Assembly: GCA_036559825.1 (NCBI GenBank)
Contig: DATBSK010000037.1
Coordinates: forward strand, 1-46,797
Length of the DNA stretch: 46,797 nucleotides
Direction: 5' to 3'
Source: Acidimicrobiia bacterium
GTDB lineage: Bacteria; Actinomycetota; Acidimicrobiia; IMCC26256; PALSA-555
In this document: positions 1-46,797 of the stretch, in pieces
Layout of the letters: every line of letters starts with the position of its first letter
Position numbering within the stretch: position 1 is the stretch's first letter
Translations under genes and position numbers: made by a program
Notes under the pieces: model-generated
Told to the model about the DNA's origin: nothing
What the model saw: only the letters and a program-made list of their open reading frames with translations
Databases searched by the model: none

Positions 1-2
1 CC

Positions 3-44
3 TGTGTAGTCGCGGTTGATGGCTGTCGGTGTGGTTGCGGTTGA
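3..44. repeat. Left terminal inverted repeat of the IS481-like element
   Basis: tgtgtagtcgcggttgatggctgtcggtgtggttgcggttga aligns with the reverse complement of 1330-1371 (30/42 identical, including the terminal TGTGT). Confidence 0.55.
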
Positions 45-60
45 TGGTTGACGGGTGATG

Positions 61-1203
61 TCAGTGTGAGCGTGCTCGCTTCTTGCGCACCTCCCCTCTG
101 CTGGTTCGTAGGACGGTCCGGATTCTGGCTCCCTCGCACCAGGCGTGGAGGAGGTCATCTTCGACGTGGACGGTGACGAGCTTGCCGGCGAGGGCAGCGC
201 CGACCGAGAACACTTGATGTGAGACCGAGATGATGCCGTTGCGGGCGACCTTGCGGGTCACCGTCGTGGGCGTGTCGTCGCGTGGTTCCTCGAGATCAAC
301 CGCTGGGGCTTCGATGCGCTGCGCGAAGCGTTCGGCGGGAGTCAACAGTCCGATGGCTTGGTGGGGTCGGACCTTGTTGTACTCATCGACCCAGGCGTCC
401 AACGCGGCCTGCGCGTGACCCAGACTCGTGAGCTCGACGCCGGCGAGGAACTCGTCGCGCAGGGTGCGATGGAACCGCTCGATCTTGCCGGTGGTGGTCG
501 GGGCACGAACACCGGTGAGGCGATGGGTGATCCCGTTCTGGCGACAGATCCGATCGAAGAGCACCTCTGAAGGTGTCGAGGAGTGCCGGCCGGTGAACAC
601 CTTGCCGTTGTCAGTCAGGACCTCATCAGGCACGCCATGGGTGCGCATCGCGTCGACGAAGACCCCACACACGCCACGGGCAGTCGCCCGCTCGACCAAT
701 CCGGCCGCGACACAGAACCGCGAGTAGTCATCGACACCGGTGAGGGCTTTGAGCTCGGTGCCGTCGCGCAACACGATCCCGCCCACCACGTCGAGCTGCC
801 ACAGCTCCATCGGGCGGTGCCGCTCCCAGCGCAGCCAGTCCTTGCGTTGCCGGCGACGACCGGTCTCGATCAGCCGCTGACGCACTAACGCCCGATACAC
901 CGCCGAGCGCGACGGCGCCGGCGACATTCCACGCCGCGCCAACACTGCTGCCAGCCGCGTCGGTCCCCACCCCGGATGCTGGCGACGCAGCTCGCAGACC
1001 TCGGCCTCGATCTCGGCCGGCATCTGATGTGGACACGTCGCTGGTCGATGCGACCGATCCGCCAACCCGCTGATCCCGCCCTGCTCATAGCGGCGGATCC
1101 ACTCGTGCACGCTCTGACGCGACACCCCGAACCGGGCCGCCACCTCAGTCACCGGCTCGGCGTCGCGAAGCACCGCCATCACCGCCTCATACCTCTGCTC
1201 CAT
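61..1203 (-). CDS. IS481-family DDE transposase/integrase
   Basis: N-terminal HTH (VAARFGVSRQSVHEWIRRYEQGG). rve-type core with WQLDV (D), LTDNGKVF (D) and GKIERFHRTLRDEF (E), then YNKVRPHQAIG. I prefer the ATG at 1203 (MEQRYEAV) over the ORF-track start at 1281. Confidence 0.9.
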   Translation of the reverse strand: MEQRYEAVMAVLRDAEPVTEVAARFGVSRQSVHEWIRRYEQGGISGLADRSHRPATCPHQMPAEIEAEVCELRRQHPGWGPTRLAAVLARRGMSPAPSRSAVYRALVRQRLIETGRRRQRKDWLRWERHRPMELWQLDVVGGIVLRDGTELKALTGVDDYSRFCVAAGLVERATARGVCGVFVDAMRTHGVPDEVLTDNGKVFTGRHSSTPSEVLFDRICRQNGITHRLTGVRAPTTTGKIERFHRTLRDEFLAGVELTSLGHAQAALDAWVDEYNKVRPHQAIGLLTPAERFAQRIEAPAVDLEEPRDDTPTTVTRKVARNGIISVSHQVFSVGAALAGKLVTVHVEDDLLHAWCEGARIRTVLRTSRGEVRKKRARSH

Positions 1204-1329
1204 GGCACTGCGCGCAACGAGCACCGGCCACCTCCTCGACGTCGACACGCCGAGCCGAGAAGGCGACCAACCCTCTGTCAAGCATCACCCGGAACTCGCG
1301 TCCAGCATCAGCCGGAACCGCGTCACCCC

Positions 1330-1371
1330 TCAACCGAACCCAAACCGTCCGACTTCAGGCGGAACAACACA
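1330..1371. repeat. Right terminal inverted repeat of the IS481-like element
   Basis: The reverse complement reads tgtgttgttccgcctgaagtcggacggtttgggttcggttga and pairs with 3-44. Confidence 0.55.
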
Positions 1372-1380
1372 TCAACGCAG

Positions 1381-1453
1381 TGGGGCCGGCAGGGATCGAA
1401 CCTGCGACCGAGGGATTATGAGTCCCCTGCTCTGACCACTGAGCTACGGCCCC
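1381..1453 (-). tRNA. tRNA-Met (anticodon CAT); elongator-type or possibly Ile2-type, not initiator
   Basis: The reverse complement folds by hand into a 73-nt cloverleaf: GGGGCCG/CGGCCCC acceptor, GCTC..GAGC D arm, CTCATAA anticodon loop, GCAGG-TTCGATC-CCTGC T arm. Position 1:72 is a G-C pair. CCA is not encoded. Confidence 0.9.
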
Positions 1454-1556
1454 GGCGCATGGTAGGCATCGGGGTCTGGCAACCTGGCCGTGCCAATCCA
1501 TCGGCGTGTCGCCGTCGTATCACCGGCGACGCCCCCGTCGACCAACGGAGGTTCCC

Positions 1557-2075
1557 GTGAGCCGCAGGCCCCTCGTCGCCATCGCGCTGACCGCCACCCT
1601 TGCGGTGAGCGGGAGCCTCCTGACGGACGCCGCCGCGTTCGGAGCCGGATCGGCACGCCGTCACGCCGGCGCGGCGGCCAAGAGCGACAAGGACAAGAAA
1701 AAGAAGAAGGTCTTCACGATCCAGGTGAAGAAGACGCCGCTCGGCAAGATCCTCGTCACCACGAAGGGCTTCACGCTCTACGCGTTCGAGCCCGACGGCA
1801 CCGACACCGTGTCACCGAAGTGCATCAACGAGTGCGCGGTCGTCTGGCCCGCGTACCCCTCGAAGCGGAAGCCGACCGTGGGGCCGGGACTCAAGCCGAA
1901 GCTCGTCGGGATCGGTGGGGGCGGTCAGGTCGTCTACAACGACCACCTGCTGTACCGCTTCAGCGGTGACAGCGCTGCCGGTCAGACGAACGGCCAGGGG
2001 GTCGGGAACATCTGGCACGTGGTCGGCGCGGACGGTGAGCCGATCGTCGAGGCAACGACGACTCCGAGCACCTAG
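1557..2075 (+). CDS. Secreted protein with two Yx(FWY)xxD repeats (COG4315 / Lipoprotein_15-like)
   Basis: GTG at 1557 lies 5 nt after GGAGG (1547-1551). The N-terminus VSRRPLVAIALTATLAV resembles a twin-arginine signal. Repeats are LYAFEPD and LYRFSGD. There is no lipobox Cys. Confidence 0.75.
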   Translation: MSRRPLVAIALTATLAVSGSLLTDAAAFGAGSARRHAGAAAKSDKDKKKKKVFTIQVKKTPLGKILVTTKGFTLYAFEPDGTDTVSPKCINECAVVWPAYPSKRKPTVGPGLKPKLVGIGGGGQVVYNDHLLYRFSGDSAAGQTNGQGVGNIWHVVGADGEPIVEATTTPST

Positions 2076-2093
2076 GAGGCCGTCAGGCCTCCT
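2074..2093. terminator. Bidirectional hairpin spanning the convergent stop codons of the secreted protein gene and rpoD
   Basis: aGGAGGCC-gtca-GGCCTCCt forms an 8-bp stem with a 4-nt loop. The TAG stop (2073-2075) and the rpoD stop (2083-2085) lie inside the structure. There is no U-tract. Confidence 0.45.
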
Positions 2094-3615
2094 CGAGGTA
2101 GTCACGGAGCCGCTGCGACCGCGTCGGGTGGCGGAGCTTCGCCAGCGTCTTCGACTCGATCTGGCGGATCCGCTCGCGGGTGACGCCGAACTCGCGGCCC
2201 ACCTCTTCGAGCGTGCGGACCTGACCGTCGTCGAGCCCGAAGCGAAGGCGCATCACCTGCTGCTCACGGGGGGTGAGCTCGAGCAGGGCGCGCTCGATCT
2301 CGTCCTTGAGTCGCTCGCGTTCGGCCGCGAAGTCGGGTGACACCGCGCTCTCGTCGGGGACGAAGTCGCCGAGCGAGCTGTCGTCCTCCTCTCCGACCGG
2401 CGTCTCGAGCGAGAGAGGCTCGAGTGCGATGCGTTGGATCTCACGCACCTTGTCGGGCGTCAGGTCGACCTTGCGCGCGATCTCCTCGACGGTCGGCTCG
2501 CGCCCGAGCTCCTGGAGCATCGACCGCTGCACCCGGAGAACCTTGTTCATCGTCTCGACCATGTGCACGGGGATGCGGATCGTGCGCGCCTGGTCGGCGA
2601 TGGCACGCGTGATGGCCTGGCGGATCCACCACGTCGCGTACGTGGAGAACTTGAAGCCCTTCGTGTGGTCGAACTTTTCAACCGCGCGGATTAGGCCGAG
2701 GTTGCCCTCCTGCACGAGGTCGAGCAGCGCCATGCCGCGCCCGACGTAGCGCTTCGCGATCGACACGACGAGGCGGAGGTTCGCGTTCGTGAGCTGCTGC
2801 TTGGCGAGCTCGCCGTCGACGAGCGAACGGAGGTCGACCGCGCGCGTGTAGGTATCGGAGGAGGAGTCGAGGCGCGAGGCGATGTCGTCGGCGACCACGA
2901 TGACGAGCTGGAAGTTCTCGTCGGTCTTCGTCGCGTTGCGTGCGAGGCTCCCCGGCACCGACACGACCGGCATGGGCAGCAGCTTCGTGAGCTCCGCTTC
3001 GAGCAGCGTCGAGACTTGCTCGAGCTCGTGCCGGCCTTCGTCGTCGACACCACCGCTGACGCGCAGGAGACGGGCGATCTCGAGCGCCCGCTGCAGCGCG
3101 CTCCGGGTCGACTGCCGCTTCGCGAACTCGCCGTCCTCGATCGGCTCCGGGAACTCACCGTCGTCGTGCGTCCCGGTGGCGGCGAAGGCGTGGGCGCCGG
3201 CCTCGATGCGGCGCGCCAGCTGCTTCTCCTCGTCGGCCGTGAGCAGCCGGACCTTGCCGATCTCCTTGAGGTACATGCGCACGGGGTCGAAGCTCCCGCC
3301 CTCGCCCCGGTCGCGGCCGGCCTCGAGCGCGTCGTCGAGCCGCTCGGCGGCCGAGCGGCGCGCCCGCGAAAGGCGTGGCTCGGGGCGCAGCACCTCCTCG
3401 CGCTGCAGCTCCTCGGCCACCTCGTCGATCCACTCGATGCCACGGGCGCGCAGCAGCTCCTGGATCGCCACGAGCTGCGCGGTCTCCGGTTCGAGGTCCG
3501 GGAACGCGGCGAACACATCCGCGGACGTGACGACGCCGCTCTCGGCTTTGGCAACGAGAGCATCGAGCTGCGCCTCGCGCACAACGTCTCCGCTCGCGAG
3601 GCCTCGGTCGGTCAC
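2083..3615 (-). CDS. rpoD: Primary (housekeeping) RNA polymerase sigma factor
   Basis: Regions 2-4 are unmistakable: [56 protein letters not shown] and [27 protein letters not shown] chose the GTG at 3615 as the start. It overlaps the dnaG stop as GTGA and has GGAG 8 nt upstream. The ATG at 3645 or the GTG at 3693 remain possible. Confidence 0.93.
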
Positions 3616-5468
3616 GCCTGTTGCTCCACTCGTTTCTCCGCCCATTCGGAGACGGGCTGCTCCGGTGCCGGTTGGGCTTCGTGGACGATCCACCCTACCA
3701 ACTGCTCGGCCGCAGCTTGCGCGCGCATCCAGTCGCCGACTTCGCGAGCGTGCGCGAGCACGTCGAGCTCGGCCTTCACCGTCGTGGCCCGATCGTCGTC
3801 GTCGCGCAACAGGCGCATGAGGAGTCGCTTCGCAACCGGCTCGACGGTGTGTGCGATGAGACGCGCTCCGAGCGTCTCGGGCTCATCGCCCTCGTCGGGC
3901 TCCTCGACGGCGAGACGCTCGAGCACGTGGCGCGTCTCGCCCTCTGACGCGTCGATCGCGTCGTGCAGGTCGCTGTGGTCGAGGAGCAGCTGGTACACCG
4001 CACGCGTCGTGGGATCCATGAACAGCGCGATGTCGAGCCATCCCTCGACGAGCGCGGGATCGTGGATCGCCCAGCGGAGCACGTCGAGCTCCCGCCGCTC
4101 GGCGCCGCTCGGCACCGCCGGTGTGGGTGTGCCGTCCTCGGGCGGTTCGTTGCGAACCGTCCGGGCCCGAGCGCGGCCTTCTCCACTGATCGCGCGCGCG
4201 ATCTGCGCCCGCACGCCGTCGACGGCGAGGGCGAGACGCTCGGCGAGCTGCACCGCGTACTGGTCGCGGACGAGCTCGCTCGGGTGCTCCGCGACCATCG
4301 CGCTCGCGGCCTCGGCGGCACGCGCCCGCCCTTCGATCGTCGAGAGGTCTGCGCCCGCGAGACGGCGATCGACCCGGAACTGCAGGAACGGCTCGGCACG
4401 CTCGATCGAGCTGGGCAGCCGTTCCCGGTCGTCGAGCCAGAGGTCGCCGGGGTCCTTGCCCGGGGGCAGGTCGGCGACCCGCACCTCGAGCTCGAGCTCC
4501 TGCTCCCAGCGGTACCAGCGCTCGGCGGCGCCCTGCCCCGCGCTGTCGGCGTCGTAGGCGAGCACGACGCGGCGCGCGAGGTTCTTCAGCATCTTGACGT
4601 GGTCATCGGCGAGAGCGGTCCCGCACGTCGCGACCGCGATCGCGCAGCCTGCGAGCGCGTACGCCATGACGTCCGTGTAGCCCTCGCAGATCACGACCTC
4701 GTCGTGTGCCACGATCTCCGTCCTCGCCCAGTTGAGTCCGTACAGCAGACGGCTCTTCTGGTAGATCGGCGTCTCCGGCGAGTTCTTGTACTTCGGTCCG
4801 TCGGCACCGAGTGTCCGTCCGCCGAAGCCGACCGGCTCGCCCTTCGCGTCGTAGATCGGAAAGAGCAGGCGGGCCCTGAACTGGTCTTGCAGCTTGTTGA
4901 CCCGGTTCACGAACGCCAGCCCCGACTCCGTGAGGTCGTCCCGCGAGAACTTGGCCCGCTGGAGGTGCCGGCTCAGCGCATCCCAGTCGTCGGGCGCCCA
5001 GCCGAGCACGAACCGCCGGGCGGCGTCACCGTCGAACCCGCGCCCGCGCAGGTACTTGCGCGCGCCGCCCCCGCCGGGCGAATCGAGCAGGGCCCGGTGG
5101 TAGAAGTCGACCGCGGCACCGACGGCCTCGACGAGGCGCGCACGCCGTGAACGATCGCGGCTGGCGGCGCGGTCGTCGTAGCGGAGCTGGATGTTGGCGC
5201 GCTGCGCGAGCCGTTCGACCGCATCGACGAAGTCGATGTGCTCGATCTCGCGCAGGAACGTGATCGGGTCGCCGCCCTTGTCGCAACCGAAACATTTCCA
5301 TAAATTCAGTTCGGGATTGATGGAGAAGGACGGCGTCTTCTCCTGGTGGAACGGGCACAGCGCCATGAAGCGCCGGCCGACGCGCTTCACCGCGGTGTAC
5401 TCCCCGACGAGCGCCGCGAGGTCCGTCTGGTCCCTGACCCGAGCGACGTCCTCGTCGAGGATTCCCAT
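3612..5468 (-). CDS. dnaG: DNA primase
   Basis: CHC2 zinc finger [36 protein letters not shown] region [12 protein letters not shown] ... [16 protein letters not shown]. It occupies the classical position upstream of rpoD. Confidence 0.95.
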
Positions 5469-5500
5469 CGCGGGCGAGGTTACGACCTGGCAGTCACCCC

Positions 5501-6601
5501 TCAGACGCCTCTCGGTAGGTCGTCCGGCCGCCAGCCGAGGAGCTCGACGCCGAGCGCGAGCGCGAAGCGGTCGGTCATGCCGCTCACGTACTTGACGGCG
5601 AGGGCCGCGGCCTTCGCGGACCCGGCGTCGACGTCGGCCCCGACACCGGGGAGGCGGCGGGGTGCATCAGCGAAGTGCTCGACGAGCCCGCGCAGGAGGC
5701 GGATGACGCGCTCGGCCTGACGGAGTGATGCCGGCCGGAGGTAGATGCGCTCGAAGTTGAAGTCGCGGAAGGCCCGGAGCGCCGTCGCGGCGGGGTCGGT
5801 CATCCCGACGTGGCCCGTTCGGCCGATGGCCGCGAGCACCGCGTGCGCGAAGCCGCCGATCTGCTCGGACCGGCGGGTGCCGACGGTGTCGGCGACGATC
5901 GCGGGCAGGTCCGCGGGCTCGAGGATGCCGGCGCGAACGGCGTCCTCGAAGTCGTGGCAGACGTATGCGATGCGGTCGGCCCAGGCGACGACCTCACCTT
6001 CGGGCGTGGCGGGCGGCGGGCGCCGCCAGGAGTGGTTCCGCACGCCGTCGAGCGTCTCCACGCAGAGGTTGAGCTCGGCGAGCGTGACGTCCGCGCCGTA
6101 GACCGCGTGGTCGTAGCCGGTGCCGGGAACGTAGGGGGTGAACGCCTCCTCGGACGCGTGGCCGCCGGGGCCGTGACCGCAGTCGTGCGCGAGCGCGATC
6201 GCCTCGGTGAGCGGCACGCAGAGACCGGCGCCGCGCGCGATGCCGACGGCGACCTGGGCCACCTCGACGGCGTGCGTGAGCCGTGTGCGCAGGTGGTCGT
6301 CCTCGGGCGCGACGAAGACCTGGCATTTGCCCGCGAGGCGTCGCCACGGGCGGGAGTGCTTCACCCGGTCGAGGTCGCGCTCGAAGCAGAGCCGGAAGGG
6401 GTCGGGCTCCTCGGGACGGAGCCGCGTGCCGGCGCCGGACGGGCGCGTCGCACCGGGCGCGAGCGACACGTCGAGCTCGGCCTCCCGCTGCTCACGGGTC
6501 CGGAGCCGCCCGCCGACGTACGCGTTCGCGCCCCGATGCGCCCGGTGCACCGCGGGCGCAGCGAGGGCATCGGTGACGCTCGGATCGACGGAGACGGCCA
6601 T
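5501..6601 (-). CDS. dgt: dGTP triphosphohydrolase-like HD-domain protein
   Basis: HD motif region RLTHAVEVAQVAVGIAR ... ALAHDCGHGPGGH ... VCHDFEDA. The dgt-dnaG arrangement is conserved in actinobacteria. Confidence 0.85.
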   Translation of the reverse strand: MAVSVDPSVTDALAAPAVHRAHRGANAYVGGRLRTREQREAELDVSLAPGATRPSGAGTRLRPEEPDPFRLCFERDLDRVKHSRPWRRLAGKCQVFVAPEDDHLRTRLTHAVEVAQVAVGIARGAGLCVPLTEAIALAHDCGHGPGGHASEEAFTPYVPGTGYDHAVYGADVTLAELNLCVETLDGVRNHSWRRPPPATPEGEVVAWADRIAYVCHDFEDAVRAGILEPADLPAIVADTVGTRRSEQIGGFAHAVLAAIGRTGHVGMTDPAATALRAFRDFNFERIYLRPASLRQAERVIRLLRGLVEHFADAPRRLPGVGADVDAGSAKAAALAVKYVSGMTDRFALALGVELLGWRPDDLPRGV

Positions 6602-6712
6602 GCTCCGAGGGTACCGACGGGGTGTGACACCGCCGAATCCCTTGCCCCGTCAAGATGCGTCTCTGGACCCTCGCCATGACGGTGAGGGGCGCATCACGCG
6701 CGGGAGTGAGCG

Positions 6713-9343
6713 TCAGGCCGTCGAGCCGGGCCCGGCTTCACCCAGCGCGGCGTGCGCCGCGGCGAGCCGCGCGATCGGCACCCGGTACGGAGAGCACGAC
6801 ACGTAGTCGAGCCCGACCTCGTGGCAGAACGCCACCGACGCAGGGTCACCCCCGTGCTCGCCGCAGATCCCGATCTTCAGGTTCGGACGCGTCGCGCGCC
6901 CCCGCTCGACCGCGGTGCGTACGAGAAGGCCCACGCCGTCGCGGTCGAGGGTCTCGAACGGGTTCGCGTCCAGCAGCTTGAGCTCGAGGTAGCGCGGCAG
7001 GAAGCGCCCTTCGATGTCGTCGCGCGAGAACCCGAACGTCATCTGTGTCAGGTCGTTGGTGCCGAAGGAGAAGAACTCGGCATCCCGGGCGATCTGCTCC
7101 GCGACGAGTGCGGCGCGCGGCGTCTCGATCATCGTCCCGACGAGGTAAGCAGGCATGCCCACGCCCTGTGCCTCGGACGCGAGCTCCTCGCCGACCTCGC
7201 GCACCCAGTCGACGGCCAGGTGGAGCTCGGGCTCCGACACCGTGAGCGGGATCATGATCTCCATCACCGGGTGACCACCGGCCACCGTCCGCTCGATCGC
7301 GGCCTCGAGCAGCGCACGGACCTGCGTGCGGTACAGCTCGGGCTTCAGCACGCCGAGCCGGACACCGCGGGTCCCGAGCATTGGGTTCGACTCGCGCAAC
7401 TTCTCGGCGGCGTGGAGCAGCGCCTCGCCCTCGTCGTCGAGCTCGCCCTTGGCCTGCCGCACGAGCAGCTCCTCGATGTCGGGGAGGAACTCGTGCAACG
7501 GCGGGTCGAGCAGCCGGACGGTCACGGGCAGGCCGTCCATCGCCTCGAGGATGCCGACGAAGTCGGCGCGCTGGAGCTGCTCGAGCTCCCGCAGCACCTC
7601 GAGCTCGTCGGCCTCGTCGCGAGCGAGGATGAACCGCTGCACGAGGTGCAGCCGGTCGCCGAGGAACATGTGCTCGGTCCGGCAGAGGCCGATGCCCTCG
7701 GCGCCGAAGCGGCGCGCCACCTGCGCGTCGTGCGGCAGGTCCGCGTTGGTGCGCACGCGCAGCCGGCGGAACTCGTCGGCCCACGACAGGATCACCTCGA
7801 AGGGCCCGGTCGGCTCCGGCGTGATCACCGGCACTGCGCCGAGGACGATCTCGCCGGTGGTGCCGTTGATCGAGATGACGTCGCCCTCGTGCACGACGGT
7901 GCCGTCGACGGTGAACTGCTTCGCGCCGACGTCGATGTGCAGCGCGGACGCGCCGCAGACGGCGGGCGTCCCCATGCCCCGTGCGACGACGGCGGCATGG
8001 CTCACGAGCCCGCCCCGTGAGGTGAGGATGCCCTCCGCGGCGATCATCCCGTGGAGGTCGTCCGGTGATGTCTCGGGGCGGACGAGGATGACGCGCTCGC
8101 CTTCGCCGACGCGCGCCTCTGCGTCGTCGGCAGTGAAGGCGACCTTGCCCACCGCCGCGCCGGGTGACGCGTTCAGTCCCTTCGCGATCGCGTCGTACTG
8201 CGCCTTCGGGTCGAACTGGGGGTGCAAGAGCTGGTCGAGCTGCTCGGGCTGCACGCGCAGGACCGCCTCGCGCTTGTCGATCATCCCCTCTTCCTGCATC
8301 TCCACCGCCATGCGCAGCGCGGCGGCAGCCGCCCGCTTGCCCACACGCGTCTGCAGGAGGAAGAGGCGACCCTGCTCGATCGTGAACTCGATGTCGCACA
8401 TGTCGGTGTAGTGCTGCTCGAGCGTCTGCATGACGCCGAGGAGCTGCGCGTGGCACTCGGGGAAGGTGTTCGCCATCGCGTCGAGTGGCTCGGTGACCCG
8501 GATCCCCGCCACGACGTCCTCACCCTGCGCGTTGCGCAGGAAGTCGCCATAGGGTCGCTTCTCGCCGGTCGCCGGGTCGCGCGTGAAGGCGACGCCCGTC
8601 CCGGAGTCGTCGCCCTTGTTGCCGAAGACCATGGTCTGGACGTTGACCGCCGTGCCCAGGTCGTCGGGGATCTTCTCCATCTTCCGGTACACGCGCGCGC
8701 GCTCGCCGTTCCACGACTTGAACACGGCCTCGATGGCGTAGCGGAGCTGCTCCTGGGGATCCTGCGGGAACTTGACGCCGGCCTCGGCCTTCACGATCCC
8801 CTTGAACGTGTCCACGAGCTCGTGCAGCGCCGGCGCGTCGAGCTCGGGATCGGTCTCGACCCCGGCTTCCTTGCGCCGCTCGCCGAGCGCCTCCTCGAAG
8901 CGCTCACCGTCGATGCCGAGCACGATCTTGCCGAACATCTGCACGAAGCGCCGGTACGAGTCGTAGGCGAAGCGCTCGTTGTCGGTCTGCTTCGCGAGGC
9001 CGCCGACCGACACGTCGTTCAGGCCGAGGTTGAGGACGGTGTCCATCATCCCGGGCATCGAGAACGGCGCGCCCGACCGCACCGACACGAGGAGCGGATC
9101 GACGTCGTCGCCGAGGCGCTTGCCCATCTTCTCCTCGAGCGTCGCGAGCGCGACGGCGACCTCGTCGAGCAGGCCGCCGGGCATGCCGACCGTCATGTAG
9201 GCCTTGCACGCGTCGGTCGTGATCGTGAAGCCGGGAGGGACCGGGAGGCCGAGCTTGGTCATCTCGGCGAGGTTCGCTCCCTTGCCACCGAGCAGGAACT
9301 TCTGCTCCTTGGAGCCCTCTTCGAACGCGTAGACGTACTTCAT
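6713..9343 (-). CDS. ppdK: Pyruvate, phosphate dikinase
   Basis: 876 aa. N-terminus MKYVYAFEEGSKEQKFLLGGKGANLAEMTKLGLPVPPGFTITT. Phospho-His region GGLVSHAAVVARGMG. PEP-utilising C-terminus GICGEHGGDP. Confidence 0.95.
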   Translation of the reverse strand: MKYVYAFEEGSKEQKFLLGGKGANLAEMTKLGLPVPPGFTITTDACKAYMTVGMPGGLLDEVAVALATLEEKMGKRLGDDVDPLLVSVRSGAPFSMPGMMDTVLNLGLNDVSVGGLAKQTDNERFAYDSYRRFVQMFGKIVLGIDGERFEEALGERRKEAGVETDPELDAPALHELVDTFKGIVKAEAGVKFPQDPQEQLRYAIEAVFKSWNGERARVYRKMEKIPDDLGTAVNVQTMVFGNKGDDSGTGVAFTRDPATGEKRPYGDFLRNAQGEDVVAGIRVTEPLDAMANTFPECHAQLLGVMQTLEQHYTDMCDIEFTIEQGRLFLLQTRVGKRAAAAALRMAVEMQEEGMIDKREAVLRVQPEQLDQLLHPQFDPKAQYDAIAKGLNASPGAAVGKVAFTADDAEARVGEGERVILVRPETSPDDLHGMIAAEGILTSRGGLVSHAAVVARGMGTPAVCGASALHIDVGAKQFTVDGTVVHEGDVISINGTTGEIVLGAVPVITPEPTGPFEVILSWADEFRRLRVRTNADLPHDAQVARRFGAEGIGLCRTEHMFLGDRLHLVQRFILARDEADELEVLRELEQLQRADFVGILEAMDGLPVTVRLLDPPLHEFLPDIEELLVRQAKGELDDEGEALLHAAEKLRESNPMLGTRGVRLGVLKPELYRTQVRALLEAAIERTVAGGHPVMEIMIPLTVSEPELHLAVDWVREVGEELASEAQGVGMPAYLVGTMIETPRAALVAEQIARDAEFFSFGTNDLTQMTFGFSRDDIEGRFLPRYLELKLLDANPFETLDRDGVGLLVRTAVERGRATRPNLKIGICGEHGGDPASVAFCHEVGLDYVSCSPYRVPIARLAAAHAALGEAGPGSTA

Positions 9344-9366
9344 GCTCGAACGAGCCTACCGAGCCC

Positions 9367-10526
9367 TCAGCCGTCGACGACGATCGTGTGCGCGAGTCGG
9401 TCGTGCAGCCCCTGATAGTTCGCGTTGCGCGGCCACGTGAGCACGCCGAAGAGCACCGCGACGTAGCCGAGCGGGCCGAGGATCGGGGCGAAGAGGAGCG
9501 CGACCATCACCGGGACGCCGTAGTGGAGCGCGGCACCGCGCAGGGTGACCGGAGCGCCGGTGTCGTACACGAGCCGGATCTGCAGCAGCTTCTTGCCGAG
9601 CGTCCGCCCCGACCGGACGCTGGAGGGCACCAGGTAGAGCAGCGCCAGCGCGATCGTGATCAGCGAGACGCCGAGCTGGCCCGGGAGGATGTCGTTGCGC
9701 AGGTCGGACTGGACGTCCTCGACCTTGCCCTTCTTGTGGTCGATCTGCTTCTCGAGCTGCTTCTTCGTCGAGTCCGCGCTGAGCGGGGTGCCGTAGACCG
9801 TCTTGCCCTTGACGGTCTCGAATCGTGAGCACTCTGCGTTCGCCCGGTCGATGCTCCGCGTTGCCGCCTTCGCGCCCAGATCGTCGTTGGCCGTGTCGAG
9901 GCGGTCGATGCACTCGGTGACGTGGTCGAGCTGCGCGGTCTCCTTCGGGTACGCCTCGTCGATGAGCACGCTGCCGAGCGTCGTCTGGAGCACGACGATC
10001 AACGCGAGCGCGACTCCGTCGACGAGCAGCGCGAGCAGGCGCGCGCGTGGCGGCGGCGCGTGGAACCCCGGCGGCCAGGTCGCAGGCGTGGGCGGGTGCT
10101 CGGTGGAGAACAGCCCGGGCGGGCGGTTGGCCATCGCCTTGGCCCGCGCCTCGGCGCGCGCCTCGCGTGGCGTCAGCTCGCGCCCCCGCCGCGCCACCGC
10201 CGTCGTGGCCGCCTGGTCGCCGTCGCCGTCGTCCTCGTCGTCGTCGTCGAGGTCGTCGTCGCGGTGCGGCTGGGCCTCGACGCCGATGGTCTCGTCGTAG
10301 CGGGTTCGCTGCACCGGATCGGACAGGATCTGCCACGCGGCGCGGACGCTCGCCTCCTCGGCACGCGCCGCCGCGATGACGGCGGCGTCGGGCTTCTTGG
10401 CGGTCTCGGCGTTCGTCACCTGCGACTGTGCGGTCGTCAGCTCGCGGCGGTAGGCATCGCGGATCTCCTCCTTCGACGCCCCCGTATCCACGTCGAGGAC
10501 CTCGTAGTGCGTCAGCTCGTCGTCGC

Positions 10527-10530
<4 letters not shown>
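9367..10530 (-). CDS. Membrane protein with an N-terminal J-like domain (no HPD) and a C-terminal RDD domain
   Basis: The N-terminus [22 protein letters not shown] ... [15 protein letters not shown] resembles J-domain helices, but no H-P-D tripeptide is present. The middle is acidic ([15 protein letters not shown]). The C-terminus has RDD-type TM segments ([18 protein letters not shown] ... [16 protein letters not shown] ... [12 protein letters not shown]). The GTG start overlaps the glyQS stop. Confidence 0.8.
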
Positions 10531-11852
<1,322 letters not shown>

Positions 11853-11918
11853 AGAAACGTTTGATCGTACTCGGGCCGGTCCTCGCTCCCTCGAGCGAAG
11901 GCCGACCGATGGAGCCTG

Positions 11919-12653
11919 CTAGAGGAGCGCGGCGCTGCGGAGGCGTCGTTCGGAGTGATGCTCCAGTGCCGCGACGGCGAGGCGCTCGACCTCGCGCATC
12001 ACGTCGTCACGGGGTGGGGCGTCGAGCACGCCACGCAGACGGCCTCCGACGACGCGCGCGACGACGGCCAGCGTCTCGGGACGGACGCGCCGACCGCCGA
12101 AGTCGGCGCACCCGGCGCAGACGACACCACCGTCCCCGAGATCGAACGTCGCGAAGGGGCCGGTGTCTGCAGGTGCGTCGCCGCACCGCACGCAGGTGTC
12201 GAGCACGGGGTGGAACCCCTCGAGGGAGAGGAGCTTCCAGAAGAACGCGGCGCTCACGAGCGGTGACGGCTCCTGCGCGAGCGTCTGCAAGGCGCTGGTG
12301 AGCATCCGGTAGAGCGCGGGGTTCGGCTCTCGCTCGAGCGCGACCTGGTCGACGGCTTCGAGCATCGACACGGCATGGGTGAGCGACCTGTAGTGCTCCC
12401 GGAGCGCGCGGTGCGTGTCGATCGTCTCGACCTGGGTGACCACGTCGAGCTCCCGCCCGCGGTAGCACTGGAGCGCCACGTGACTCGCCGGCTCCAGCCG
12501 GGCGCCGAAGCGGCTGCCGGGCTTGCGCACACCCTTGGCGACGGCACGGATCCGGCCGTTCGCGCGGGTGAACAGGGTGACGATGCGGTCGGTCTCCCCG
12601 AGCTTGACGGTGCGGACCACCACCCCCTGATCCCGGTAGAGCCCGCGCTGCAC
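11919..12653 (-). CDS. recO: DNA repair protein RecO
   Basis: LYRDQGVVVRTVKLGETDRIVTLFTRANGRIRAVAKGVRKPGSRFGARLEP, with a C-terminal Cys cluster CVRCG...CAGC. The GTG at 12653 is the first start downstream of the uppS stop. The ORF-track N-terminus overlaps uppS and looks non-coding. Confidence 0.88.
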   Translation of the reverse strand: MQRGLYRDQGVVVRTVKLGETDRIVTLFTRANGRIRAVAKGVRKPGSRFGARLEPASHVALQCYRGRELDVVTQVETIDTHRALREHYRSLTHAVSMLEAVDQVALEREPNPALYRMLTSALQTLAQEPSPLVSAAFFWKLLSLEGFHPVLDTCVRCGDAPADTGPFATFDLGDGGVVCAGCADFGGRRVRPETLAVVARVVGGRLRGVLDAPPRDDVMREVERLAVAALEHHSERRLRSAALL

Positions 12654-12690
12654 GACACGAGTGTAACTACACGCTTGTGTTGCGTCCTCC

Positions 12691-13455
12691 TCACTCGGAG
12701 TCGATGGCCCCGAACCGCCGGGAGCGACCCTGGTACTCGCGGACCGCGGCGAAGAGATCGCCCCTCCGGAAGTCGGGCCAGAGGACGTCCGTGAAGACCA
12801 GCTCGCTGTAGGCCGCCTCCCAGAGCAGGAAGTTCGAGATCCGGAACTCCCCGGACGTCCGCACCAGCACATCGGGATCGGGCATGTCCGACGAGTAGAG
12901 GTGCCGGCGGATGATGCGCTCGTCGACCTTGCGGGGGTCGAGCTTCCGGGCGCGCGCCTCCTCCGCGATCTCGCGCGTCGCGTCCACGAGCTCTGCCCGG
13001 CCCCCGTAGTTGAAGGCGAACGTGAGGGTCATACGCCGGTTCCGCTGCGTGAGCGCCTCCGTCTCCTCGATGTGACGCAACACCCGCCTCGGCACGCGGC
13101 CGCCGCGGCGGCCGATGAACCGCACCCGGACTCCCCGCTCGTCGAGATCGTCGCGGCGCCGCAGCAGCAGCGACTCGTTGAACGCCATGAGGAAGCGCAC
13201 CTCGTCGAGCGGCCGGCGCCAGTTCTCGGTGGAGAAGGCATAGACCGTCATCCACTGGAGTCCGATCTCGAGCGCACCTTCGACGGTGTCGAAGAGCGCC
13301 TCCTCGCCGGCCGCGTGCCCGTCGGTGCGCTTGAGCCCGCGGCGCCGGGCCCACCGGCCGTTGCCGTCCATGACGATCGCCACGTGTCGCGGCACGCGCG
13401 CCAGGTCGATCCCCTCCACCACCAGCGGGAGGCTACCGACTTGCTTCGATACCAT
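12691..13455 (-). CDS. uppS: Isoprenyl (undecaprenyl/decaprenyl-type) diphosphate synthase, cis-prenyltransferase
   Basis: PRHVAIVMDGNGRWARRRGL ... YAFSTENWRRP ... ELVFTDVLWPDF. I chose the ATG at 13455 (MVSKQ) as the start. Confidence 0.9.
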   Translation of the reverse strand: MVSKQVGSLPLVVEGIDLARVPRHVAIVMDGNGRWARRRGLKRTDGHAAGEEALFDTVEGALEIGLQWMTVYAFSTENWRRPLDEVRFLMAFNESLLLRRRDDLDERGVRVRFIGRRGGRVPRRVLRHIEETEALTQRNRRMTLTFAFNYGGRAELVDATREIAEEARARKLDPRKVDERIIRRHLYSSDMPDPDVLVRTSGEFRISNFLLWEAAYSELVFTDVLWPDFRRGDLFAAVREYQGRSRRFGAIDSE

Positions 13456-13463
13456 CCGCCGTC

Positions 13464-14390
13464 GTGGCGGGAGCCTCGACGCGATGGATCGCGGTCGTGA
13501 ACCCGGTCGCAGGGCGGGGTCGAACACGACGTCTGCTCCCCGACCTGCGCGCGGCGCTCGCTCGACACGGCGTCGAGGCGCACGTCGCGACCGACGTCGC
13601 GGATGCGGTCGCGGTCGCGCGCAGAGCGTTCGCCGCGGGAGCCGGGGTCGTCGCGTGCGGCGGCGACGGCACGGTCGCGCTGCTCGCCGGCGTCGCGGCC
13701 GAGTGCGACGGGACGATCGCCATCGTGCCGACAGGGGCGGGCAACGACTTCGCCCGCCACCTCGGCATCGAGCGCCGTCAGCCGCTCGGCGCCGTCGACC
13801 TGCTCGACACCGGGACGATCATCGCGGCGGACCTCGCGCGCGCCTCGACGGCCGACGGTGGCACCGCGTGGTGCACGACGGTCGCGAACACCGGATTCGA
13901 TGCCGACGCGAACCGCTGGGCGAACGGCGTGCGCCTGCTCTCCGGCACTGCGCTCTACGTCGGCGCGGTCCTGCGCACCGTCATGGTCTACCGCCCGCAA
14001 CCGATGATCGTGCGCGTCGACGAGCACGAGTGGCGTGGCCTGGCCTGGCTCGTCGCCGTCGGGAACACCCGTTGTTACGGCGGCGGGATGATGATCGCGC
14101 CCGGTGCCGAGATCGACGACGGCCTCGTCGACGTGTGCGTGATCGGCGCGACACCCGTCACCCGGTTCGTGACGCGCTTCCCCTCGGTCTTCCGCGGCAC
14201 GCACGTCGACGTCGACGACGTGACGATGTTCCGCGGCAAGCAGGTCGAGCTGTGTGGTGCAGGCGCCACGGTCCCGCTCGAGCTCTGGGCGAGCGGTGAG
14301 CGGGTCGGCCGGCTGCCGGGTGCGGTGGAAGTCGTGCCGGGAGCGCTGCGCGTCGTCGCGCCACCCGGCACGCCGGTCACCCGACCGTGA
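13464..14390 (+). CDS. Diacylglycerol-kinase-family lipid kinase (DAGK catalytic domain, YegS/BmrU-like)
   Basis: VVNPVAGRGR ... VVACGGDGTV ... IAIVPTGAGNDFARHLG. The GTG start is only 8 bp from the divergent uppS start. Confidence 0.82.
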   Translation: MAGASTRWIAVVNPVAGRGRTRRLLPDLRAALARHGVEAHVATDVADAVAVARRAFAAGAGVVACGGDGTVALLAGVAAECDGTIAIVPTGAGNDFARHLGIERRQPLGAVDLLDTGTIIAADLARASTADGGTAWCTTVANTGFDADANRWANGVRLLSGTALYVGAVLRTVMVYRPQPMIVRVDEHEWRGLAWLVAVGNTRCYGGGMMIAPGAEIDDGLVDVCVIGATPVTRFVTRFPSVFRGTHVDVDDVTMFRGKQVELCGAGATVPLELWASGERVGRLPGAVEVVPGALRVVAPPGTPVTRP

Positions 14391-15063
14391 TCGTCGCCTG
14401 CATCCCGGCAGCGCGGTGGCCGGGGATCGTGCAGAAGATGACGTAGCTCTTGCCCTTCTGCAGCTCGACCTTTCCGGAATCGTCCGGGGGTACCTTCAGG
14501 ATGAAGCCGGCGAACTTCGGGTCCTCGAAGACGAGGGTGTGCGTACCGCCCTTGTCGTTGTACTTGATCTGGTTGATCCCGGCCTGTGTCGTGAACTCCT
14601 TGGCCTGGAACTTCAGCGACGGGAGCGCGTCGACCTCGACGGTCGCGACCGGCTTGCCCTTCGGCTGCTGATAGCCACCGCCGCCCGCGGCCCCTTTCTC
14701 CTCGCTGGGCCCGAGCGTGACGATGCCTGCCGAGACGATCAGGGCGAGGACGAACGCGACGATCAGCAGCTTCGACGACGTGCGCATCCGCGGCATCGCC
14801 GACATCGCCGCGGCGCCGCCCATGATCGACACCGTGACGATGATCACGATCACGAGCGACCCGGTCTTGCCGCCGGCGAGGAAGACACGCGAGAGGTTCA
14901 GCGTCCAGAGGAGGACGCCGAGAGCCGCGAGGATCGGGAGCGCGATCGGCAGGATCAGCCGGGTGAGGAGCGCCTCCCGCTCCGGGTCGGGCGCCGCCTC
15001 GATCGCGAGCGGCTCGCGCACCTCGGGTGGCGCGTCGGGCACGTCCGTCTCGGTCGTGGTCAT
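14377..15063 (-). CDS. Membrane-anchored cupredoxin (type-1 blue copper protein); last gene of the cta operon
   Basis: Three hydrophobic helices are followed by a cupredoxin fold with a candidate ligand set: H in GGTHTLVF, and C, H, M in FCTIPGHRAAGM. The ATG at 15063 lies 4 nt after the ctaG stop. Confidence 0.8.
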   Translation of the reverse strand: MTTTETDVPDAPPEVREPLAIEAAPDPEREALLTRLILPIALPILAALGVLLWTLNLSRVFLAGGKTGSLVIVIIVTVSIMGGAAAMSAMPRMRTSSKLLIVAFVLALIVSAGIVTLGPSEEKGAAGGGGYQQPKGKPVATVEVDALPSLKFQAKEFTTQAGINQIKYNDKGGTHTLVFEDPKFAGFILKVPPDDSGKVELQKGKSYVIFCTIPGHRAAGMQATITVG

Positions 15064-15067
15064 GAGC

Positions 15068-15928
15068 TCATCCCGAGAGCCCCATGCGCGCCAGCTCCTG
15101 ATCGAGCTCGCGCTGGACGCGCGGCCGCTGCTTGCGCTCCTCGTCCGCCGCCCATCGGAAGAACAATACGGCGATGAGTGCCCACAACAGCATCCCGGCA
15201 CCGATCTTCATGATCAGTCCCGCCATCTGCTGGTCCTCGAGCGTCGACAGACCCCAGAGGTGCGGCAGGCCGACGTAGAACTTGTAGAGCGGCGCGTGCC
15301 CGAACGTCAGGAACGACGCGGGCACCGTCGGCACCACCGACTGCAGGAACAGGTAGACCGCGCGCACCGGCACGGCGAGCCGCGGGATCTCCGGCAACGG
15401 TGAGAGGACCGGCATCCACACGATGAGCGAGGAGAGGAACAGCAGCGCGTGCAACCCGAAGTGCACCGCGCCCGACTCGAGGCTCTCGTTGACGAGCCAC
15501 GGCCAGTGCGTGAGCACGAGCACGACGTTGAACACGATGAGCGCGGGAAGGAACCGCGACAGCTGCCGGACCGCCCGGAACGCGAGGCTCGGTGGTCGCA
15601 GCACCCACCGCGCGAGCCACGCCGGCGTCCCGAGCAGCAGCAGCGGCGCCGCCACCATGGCGAAGAGCAGGTGCTGCACCATGTGCACGCTGTAGTTCAT
15701 GCGCTCGGCGACCACGTGCACCGGCCAGTCGGCGGCGAGCCAGGTCGTGAGCACGCCGAGCACCCAGCACGTGACCTGGAGGCGCGTGGCCGCGGGCTTC
15801 CCGGGCGATGCGAAACGAGGCCCGAGCCGGACGATCGCGATCCCGTAGCCCGCCGCGAGACTTGCGATCAGGAGCCAGACGTCGGGTTGCGGCTCCCAGC
15901 CCGGGACGTGGACCGCGGTGATCGCCAT
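15068..15928 (-). CDS. ctaG: Cytochrome c oxidase assembly factor CtaG (caa3/Bacillus-type membrane protein)
   Basis: A multi-TM protein with WPVHVVAERMNYSVHMVQHLLFAMVAAPLLLLG, typical of the Caa3_CtaG family. It lies directly after ctaF. Confidence 0.8.
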   Translation of the reverse strand: MAITAVHVPGWEPQPDVWLLIASLAAGYGIAIVRLGPRFASPGKPAATRLQVTCWVLGVLTTWLAADWPVHVVAERMNYSVHMVQHLLFAMVAAPLLLLGTPAWLARWVLRPPSLAFRAVRQLSRFLPALIVFNVVLVLTHWPWLVNESLESGAVHFGLHALLFLSSLIVWMPVLSPLPEIPRLAVPVRAVYLFLQSVVPTVPASFLTFGHAPLYKFYVGLPHLWGLSTLEDQQMAGLIMKIGAGMLLWALIAVLFFRWAADEERKQRPRVQRELDQELARMGLSG

Positions 15929-15935
15929 CGCCGGT

Positions 15936-16325
15936 CTAGTTGAACACCGACAGCGACGCGAGGACGATCGCGTAGAGCGTGCATGCCGCGAGCACACCCA
16001 GCACGAAGAAGCGGCGGAAGATCGGCCGGTCGGTCTGCAGGTGCATGTAGTACGCCGCGACGGTCGAGAACTTGATGATCGCCATGATGAGCAGGAGGGT
16101 GACGATCAGGCCGTCGGGGATGTCGCCCTCCGTGTAGGAGACCGCGACCTCGAGCGCGGTCACCGTGACGAGGATCACTGCGATCACGACGTACTTGAAC
16201 GGTGACGGGTGCGGACGCAGCTCGCCGGGGAGCAGGCCGGGCGCGGGCTCCAGCGCGTGCCCGAACTCGCCCCGCGTCACGTCGCCGAGCTCCTCCTCGA
16301 CCCGCTCCACGGTGCCCTCGGCCAC
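15936..16325 (-). CDS. ctaF: Cytochrome c oxidase subunit IV (prokaryotic COX4 type)
   Basis: Small three-TM protein: KYVVIAVILVTVTALEVAVSY ... IKFSTVAAYYMHL. The GTG start is preceded by GGAGAGG. Confidence 0.8.
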   Translation of the reverse strand: MAEGTVERVEEELGDVTRGEFGHALEPAPGLLPGELRPHPSPFKYVVIAVILVTVTALEVAVSYTEGDIPDGLIVTLLLIMAIIKFSTVAAYYMHLQTDRPIFRRFFVLGVLAACTLYAIVLASLSVFN

Positions 16326-16335
16326 GACCTCTCCC

Positions 16336-16986
16336 CTATCTCCCCGGCTGCGGGACGAGGTAGATGACGGTGAAGATCACGATCCACACCACGTCGACGA
16401 AGTGCCAGTAGAGGCCGGCGACCTCGACCCGTTCCGCCTGCGCCGTCGGCAGCCGCTTCTGCATCGAGAGGCCCCAGAGCGACAGCAGCCAGACGATGCC
16501 GATCGTGACGTGCGCGCCGTGGAAGCCCGTGAGGATGAAGAAGCTCGAGCCGAACAGGCTCGTGTCGACGTGGAGACCCTCGCGGCTGAACTCGGTGAAC
16601 TCGAAGATCTGCCCCGCGATGAACGTCGCGCCGAGGAGGGCGGTCGACAGGACCCAGATCTTGAAGCGGCGGTGGTCACCGCGCGGGATCGCCGCGAGCG
16701 CGAGCACCATCGTGAGCGAGCTCATGAGGAGGATGAACGACGTCGCCGATGTGAACGGGATGTCGAAGATCTCCTTCGGGCTCGGCCCGGCCTGGTCGGC
16801 GCGGCCGCGGTAGAGCAGGTACGCGGCGATGAACGCCCCGAAGAAGAGGCAGTCGGACGAGAGGAACAGCCACATCGCGAGCTTGGTGTTCGTGACGCCG
16901 GTCGCGGTGGCGTGCGGATCGTGGCCGTGGCCACCCGCGGTCGCGGGCGGGCCGCCCACCTCGGTGGTCTGCTCGATCGTCGCCAT
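16336..16986 (-). CDS. ctaE: Cytochrome c oxidase subunit III
   Basis: LAMWLFLSSDCLFFGAFIAAY ... FHGAHVTIG ... YWHFVDVVWI. The ATG at 16986 lies 2 nt after the ctaD stop. The longer ORF-track N-terminus overlaps ctaD. Confidence 0.92.
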   Translation of the reverse strand: MATIEQTTEVGGPPATAGGHGHDPHATATGVTNTKLAMWLFLSSDCLFFGAFIAAYLLYRGRADQAGPSPKEIFDIPFTSATSFILLMSSLTMVLALAAIPRGDHRRFKIWVLSTALLGATFIAGQIFEFTEFSREGLHVDTSLFGSSFFILTGFHGAHVTIGIVWLLSLWGLSMQKRLPTAQAERVEVAGLYWHFVDVVWIVIFTVIYLVPQPGR

Positions 16987-16988
16987 GC

Positions 16989-18908
16989 CTAGGACGCCTC
17001 GTCGGTCGCGGGCTCGATGCCCCAGGCATACACGCCGAAGCCGAGCACGAGGACACCGATGAACAGCGGGATCCAGCTCATGAAGACCGCGGCATAGCCC
17101 AGCGGGAGGAGCCCGGCGGCCGCGACGAGGGGGTAGATCGACGGCGACGGCATGTGGATGCCGTGCCCGTCGTGTGACGCGCTGGCCGCCGCGTAGGCGC
17201 CACCGCTCGGCAGCGGCACGAGCCGGCCCTCGTCGTCCTCGGTGTACTTGCGGTGCCACCAGTCGTCGCGGCTCTCGACCTCGGGCACCTCGGCGAAGTT
17301 GTACTCGGGCGGCGGCGACGTGGTCGACCACTCGAGCGTGCGGCCGTCCCACGGGTCGTTACCTGCGACCGCGCCCCGCTTCAGGCCGAGCGACACGATC
17401 ACGTTCACGAGGAACAGCAGCGTCGAGAAGGCGATGATGAAGGCACCGACGGTCACGAGCTGGTTGACACCCTCCCACCCGAGACCGGAGTCGTACCGGT
17501 AGGTGCGCCTCGGCATGCCCCACAGGCCGAGCATGTGCATCGGGAAGAACGTGAGGTTGAACCCGATCAGCATCGTCCAGAAGTTCCACTTCCCGAGCCG
17601 CTCGTTCAGCATGCGGCCGAACACCTTCGGCAGCCAGTAGTAGAGGCCGCCGAACACCGCGAGCATCAGGCCACCGAACAGCACGTAGTGGAAGTGCGCG
17701 ACGACGAAGTACGTGTCGGTCTGCTGGGTGTCTGCGGGGACGATCGAGTGCAGCACACCCGAGAGCCCACCGATCGTGAACATCGCGATGAAGCCCAGCG
17801 AGAAGAGCATCGACGTCGTGAGATGGACCGAGCCCTTCCACACCGTCCCGAGCCAGTTGAAGATCTTCACCCCCGTCGGGATGGCGATGAGCATCGTCGA
17901 GAGCCCGAACGCGGAGATCGCCACCGGCCCGAGACCGGTCGCGAACATGTGGTGCGCCCACACGCCCCAGCCGAGGAAGCCGATCGCGATCCCCGAGAAC
18001 ACGACCACCGCGAAGCCGAACAGCGGCTTGCGCGAGAACACGGGAAGCGTCTCGGACACGATGCCCATTCCGGGCAGGATCAGGATGTACACCTCGGGAT
18101 GCCCGAACAACCAGAAGAGGTGCTGGTAGAGGAGAGGATCACCGCCGAAGTTCGGTTGGAAGAACGTCGCCCCGAAGTTGCGGTCCGTGTACACCATGAT
18201 GAGGGCGACGGTGATGATCGGCATCGCGAAGAGCGTCAGGAACGCGACGACGAGCATCATCCAGACGAAGACCGGCATCCGCATCAACGTCATGCCCGGT
18301 GCCCGCAGGTTCAGGATCGTGACGACGAAGTTGATGGCCGACGTCGTCGACCCGATGCCGAGCATGATCAGCCCGACGGTCCAGAAGTCGGGGCCGCGCC
18401 CGGGCAGGAAGCCCGAGGTGATCGGCGTGCTCGTGAGCGGCGTGTAGCCGAACCACCCGCCGTTGGGCACGCCGTTCACGAACGGCAGGAAGCTCGAGTA
18501 GAGGAACGTCGCGCCCGCGACGATCACCCAGAAGCCGAACGCGTTGAGCCGCGGGAACGCGACGTCGCGCGCACCGATCATGAGCGGCACGAAGTAGTTG
18601 GCGATCCCGACCGCCATCGGCATGCCGACGAGGAACACCATCGTCGTGCCGTGCATCGTGAACAGCTCGTTGTACTGCGCGGCAGTCAGGACCGTGCCGT
18701 TCGCCTGGAACAGCTGGACGCGGATGAGCAGCGCCTCGATGCCCGCCACGACGAAGAAGACGAGCGCGGCGGTCCCGTACATGATGCCGATCTTCTTGTG
18801 GTCGACTGTCGTGAACCAGCTCCAGACGCCGGTCGTCCCCTTCGGGCGTCGCAGGACGAGCGGGCGATGGGTGGTGACGGACTTGACCGCGTCGGCGACC
18901 GTCGTCAT
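16989..18908 (-). CDS. ctaD: Cytochrome c oxidase subunit I
   Basis: 639 aa with canonical heme-copper motifs: WFFGHPEVYILILPGMG-like (LFWLFGHPEVYILILPGMG) and HHMF. Confidence 0.97.
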   Translation of the reverse strand: MTTVADAVKSVTTHRPLVLRRPKGTTGVWSWFTTVDHKKIGIMYGTAALVFFVVAGIEALLIRVQLFQANGTVLTAAQYNELFTMHGTTMVFLVGMPMAVGIANYFVPLMIGARDVAFPRLNAFGFWVIVAGATFLYSSFLPFVNGVPNGGWFGYTPLTSTPITSGFLPGRGPDFWTVGLIMLGIGSTTSAINFVVTILNLRAPGMTLMRMPVFVWMMLVVAFLTLFAMPIITVALIMVYTDRNFGATFFQPNFGGDPLLYQHLFWLFGHPEVYILILPGMGIVSETLPVFSRKPLFGFAVVVFSGIAIGFLGWGVWAHHMFATGLGPVAISAFGLSTMLIAIPTGVKIFNWLGTVWKGSVHLTTSMLFSLGFIAMFTIGGLSGVLHSIVPADTQQTDTYFVVAHFHYVLFGGLMLAVFGGLYYWLPKVFGRMLNERLGKWNFWTMLIGFNLTFFPMHMLGLWGMPRRTYRYDSGLGWEGVNQLVTVGAFIIAFSTLLFLVNVIVSLGLKRGAVAGNDPWDGRTLEWSTTSPPPEYNFAEVPEVESRDDWWHRKYTEDDEGRLVPLPSGGAYAAASASHDGHGIHMPSPSIYPLVAAAGLLPLGYAAVFMSWIPLFIGVLVLGFGVYAWGIEPATDEAS

Positions 18909-18936
18909 CGGTCCTCGCTCGCTCTGCCGCGCCGGT

Positions 18937-20091
18937 TCACTTCAGCTCCAGCAGGTAGTCGGCGAGGGCCTCCGCCTCGGCGCGCGTCATCACGGGGTAC
19001 CCGGGCGGCGTGTCCTCGGTGAACGACGGCATCCCGACGCACATGGGCCGTTCCGGCAACCGGCAGTTCTCGGACTCCATGGGGATCATCGACGGCGCGT
19101 TCAGGATCCACCGGACGAGGTTCGCGCGCGTGAGCTCGTAGTACCCGCTCGCGAACGTGGTCCGACTCGCGAGGTGCGTCAGGTTCGGGCCGTACACGCT
19201 GATGCTCGAGTCCTCGGTGGTGTGGCAGTTCGTGCACTGGAACTTCTTGGTGAACAGGCCAGTGGCCTCGCCTGCGTCCGAGAGGGGCACGGCCGGACCC
19301 TCGACCTGGCCGTCGACCCACTGCTGGAACTCGTCGGGCGACTGCGCGATGACACGGAAGCGCATGTTCGCATGCGAGAGGCCGCAGTACTCCGCGCACT
19401 GCCCGAGGTAGGTGCCCGGCCGGTCGGTGCGGAGCTTCATGGTGTTGTGCAGCCCGGGCACGACGTCCCGCTTCCCCGTGAGCTCTGGCACCCAGAAGCT
19501 GTGGATCACGTTGCAGTTCGGCCGGGTGCCGGTGGTTCCGAGTGAGTCGTCACAGGCCTCGAGCTTGAGCTTGACGTCGCGCCCGGTCGGGATGTGGAGC
19601 TCGTCGGCCGTGACGATCTTCCGGTCGATCCCGGCCTGCTTCCCGTAGTCGAACTGCCACCACCACTGCTTGCCGACGACGGTGACCTCGAGCGGGTTCG
19701 CGGGCTCCTCGGCGAGGTCGAAGATGAGCGCCACCGTCGGCACGGCGATGACGGCGAGGATGAGCGCCGGGATCAGCGTCCAGCCGATCTCGAGCGGCGT
19801 GTTGCCGTGCAGTTGCTTGGGCCGGTCGTCGGCGCCCTTGCGGTGACGGAAGCGCACTGCGACGAAGATCGTCGCCCCGAGGATGAACACCCCGACGGCG
19901 ACCGCGACCCAGAAGATCGGCGTGAAGAGGTTGTCGATGTCCTTCGCGTAGGTGCCCTTGGGGCGAAGGGGGTTCTGCCCGTTCTCGGGGCCCGACTCGG
20001 TCGAGCACGCGGCGAGGGCCAGGGTGAGCGCCGCGAGAGCCGCCATCCACCATGTCCGACGGCGGGCCCGACGGATGCTGTGGTGTGTCAT
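18937..20091 (-). CDS. ctaC: Cytochrome c oxidase subunit II with a fused C-terminal cytochrome c domain (caa3 type); lipoprotein signal
   Basis: LALAAC lipobox. CuA site HSFWVPE ... CAEYCGLSHANM. Heme-c site CTNCH followed by GPNLTH. The ATG at 20091 is preceded by GGGGAG. Confidence 0.93.
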   Translation of the reverse strand: MTHHSIRRARRRTWWMAALAALTLALAACSTESGPENGQNPLRPKGTYAKDIDNLFTPIFWVAVAVGVFILGATIFVAVRFRHRKGADDRPKQLHGNTPLEIGWTLIPALILAVIAVPTVALIFDLAEEPANPLEVTVVGKQWWWQFDYGKQAGIDRKIVTADELHIPTGRDVKLKLEACDDSLGTTGTRPNCNVIHSFWVPELTGKRDVVPGLHNTMKLRTDRPGTYLGQCAEYCGLSHANMRFRVIAQSPDEFQQWVDGQVEGPAVPLSDAGEATGLFTKKFQCTNCHTTEDSSISVYGPNLTHLASRTTFASGYYELTRANLVRWILNAPSMIPMESENCRLPERPMCVGMPSFTEDTPPGYPVMTRAEAEALADYLLELK

Positions 20092-20153
20092 CTCCCCGGA
20101 TGTTCCCCCGGCTCGCGATGCTGTGCCCACGACTCCCGCTGGTCGCTCGCTAC

Positions 20154-20174
20154 GGCGGCGGGTTACCCGCCGCC
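20154..20174 (-). terminator. Perfect 9-bp GC hairpin between era and ctaC (candidate intrinsic terminator or processing site)
   Basis: ggcggcggg-tta-cccgccgcc lies about 85 nt downstream of the era stop and about 60 nt upstream of the ctaC start. There is no U-tract. Confidence 0.4.
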
Positions 20175-20259
20175 GCTCACGCTCGCTCCCCGTGCGCGTC
20201 GGCACTCTATCCCCGGGAATTCCGGGCCCAGCAACTCGTGGATCGGACCCGGATGAGCC

Positions 20260-21174
20260 TCAGAAGCCCATCCGATCGAGGCTCTGCGGCCGCCGCTGCC
20301 AGTCGCGCTCGACCGTGACCCGGCACTCCAGGTACACATGGCACCCCAGCAGCGACTCGAGCCCGAGCCGCGCCGCGGTGGCAGCTTCCTTCATGACCGC
20401 GCCGCCGCGCCCGATGACGATGCCCTTCTGGGAGTCGCGCTCGACGTGCACTGTGGCGAGGAGCCGCAGGACGCCGTCGTCCTCTCCCCCCTCGTCGTCG
20501 GCCCCGTCGTCCTCGTCGTCGAGGAGACGGCACGACACGCTGATCGAGTGCGGCACCTCGTCGCGGGTCAGCCGGATCAGCTGCTCGCGCAGCAGCTCCG
20601 CGGCGAGGAACGTCTCGGCCTGGTCGGTCGTGAGGCCCTCGGGGTAGTAGTGCGGCCCTTCCGGCACGCGGTCCTCGAGCTCGGCCGCCAGGGCCCCCAC
20701 GCCCTCCCCCGTGCGCGCGGAGCAGGGGACGTAGGCGTCGAACGGGCCGCCCAGGCTGTCGTCCGCGGCTGCCAGGTGCTCGGCGACCGCGGCCCGCGAG
20801 GCGGCATCCACCTTGTTCACGACGAGGATCCGGGGGGTGTCGACGGCGCGCACGAGGTCGCTGACGAAGCGATCGCCGCGCCCGAGCGGCGCGGTCGCCT
20901 CGACGACCACGCACACGGCGTCGACCTCGCCGAGGCTCTCGCGCGCGCGCTGGTTCGTCCGTTCGCCCAGGGTCGTGCGGGGCTTGTGCAGACCGGGCGT
21001 GTCGAGGAGCACGAGCTGGCTCGCCGGAGTCGTCCGCACGCCTCGCACCGTCGTGCGCGTCGTCTGCGGTCGCGCCGAGGTGATCGCCACCTTCGATCCG
21101 ACGAGCGCGTTCACCAGTGACGACTTGCCGACGTTGGGGCGCCCGACGAGCGTGACGAACCCCGACCGGAACAG
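20260..21174 (-). CDS. era: GTPase Era
   Basis: G1 motif GRPNVGKSSL, G3 DTPG, G4 NKVD, and a C-terminal KH domain (VIGRGGAVMKE). The G1 motif lies upstream of the first in-frame ATG/GTG/TTG (GTG at 21114). I therefore placed the start at the CTG at 21172-21174, 5 nt after GGAG. Confidence 0.9.
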   Translation of the reverse strand: MFRSGFVTLVGRPNVGKSSLVNALVGSKVAITSARPQTTRTTVRGVRTTPASQLVLLDTPGLHKPRTTLGERTNQRARESLGEVDAVCVVVEATAPLGRGDRFVSDLVRAVDTPRILVVNKVDAASRAAVAEHLAAADDSLGGPFDAYVPCSARTGEGVGALAAELEDRVPEGPHYYPEGLTTDQAETFLAAELLREQLIRLTRDEVPHSISVSCRLLDDEDDGADDEGGEDDGVLRLLATVHVERDSQKGIVIGRGGAVMKEAATAARLGLESLLGCHVYLECRVTVERDWQRRPQSLDRMGF

Positions 21175-21175
21175 A

Positions 21176-22474
21176 TCAGCTCCGTTCTGCGGCTTCCACG
21201 GTCGCGTCGTCGGACGCGTCCGGGCGCCGCAGGCGCCGGATGAGCACCGAGACGATGCGCCGGCCCTGGACGCGCTCGGTCTTGAGCTCGAGGCCCTCGA
21301 ACTTCACCGCTTCACCCGGCTCCGGCACGTGGCCGAGCAGGTTGAAGACGAGTCCACCGACGGTGTCCCACTCGGTGTCGGGGAGCTCCATGTCGAGCTC
21401 CTCGCTGAGGTCGTCGATCGGCAGCTTCCCCGGCACCCGCAGCGCGCCACCGGGGAGATGCTCGACTCCGGGCTCGGCCACGTCGTACTCGTCGGTGATC
21501 TCCCCGACGATCTCCTCGAGCAGGTCCTCGAGCGTGACGAGGCCGGCCGTCCCGCCGTGCTCGTCGACGACGATCGCCATGTGGAACTGCTTCGACTGCA
21601 TCTCGCGGAGCAGCTCGGCGACGCGCTTCTGCTCGGGCACGAAGACTGCCGGACGCAGCGACGTGCGCACGGGCTCCTTGCCCCGGCCCGCCCGTGCGAG
21701 TCCGACGAGGTCCTTCAGGTACACGAGCCCCACGATGTTGTCGGTCGTGTCCTCGAAGACGGGTATGCGCGAGAAGCCGTTCTCGATCGCGCGCGCCATC
21801 GCCTCCTCGATCGTCGCCTCGGCCTCGATCGCGACCATGTCGGGGCGCGGGAGCATCGCCTCCCGGACAACCGTGTCGCCGAACTCGAAGATCGAGTGGA
21901 TGAGCCTGCGCTCCTCCCGCTCGATGACCTCCTCGTCCGCCGCCACGTCGGCCATCGCACGCAGGTCCTCCTCCGTGACGAACGGCCCGTCCTTGATGCC
22001 CTTCCCGGGGAGGAGGACGTTGGCGGCGTTGATGAGCGCCCGTGACACGAGCCGGAGTGGCGCGAAGTTCGTCACCGCCCAGAGGAAGCCCGACAGCGCT
22101 AGCGCCGCGCGGTCGGTGTGCTGGATCGCGTACGTCTTCGGCGCCGCCTCGCCGATCACGAAGAAGAGCACGATCTGCAGCACGAGGCCGATGATGACGC
22201 CCATCGCCCCGAACTGGCGCTCGAGCAGGATCCCGAGCAGCGACGCCGTCGTGAGCTGGGACACGAGCACGAGGAGCAGCAACGAGTTGATCGTGCGCTC
22301 GGGGTGCTCGAGCAGTCGCGCGAGGCGTGCCGCGCCCTTGCGCCCTTCCTCCTCGAGTGCCATCGCGCGGATGCGGTTCATGCGCGCGAACGCCATCTCG
22401 GCCATCGCGAGGACGATCGAGAAGAGGAACAGGACGACGACGAGGACGAGGATCCACCAGTCGACCGTGGTCAC
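21176..22474 (-). CDS. CNNM/TlyC-family hemolysin-like protein (DUF21 TM domain, CBS pair, CorC_HlyC)
   Basis: N-terminal TM region; CBS region DTVVREAMLPRPDMVAI ... GFSRIPVFEDTTDNIVG; C-terminus HMAIVVDEHGGTAGLVTLEDLLEEIVGEI. Confidence 0.88.
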   Translation of the reverse strand: MTTVDWWILVLVVVLFLFSIVLAMAEMAFARMNRIRAMALEEEGRKGAARLARLLEHPERTINSLLLLVLVSQLTTASLLGILLERQFGAMGVIIGLVLQIVLFFVIGEAAPKTYAIQHTDRAALALSGFLWAVTNFAPLRLVSRALINAANVLLPGKGIKDGPFVTEEDLRAMADVAADEEVIEREERRLIHSIFEFGDTVVREAMLPRPDMVAIEAEATIEEAMARAIENGFSRIPVFEDTTDNIVGLVYLKDLVGLARAGRGKEPVRTSLRPAVFVPEQKRVAELLREMQSKQFHMAIVVDEHGGTAGLVTLEDLLEEIVGEITDEYDVAEPGVEHLPGGALRVPGKLPIDDLSEELDMELPDTEWDTVGGLVFNLLGHVPEPGEAVKFEGLELKTERVQGRRIVSVLIRRLRRPDASDDATVEAAERS

Positions 22475-23007
22475 GCGCTCGCCCCCGGCTCGGCGGACTC
22501 GAGCATCCGGAACTGCTCGAGCAGCTCGTGCTCACGCCGACGCATGCGCGCGGCGTCGTCGAGCTCGGCGTGGTCGTAGTCGAGCAGGTGCAGCACTCCG
22601 TGGACGACGAGCAGCGCGAGCTCGTCGTCGAGGCTGCGTCCGCCCTCCTGTGCCTGACGTTGCGCGACGGCGGGGCACACGAGCACGTCGCCGAGGACGA
22701 GCGGCGGCTCGTCGTCGTCGGCCGGCGTCCCCGGGCCGCGCCCGCCCTCGTCGGGATGGCGACCACCGGGCAGCGGCTCGTCGTCGATCGGGAAGGCGAG
22801 CACGTCGGTGGGCCCGAAGCCGTCGAGGAACCGCTCGTTGAGGTCGGTGATCGTGTCCTCGCCGACGAACAGGACCGACAGCTCGGCGTCGGGAGGCACG
22901 CGCTCCTCGTCGAGGACGAGCTGGGCGAGGCGAACCCACCGCAGCACGTCGATCGACACCGCGCCCTGCTCGTCGGCTCCGAACACGCGGACCGCGCCCG
23001 CGGGCAC
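22471..23007 (-). CDS. ybeY: rRNA maturation endoribonuclease YbeY
   Basis: Metal-binding motif LLVVHGVLHLLDYDH. Located between phoH and the CNNM gene. Confidence 0.9.
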   Translation of the reverse strand: MPAGAVRVFGADEQGAVSIDVLRWVRLAQLVLDEERVPPDAELSVLFVGEDTITDLNERFLDGFGPTDVLAFPIDDEPLPGGRHPDEGGRGPGTPADDDEPPLVLGDVLVCPAVAQRQAQEGGRSLDDELALLVVHGVLHLLDYDHAELDDAARMRRREHELLEQFRMLESAEPGASA

Positions 23008-23009
23008 CG

Positions 23010-23987
23010 TCAGTGCCAGTCCTCGGCCGGTGCAGTGCCGACGCGCTCGTAGGCGTGGACGATGTCCTGCACGATCCGGTGGCGCACGACGTCGCCCCGG
23101 TCGAGCTCGACGAACGAGAGACCGTCGATGCCCTGGAGGATGTCACGCACGGCGAGCAGGCCGGATCGACCGCGGCCCTCGGGGAGGTCGATCTGGGTGA
23201 CGTCGCCGGTCACGACGACCTTGGACCCGAAGCCGAGGCGGGTGAGGAACATCTTCATCTGCTCCGGCGTCGTGTTCTGCGCCTCGTCGAGGATGATGAA
23301 GGAGTCGTTCAGGGTTCTCCCCCGCATGAATGCGAGCGGAGCGACCTCGATCGTCCCGCGGTCCATGAGCCGTGCGACCACCTCGGTGTCGAGCATGTCG
23401 TACAGCGCGTCGTAGAGCGGGCGGAGGTAGGGATCGACCTTGGCGAGCACGTCGCCGGGGAGGAAGCCGAGTCGCTCCCCCGCCTCCACCGCCGGCCGCG
23501 TGAGGATGATCCGGTTGATCTCCTTCGCCTGGAGCGCCTGCACTGCGAGCGCGACCGCGAGGTAGCTCTTGCCCGTGCCCGCAGGTCCGATCGCGAACGT
23601 CACCGTGTTGGCGCCGACCGCGTCGACGTAGCGCTTCTGCCCCGCCGTCTTCGGTCGCACCGGCTTTCGCCCGCGCAGCACCTCGGTCGCGAGGACCTCG
23701 GACGGGCGCTGGTCGGCCTTCAGCATCTCGATCGTCCGCCCGAGACCGTCGCTGTCGATGGCGTGTCCTCGCTCGACGAGCAGCACGAGCTCCTCGAAGA
23801 GACGGCCGACGCGCTCCGCGTCGCTCGCCTCACCGGTGATGTTGATCTCGTTGCCGCGGACGTGGATCGTGACCGGGAAGGACGCCTCGACGAGCTTCAG
23901 CAGCTCGTCGCGCTGACCGAGCAGGTCCACCATGAGGTGGTTCCCCGGGACGAGGACCTTCAGCTGGGTCGGTGACGGTACCGGCAC
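23010..23987 (-). CDS. phoH: PhoH-family ATPase
   Basis: Walker A GPAGTGKSYLAVALAV and Walker B FIILDEAQN. 325 aa. Confidence 0.92.
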   Translation of the reverse strand: MPVPSPTQLKVLVPGNHLMVDLLGQRDELLKLVEASFPVTIHVRGNEINITGEASDAERVGRLFEELVLLVERGHAIDSDGLGRTIEMLKADQRPSEVLATEVLRGRKPVRPKTAGQKRYVDAVGANTVTFAIGPAGTGKSYLAVALAVQALQAKEINRIILTRPAVEAGERLGFLPGDVLAKVDPYLRPLYDALYDMLDTEVVARLMDRGTIEVAPLAFMRGRTLNDSFIILDEAQNTTPEQMKMFLTRLGFGSKVVVTGDVTQIDLPEGRGRSGLLAVRDILQGIDGLSFVELDRGDVVRHRIVQDIVHAYERVGTAPAEDWH

Positions 23988-24059
23988 GTCGTCGGCAGCG
24001 TAGCGCCGCTTGCTTTCCGCGGGCGTCAGCAGCGGAGCGAGCGACGCAATGGTGATGAG

Positions 24060-24551
24060 TCAGCTTGCGGCGCGCAGGCCGAGCTCGTCGAGGCGCGAGG
24101 CGAGGTCCTCCGGTCGCCGGCCGAGCACGGCCGCCAGCACCCGGACGTCGTCGCTGCGGATCGTGAGCATGCGACCGTTGAAGTCCTGGCGCTGGAGCTG
24201 GATCGTCGCCGCGTACCGGGAGAGGACCTGCGCGTCCGGCTCGTCGATCTGGTTGAGGCGGACGAGGTCGATGGTGTAGCCCGCGGCGCCCTCCGAGTCG
24301 CGGCGCGTCGTCAGGTCGATCTCGGCGCCCAGGTCGTCGCGCGGGAGCAGCTGGTCCGCGGGGACGTCGTAGAGCTCGGCCAGGCGGAGGAGCCTGCCGA
24401 CGGACAGGGCCCGTTCGCCCCGCTCGTAGGCGCCGAGCACCGAGGCCTTGAACTCCTTGCCCGAGCGCGCCTCGACGTCGTGCAGCGAGAGCCCTTGCTG
24501 GCGCCGGATGGCGCGCAGACGTTCGCCGATCAGGACGCTGTGATCGCTCAT
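24060..24551 (-). CDS. XRE-family helix-turn-helix transcriptional regulator with an uncharacterised C-terminal domain
   Basis: HTH_3-like IGERLRAIRRQQGLSLHDVEARSGKEFKASVLGAYERGERALSVGRLLRLAELYDV. The ATG at 24551 is preceded by GGGAG. Confidence 0.8.
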   Translation of the reverse strand: MSDHSVLIGERLRAIRRQQGLSLHDVEARSGKEFKASVLGAYERGERALSVGRLLRLAELYDVPADQLLPRDDLGAEIDLTTRRDSEGAAGYTIDLVRLNQIDEPDAQVLSRYAATIQLQRQDFNGRMLTIRSDDVRVLAAVLGRRPEDLASRLDELGLRAAS

Positions 24552-24640
24552 TCTCTGACGCTCCCAGCCTTTCGCCGCGCAGGGTAGCAGGAATCGCCCC
24601 TGCTTGCCCACCCTCCGTGGTCAGATCGCGAAGGGCGAGA

Positions 24641-25396
24641 TCACGCCGTCTCGGCGCCCTCGGGAGGAACGACGGGCGCCCGGACGGCGGCGAGGACGGC
24701 GGCACCGGCGACGGCGGCCGTCTCCGCCCGCAGGACGTGGGCGCCGATCGCCAGGCGGGGGGCGCCCCGGAGGGCATCCGACTCCGAGGGCGAGAACCCA
24801 CCTTCCGGGCCCACGAGCAGCGTCCACCCGGCCTCCCCGGGACCGGGCGGCCCGGTCGGATGCCCCCGCTCGGCCACGACGAGGCCGCCGCGGCCGGCGA
24901 GGTCGAGCAGCGGCACCGGGAACCCGATCTCCGGCAGGCGGGCGCGCCTCGACTGCATCGCGGCCTCGCGCGCCACGCGCTGCAGTCGCTCGACCACCGA
25001 AGGCTCACGTCCGCCGCGGGCTCGGGCGACCGAACGCTCACCGACCACCGGCACCACCTCGTCGACGCCGAGCTCGGTGAGCTGGCGCACGACGGTCTCG
25101 GGCTTCACGCCCTTCGTGAGCGCGAACGCGACCGCGAGGCGCGGGACGAGCTCCGGCTCGCGCCGGACGGTGCCGGTGGCCCCGAGCACGATGGCGCCAC
25201 GGCGGACCTCGGCGACGGCGTAGGGGCGCCAGGCGCCGCGCCCGTCGGCGGCGGTGACCATCTCGCCGGCACGCAAGCGACGGGCGCGCGCGAGATGGTG
25301 CCCGTCGGCGCCCTCCACGGTGACCTCGTCGGCAAGAGCGTCGACGAGCACGTGCGCCGCGGCGCCCGCGTCCGCGGGGAACCCGGGCTCATCCAT
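24641..25396 (-). CDS. rsmE: 16S rRNA (uracil1498-N3)-methyltransferase RsmE
   Basis: PUA-like N-terminus (HHLARARRLRAGEMVTAADGRG) and a SPOUT C-terminus (LTKGVKPETVVRQLTELGVDEVVPV ... LLVGPEGGFS). Typical position after dnaJ. Confidence 0.85.
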   Translation of the reverse strand: MDEPGFPADAGAAAHVLVDALADEVTVEGADGHHLARARRLRAGEMVTAADGRGAWRPYAVAEVRRGAIVLGATGTVRREPELVPRLAVAFALTKGVKPETVVRQLTELGVDEVVPVVGERSVARARGGREPSVVERLQRVAREAAMQSRRARLPEIGFPVPLLDLAGRGGLVVAERGHPTGPPGPGEAGWTLLVGPEGGFSPSESDALRGAPRLAIGAHVLRAETAAVAGAAVLAAVRAPVVPPEGAETA

Positions 25397-25421
25397 CCGA
25401 GGGCCCCGGTGTGCCGCCGCG

Positions 25422-27559
<2,138 letters not shown>

Positions 27560-27586
27560 CTGGCACTCAATGGTACCGAGTGCCAA
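27560..27586 (-). promoter_or_regulatory. CIRCE operator (HrcA binding site)
   Basis: The minus strand reads TTGGCACTC-N9-GAGTGCCAG, compared with the consensus TTAGCACTC-N9-GAGTGCTAA. It is a perfect 9-bp inverted repeat, abuts the hrcA ATG and overlaps the last codons of hemW. Confidence 0.85.
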
Positions 27587-28709
27587 CGTCCGCGCCCGCG
27601 AGCGCCGCCTCGCCGCGCCCGCCGGCCAGCAGCAGGCGTGCCGTCACCTCGGTCGCCAGGAGCCGGCCGCGGCGCGTGAGCACCGCGCGCGCTCCGTCGA
27701 GCTCGAGCAGCCCGTCCCGCTCGAGACCTCGTGCCTCCCCCAGCGAGGCCGGCGGCAGGTCCGCGCCGCGGCGCGTGCGCAGGGCGAGGGTCACCGCCTC
27801 CTCGGCGCGGGCACCGGCACCGAGCTGCTCGTGTCCGGACTCGGGGTCGTCGCCCCTCGCGACCCGCTCGATGAAGCGCTCGGGGGTCCGGACGTTCCAC
27901 CACCGTCGCCCGGCGCGGTGACCGTGCGCGGCGCAGCCGATCGGGAGGTAGTCGCCGCCCGCCCACGTGAGCAGGTTGTGGCGGCAGGCGTGACCGGGGC
28001 GCGCCCAGTTCGAGATCTCGTACCAGTCGAGCCCCGCCGCGGTGAGCAGGTCGTCGGCGAGCTCGTACTTGGCGGCCTGGTCGTCGTCACTCGGCGCCGA
28101 CGCTCCCCCGGCGACGCGCCGACCGAGTGGTGTGGCGGGCTCGATCGTGAGCGCGTACGCGCTGACGTGCGGTGCCTCGAAGGCGAGCACGGCATCGAGC
28201 GTCGCCCGCCAGTCGTCCATCGTCTCGCCGGGCGTCCCGTAGATGACGTCGAGGTTGAAGTCCTCGAAGCCGGCCGCGCGCGCCCACGACACGGCGCGGG
28301 TGACGTTGTCGGGATCGTGCGTGCGTCCGAGCGACGCGAGGACCGCCGGACGCATCGACTGCACGCCGAACGACAGCCGGTTCACACCGGCATTCCGATA
28401 GGCGACGAGCTTGTCGAGATCGACCGTGTCGGGGTTGCACTCGACTGTCACCTCGGCGGCCGCGGCACGCGGGATCGCGTCCAGGATCGCGACCAGGTCG
28501 GCGGCGTCGAGCAAGGAGGGGGTCCCCCCGCCGAAGAAGACCGACGTGGCCGGTGTGACCTCCCCGAGCGACACCCGTCGAGCGAGATCTCGCAGGCACG
28601 CGTGGACGTAGGCGCCGACGAGGTGACCGCGGTCGGTCCAGGTGGCGAAGTCGCAGTAGTCGCACGCCCGGGCACAGAACGGGATGTGCACGTAGACGCC
28701 GAAGCCCAC
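27567..28709 (-). CDS. hemW: Radical SAM heme chaperone HemW (HemN-like, oxygen-independent coproporphyrinogen oxidase family)
   Basis: FGVYVHIPFCARACDYCDF contains the radical SAM CxxxCxxC motif. It holds the conserved position between lepA and hrcA. The start is uncertain: GTG at 28709, or ATG at 28778, which would overlap the anti-sigma gene. Confidence 0.88.
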   Translation of the reverse strand: MGFGVYVHIPFCARACDYCDFATWTDRGHLVGAYVHACLRDLARRVSLGEVTPATSVFFGGGTPSLLDAADLVAILDAIPRAAAAEVTVECNPDTVDLDKLVAYRNAGVNRLSFGVQSMRPAVLASLGRTHDPDNVTRAVSWARAAGFEDFNLDVIYGTPGETMDDWRATLDAVLAFEAPHVSAYALTIEPATPLGRRVAGGASAPSDDDQAAKYELADDLLTAAGLDWYEISNWARPGHACRHNLLTWAGGDYLPIGCAAHGHRAGRRWWNVRTPERFIERVARGDDPESGHEQLGAGARAEEAVTLALRTRRGADLPPASLGEARGLERDGLLELDGARAVLTRRGRLLATEVTARLLLAGGRGEAALAGADVGTRYH

Positions 28710-28743
28710 ATCGGAATGGTCGCGCGTTCGCCGCGCGTGCGGG

Positions 28744-29529
28744 TCAGGCGTAGAAGCCCTCGAGCACCGGCGCCGCATCCGTGTGCTCCACCCCGGGTGC
28801 CGCCTCGTCGGTCACCATGAACCCGCGCGCGTCGCCCGGTGCGTGGAAGGCGGCGACGTCGAAGGAGCGGCCGAGGAGACCGGCCGAGACCATCGGGGGG
28901 TCGGGCGCGTCGCCGACGATCGCCCAGAGCTGGTAGATCCGGCCGCGCTCGAGGCGAGGGACGTGCTTCGCCATCAGGAACGACGTCCCGTCCGGCATCG
29001 TCACCACCATGGCGCTGCCCGCGCCCTTCGCGCCATCGAGGCTGGCCCTGCGGGCGCGGGGGTCGGCCGCCGCGGCCTCGGCCGCGTGCTCCATGCCCTG
29101 GTGCGCGACGCTCGCCGCGACGCGGTCGAGGCGTTCCTCCTGACGGGACATCTCGTCGCTCACCGCGATCGCGGTGACGACGGCGGCGACGGCGCTCGCT
29201 GCCGCGATGCCGACCGCGACGCGCGCCGCGACCCCGCGCCTCCCCCGGCGACCCGAGGCGGTCCGGGTGCGGGCGAGTGGCAGCACGAGCCCGGGAGGCT
29301 CGGCACCGAGCGAGTCCTCGATGCGCGCCCAGAGACCGTCGGGCGCCGTCTCGCGGTCCGAGTAGGCGAGGAGCGCCGCGGTCTCGCGCAGCTCGTCGAC
29401 TTCACGTTGCGCCTCGGGTGCGCGTTCGAGGTACGCGTCGACCTGCCCGCACTCGTCCGGCTCGACGGCGTCGAGCGCGTAGACCGCGAGCAGCTCGCGC
29501 AGCTCGGCCGGCGTCAGCTCTCGAGCCAC
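28744..29529 (-). CDS. Anti-sigma factor, RskA-like (one TM helix; extracytoplasmic RskA-type domain)
   Basis: The N-terminal anti-sigma helix region is LRELLAVYALDAVEPDE ... EVDELRETAALLAY. A central TM helix (VAARVAVGIAAASAVAAVVTAIAV) follows. The C-terminus has GRIYQLWAIVGD. The gene overlaps the upstream ECF sigma gene by 16 nt. Confidence 0.8.
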   Translation of the reverse strand: MARELTPAELRELLAVYALDAVEPDECGQVDAYLERAPEAQREVDELRETAALLAYSDRETAPDGLWARIEDSLGAEPPGLVLPLARTRTASGRRGRRGVAARVAVGIAAASAVAAVVTAIAVSDEMSRQEERLDRVAASVAHQGMEHAAEAAAADPRARRASLDGAKGAGSAMVVTMPDGTSFLMAKHVPRLERGRIYQLWAIVGDAPDPPMVSAGLLGRSFDVAAFHAPGDARGFMVTDEAAPGVEHTDAAPVLEGFYA

Positions 29530-30110
29530 GGCCCCCCCGTCCCGAGCGCGCCGCTCCCGACGAGCGCCTCACGGAGTCGCCCGAGCCCGGTGCGGATCCG
29601 GCTCTTCACGGTCCCCTCGGGTGCATCCAGCAACGACGCGACCTCACGGTAGGTGTGCCCGCCGAAGTACGCGAGCTCGATCGCGGCCCGCTCGTCGTCG
29701 GTGAGGCGTTCGAGCGCGTCGCGGACGTGCGCGGCGAGCGTGAGGTCCCAGACCTCGCGCTCGAGGTCGTAGCCGGCACCCGGGCTCCGCCGCGCGTCGC
29801 GCTCTTCACGGGTGCGCCGTGCCGTCTCTGCGCGCACGAGGTCGACGGCGCGACCGTGCGTGTTGGCGAGGAGGAACGACCGGAGGCTCCCACGCGCGGG
29901 ATCGAAACGCTCGGGCTCGTTCCAGAGGCGCAGGAACACCTCCTGCACGACCTCTTCCGCGAGCGTCCGATCGCCGGTGATGCGCAGCGCGAGACCGAAG
30001 GCCCCGCCCGCGTGCCGCCGGTACGCCTCGGCGAGCGCCTGCTCGTGGAAGCGCCCGATGGCGACGACGAGCTGCGCGTCGCTCGTCTCACGGATGTCGT
30101 CGGCGGTCAG
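29514..30110 (-). CDS. ECF-family RNA polymerase sigma factor (SigK-like by its partnership with an RskA-like anti-sigma)
   Basis: Sigma-2 region AEEVVQEVFLRLWNEPERFDP and sigma-4 region LTDDERAAIELAYFGGHTYREVASLLDAPEGTVKSRIRTGL. Between region 2 and the divergent ACAD gene there is no in-frame ATG/GTG/TTG. I placed the start at the CTG at 30108-30110, 5 nt after GGGAGAG. The alternative is the GTG at 30227. Confidence 0.85.
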   Translation of the reverse strand: MTADDIRETSDAQLVVAIGRFHEQALAEAYRRHAGGAFGLALRITGDRTLAEEVVQEVFLRLWNEPERFDPARGSLRSFLLANTHGRAVDLVRAETARRTREERDARRSPGAGYDLEREVWDLTLAAHVRDALERLTDDERAAIELAYFGGHTYREVASLLDAPEGTVKSRIRTGLGRLREALVGSGALGTGGPWLES

Positions 30111-30185
30111 GTCGTCTCTCCCGGGTCGACGGCGGCGGGCCCGCTCTAGTGTTCGGCGCCGGCCGCGACGCGGGATCTCGAGAAA

Positions 30186-30191
30186 TAGCCT
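30186..30191 (+). promoter_or_regulatory. Candidate -10 hexamer (TAGCCT) for a leaderless acyl-CoA dehydrogenase transcript
   Basis: This is the only AT-rich patch (gagaaatagcct) in the 87-bp divergent region. The TANNNT hexamer ends 6 nt before the GTG start at 30198, and no SD is present. Confidence 0.3.
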
Positions 30192-30197
30192 GCCCGC

Positions 30198-31337
30198 GTG
30201 GACCTGCCTCCGGAAGCGGAGCCGCACCGGGCCGAGGTGCGCGAGTGGATCGCGGCGCAGCGCACGGACGGCGGGTGGCCCCCGGACGTCGCAGTCCGGC
30301 TCGCGGAGGCGGGCTACGTGGCGCCCCATTGGCCGGCGCCGTGGGGTCTCGACGCCGGACCGGTCCAGCAGCTGGCGATCGATGCCGAGCTGCGTGCCGC
30401 CGGTGTGCCATGGCCGTTCAACCCGATCGGCATCGGCTGGGCCGGACCGACGCTGCTCGTCGCCGGAACGCCGGAGCAGCAGGAACGGTGGATCCCCCCG
30501 ATCCTCGACGGCAGCGAGATGTGGTGCCAGCTGTTCAGTGAGCCCGGGGCAGGCAGCGACCTCGCCTCGCTCTCGACGCGGGCAACCCGCGACGGTGAGG
30601 AGTGGATCGTCGAGGGGCAGAAGGTCTGGACGACGTTCGCGCACCTCGCGCGCTGGGGGATCCTCCTCGCACGCACCGACCCGGACGCCGACCCGCACCT
30701 CGGCATCTCGTACTTCGTCGTCGACATGCGCGATCCGGGGATCACCGTGCACCCGATCCGCCAGATGGACGGCAAGACCGACTTCAACGCGGTGTTCCTC
30801 GACCGCGTGCGCGTGCCGGCACCGAACCTCGTCGGCGAGGTGCACGACGGCTGGCGCCTCGCCAAGGTGACGCTCGGGAACGAGCGCGTCTCGCTCTCGG
30901 GCGAGGGCGCGCTCTGGGGTCAGGGTCCGACCGCGCACGACCTCCTCGAGATGGTGCGCGCGCACGGCGGCGCGCGCGACCCGGTGCTGCGTCAGCGCCT
31001 CGCCGCGCTGTTCGTCGAGGCCGAGGTGCTGCGGCTCATCCGGCTGCGCACCCTGTCGGCACGCGTGCGCGGGCTCGAGCCAGGCCCGGAGGCGTCGGTG
31101 CGGAAAGCGCTCGCGGACGAGCACGGCCAGCACGTGATGTCGGCCGCACTGGATCTCGCCGGGACCGCGGCGGTGCTGCGCGACCGCGGACCGTACGGCG
31201 CCGAGACGCCGCTGTGGGCCGACGGCTACCTCTACTCCCGCGCGCTCACCATCGGGGGCGGGACGAGCGAGGTGCAGCGCAACATCATCGGCGAGCGAGT
31301 CCTCGGGTTGCCGCGCGACCCCGCGGCGGGCGCATGA
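30198..31337 (+). CDS. Acyl-CoA dehydrogenase family protein
   Basis: WCQLFSEPGAGSDLASLSTRATRDGEEWIVEGQKVWTTFAH ... C-terminus IGGGTSEVQRNIIGERVLGLP. Confidence 0.9.
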   Translation: MDLPPEAEPHRAEVREWIAAQRTDGGWPPDVAVRLAEAGYVAPHWPAPWGLDAGPVQQLAIDAELRAAGVPWPFNPIGIGWAGPTLLVAGTPEQQERWIPPILDGSEMWCQLFSEPGAGSDLASLSTRATRDGEEWIVEGQKVWTTFAHLARWGILLARTDPDADPHLGISYFVVDMRDPGITVHPIRQMDGKTDFNAVFLDRVRVPAPNLVGEVHDGWRLAKVTLGNERVSLSGEGALWGQGPTAHDLLEMVRAHGGARDPVLRQRLAALFVEAEVLRLIRLRTLSARVRGLEPGPEASVRKALADEHGQHVMSAALDLAGTAAVLRDRGPYGAETPLWADGYLYSRALTIGGGTSEVQRNIIGERVLGLPRDPAAGA

Positions 31338-31846
31338 GGTTCCGGATACCGCCGAACGACGGGTTGCTCGACTGGATCGCCGACCAGGCGGACCCACCGG
31401 TCCGCCGGATCTGGTCGCGCCGGCGCGTGCCGGTCGATGCGCTGCGCTGCCACCCGGACCTCTGCGATCGACTCGAATCGTCGGCGTCGGGACTGCCTGG
31501 CGTGCGACTCCGCTACCTCGTCGGGCTCCCGGTGCTGCTGCACGCCAACGGCGTCGCGTTCGCGATCGCGTCCGGCACCACCTGGATCGCGCTGCGGATC
31601 CCGCAGATCGGCCAGCGCGCCGTGATCCGGTCGCAGTGGGGCCGGCGCGGCCTCGACGGCGAGTGGGTCGACGTCGATCCGTGGATCACGGATCTGCCGG
31701 CGCGCGAGGGCACGAGCCGGCTGCGGGGCTGGACCCGCGCGGCGCACGCCCACGCCGGCGAGCTGTGGTCACGCCGTTCGGACCGGCGAGCACCGTCGCG
31801 GTGGCGGCCGTCGACACCGCCCCCGAGCCCGCGGTCGCACCCCTAG
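31334..31846 (+). CDS. Hypothetical protein (170 aa), translationally coupled to the acyl-CoA dehydrogenase
   Basis: The ATG overlaps the ACAD stop (ATGA). Third codon positions are strongly G/C, consistent with coding. I recognise no domain. The Pro/Arg/Ser-rich tail overlaps the lepA stop by 4 nt. Confidence 0.5.
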
Positions 31847-33633
31847 TAGTCGTCGAGGCGCAACGCGGCGACGAACGCCTCCTGTGGGACCTCGACGCGG
31901 CCGATCTGCTTCATCCGCCGCTTGCCCTCCTTCTGGCGCTCGAGCAGCTTCCGCTTGCGCGTCACGTCCCCGCCGTAGCACTTGGCGATCACGTCTTTGC
32001 GCTTCGCCTTCACGGTTTCGCGTGCGATGATCCTGCCCGCGATCGCGGCCTGGATCGGGACGTCGAAGAGCTGGCGCGGGATCAGCTCGCGCAGCTTGTC
32101 GGTCATTCGCTTTCCGTACTCGTACGCCCGGTCCCGGTGCACGATCGTCGAGAAGGCGTCGACCGGCACGCCGTTCAGGAGCACGTCGACCTTCACGAGG
32201 CGAGCGGCGCGGTAGCCGGCCGGCTCGTAGTCGAGGCTCGCGTAGCCACGGGTGCGCGACTTCAGCTGATCGAAGAAGTCCATGACGATCTCGGCCAGCG
32301 GCATGTCGTAGACGAGCTCGACACGATCCTCGGAGAGGTACTCCATGCGCATCTGCTCGCCACGCCGGCCCTGGCAGAGCTCGATCACCGCGCCGACGTA
32401 ATCGGTCGGCGTGAGGGCGGTCACGGTCACGTAGGGCTCCTCGATGGAATCGATCTGGTTCGACGCAGGCATGGCCGACGGGTTGTCGACGACCACGACG
32501 TCCCCGTCGACGAGGCGGACGTGGTACTCGACGTTCGGCGCCGTGGCGACGAGCGAGAGGTCGTACTCGCGCTCGAGCCGCTCGCGGATGATCTCCATGT
32601 GCAGGAGCCCGAGGAAGCCGCAGCGGAAGCCGAAGCCGAGCGCCCCCGAGGTCTCGGGCTCGTACGTGAACGACGAGTCGTTGAGGCGGAGGCGTTCGAG
32701 CGCCTCCCGCAGGTCGGCGTACTCGTCGCCCACGACGGGGTACAGCCCGCAGAACACCATCGGCTTCGGGTCGCGGTAGCCGGGCAGCGGCTGACCGGGC
32801 TTCGCGGGCGTCGTGACCGTCTCGCCGACGCGCGCCTCGCCGACCTCCTTGATCCCGGCGATCAGGTAGCCGACCTCGCCCGGGCCCAACGACGCGACCG
32901 GCGTGGGCTCCGGCGTCCGGACCCCGATCTCCTCGGCCTCGTGCGTGGCGTTCGCCTGCAGGTACGAGAGCCGCGCGCCGCTCACGAGCGTGCCGGCGAA
33001 CACCCGGACCGCGCTCACGACGCCGCGGTAGGTGTCGTAGTACGAGTCGAAGATGAGCGCCTGGAGCGGCGCGTCCGCATCGCCCGCCGGCGCGGGGATG
33101 CGCGCGACGACCGCGTCGAGGAGCTCGGGCACGCCGTCACCCGTCTTGGCCGAGATGCGCAGGATCTCTCCCGCGGGGATGCCCAGGACCCGTTCGATCT
33201 CGGCGGCGCGGCGGTCGGGCTCGGCCGCGGGCAGGTCGATCTTGTTGAGCGCGGCGACGATCGTGAGGTCGGCTTCGAGCGCGGCGAAGCAGTTCGCGAG
33301 GGTCTGGGCCTCGATCCCCTGGCTGGAATCGACCAGGAGGAGCGCGCCCTCGCAGGCGGCGAGGCTGCGGGAGACCTCGTACCCGAAGTCGACGTGACCG
33401 GGTGTATCGATCAGGTGCAGCACGTGGTCGCGCCAGGTGACGCGCACGTTCTGCGCCTTGATCGTGATGCCGCGCTCGCGCTCGAGATCCATCGAGTCGA
33501 GGTACTGCGCCCGCATCGACCGCGGGTCGACCGCGCCGCAGAGCTCGAGCACGCGATCGGCGAGGGTCGACTTGCCGTGGTCGATGTGCGCGACGACGGA
33601 GAGGTTGCGAAAGCGCTCGCGGGGTGCGTCCAT
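31843..33633 (-). CDS. lepA: Translation elongation factor 4 (LepA)
   Basis: [20 protein letters not shown] ... [10 protein letters not shown] ... NKIDL. The C-terminal LepA-specific region ends in [28 protein letters not shown]. Confidence 0.96.
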
Positions 33634-33736
33634 GGCCTCGCCGAGTCTCGCAGGTGCCCCCGGCCCGACCCCGGGTTGGGTGGACGGCTAGCCTGGTGCG
33701 TCCCCGGACGGAACCTTCTCGGAGCTCGAGCGCGCG

Positions 33737-34105
33737 ATGGCGAACATCAAGGGTCAGATCAAGCGGAACCGCCAGAACGAGCGGCGCCGTCTCCGCAACA
33801 AGGCCGTGCGCTCGGAGCTGAAGAGCCGGGTCAAGGTCGCCGACCAGGCGATCGCCGAGGGCTCGGCGGACGCGCCCGAGGCGCTGCGCCAGGCCCAGAA
33901 GCGCCTGGGGAAGGCCGCGGCGAGGGGCCGGATCCACAAGAACCAGGCGGCGCGGCGGACGTCCCGCTTGATGCAGCGCGCGGCGCGCCCCGCCGGCACC
34001 ACCACGCGCGCCACGGGCGCGACGGCCAAGAAGGCCACCGGCACACGCAAGAAGGCCACGGGCACGCGCAAGAAGGCAGCGGGCGCGACGAAGAAGCGCG
34101 GCTGA
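33737..34105 (+). CDS. rpsT: 30S ribosomal protein S20 with a ~39-aa Lys/Ala/Thr-rich C-terminal extension
   Basis: MANIKGQIKRNRQNERRRLRNKAVRSELKS ... RIHKNQAARRTSRLMQRAA forms the canonical S20 core, followed by ...TAKKATGTRKKATGTRKKAAGATKKRG. Confidence 0.93.
   Translation: MANIKGQIKRNRQNERRRLRNKAVRSELKSRVKVADQAIAEGSADAPEALRQAQKRLGKAAARGRIHKNQAARRTSRLMQRAARPAGTTTRATGATAKKATGTRKKATGTRKKAAGATKKRG
34028..34102 (+). repeat. About 3.5 tandem copies of a 21-bp unit encoding KKATGTR-type repeats in the S20 tail
   Basis: aagaaggccaccggcacacgc (34028-34048), aagaaggccacgggcacgcgc (34049-34069), aagaaggcagcgggcgcgacg (34070-34090), aagaagcgcggc (34091-34102). Confidence 0.85.
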
Positions 34106-34118
34106 CCGAACGCCGGGC

Positions 34119-35177
34119 CTAGCGGCGGAGTCGCTCGCCGCGAGTCGGCCGGCCGCCGCCGGCACGGGCGCTGAGCTCGGCGAGACGAGTGACGAGCAGC
34201 TCGAGCACCGCGTCCTCCGGGATTGCGCGCTCACCCTTGATGTCGAGGTCCGCCCGCGCGAGGTGGTCGAAGGCCTGACGCAGCCCGTCGCTCCCGAGCG
34301 CGCGGGCCTGGCGCAGCCGGAACCGCGCCGCGTTCGGGCTCGTCCGCCCGCCGAGCGCGGCCGCGGCGTCCTCGGCGCTGCGCACCTCGGGATCGTCGAG
34401 CGCGAGGAGCTTGCGGTACTGCGAGTGCAGGAGCCCGAGCACCTGGAGGGAGTGCATCGGCTTCGGCTGCAGCGGGCTCGTGACGGTGAGCATCGTGTGC
34501 AGCGCCCCGAGTGCAGCCGCGACGTCGCCCTTCTCGATCGCGTTGGTGAGGTCCCAGACGGGCACGCTGCCGCTGTCGGTGAGGTAGGGCACGACCTGCT
34601 CGGTCGTCAGCGACGCGCCGGGCCCGAAGGTCGACGAGAGCGTGTCGACGACCCCGGGGATCAGGCCCGCGTCGTTGCCGACGTGACCGAGCACGACCTT
34701 CGCCGCGTCGCCCTGCAACCGCAGCTCTGCCGCCGCGAGCTCTCGGGCGAGCACGTCGGCCGGCTTCGTCGCCTCGGGACCGCGCACCGTGCCGGCGCGC
34801 TTCACCTCCTGCTCGAGGCTCTTCGGGGTGCGGCCACCGCCCGCGACGAGCACGAGCGCCGTCGTCGGCAACGGCGCCTCGAGGTAGCGGAGGATGCCAT
34901 CGATCTCCGACGCGGCGAGCAGGCCGACTTCTCGCAGCACGACGATGCGTCGCGTCGTCATGAAGGGTGGCGTCGCCGCCGCGTTCAGCACCTCGTCGAC
35001 GACGGCTTGCCGCGCTTCTGCGCCCCCACCGTCGCCCTCTCCCGCGCCGCGGGCGGGGACCTCGTGATCCTCGAGCGCGAGCGTCGGATCGTCGCCGTCG
35101 AGCAGCTCGCCGAGCAGGGCTCCCAGCGCGCCCGCCCGCAGGACGGGGTCGTCGCCGGTGACGAGATGGACGCTCAC
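34119..35177 (-). CDS. holA: DNA polymerase III subunit delta
   Basis: 352 aa from the GTG at 35177, which overlaps the folP-like stop as GTGA. N-terminus VHLVTGDDPVLRAGALGALLGELL. It holds the conserved position between comEC and rpsT. The family call rests mainly on synteny and general sequence character. Confidence 0.78.
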   Translation of the reverse strand: MSVHLVTGDDPVLRAGALGALLGELLDGDDPTLALEDHEVPARGAGEGDGGGAEARQAVVDEVLNAAATPPFMTTRRIVVLREVGLLAASEIDGILRYLEAPLPTTALVLVAGGGRTPKSLEQEVKRAGTVRGPEATKPADVLARELAAAELRLQGDAAKVVLGHVGNDAGLIPGVVDTLSSTFGPGASLTTEQVVPYLTDSGSVPVWDLTNAIEKGDVAAALGALHTMLTVTSPLQPKPMHSLQVLGLLHSQYRKLLALDDPEVRSAEDAAAALGGRTSPNAARFRLRQARALGSDGLRQAFDHLARADLDIKGERAIPEDAVLELLVTRLAELSARAGGGRPTRGERLRR

Positions 35178-36019
35178 GACGACCCGACCTCGGCGAGCAA
35201 GGCCTCGATCGTGCGGCAGACGCGCACGCTGCCCGCGACGTCGTGGACGCGCACGATGCGACAGCCGTGCGACACCCCGTACGCGACCGCGGCGAGGGAG
35301 GCGTCGCGGCGGTCGTCGATCTCGAGGCCGAGCAGGTCTCCGAGGAAGCGCTTGTTGGAGGCCGAGAGCAGCACCGCGCAGCCGTGTCCGGCGAGCCGCT
35401 CGCTCGCGCGCAGCAGCGCCGCGCTCATCGCCGCGGTCTTCCCGAGGTCGAGCCCGGCGTCGATCGCGACCTGGCTCGCGGCGAGCCCCGCGGCTCGGGC
35501 CCAGCCCACCCGCTCGACGAGGAACGACTCGACCTCGCCCACGAGATCGGTGTACGGCGGCTCGGGGTCGGGCACGCGCGGCGCGAGGCGGATGTGGGTG
35601 GCGACGACGGACGCGTCGTGCTTCGCGGCGACGGCGAGGTACTCGGGATCGGCGAAGCCGCTGATGTCGTTGCCGACGACGACGCCCGCGCGGCACGCCT
35701 CGTCGAGCACCGTCGCGCGCCAGGTGTCGGCGGACAGCGGAGTGTCGAATCGCTCGTGCAGCGCTTCGACCGCCGGGATCAGACGGTCGAGCTCCTCCGC
35801 CTCCGTGACCTCGGGTCCCGGGCCGGCCTTCACGCCGCCGATGTCGAGGAGGTCCGCGCCCTCCCGGACGAGCTCGGCCGCGCGCACGCACAGCGCGTCC
35901 AGCTCGAACGTCGCGCCCTTGTCGTAGAACGAGTCGGGCGTCCGGTTGAGGATGCCCATCACGAGCGTCCGCACGGAGAGGTCGTGGACGACGTCACCCA
36001 GGCGGAACGACCAGCGCAC
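35174..36019 (-). CDS. Dihydropteroate synthase family protein, FolP2-like paralogue
   Basis: Pterin-binding fold: VMGILNRTPDSFYDKGATF ... DIGGVKAGPG ... SADTWRA ... NDISG ... DAGLDLGKT ... LLSASNKRFLG ... RVHDV. The start is uncertain: the GTG at 36019 overlaps the comEC end by 26 nt, and the GTG at 35974 is an alternative. Confidence 0.82.
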   Translation of the reverse strand: MRWSFRLGDVVHDLSVRTLVMGILNRTPDSFYDKGATFELDALCVRAAELVREGADLLDIGGVKAGPGPEVTEAEELDRLIPAVEALHERFDTPLSADTWRATVLDEACRAGVVVGNDISGFADPEYLAVAAKHDASVVATHIRLAPRVPDPEPPYTDLVGEVESFLVERVGWARAAGLAASQVAIDAGLDLGKTAAMSAALLRASERLAGHGCAVLLSASNKRFLGDLLGLEIDDRRDASLAAVAYGVSHGCRIVRVHDVAGSVRVCRTIEALLAEVGSS

Positions 36020-37499
36020 GCTCGCGGAGCATACGTCGGCGCTTCTGGCGCACTACGACCGTCGCCGCGGCGAGGACGATGGCCGCCGCGCCCACGGTGA
36101 CGTCGACCGCGTCGAGTGACGCGGGGACGCTGCTCGCGAGCGCCGCCAGCCCGAGCAGCGCCTGCGCCAGCACCCGCGTTGGGAGCTGCAACACCGCGCT
36201 GAGCGCCGGCGCGCTCGACCGGAGCATCCCCGCGGCGACACCTCCCGTCAGGCCCCACGTGGTCAGCGGTCCGGCGAGCGGGACCGCGAGCAGGTTGGCC
36301 GGGACGCACACGAGCGGGATCGAGCCGAAGACCGCGAGGAGCACCGGTGCCACGCCGATCTGCGCGGCGACGGTCGTGCCGATCGATTCGCGGAGCCAGG
36401 CCGGGCCAGGGAGGCGACGCGCGAGGGGACCCGACAGCACCGTGATGCCGAGGCTCGCGCCGCACGAGAGGAGGAAGCCGACCGACCGCAGGAGGAAGGG
36501 GTCGACGAGGAGGAGCGCGGTCGCGGCGACCGACAGGATCCGCACACCCTGCGACGGCCTCCCGACGTGGGCGGCGGCGACGGCCGTCGCCGCCATCACG
36601 CACGCCCGCAGCACCGACGGCTCCCAGCGCGTCATGGCACCGAAGACCACGAGCACGCTCCCGGTCACGACGAGCCGGAGGCCGCGGGTCGAGCGCCCGA
36701 GCAACGGACCCACGAGCGCGAGGACGAAGGCGACGTTGGCACCGGAGACCGCGAGCAGGTGCGAGAGACCGGACGCGCGGAACTGCTCGAGCACCTCGGG
36801 CGGCAGGTCACGCGTGTCGCCGAGCAGGAAACCGGCGACGAGCGCGGCTTCGCTTGGCGCGAGGCCGTCCGTGCCGCGCAGCACGATCGTGCGCGCTTCG
36901 TTCGCCGCGAGCGCCAGCGGCACGGTCGCCGGTGCGGCGTCGAGGAGGTCCCGCGCATCGAAGCGCGCCACGGCGTGCCGCCAGCGGGTGCGGCCGTCGA
37001 AGCCTTCGAGCGGCCGGAGCCAGCCGCGGAGCACGACCCGGTCGCCGGCGGCGAGCACTGCGGTTCGGACGGCCGCATCGCCCTCGGCGATCACGAGCAC
37101 GGTCCGATGCTCCGCGACGGAGCGCGTCCCGGCCGCGGTTCGGACCCGAGCCCGCTCGACGCGGAGGAGCACACGTGTGGACCACCGCGTGCCCTCGGGA
37201 TCGTCGACCAGCGAGCCCCGAACGACTGCATCGGCGCGGGCTGCGGCGGCGGCAACGACCGCGCCAGACATGAGCCCGTCGAGTGCCCGGCGCTCGAGCG
37301 CGCATCCAAGCGCGACGACGGCGACGACGAGCACCACGCTCCGAACGACGGGGGACCGTGCGAGCGCGAGCACGACCGCAGCGGCACCGGCGAGGACGAG
37401 CGTCGCGCCCGCGCCGCCGGGGCCGAGCAGGTCCCCGGTGAGGATGCCGGCGACGGCCGCGAGCGGCGCGCCGATGAACGCGAGCCGCAGGCATCTCAC
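35994..37499 (-). CDS. comEC: ComEC/Rec2-family DNA internalisation channel protein, short form without a metallo-beta-lactamase domain
   Basis: Polytopic membrane protein with the Competence-domain motif LLGDTRDLPPEVLEQFRASGLSHLLAVSGANVAFV. At 501 aa it ends in TM helices. Confidence 0.85.
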   Translation of the reverse strand: MRCLRLAFIGAPLAAVAGILTGDLLGPGGAGATLVLAGAAAVVLALARSPVVRSVVLVVAVVALGCALERRALDGLMSGAVVAAAAARADAVVRGSLVDDPEGTRWSTRVLLRVERARVRTAAGTRSVAEHRTVLVIAEGDAAVRTAVLAAGDRVVLRGWLRPLEGFDGRTRWRHAVARFDARDLLDAAPATVPLALAANEARTIVLRGTDGLAPSEAALVAGFLLGDTRDLPPEVLEQFRASGLSHLLAVSGANVAFVLALVGPLLGRSTRGLRLVVTGSVLVVFGAMTRWEPSVLRACVMAATAVAAAHVGRPSQGVRILSVAATALLLVDPFLLRSVGFLLSCGASLGITVLSGPLARRLPGPAWLRESIGTTVAAQIGVAPVLLAVFGSIPLVCVPANLLAVPLAGPLTTWGLTGGVAAGMLRSSAPALSAVLQLPTRVLAQALLGLAALASSVPASLDAVDVTVGAAAIVLAAATVVVRQKRRRMLRERALVVPPG

Positions 37500-38269
37500 G
37501 CTGTGACGAGATCCTCGAGTTCGGCGAAGCGCTTCTCGCCGATCCCGTCCACGTCGCGCAGCTCCTGCACGCTGCGGAAGCCACCGCGGCGCTGGCGCTC
37601 GTCGATGATCGCCGCGGCGAGCACGGGCCCGATGCCGGGCAGGCTCTCGAGGTCGGCTTGCGAAGCCGTGTTGAGGTTCACGCGGGCGGGCGTCGAGCCG
37701 CCGGCGCCGGAGGAACCGCCGGCCTCGCCGTCACCGGGGGCGCCCGGGCTCGGCGGGTCACCCACTCGCTGCACGAGGACGCGCTCGCCGTCGGCCACCT
37801 TCGCGGCGAGGTTGAGGCGGTCGAGGTCCGCGCCGTCGGCCGCACCACCCGCGGCTTCGACCGCGTCGATGACGCGGGATCCGGCGGCGAGCTCGACGAC
37901 CCCGGGGGTCGCGACAGCACCCGCGACGTGCACGACGAGCACACCGCGCCGGTCGGTGGTGGTCGGACCGGCGGTGCTCGTGATGCTCGGCGCCGCGCCA
38001 TGCGCGTCTGCAGCACGCCGCGGTGGCGGATCGCTCCCGCCGCCGACCCCGATGCGGTACCAGACGACGCCGACCACGACGGCGGCGATGACGAGCAGGG
38101 CGAGGCCGAGGCGCGCGTCGGCGCGCCAGACGTCGAACACGTCGAGGGCACGCTGCCACGGGCCGTCGGGCAACGGCCGCCGCGGCCGGCGCCGCCCGCG
38201 GCGCGGGCCACCGCCCCAGAACGCGGGATCGGGGAAGCCGGGGCGCTCGGGCGGCGCGGCGTCGGGCAC
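37496..38269 (-). CDS. comEA: ComEA-family DNA-binding protein (TM anchor, SLBB domain, helix-hairpin-helix)
   Basis: VHVAGAVATPGVVELAAGSRVIDAVEAAGG (SLBB) and VNLNTASQADLESLPGIGPVLAAAIIDERQRRGGFRSVQELRDVDGIGEKRF (HhH). Confidence 0.88.
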   Translation of the reverse strand: MPDAAPPERPGFPDPAFWGGGPRRGRRRPRRPLPDGPWQRALDVFDVWRADARLGLALLVIAAVVVGVVWYRIGVGGGSDPPPRRAADAHGAAPSITSTAGPTTTDRRGVLVVHVAGAVATPGVVELAAGSRVIDAVEAAGGAADGADLDRLNLAAKVADGERVLVQRVGDPPSPGAPGDGEAGGSSGAGGSTPARVNLNTASQADLESLPGIGPVLAAAIIDERQRRGGFRSVQELRDVDGIGEKRFAELEDLVTA

Positions 38270-38273
38270 GACA

Positions 38274-38290
38274 CCGCGGAAGCACCGCGG
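38274..38290 (-). terminator. Short hairpin between the leuS stop and the comEA start
   Basis: ccgcgg-aagca-ccgcgg forms a 6-bp stem. Located 25 nt downstream of the leuS stop. No U-tract; weak. Confidence 0.25.
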
Positions 38291-38314
38291 CTCGGGACGT
38301 GACGTCGAGTCGCC

Positions 38315-41152
38315 TCAGGCGGTGACGAAGTTGACCAGGCGCCCGGGGACGACCACCACCTTGCGCACGGTCGCGCCGTGGAGCAGGGCCGCGACGCGGT
38401 CATCGGCCCTCGCCGCTGCCTCGACGGCCTCGCCGTCGGCACCGACGGGGACGCGCACCCGACTGCGCACCTTGCCGTCGACCTGCACGGGCACCTCGAC
38501 CTCGTCCTCGACGAGCAACGCCGCATCCGCCTGCGGGAACGGCTCGAACGCAAGCGACTGCGCGTGCCCGAGGCGGCTCCACAGCTCCTCGGCGACGTGG
38601 GGCGCGAGCGGCGCCACCATGAGCACGAGGGGCTCCACGCCCTCGCGCGGTGGTCCCTCGCGACCGCTCGCCTGGGTGAGCCGGTTGTTGAGCTCGGTGA
38701 GCCGCGCGATCGCGGTGTTGAACTTCAGCTCACCCATGTCGTCACGCACCGCGGCGATGGTGCGGTGGAGGATCCGGCGTGTCTCCTCGTCGGCGGCGGC
38801 GTCGGAGACGCGGACCTCTCCCGTGTCCTCGTCGACCACGTTGCGCCACAGTCGCTGCAGGAAGCGGTGCACGCCGACGATGTCGGCGGTGCTCCACGGC
38901 CGGCTCGCGTCGAGGGGCCCCGTCGACATCTCGTAGAGCCGGAGCGTGTCGGCGCCGAAGTCACGGTAGATGTCGTCGGGCGTCACCATGTTCTTCAGGC
39001 TCTTGCCGATCTTCCCGAGCTCGCGTGTCACGCGCTCGCCGCCGTGGAAGAACGCGCCGTCGCGCTCGACGACCTCGCTCGCCTCGACCGCGATGCCGCG
39101 CGAATCGCGGTACACGGGTGCCTGGATGTAGCCCTGGTTGTAGAGCCGGTGGAACGGCTCGGGGCTCGAGACATGGCCGAGGTCGGCGAGCACCTTGTGC
39201 CAGAACCGGGCGTACAGCAGGTGCAGCACGGCGTGCTCCACGCCGCCGACGTACAGGTCGACGCCGCTCGGTGCCATCCAGTAGCGGTCGACCTCGGGAT
39301 CGACGAGCGCGTCCTCGTTCGTGGGATCGAGGTAACGGAGGTAGTACCAGCACGACCCGGCCCACTGCGGCATCGTGTTCGTCTCGCGCACGTAGCGCCG
39401 CGGGCCGTCGCCGAGGTCGAGCTCGACCTCGAGCCACGACTCGGCACGCGCCAGCGGCGGCTCGGGGTCGCTGTCCGCGTCGTCGGGGGCGAGGGCGAGC
39501 GGCTTGAAGTCGTCGAGGTCGGGGAGCTCGACGGGCAGCGCGTGCTCCGGCACCGCGTGCGGGTCGCCGTGCTCGTCGTAGACGATCGGGAACGGCTCAC
39601 CCCAGTACCGCTGGCGACTGAACAGCCAATCGCGCAGCTTGTAGGTGACCGCCGGCGCGCCGTACCCGGACTCCTCGAGCCACTCGTTGATGCGCGCCTT
39701 GGCTTCGTCCACGGGCAGCCCGTCGAGGAACCCGCTGTTGATCGCGGGTCCGTCGCCGAGGTACGCGTCACCCTCGAAACCCTCGGGCGGCTGCACCGTG
39801 CGCACGATCGGGAGCTCGAACTCCTCGGCGAACTCCCAGTCGCGCTCGTCCTGACCCGGCACCGCCATGATCGCGCCGGTGCCGTACCCCATCAGCACGT
39901 AGTCCGCGATGAAGATCGGGATCACCCAGTCGTTCGCCGGGTTGTGCGCGAACGCGCCCGTGAAGACACCGGTCTTCTCGCGACCTTCGGCCTGTCGCTC
40001 GAGATCTGTCTTGCTCGCGGCGAAGTCGCGGTACCGGCGCATGGCCTCGCCCGGGAGGACGTCGAGGCCGAACGTCCCGCGCCAGATCGTCGGGATGTTC
40101 TGCGGCCACTCGGCGGGCACGACGACGTCCACGAGCGGATGCTCCGGCGCCAGCACCATGTACGTCGCGCCGAACAGTGTGTCGGGTCGGGTGGTGAAGA
40201 CCTCGATCTCGACGCCCTCGTGCTCCTCGACCGGGAATCGGATCATCGCCCCGGTGCTCCGGCCGATCCAGTTGCGCTGCATCGTCTTGATCGGCTCGGG
40301 CCAGTCGAGGAGGTCGAGGTCGCGCAGCAGCCGGTCGGCGTACTTGGTGATGGCGAGCTTCCACTGCTCGAGCGGCTTCTTGAAGACCGGGTAGTTGCCG
40401 CGCTCGCTGCGCCCCTCCGCCGTGACCTCCTCGTTCGCGAGGACGGTCCCGAGGCCGGGGCACCAGTTGACGGGCGCCTCGTCCAGGTACGCGAGGCGGT
40501 ACGAGTCGATCACGGCGCCGCGCGTGCGGTCGTCGAGCTCGCTCCAGGGCAGACCGTCGGGGTTCGCGTCGGACACGGGCTCGCGCGCGCCGGTCTCGAG
40601 CTGCTCGACCAGGTCGGCGATCGGCCGGGCGCGATCTGCCTCGTCGTCGTACCAGGAGCCGAAGATCTGGAGGAAGATCCACTGCGTCCAGCGGTAGTAG
40701 CCGACGTCGGTGGTGGAGATGCTCCGGCGTGGGTCGTGCGCCAACCCGAGCGCGCGGAGCTGGCGCCGCATCGTCGCGATGTTCGCGTCGGTCGCGGCGC
40801 GGGGATGCTGGCCCGTCTCGAGCGCGTACTGCTCGGCGGGCAACCCGAACGCGTCGTACCCGAGGGCGTGGAGCACGTTGCGCCCGTTCATCCGGTGGAA
40901 CCGGGCGAACACGTCGGTGCCGATGTAGCCCAGGGGATGGCCGACGTGGAGCCCGGCCCCGCTGGGGTACGGGAACATGTCGAGGACGTAGAGCCGCTGC
41001 CGGTTCCGCATGTCCTCGACGCCGTCGGCGAGCGCGCCGGTGGGGTTCGGGGTCCAGAACGTGTGGTGCTCGTCCCAGTGGTCCTGCCAGCGCGCTTCGA
41101 TCTCGTTCGCGAGGCGCGCGTTGTAGCGGAACGGAGGTGCGGCGTCACTCAT
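38315..41152 (-). CDS. leuS: Leucine--tRNA ligase
   Basis: 945 aa. HIGH-type motif [21 protein letters not shown]-type motif KIGKSLKN, and the CP1 editing domain. Confidence 0.97.
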
Positions 41153-41291
41153 CTCGCGTTCGAGCGTAGTGATACGGGTCGCGAATGCCGGGCGGGGTTG
41201 CGTGTCACACCCGCGTGCGACGCTCCGGAACGTGTGTTCGGTGTGCGAGACGTTCGAGTCGGAACAGGCGACCGGTAACCTGGGCTCCGCC

Positions 41292-41367
41292 GGGGGCGTA
41301 GCTCAGTCTGGTAGAGCGCCTGCATGGCATGCAGGAGGATCCGCGGGTTCGAATCCCGTCGCCTCCA
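41292..41367 (+). tRNA. tRNA-Ala (anticodon GGC)
   Basis: GGGGGCG acceptor with the G3:U70 Ala identity pair; D arm GCTC..GAGC; anticodon arm CCTGC-ATGGCAT-GCAGG; T arm GCGGG-TTCGAAT-CCCGT. My hand fold leaves a 7-nt variable region (AGGATCC), which is unusual for a class I tRNA and needs software confirmation. Confidence 0.8.
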
Positions 41368-41375
41368 CCGGATCG

Positions 41376-41849
41376 TTGTTCACATCGTTCGCCCTCGCAG
41401 GCCTCGTCGCAGGTGAGGGATCGTTCTCCGTCACCAACGACGACCCGCCGACGCGCAAGGACGGGTCGCTGCGTCGCAGGTTCGTCTTCTCCATCACGAT
41501 GGCAAGCCGCGACCGACCACTCCTTGACGCCATGCACGAGCTTTTCGGCGTCGGCTCCGTCCGCGATCAGGCGGCTGCGAACGAACGCTGGTTGCCGACC
41601 ACGACGTACTCCGTGTCGTCGCGTCTGGCGCATCGCGCAGTTACCATCCCCTTCTTCGAGGAGCATCTCCTTCCGTGCGCGAAGCGACGGCAGTTCGATC
41701 GCTGGCGCGCCGAGCTCGAGGCGTACGACCGGCGATACCCGACGCGTATCGGGCTCGGTCCATCGACATGCTCCGAACCAGGCTGCGACATGCCGGTTCG
41801 GGGCAGGGGTCTCTGTCGTTCCCACTACTACCGTGCCACCGGCTACTGA
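41376..41849 (+). CDS. Single-motif LAGLIDADG homing-endonuclease-like protein with a C-terminal C-X4-C-X9-C-X2-H finger (paralogue 1)
   Basis: LAGLVAGEGSF lies near the N-terminus, with the acidic Glu retained. The C-terminus is CSEPGCDMPVRGRGLCRSHYYR. The only start that keeps the motif is the TTG at 41376, 9 nt after the tRNA-Ala 3' end. GC content is lower than in the flanks. Confidence 0.7.
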   Translation: MFTSFALAGLVAGEGSFSVTNDDPPTRKDGSLRRRFVFSITMASRDRPLLDAMHELFGVGSVRDQAAANERWLPTTTYSVSSRLAHRAVTIPFFEEHLLPCAKRRQFDRWRAELEAYDRRYPTRIGLGPSTCSEPGCDMPVRGRGLCRSHYYRATGY

Positions 41850-41853
41850 AGCC

Positions 41854-42279
41854 TTGGGCGAGTTCCTCGGCGGGTTTGTCGCCGGCGAGGGCAGCTTCTA
41901 TCAGTCGGGCGAACCTCCGAAGTTCGTGTTCGCCGTCGGCCTCGGCGCTGTTGACGCCGCAACCTGCGAGCTGCTGAAGACGTTCTTCGGTGCAGGTCAC
42001 ATCACGCACTTTCCTCGCCGCAAGCCGCACTACGACGATGAGGTGACGTTCGCGATCCAGTCGATGCGTGACCATCTCGATGTCACGATCCCATTCATGG
42101 ATGCACATCTACCCGAGTCGTACAAGCGGACGCAGTACCTGGCCTGGCGCGAGGAGCTGCTCGACTACTGCGAGCACCGAGCAAAGCGTCGCCGTGCGTG
42201 CACCGTCGACGGCTGCGATGCGCCACAGCGTGCGCACGGCTACTGCCGTCGCCACCTCTGGACGTTCCTGCGGCAGTAG
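41854..42279 (+). CDS. Single-motif LAGLIDADG homing-endonuclease-like protein with a C-terminal C-X4-C-X9-C-X2-H finger (paralogue 2)
   Basis: LGGFVAGEGSF motif. Blocks shared with paralogue 1: FVF, FG.G, VTIPF..HL, KR.Q...WR.EL..Y. The C-terminus is CTVDGCDAPQRAHGYCRRHLW. The start is the TTG at 41854 (4 nt after the upstream stop) or the GTG at 41833. A 100-nt sample (42001-42100) is 57% GC. Confidence 0.7.
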   Translation: MGEFLGGFVAGEGSFYQSGEPPKFVFAVGLGAVDAATCELLKTFFGAGHITHFPRRKPHYDDEVTFAIQSMRDHLDVTIPFMDAHLPESYKRTQYLAWREELLDYCEHRAKRRRACTVDGCDAPQRAHGYCRRHLWTFLRQ

Positions 42280-42325
42280 TCCGAACTCTTCCCTGCCGCG
42301 ATCTTCCACCGCGTACCCTCGCCAC

Positions 42326-42940
42326 GTGATCGGCGTGATCGACTATCGGGCGGGCAACGCGCCGAGCGTCGGTTATGCGCTGGAGCGTCTCGGCATCGAG
42401 CACCGGCTCGTCGCGGCGCCCGAGGCGCTCGAGACCTGCGACCGCGTGATCCTGCCCGGCGTCGGCGCGGCGCGCGCCACCCTGGACTCTCTTGCCGCGT
42501 CCGGGCTCGTCGCGCCGCTGACGCGGCTCGTGATCGACGAGCGGGTGCCGTTCCTCGGCATCTGCATCGGGCTCCAGGTCCTCTTCGAGCACTCCGCCGA
42601 GGGTGAGACGCCCTGCCTCGGGTGGATCCCGGGAGGAGTCCAACGCTTCGACGACGGCACACAGCGCGTCCCGCAGATCGGGTGGAACGCTGTCCGGCTG
42701 CGCCGACCGCACCCCGTCACGGCCCGATTCCCCGACGGCGGGCACTGCTACTTCGTCAACTCCTACTACGCGGCACCGGCCGACCCTGGCGACGTGCTCG
42801 GCGAGACCTCCTACGGGGTGGAGTTCTGCTCGATCGTCGCGAGCCTGAACATCGTGGCGACGCAGTTCCACGCGGAGAAGAGCGGGGAGCTCGGTCTCGG
42901 GATCCTCGCATCGTTCGCCACCTGGGACCCGTCATGCTGA
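42326..42940 (+). CDS. hisH: Imidazole glycerol phosphate synthase glutaminase subunit HisH-like (class I glutamine amidotransferase)
   Basis: VIGVIDYRAGN ... nucleophile elbow FLGICIGLQVLF ... QFHAEKSG (His/Glu of the triad). GTG start at 42326. Confidence 0.85.
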   Translation: MIGVIDYRAGNAPSVGYALERLGIEHRLVAAPEALETCDRVILPGVGAARATLDSLAASGLVAPLTRLVIDERVPFLGICIGLQVLFEHSAEGETPCLGWIPGGVQRFDDGTQRVPQIGWNAVRLRRPHPVTARFPDGGHCYFVNSYYAAPADPGDVLGETSYGVEFCSIVASLNIVATQFHAEKSGELGLGILASFATWDPSC

Positions 42941-43728
42941 CGAAGCGCCTCATCGCGTGCTTCGACGTCGTCGAGGGCCGGGTCACCAAGGCGCAGCAGT
43001 TCCAGGACAACATCGACGTCGCGCCGGCGGAGGACCTCGCCCAGCAGCTCTACGAGGACCAGATCGACGAGATCGTCTTCTACGACATCCTGGCGAGCGC
43101 CGAGCGGAGGATGATCGACCTCCCCGTGGTGCGCGCCGTCGCGCGCCACGTCTTCGTGCCGTTCACTGTCGGCGGCGGCATCCGCTCGATCGACGACATG
43201 TTCGAGGTGCTGAAAGCCGGGGCCGAGAAGATCAGCGTCGACTCCATGGCCGTGCGGGAGCCCGACATCATCCGGCAGGGCGCCGAGGCGTTCGGACGGC
43301 AGTGCATCGTCCTCAGCACCCAGGTCCAGCGAGTCGGTGCGCGGGAGGGCATCCCGAGCGGGTACGAGGTCTTCATCGACGGCGCCCGTACCGCCACCGG
43401 CCTCGACGCAGTCGACTGGGTCCGGCGCGGCGAGGAGCTCGGGGCCGGGGAGATCGTCGTCAACAGCATCGATCGAGACGGGACCGCGTCGGGCTACGAC
43501 CTCGAGATCACACGCGCGGTCGCGGACGCCGTCAATGTCCCGGTCATCGCGTCTGGTGGGGCCGGAACCATCGACCACATCGCCGACGGGCTCACCGCGG
43601 GTGGCGCGCAGGCCGCGATCATCAGCTCGATCCTCTACTCGCCGCGCTTCGAGCGGAACCTCGGTGTGCGTGAGCTGAAGGATGGGTTGCGCGAGCGCGG
43701 CGTCGCGATGCGCCCGTACCTGGACTAA
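42934..43728 (+). CDS. hisF: HisF-like (beta/alpha)8 cyclase subunit of imidazole glycerol phosphate synthase; possibly non-canonical
   Basis: MLTKRLIACFDVVEGRV ... PFTVGGGIRS ... FGRQCIVLSTQVQRV ... NSIDRDGTASGYDL ... VIASGGAG. The ATG overlaps the hisH end by 7 nt. There is no hisA or other his gene nearby. Confidence 0.82.
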   Translation: MLTKRLIACFDVVEGRVTKAQQFQDNIDVAPAEDLAQQLYEDQIDEIVFYDILASAERRMIDLPVVRAVARHVFVPFTVGGGIRSIDDMFEVLKAGAEKISVDSMAVREPDIIRQGAEAFGRQCIVLSTQVQRVGAREGIPSGYEVFIDGARTATGLDAVDWVRRGEELGAGEIVVNSIDRDGTASGYDLEITRAVADAVNVPVIASGGAGTIDHIADGLTAGGAQAAIISSILYSPRFERNLGVRELKDGLRERGVAMRPYLD

Positions 43729-44156
43729 CGCTCCGCGGCCGCGACGCGCGGCTCGGCGAACGGGACACGCGACGCGTCCGCCCAGAGACGGTCGAGGTCG
43801 TAGTACGCGCGCGTCTCGTCGAGGAAGACGTGCACGACGATGTCGCCGTAGTCGAGAAGGACCCACGTCGCATCCTCGAGGCCCTCGACGCCGATGGGCT
43901 TCGAGTCGTCGTGCTCACGCATCGCGAGCTGGATCTCGTCGACGACGGTGCGCACCTGGCGCGTGTTCGAAGCGGAGACGAGCACGAAGCGATCGATGAT
44001 GGCGATGATCGGCGCGACATCGATGATCGAGATGTCGCGCGCCTTCTTCTCGGCCGCCGCGGTCGCGGCGACGAGCGCCCGAGTCGTCGGTGGCGACGCA
44101 GGCCCGGTCAAGCGCCTCTGCTCGACACGGGGGCCGTCGTCATCGACCAGCAGCAT
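43725..44156 (-). CDS. rsfS: Ribosome silencing factor RsfS (iojap family)
   Basis: KKARDISIIDVAPIIAIIDRFVLVSASNTRQVRTVVDEI ... WVLLDYGDIVVHVFLDETRAYYDLDRLW. The start may be downstream of the ATG at 44156. Confidence 0.88.
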   Translation of the reverse strand: MLLVDDDGPRVEQRRLTGPASPPTTRALVAATAAAEKKARDISIIDVAPIIAIIDRFVLVSASNTRQVRTVVDEIQLAMREHDDSKPIGVEGLEDATWVLLDYGDIVVHVFLDETRAYYDLDRLWADASRVPFAEPRVAAAER

Positions 44157-44754
44157 AGAGCCCGCGCGCGTGGATCACGCGAACTACGGACTCGGGAACG
44201 AGGCCGTGCACCGGGAAGCCGCGGGCCAGCCGCTGCCGGATGTCGGTCGACGACACGTCGAGCCGCGGGATCGCGAGATGCTCGACGGACCAGCCATCGC
44301 CGGGTGGCGTCGCGTGCTCGCCCTCGCGCTCGACGACCACGACGGTCGCGAGGTCGCGCGTGTCCTCGAGCCGCTGCCAGGTCGACATGTTCGCGACCGC
44401 GTCGGCACCGAGCAGCAAGTACAGCGAGCGGTCGGGGCCGGCCAGCGCCTCGAGCGTGTCCGCCGTCACCGAGGGCTGTCCGCGATCGATCTCGACCGAG
44501 CTCGCCTCGAGTCCGTCGACCTCGGCGACGACGGCTTCGACCAGCGCCAAGCGGTCCGCCGCGGACGCGACGACGATGCCCCGCTTCTGCCAGGGGTCGC
44601 CGGCGACGACCAAGAGCACGCGATCGAGCTCGAGGCGAGCACGCGCGTCGGACGCCGCGACGACATGGCCCATGTGGATCGGGTCGAACGTCCCCCCGAA
44701 GATCCCGACGCGCTCCGCTGCCGAGCCCGAGCCACGTCGAGCCTGCTGCGCCAT
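44140..44754 (-). CDS. nadD: Nicotinate-nucleotide adenylyltransferase
   Basis: RVGIFGGTFDPIHMGHV ((H/T)xGH motif) ... SSTDIRQR. I chose the ATG at 44754. Confidence 0.9.
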   Translation of the reverse strand: MAQQARRGSGSAAERVGIFGGTFDPIHMGHVVAASDARARLELDRVLLVVAGDPWQKRGIVVASAADRLALVEAVVAEVDGLEASSVEIDRGQPSVTADTLEALAGPDRSLYLLLGADAVANMSTWQRLEDTRDLATVVVVEREGEHATPPGDGWSVEHLAIPRLDVSSTDIRQRLARGFPVHGLVPESVVRVIHARGLYAAGR

Positions 44755-44843
44755 CGTGTCGACATTACGGCGACGCGGCGACGCCACCCGGCGTTCACAT
44801 CACGGCAACACGATCGTCGTCGTTCGGCACGTACCCTGCGCTC

Positions 44844-45500
44844 GTGAGTGCATCGCCCGAGACCCACGTCCTCGTGCGGGTGTGGCTGCCGGATCGGCCC
44901 GGGGCGCTCGGGCTCGTCGCCGCCCGCATCGGCTCGGTGGGCGGCGACATCGTCGGTGTCGACGTGCTCGAGCGCTCCGAGGGGGTCGCGGTCGACGAGT
45001 TTGCCGTCGTGCTCCCGAGCCTCGAGGTGCTGGAGCTCCTCGCCCGCGAGATCGAGCAGGTCGACGGCACCTCGGTCGAGGAGTTCCGGGTCGTCGGGGC
45101 GTTCCCCGACGCGAGGCTCGACGCGCTCGAGTCGGCAGCGAACCTCTGCGAGGCGGAGACGCCGGCCGAGCTCCGCCGTGCGCTCGTCGAGCACCTCCGC
45201 CGCGAGTTCCTGGCCGAGTGGGCGGTGCTGCTCGTGGGCACGGAGCTCGTCGCCGGCGCGGGCACCACGCCGCCGGCGCCCGAGTTCCTCGCCGCGCTCG
45301 CTGCCGGCACCGCGGCATCGCCGAAGGTCGCGGACGGCACGACCGGCCCCGACGACGTGCTCGTCGCGCCGCTTCCCGGCCATGGCGCGACGGTGCTCGT
45401 CGGCCGCGGCGGCCATCCGTTCCGCCGGCGCGAGCGCGTGCAGCTCCTCGCGCTGGCGCGGATCGCCGACCGCGCCTGGTCGTTGCTCGGCGCGGAGTGA
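44844..45500 (+). CDS. ACT-domain protein with a GAF-like C-terminal region
   Basis: ACT-type N-terminus HVLVRVWLPDRPGALGLVAARIGSVGGDIVGVDVLE. The C-terminus LVAPLPGHGATVLVGRGGHPFRRRERVQLLALARIADRAW resembles the end of a GAF fold. GTG start at 44844. Confidence 0.6.
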   Translation: MSASPETHVLVRVWLPDRPGALGLVAARIGSVGGDIVGVDVLERSEGVAVDEFAVVLPSLEVLELLAREIEQVDGTSVEEFRVVGAFPDARLDALESAANLCEAETPAELRRALVEHLRREFLAEWAVLLVGTELVAGAGTTPPAPEFLAALAAGTAASPKVADGTTGPDDVLVAPLPGHGATVLVGRGGHPFRRRERVQLLALARIADRAWSLLGAE

Positions 45501-45516
45501 GCGCCGTGCGCGCTCA
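45498..45516. terminator. Hairpin whose stem ends are the two convergent stop codons (ACT-domain gene and VWA gene)
   Basis: TGAGCGC-cgtgc-GCGCTCA forms a 7-bp stem with a 5-nt loop. The TGA at 45498-45500 and the TCA (a TGA on the minus strand) at 45514-45516 form the base of the stem. Confidence 0.45.
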
Positions 45517-46779
45517 GCCTTCGGCGACGGTCGTGACGAACCGCTCGAGCTGCCGAAGGTTCCGGCACTCGTACACGCCGTCGCAGTACGGCACGTAGTC
45601 CGAGATGATCGAGTCGCCGGTGTCCCAGTAGCCGATCGGCTCGGGGTTCAGCCAGTACACGTGCTTCGCGCGCTTCTGGAGCTGGTCGACGACCCAGGCC
45701 TGGGACGCGTGGTAGTTGTTGCGCGCGTCGCCGAGCAGGATGATCGAGGACTTCGGCGTGACCTCGTTGAAGTGCCGGTCGTGGAACACCTCGAAGGCAT
45801 GGCCGTAGTCGGAGTGACCGTCGACCCAGACGACGTCCGCCTCCGTGTTGACGCGGTGCACGGCTTCCATCACGTCGTCGCACTCCTGGAAGTAGCGCGT
45901 CACCTCGTCGATCCCGTCGATGAACACCCACGACCGGACCTTCGAGAACTGGCTCGCCATGGCGTACACGAACTGCAGCGTGAAGCGGGCGAAGCTCGCC
46001 ACCGACCCGGAGATGTCGGCGACGACCATGATCTCGGGCTTCGACGGGTGCGGGTTCTTGAACTTCGGCTCCGCCGGCACGCCCCCGTACGACAACGACG
46101 CGCGCACGGTCTTGCGGAAGTCGAGGGTGCCGTGATGGCGCCGGCGGCGACGCTGTGCGAGACGTGCGGCAAGTGCCCGGGTGAGCGGATAGATCGCGCG
46201 CTGGAGCGCCAGCATCTCGTCGCGTGACGCGTGCATGAAGTCGACGTCCTCCGGCAACGGCTTGCGGAGCGTGCGCGCCATCGCCTCGACACCGCGGTCG
46301 GCGACGAGCCGGCGGCGGATCTCCGTCTCGATCAGCTCCTTGAGCTCCTTCAGCCGTGCGTCGTGCTCCTCGCGCTGCAGGCGCTCGTCGAGCTCGCCCT
46401 CCCCGACCTCGCCGGCTTCCCGGGCACGGCCCATCATCCGCGCGCCGAGGTCGTCGAGGTCGAGCTGCCGGAGCGTCCGATAGAGGTAGTACGTGCCGCC
46501 GACCGGCCGCCCGGGCTCCATCCCCGCGAACATCGTGACCGCCATCGCCGCGAGCCGCCGGAGGGCGTCGCGGTCGCCGCTCATCAGCGCGTCGAGCAGC
46601 ATCTGCGCGAGCTCGTCCTTGTCGAGCTGACCGCCCCCGCCGCCTCCCGCGGCCTCCGACAGCAGTGACTCCCAGAGCTCGTCGGCCTCGCCGTCGTCGC
46701 CGTCGACACCGGGAGACCACAGCGAGAAGTACACGTCGAACACCGTCTCGAACGCACGCCAGTGATGGTGGTGCTTCAC
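45514..46779 (-). CDS. VWA-domain protein, CoxE-like family
   Basis: MVVADISGSVASFARF (MIDAS DxSxS) ... VFIDGIDEVT ... IILLGDARNNY ... VYWLNPEP ... YCDGVYECRNLRQLERF. The frame stays open to the window edge (46797), so the true start may lie outside the window. Confidence 0.85.
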   Translation of the reverse strand: MKHHHHWRAFETVFDVYFSLWSPGVDGDDGEADELWESLLSEAAGGGGGGQLDKDELAQMLLDALMSGDRDALRRLAAMAVTMFAGMEPGRPVGGTYYLYRTLRQLDLDDLGARMMGRAREAGEVGEGELDERLQREEHDARLKELKELIETEIRRRLVADRGVEAMARTLRKPLPEDVDFMHASRDEMLALQRAIYPLTRALAARLAQRRRRRHHGTLDFRKTVRASLSYGGVPAEPKFKNPHPSKPEIMVVADISGSVASFARFTLQFVYAMASQFSKVRSWVFIDGIDEVTRYFQECDDVMEAVHRVNTEADVVWVDGHSDYGHAFEVFHDRHFNEVTPKSSIILLGDARNNYHASQAWVVDQLQKRAKHVYWLNPEPIGYWDTGDSIISDYVPYCDGVYECRNLRQLERFVTTVAEG

Positions 46780-46797
46780 GAGCGTCGCTCCGAGCGC

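Follow-up and report, generated by a model that had tools for sequence, protein, structure and literature searches.

The comparative analysis of a 46,797-nt stretch of genomic DNA of an Acidimicrobiia bacterium (contig DATBSK010000037.1, positions 1 to 46,797; hereafter the window) revealed two adjacent LAGLIDADG genes, A and B, the first of which apparently begins upstream of a tRNA-Ala(GGC) gene and reads through it in frame. The two are neighbouring ORFs of the + strand, situated 3' of the tRNA, if the upstream extension of A is set aside, and 5' of hisH/hisF; all features described below are on the same strand. We hold it to be fairly probable that they encode an SOS-controlled heterodimeric nuclease of the homing type which is translated through a functional tRNA gene. 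In this best model, A and B make up a nuclease module that is bound to one site, the tRNA-Ala(GGC) of Acidimicrobiia around which it is built, and that is dispensable and mobile on an evolutionary scale.

Two LAGLIDADG proteins with conserved active sites and zinc knuckles

By their fold and active-site residues, A and B are members of the LAGLIDADG superfamily. An earlier note on this DNA, made from the sequence alone, had seen a single LAGLIDADG motif with its acidic residue in each ORF and had taken the two proteins for paralogues, and the profile and structure searches bear this reading out. The LAGLIDADG core of A, with the helix LAGLVAGEG, extends over positions 41385-41735 as delimited by Pfam, the AlphaFold model and Foldseek. 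ORF A matched Pfam LAGLIDADG_1 with an E-value of 8e-10 and 40 bits (cut-off 23.1), and ORF B reached 21.9 bits with the same profile, i.e., 1.2 bits under the cut-off; A and B are 32% identical to each other (BLASTP, E=4e-23). The AlphaFold models showed the secondary-structure elements in the expected order, with pLDDT values of 89.9 for A and 91.4 for B. Foldseek searches with both models returned matches with a probability of 1.00, E-values of ~1e-8 and TMq of 0.62-0.68, and the best PDB matches of A and B were single domains of I-OnuI, I-GpeMI and I-SmaMI.

The acidic active-site residue is E14 in A (41415-41417, numbered as in the 157-aa form) and E19 in B (41887-41889), and the corresponding lysines are K103 (41682-41684) and K98 (42124-42126). 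Conservation of these residues is nearly complete: the catalytic Glu of A is kept in 116/116 homologues and K103 in 121/121, while in B E19 is kept in 118/120 (plus one Asp) and K98 in 121/121. K103 of A aligns with both K103 and K262 of I-SmaMI, the lysines mutated in PDB entries 5e5s, 5e63 and 5e67. Mg-dependent cleavage of DNA by A/B may be predicted from these sequences.

Furthermore, both proteins carry a CCCH zinc knuckle in their tails, located at 41769-41825 in A (C-x4-C-x9-C-x2-H, recognized by ligand conservation) and at 42199-42255 in B, which is kept in nearly all of the ~120 homologues of each protein; all four zinc ligands of A are present in at least 120 of 121. The Cys/His tail of A as well as that of B was weakly matched by Zf_WRKY19, and the knuckle of A also gave weak matches to phage 'HNH endonuclease' PHROG families.

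A and B nearly always co-occur in the fetched loci, and the check on their co-occurrence in related genomes that the earlier note had proposed thus gave a near-constant association. The end of A and the start of B overlap by 17 nt in two frames (41833-41849), with the same offset in ~29/34 loci in which both genes were mapped, and the conservation of this overlap suggests translational coupling. Natural single-chain A-B fusions, P0273 (in locus L121) and P0247, were also found. A and B are most likely a catalytically active heterodimer that is predicted to act on an asymmetric DNA site; the co-occurrence, the overlap, the Glu and Lys retained in both chains and the fusions all favour this idea, which had been voiced before, and we infer the formation of the dimer from them. 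To our knowledge, no natural two-gene heterodimeric LAGLIDADG enzyme has been characterised, and none was found in our literature search; the heterodimeric LAGLIDADG nucleases for asymmetric sites that we know of have so far only been engineered.

A reading frame that passes through a tRNA gene

The tRNA-Ala(GGC) gene (41292-41367; Rfam tRNA 61.1 bits, cut-off 29; ARAGORN 41292-41369) is nested in frame within ORF A. Compensatory changes were detected in 14/23 tRNA pairs across 37 loci, and 36/37 loci have the alanine identity pair G3:U70; by these comparative measures the nested tRNA is a genuine and functional one. The boxes TTCGAG and TAACCT, separated by 17 nt (41253-41281), are putatively the tRNA's own promoter. 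They lie inside codons 8-17 of ORF A and hence downstream of its start codon. A GCTGGTAnnnT box 12-18 nt 5' of the tRNA is common to occupied and empty loci.

The extended ORF A (41232-41849) encodes 205 aa and is supported by frame conservation, by the stop control and by database proteins. It consists, in this order, of an M/V-C-x-x-C-x-x-F-E piece, a tRNA-encoded linker, a spacer, the LAGLIDADG core and the CCCH knuckle, and its start codon, GTG 41232, precedes the tRNA gene by 60 nt. In 34/36 loci, the start motif and the V-A-G-E-G anchor of the core share one frame, although the distance between them takes 14 distinct lengths of 168-246 nt. The frame of the start codon is free of stops in 23/24 loci, compared with 2/24 and 6/24 for the other two frames. 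The length of the tRNA itself (74-79 nt) varies modulo 3 through indels in the D loop and the variable loop, and its codon phase differs among lineages; still, the total length is a multiple of 3. In the window, an insertion of +1 in the D loop and one of +2 in the variable loop jointly preserve the reading frame. Excision of the tRNA followed by ligation of the mRNA halves was considered and rejected, since the multiple of three holds for the length with the tRNA counted in.

The 5' piece begins with ATG or GTG in 36/36 loci, and its C-x-x-C codons (41235-41246) specify Cys at both positions in 36/36, also in loci devoid of the SOS box described below, with TGT and TGC both in use. A conserved Arg at codon 11, which is Glu in the window, is encoded by CGG, CGC, CGA, CGT, AGG or AGA in different loci, and this recruitment of both Arg codon families points to selection on the 5' piece at the protein level. 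Five empty tRNA-Ala sites lack the piece; the deletion remnant L049 has it. Among the top 27 cluster representatives, 12 are 197-211 aa long and align from residue 1, and independent database gene calls begin at MCxxC. As judged from these comparisons, GTG 41232 is the apparent start of A, which from there would read through the tRNA in frame.

The TTG starts proposed earlier for both genes are probably wrong. In A, conservation of the frame extends 5' of the tRNA as far as GTG 41232; for B, the orthologues are 147-148 aa long, so the gene is taken to start at GTG 41833 and to encode 148 aa (41833-42279). Internal initiation 3' of the tRNA is possible in the ~20 loci, the window among them, that have a potential start codon there. 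Initiation at an ATG in the anticodon arm of the tRNA was dismissed as a general solution, as no in-frame ATG exists at this place in several lineages, e.g., in L020, L026 and L031. Annotation pipelines call at least three different starts for these genes or report spurious 'proteins' that begin inside the tRNA. Errors of assembly may underlie some of the truncations and frame exceptions: we take the MFD-series assemblies L001 and L030 to be long-read, and their frameshifts may therefore be indel errors.

It is an even proposition, in our estimate, that an essential-type tRNA gene here lies in frame inside a protein gene and is translated as a linker when a LexA-controlled leaderless transcript is made, so that the same DNA would yield either a tRNA, through its internal promoter or through processing, or, upon read-through, a heterodimeric nuclease. 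RNase P should cleave a tRNA that folds within the long transcript and so break the message in two, and read-through must therefore outcompete processing. We know of no bacterial gene with a tRNA nested in it and translated as a linker, and a literature search for tRNAs nested in an ORF found no described precedent.

Candidate LexA box and promoter elements upstream of gene A

In the 36-locus alignment, a low-entropy block, the TGTCACACCC motif (41203-41212), occupies roughly positions -28 to -19 relative to the start codon. Loci carrying A/B and the remnant L049 have this motif and empty sites do not; it may serve as an operator or as a promoter element of an unusual type. A putative -10 hexamer GACGCT (41219-41224; family consensus nAnnnT) is located 6-7 nt before the start codon, with A at -11 and T at -7 as its conserved residues across loci. 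In leaderless mRNAs of actinobacteria, a TAnnnT -10 element ends 6-7 nt before an ATG or GTG which is itself the transcription start, and no Shine-Dalgarno sequence is present. By analogy, the spacing in front of A would fit a leaderless or near-leaderless transcript. A generic sigma-70 promoter scan of 41100-42400 gave no match.

The start codon GTG (41232-41234) occupies the centre of a candidate LexA (SOS/Cheo) box, GAAC-GTGT-GTTC (41228-41239). GAACN4GTTC occurs once in the 46.8-kb window, at this very position. In 1.0 Mb of fetched loci it occurs 31 times, of which 17 are exactly on this start codon and one more is in L049; the perfect box thus sits on the start codon in the window and in only about half of the loci, and since it overlaps codons 1-3, part of its conservation could stem from coding. 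The core at 41228-41239 matches the LexA motif annotated for actinobacteria, CGAACRnRYGTTYC with the half-site TCGAACA (PMC2248561). LexA would be expected to bind here, and transcription of A may start at or near the same place. The earlier note had seen neither the 5' coding piece nor the frame running on through the tRNA nor the LexA box at the start codon.

Distribution, selection and mobility of the module

The tRNA-Ala(GGC) gene lies directly 5' of A in 40/40 fetched loci, representing 36 species-level Acidimicrobiia MAGs, whereas the leuS and hisHF neighbours vary among them; in L121 the module is found in an unrelated neighbourhood. Its residence, free-standing and always beside a conserved tRNA-Ala(GGC), is that of a homing endonuclease. 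Across Acidimicrobiia, the A/B module is widespread, old and tied to its site. The window composition scan showed a GC content of 0.61-0.66 in the A/B stretch against ~0.68-0.73 in its flanks, so that the lower-GC islet described before is present, but it is weak, and comparable dips occur elsewhere in the window, e.g., at 42800-43250. The same module at the same tRNA in 36 species-level genomes contradicts the view of A/B as the only clearly foreign module of the window; recent transfer of a foreign islet was rejected on the same grounds, together with the small size of the dip. That the pair is free-standing, with no intron or intein context, agrees with the Rfam scan of 41100-42400, which gave no intron match. 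A single terminator-like match, inside B, was at chance level. Taken as a whole, the observations of the earlier note hold for the ORFs, their paralogy, fold and acidic residues and call for correction as to the islet, the TTG starts and the sole foreign module; its interpretation finds support for the LAGLIDADG fold, the free-standing state and the heterodimer idea and none for the TTG starts, the foreign islet and the kinship with WhiA discussed below.

Searches outside Acidimicrobiia pointed neither to phages nor to defence. IMG/VR contains no relatives of A/B, and among 50,697 phage records only weak matches were obtained (30% identity, E=2e-4), which are inserts in DNA methylase genes of Rhodobacter phages; phage origin was rejected on these results. 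PADLOC assigned A/B to generic 'homing endonuclease' models only, and a role as a defence system was set aside for this reason. The NCBIfam search of A/B gave no match, and a literature search for LAGLIDADG proteins in Acidimicrobiia found nothing relevant.

The dN/dS values (NG86) of close pairs, 0.11-0.27 for A and 0.15-0.47 for B with dS near saturation, indicate that A/B are under purifying selection, as the earlier note would have it for genuine coding sequences. In related genomes we also found empty sites, one deletion remnant (L049) and decayed copies, with A or B truncated or frameshifted in ~10 loci, and the leuS tree shows occupied loci, empty sites and the remnant intermingled. The empty sites, the remnant and the decayed copies led us to reject the idea of an essential gene that is inherited strictly vertically. 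The patchy distribution could have arisen by loss and ordinary recombination.

A/B were compared with their neighbours leuS and hisF. The median identity of the A/B family is 56%, against 72-84% for leuS and hisF, and the locus is kept also where the neighbouring leuS is only 37-40% identical. Distance correlations among the A, B, leuS and hisF trees are weak (Spearman 0.03-0.28), values whose meaning is blurred by a plateau of the identities near 55%. A comparison of four genomes is clearer: the grouping of the A alleles conflicts with that of B, leuS and hisF, as A of the window pairs with L003 (72%) and A of L023 with L033 (67%), and cross pairs reach 52-57%. At the nucleotide level, the window and L033 share 85-90% identity in leuS and 70-88% in B versus 52-58% in A. 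By this pattern, the A allele is swapped between close relatives.

The earlier note had expected an empty site in which tRNA-Ala is directly followed by hisH. No such arrangement was found; in the empty genomes 1.7-3 kb of other, unrelated DNA and genes lie between the tRNA and hisH/hisF. Reconstruction of a target from the empty sites gave no conserved shared flank, the 3' flanks being unrelated, and the tRNA is of the same type in occupied and empty alleles. Homing is a putative activity of A/B, favoured by the mixture of occupied, empty, remnant and decayed alleles among relatives and by the replacement of the A allele, and disfavoured by the unrelated 3' flanks and by the tRNA of one type in both kinds of allele.

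Proposed model and alternative explanations

In the proposed model, a LexA-repressed promoter would give rise to a leaderless or near-leaderless transcript from, or adjoining, GTG 41232 in the centre of the SOS box. Ribosomes would translate the short M/V-C-x-x-C piece, the tRNA promoter, the whole tRNA-Ala gene and the variable spacer and enter the core of A in frame, and B would be made by coupling through its 17-nt overlap with the end of A. Transcripts from the tRNA promoter begin 3' of the start codon of A and would supply tRNA and little or no nuclease, so that the nuclease would stay silent outside the SOS response.

Alternatively, A could start 3' of the tRNA, at TTG 41376 or its equivalent, on a processed or co-transcribed tRNA transcript, with the upstream M-C-x-x-C as a separate leader peptide or DNA-level motif and the open frame as a by-product of high GC. 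The TTG of the window is in frame and only 7 nt 3' of the tRNA, an ATG stands five codons 5' of the V-A-G-E-G anchor in nine loci, long accidental ORFs do occur in high-GC genomes, and the upstream conservation partly coincides with the SOS box and the promoter boxes. Yet in 16/36 loci the stretch from the tRNA to the LAGLIDADG helix is devoid of ATG, GTG and TTG, the frame is kept in 34/36 loci over 14 lengths, the other two frames are mostly closed, both Cys codons are invariant even without the SOS box, and the conserved Arg is drawn from both codon families. Moreover, a separate leader peptide would meet no stop before the end of A, and the 5' piece is found only where A/B is or was present. 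We regard a start 3' of the tRNA as unlikely.

Two further explanations accept the proteins as found and differ in what they do. A/B could be a domesticated nuclease or DNA-binding factor of the host SOS regulon which serves repair, recombination or regulation and is inherited vertically, not selfishly. The LexA box on the start codon, the purifying selection, the nearly invariant catalytic residues and zinc ligands and the occupation of the same locus across deep divergence (leuS only 37-40% identical) would all suit such a function, but close relatives lack A/B entirely, one deletion remnant and several truncated or frameshifted copies exist, A alleles are exchanged between lineages, and the median identity of 56% falls well below the 72-84% of leuS and hisF. 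Absence, decay, allele exchange and fast evolution are more typical of a dispensable selfish or conflict-related element, and we find domestication rather unlikely. Highly improbable, in our judgement, is a non-catalytic LAGLIDADG derivative, i.e., a WhiA-like transcription factor, as the earlier note had offered as its alternative, or an RNA-binding pair of the maturase type whose substrate is the tRNA-Ala precursor. Regulators (WhiA) and splicing maturases are known to have evolved from LAGLIDADG proteins (PMC3384342), the bI3 maturase and I-AniI are among the Foldseek matches to B, and the link of A/B to one tRNA is invariable. WhiA and inactive maturases, however, lack the acidic and basic active-site residues, which here are kept in at least 98% of ~120 homologues of each protein; A/B have no helix-turn-helix domain and no WhiA match in NCBIfam or Pfam, and related genomes possess the same tRNA without the pair.

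Comparison with known systems

If the SOS-controlled, tRNA-traversing nuclease proposed here is real, it would represent a natural two-gene heterodimeric LAGLIDADG enzyme, whose split and fused forms in one family record the step from dimer to single chain. It would also constitute a new kind of gene overlap, in which ribosomes read through a working tRNA gene and tRNA processing and translation compete on one transcript, and would couple a nuclease of the homing type to SOS, a state in which recombination functions are induced. Such a switch would silence a selfish nuclease except during SOS, and the arrangement would make precise loss of the element difficult. The A/B family could, furthermore, supply compact meganuclease scaffolds assisted by a zinc knuckle.

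Like A and B, I-CreI, I-MsoI, I-CeuI and I-Vdi141I have one motif per chain of ~150 aa, an acidic residue at the end of the motif helix and an active-site lysine, and I-CreI variants and I-Vdi141I (3e54) are among the sequence matches of A/B. Enzymes of the I-CreI type require dimerisation through their LAGLIDADG helices for function. They are, however, the products of one gene, form symmetric dimers, are intron-encoded and have no zinc knuckle, whereas A/B are two diverged genes (32% identity) with CCCH tails, free-standing and wrapped around a tRNA gene. I-OnuI, I-SmaMI, I-GpeMI and I-LtrI are the closest to A and B in sequence and fold, with aligned catalytic Glu/Asp and Lys, and the fusions P0273 and P0247 reproduce the two-domain architecture of the I-OnuI family. 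The members of that family are single chains found in fungal mitochondrial introns or fused to rps3, in contrast to the separate polypeptides of A/B on a bacterial chromosome.

Endonuclease ORFs of fungal mitochondrial introns can be fused in frame to the upstream exon and thereby borrow its initiation across an open junction. There, a protein-coding exon lies upstream and splicing removes the intron, while A would be read through a functional tRNA gene which is not an intron. The yeast HO endonuclease carries a C-terminal zinc-finger DNA-binding extension. HO is a free-standing LAGLIDADG nuclease under tight host control (PMC3384342); it is an intein-derived single chain of a eukaryote, fully domesticated for mating-type switching, whereas A/B are bacterial, consist of two chains and are patchily distributed. 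The LAGLIDADG fold is kept in Gram-positive and actinobacterial chromosomes by WhiA/DUF199. WhiA is a single chain with two degenerate domains and a helix-turn-helix, has no catalytic residues and is universally conserved (PMC3384342); A/B have one domain per chain, retain the catalytic residues, bear zinc knuckles and are dispensable.

In our literature search, we came across no LAGLIDADG enzyme or free-standing homing endonuclease described as being under LexA control. SOS control of integrases is mentioned in PMC3323433. Among mobile functions in general, the integron integrases, as well as the induction of prophages and ICEs, are tied to the SOS response through a LexA box in the promoter, as proposed here for A/B.

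Two LAGLIDADG proteins behind tRNA-Ala

The earlier note had described two adjacent, paralogous LAGLIDADG ORFs, here A and B, between tRNA-Ala and hisH/hisF, and both parts of this description were borne out. Pfam LAGLIDADG_1 matched A (E=8e-10), B fell just under its cut-off (21.9 vs 23.1 bits), and the two proteins share 32% identity (E=4e-23). AlphaFold models built from 40-sequence alignments have the canonical element order (pLDDT 89.9 for A and 91.4 for B), and their Foldseek neighbours were single domains of I-OnuI, I-GpeMI and I-SmaMI (E ~1e-8). Among about 120 homologues of each protein, the motif Glu and the active-site Lys, aligned with K103 and K262 of I-SmaMI, were near-invariant, and the four CCCH ligands of a zinc knuckle were conserved equally well. 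By fold and catalytic residues, A and B belong to the LAGLIDADG endonuclease superfamily, with I-OnuI-type domains as their nearest relatives. Since the catalytic residues are retained, a WhiA-like nature of the pair, offered previously as an alternative, was discarded.

Pfam covers the CCCH knuckle poorly, with only weak Zf_WRKY19 matches on the tails of both A and B. The knuckle (C-x4-C-x9-C-x2-H) is placed by PHROGs in phage 'HNH endonuclease' families which suggests a widespread DNA-binding module associated with nucleases; P0287, P0344, P0373 and other proteins carry 4-8 tandem copies each.

The source contig is an Acidimicrobiia MAG. In the window, leuS (38315-41152, minus strand) lies divergently upstream of tRNA-Ala(GGC), located on the plus strand at 41292-41369 by ARAGORN and at 41292-41367 by Rfam tRNA (61.1 bits). 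A (ORF end 41849) stands 3' of the tRNA and is followed by B (ORF end 42279; identical to NCBI protein VIH82_02560), hisH and hisF, all on the plus strand. The start of hisH is probably GTG 42326, 47 nt past B, and hisH and hisF (42326-43728) have rsfS and nadD as neighbours, with no other his genes alongside. The lower-GC islet reported for this region is present as a modest dip only (0.61-0.66 around A/B vs ~0.70 in the flanks).

Reading frame across the tRNA gene

The tRNA-Ala(GGC) is genuine: compensatory changes occur in 14 of 23 pairs, and the G3:U70 pair is kept in 36/37 loci. The A frame (41169-41849) and the B frame (41329-42279) are open far 5' of the real genes, across the tRNA, so many database gene calls are inconsistent, some proteins starting inside the tRNA ('MEEV.GS.P.SST', 'GAIAQLVER'). 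Many calls of A have 170-225 aa, with translated tRNA or M-C-x-x-C at the N-terminus.

The TTG starts proposed earlier probably fit neither gene. Orthologues of B have 147-148 aa, corresponding to a start at GTG 41833; this start makes B overlap the end of A by 17 nt, an offset that recurs in ~29/34 loci and suggests translational coupling. For A, comparison of loci shows a reading frame conserved from upstream of the tRNA (205 aa if read from GTG 41232). Some 60 nt 5' of the tRNA, the loci share a conserved start sequence, (A/G)TG-TGY-N6-TGY, and in 34/36 of them it is in phase with the V-A-G-E-G anchor in the LAGLIDADG helix; the start-to-anchor distance takes 14 different values (168-246 nt), with tRNAs of 74-79 nt and spacers of 31-100 nt behind them. 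The codon phase of the tRNA differs between lineages, and in the window a +1 D-loop insertion is offset by a +2 variable-loop insertion. L001 and L030, the two loci out of frame, come from MFD-series assemblies; we assume these to be long-read, and indel errors may account for the frameshifts. The start-codon frame was stop-free in 23/24 loci and the other two frames in 2/24 and 6/24, and 16 of the 36 loci offer no ATG, GTG or TTG codon in the stretch from the tRNA to the LAGLIDADG helix.

The 5' piece upstream of the tRNA is conserved at the protein level: both Cys are present in 36/36 loci with both Cys codons in use, its Glu is written GAG or GAA, and codon 11, a conserved Arg, occurs in six versions from two codon families. 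In an exhaustive representative search, 12 of the 27 top cluster representatives, of 197-211 aa, aligned with the extended ORF (205 aa) from its first residue.

Control region

Alignment of the loci on the start codon revealed a common A at -11 and T at -7, which make up a putative -10 box at 6-7 nt from the start codon (GACGCT in the window, 41219-41224, plus strand). The TGTCACACCC block (41203-41212, plus strand; -28 to -19 from the start codon) is too near this box for a standard -35 and was found only in loci that have or formerly had A/B, including the remnant locus L049; it may be an operator, perhaps one that serves A/B. The window's copy contains the palindrome GTGTCACAC.

A perfect GAAC-N4-GTTC with the start codon in its centre, a putative SOS box, occupies 41228-41239 in the window and recurs at the start codon of 16 other loci and in L049. 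It is the sole match within the window; the fetched loci, 1.0 Mb together, contain 31 matches, of which 17 are this start-codon box. The box matches the actinobacterial LexA motif CGAACRnRYGTTYC with half-site TCGAACA (PMC2248561). In loci of a second leuS type, and in some others, CCC-ATG-TGC stands in its place with the CxxC kept; a large subset of the loci, not all, thus has the SOS box. Promoter-like boxes of the tRNA (TTCGAG, 17 nt, TAACCT; 41253-41281, plus strand) lie 3' of the A start codon, within codons 8-17.

Distribution, loss and exchange

Database relatives (417 for A, 214 for B) came almost all from Acidimicrobiia MAGs, some with the bare annotation 'LAGLIDADG family homing endonuclease'. 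Scanning one genome per GTDB species revealed the module in 36 species at tRNA-Ala(GGC), contrary to the view of a one-off foreign islet. The tRNA was immediately 5' of A in 40/40 fetched loci and B followed A in most of them, hisF was close by in no more than roughly half, and leuS as a neighbour varied, one type being only 37-40% identical; hence the invariant unit is tRNA-Ala + A + B. For close pairs, dN/dS was 0.11-0.27 (A) and 0.15-0.47 (B), approximate values as dS is near saturation. Several loci (L005, L006, L011, L021, L023, L035) come from MAGs titled Bifidobacteriaceae, Bifidobacterium breve or Burkholderiales; the loci are typically Acidimicrobiia-like, with leuS 69-82% identical to the window's, and these titles look mislabelled.

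No defence-system relatives were found, and no phage relatives beyond weak matches (30% identity, E=2e-4) to Rhodobacter phages RcAqua, RcAquaphina and RcMrWorf (~48.5-49.3 kb). The phage stretches are LAGLIDADG-like and lie inside genes annotated DNA methylase; they may represent insertions like those treated in PMC11855218.

When metagenome contigs were scanned by leuS, 80 loci were recovered, and neither A nor B was present in any. Five (L042, L043, L044, L046, L050) kept leuS/tRNA-Ala adjacency with room to judge; their leuS shares 65-74% identity with the window's, no more distant than that of many occupied genomes. These empty loci have short intergenic regions (57-140 nt) and keep a GCTGGTAnnnT box 5' of the tRNA, and the M-C-x-x-C piece is absent from all five. 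L049 (reverse strand, ~1114-1300) retains the tRNA with the SOS box and the MCSVCDQFESRMAAGNL 5' piece before it and the first spacer codons (QFLPNVL) behind it, and has lost A and B, by which it is recognizable as a deletion remnant. From its co-occurrence with A/B, the 5' piece appears to belong to the same element. No conserved flank common to the empty sites was found, and the expected empty site, tRNA-Ala directly followed by hisH, did not materialize, hisH/hisF lying 1.7-3 kb from the tRNA in empty genomes; the tRNA-Ala-to-hisH stretch resembles a variable slot. The distribution is patchy, with occupied, empty and remnant loci intermixed in the leuS tree, and ~10 occupied loci had truncated or frameshifted A or B. 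Judged by the empty and remnant loci and the damaged copies, the module is dispensable and decaying in some lineages.

In the tight clade formed by the window, L003, L023 and L033, every pair shares 68-77% identity in B, and leuS and hisF group L003 with L023. A groups the window with L003 (72%) and L023 with L033 (67%), whereas cross pairs share 52-57%, the family-wide median. Between the window and L033, nucleotide identity passes from 85-90% in leuS to 52-58% in A and 70-88% in B. In the A coding region (41370-41800) these closest relatives are as diverged as the most distant family members, a divergence not seen in their tRNA, B, leuS and hisF. This incongruence suggests that only the A allele was replaced, the break points lying close to the tRNA and to the A/B overlap, and thus that at least the A part was exchanged between lineages.

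Proposed mechanism and comparison with known systems

In our model, LexA would repress a leaderless promoter at the A start; upon DNA damage, the transcript from GTG would be translated across the tRNA gene into A, and translation of B would be coupled to that of A. Transcripts from the tRNA promoter lack the A start codon and so would make tRNA only. Two catalytically equipped subunits are co-encoded, B after A in most loci, and would form a heterodimer cutting an asymmetric site. Natural single-chain A-B forms support this pairing: P0273 (L121, 2903-3849) joins an A core without zinc knuckle through an 18-aa linker to a B core with the B knuckle, and P0247 is a further such form. P0273 lies behind tRNA-Ala(GGC) with an in-frame MCSVC start, in an unrelated neighbourhood where leuS and hisHF are absent. 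More distant relatives (P0308, P0331; 322-368 aa) have two core-plus-knuckle modules per chain, a third architecture from the same module.

In the papers searched, we found no description of such a two-gene pair, knuckled subunits, tRNA-straddling ORF or LexA-box start. I-OnuI-type domains are nearest to A and B in fold and catalytic residues, and WhiA is unlike A/B, which keep the latter. To our knowledge, every characterised LAGLIDADG member differs from A/B in four ways: A/B are a diverged two-gene pair, each subunit carries a CCCH knuckle, the extended A ORF would straddle a functional tRNA gene in frame, and the A start codon lies inside a putative LexA box. The nested-tRNA reading, if confirmed by experiments, would be categorically unusual.
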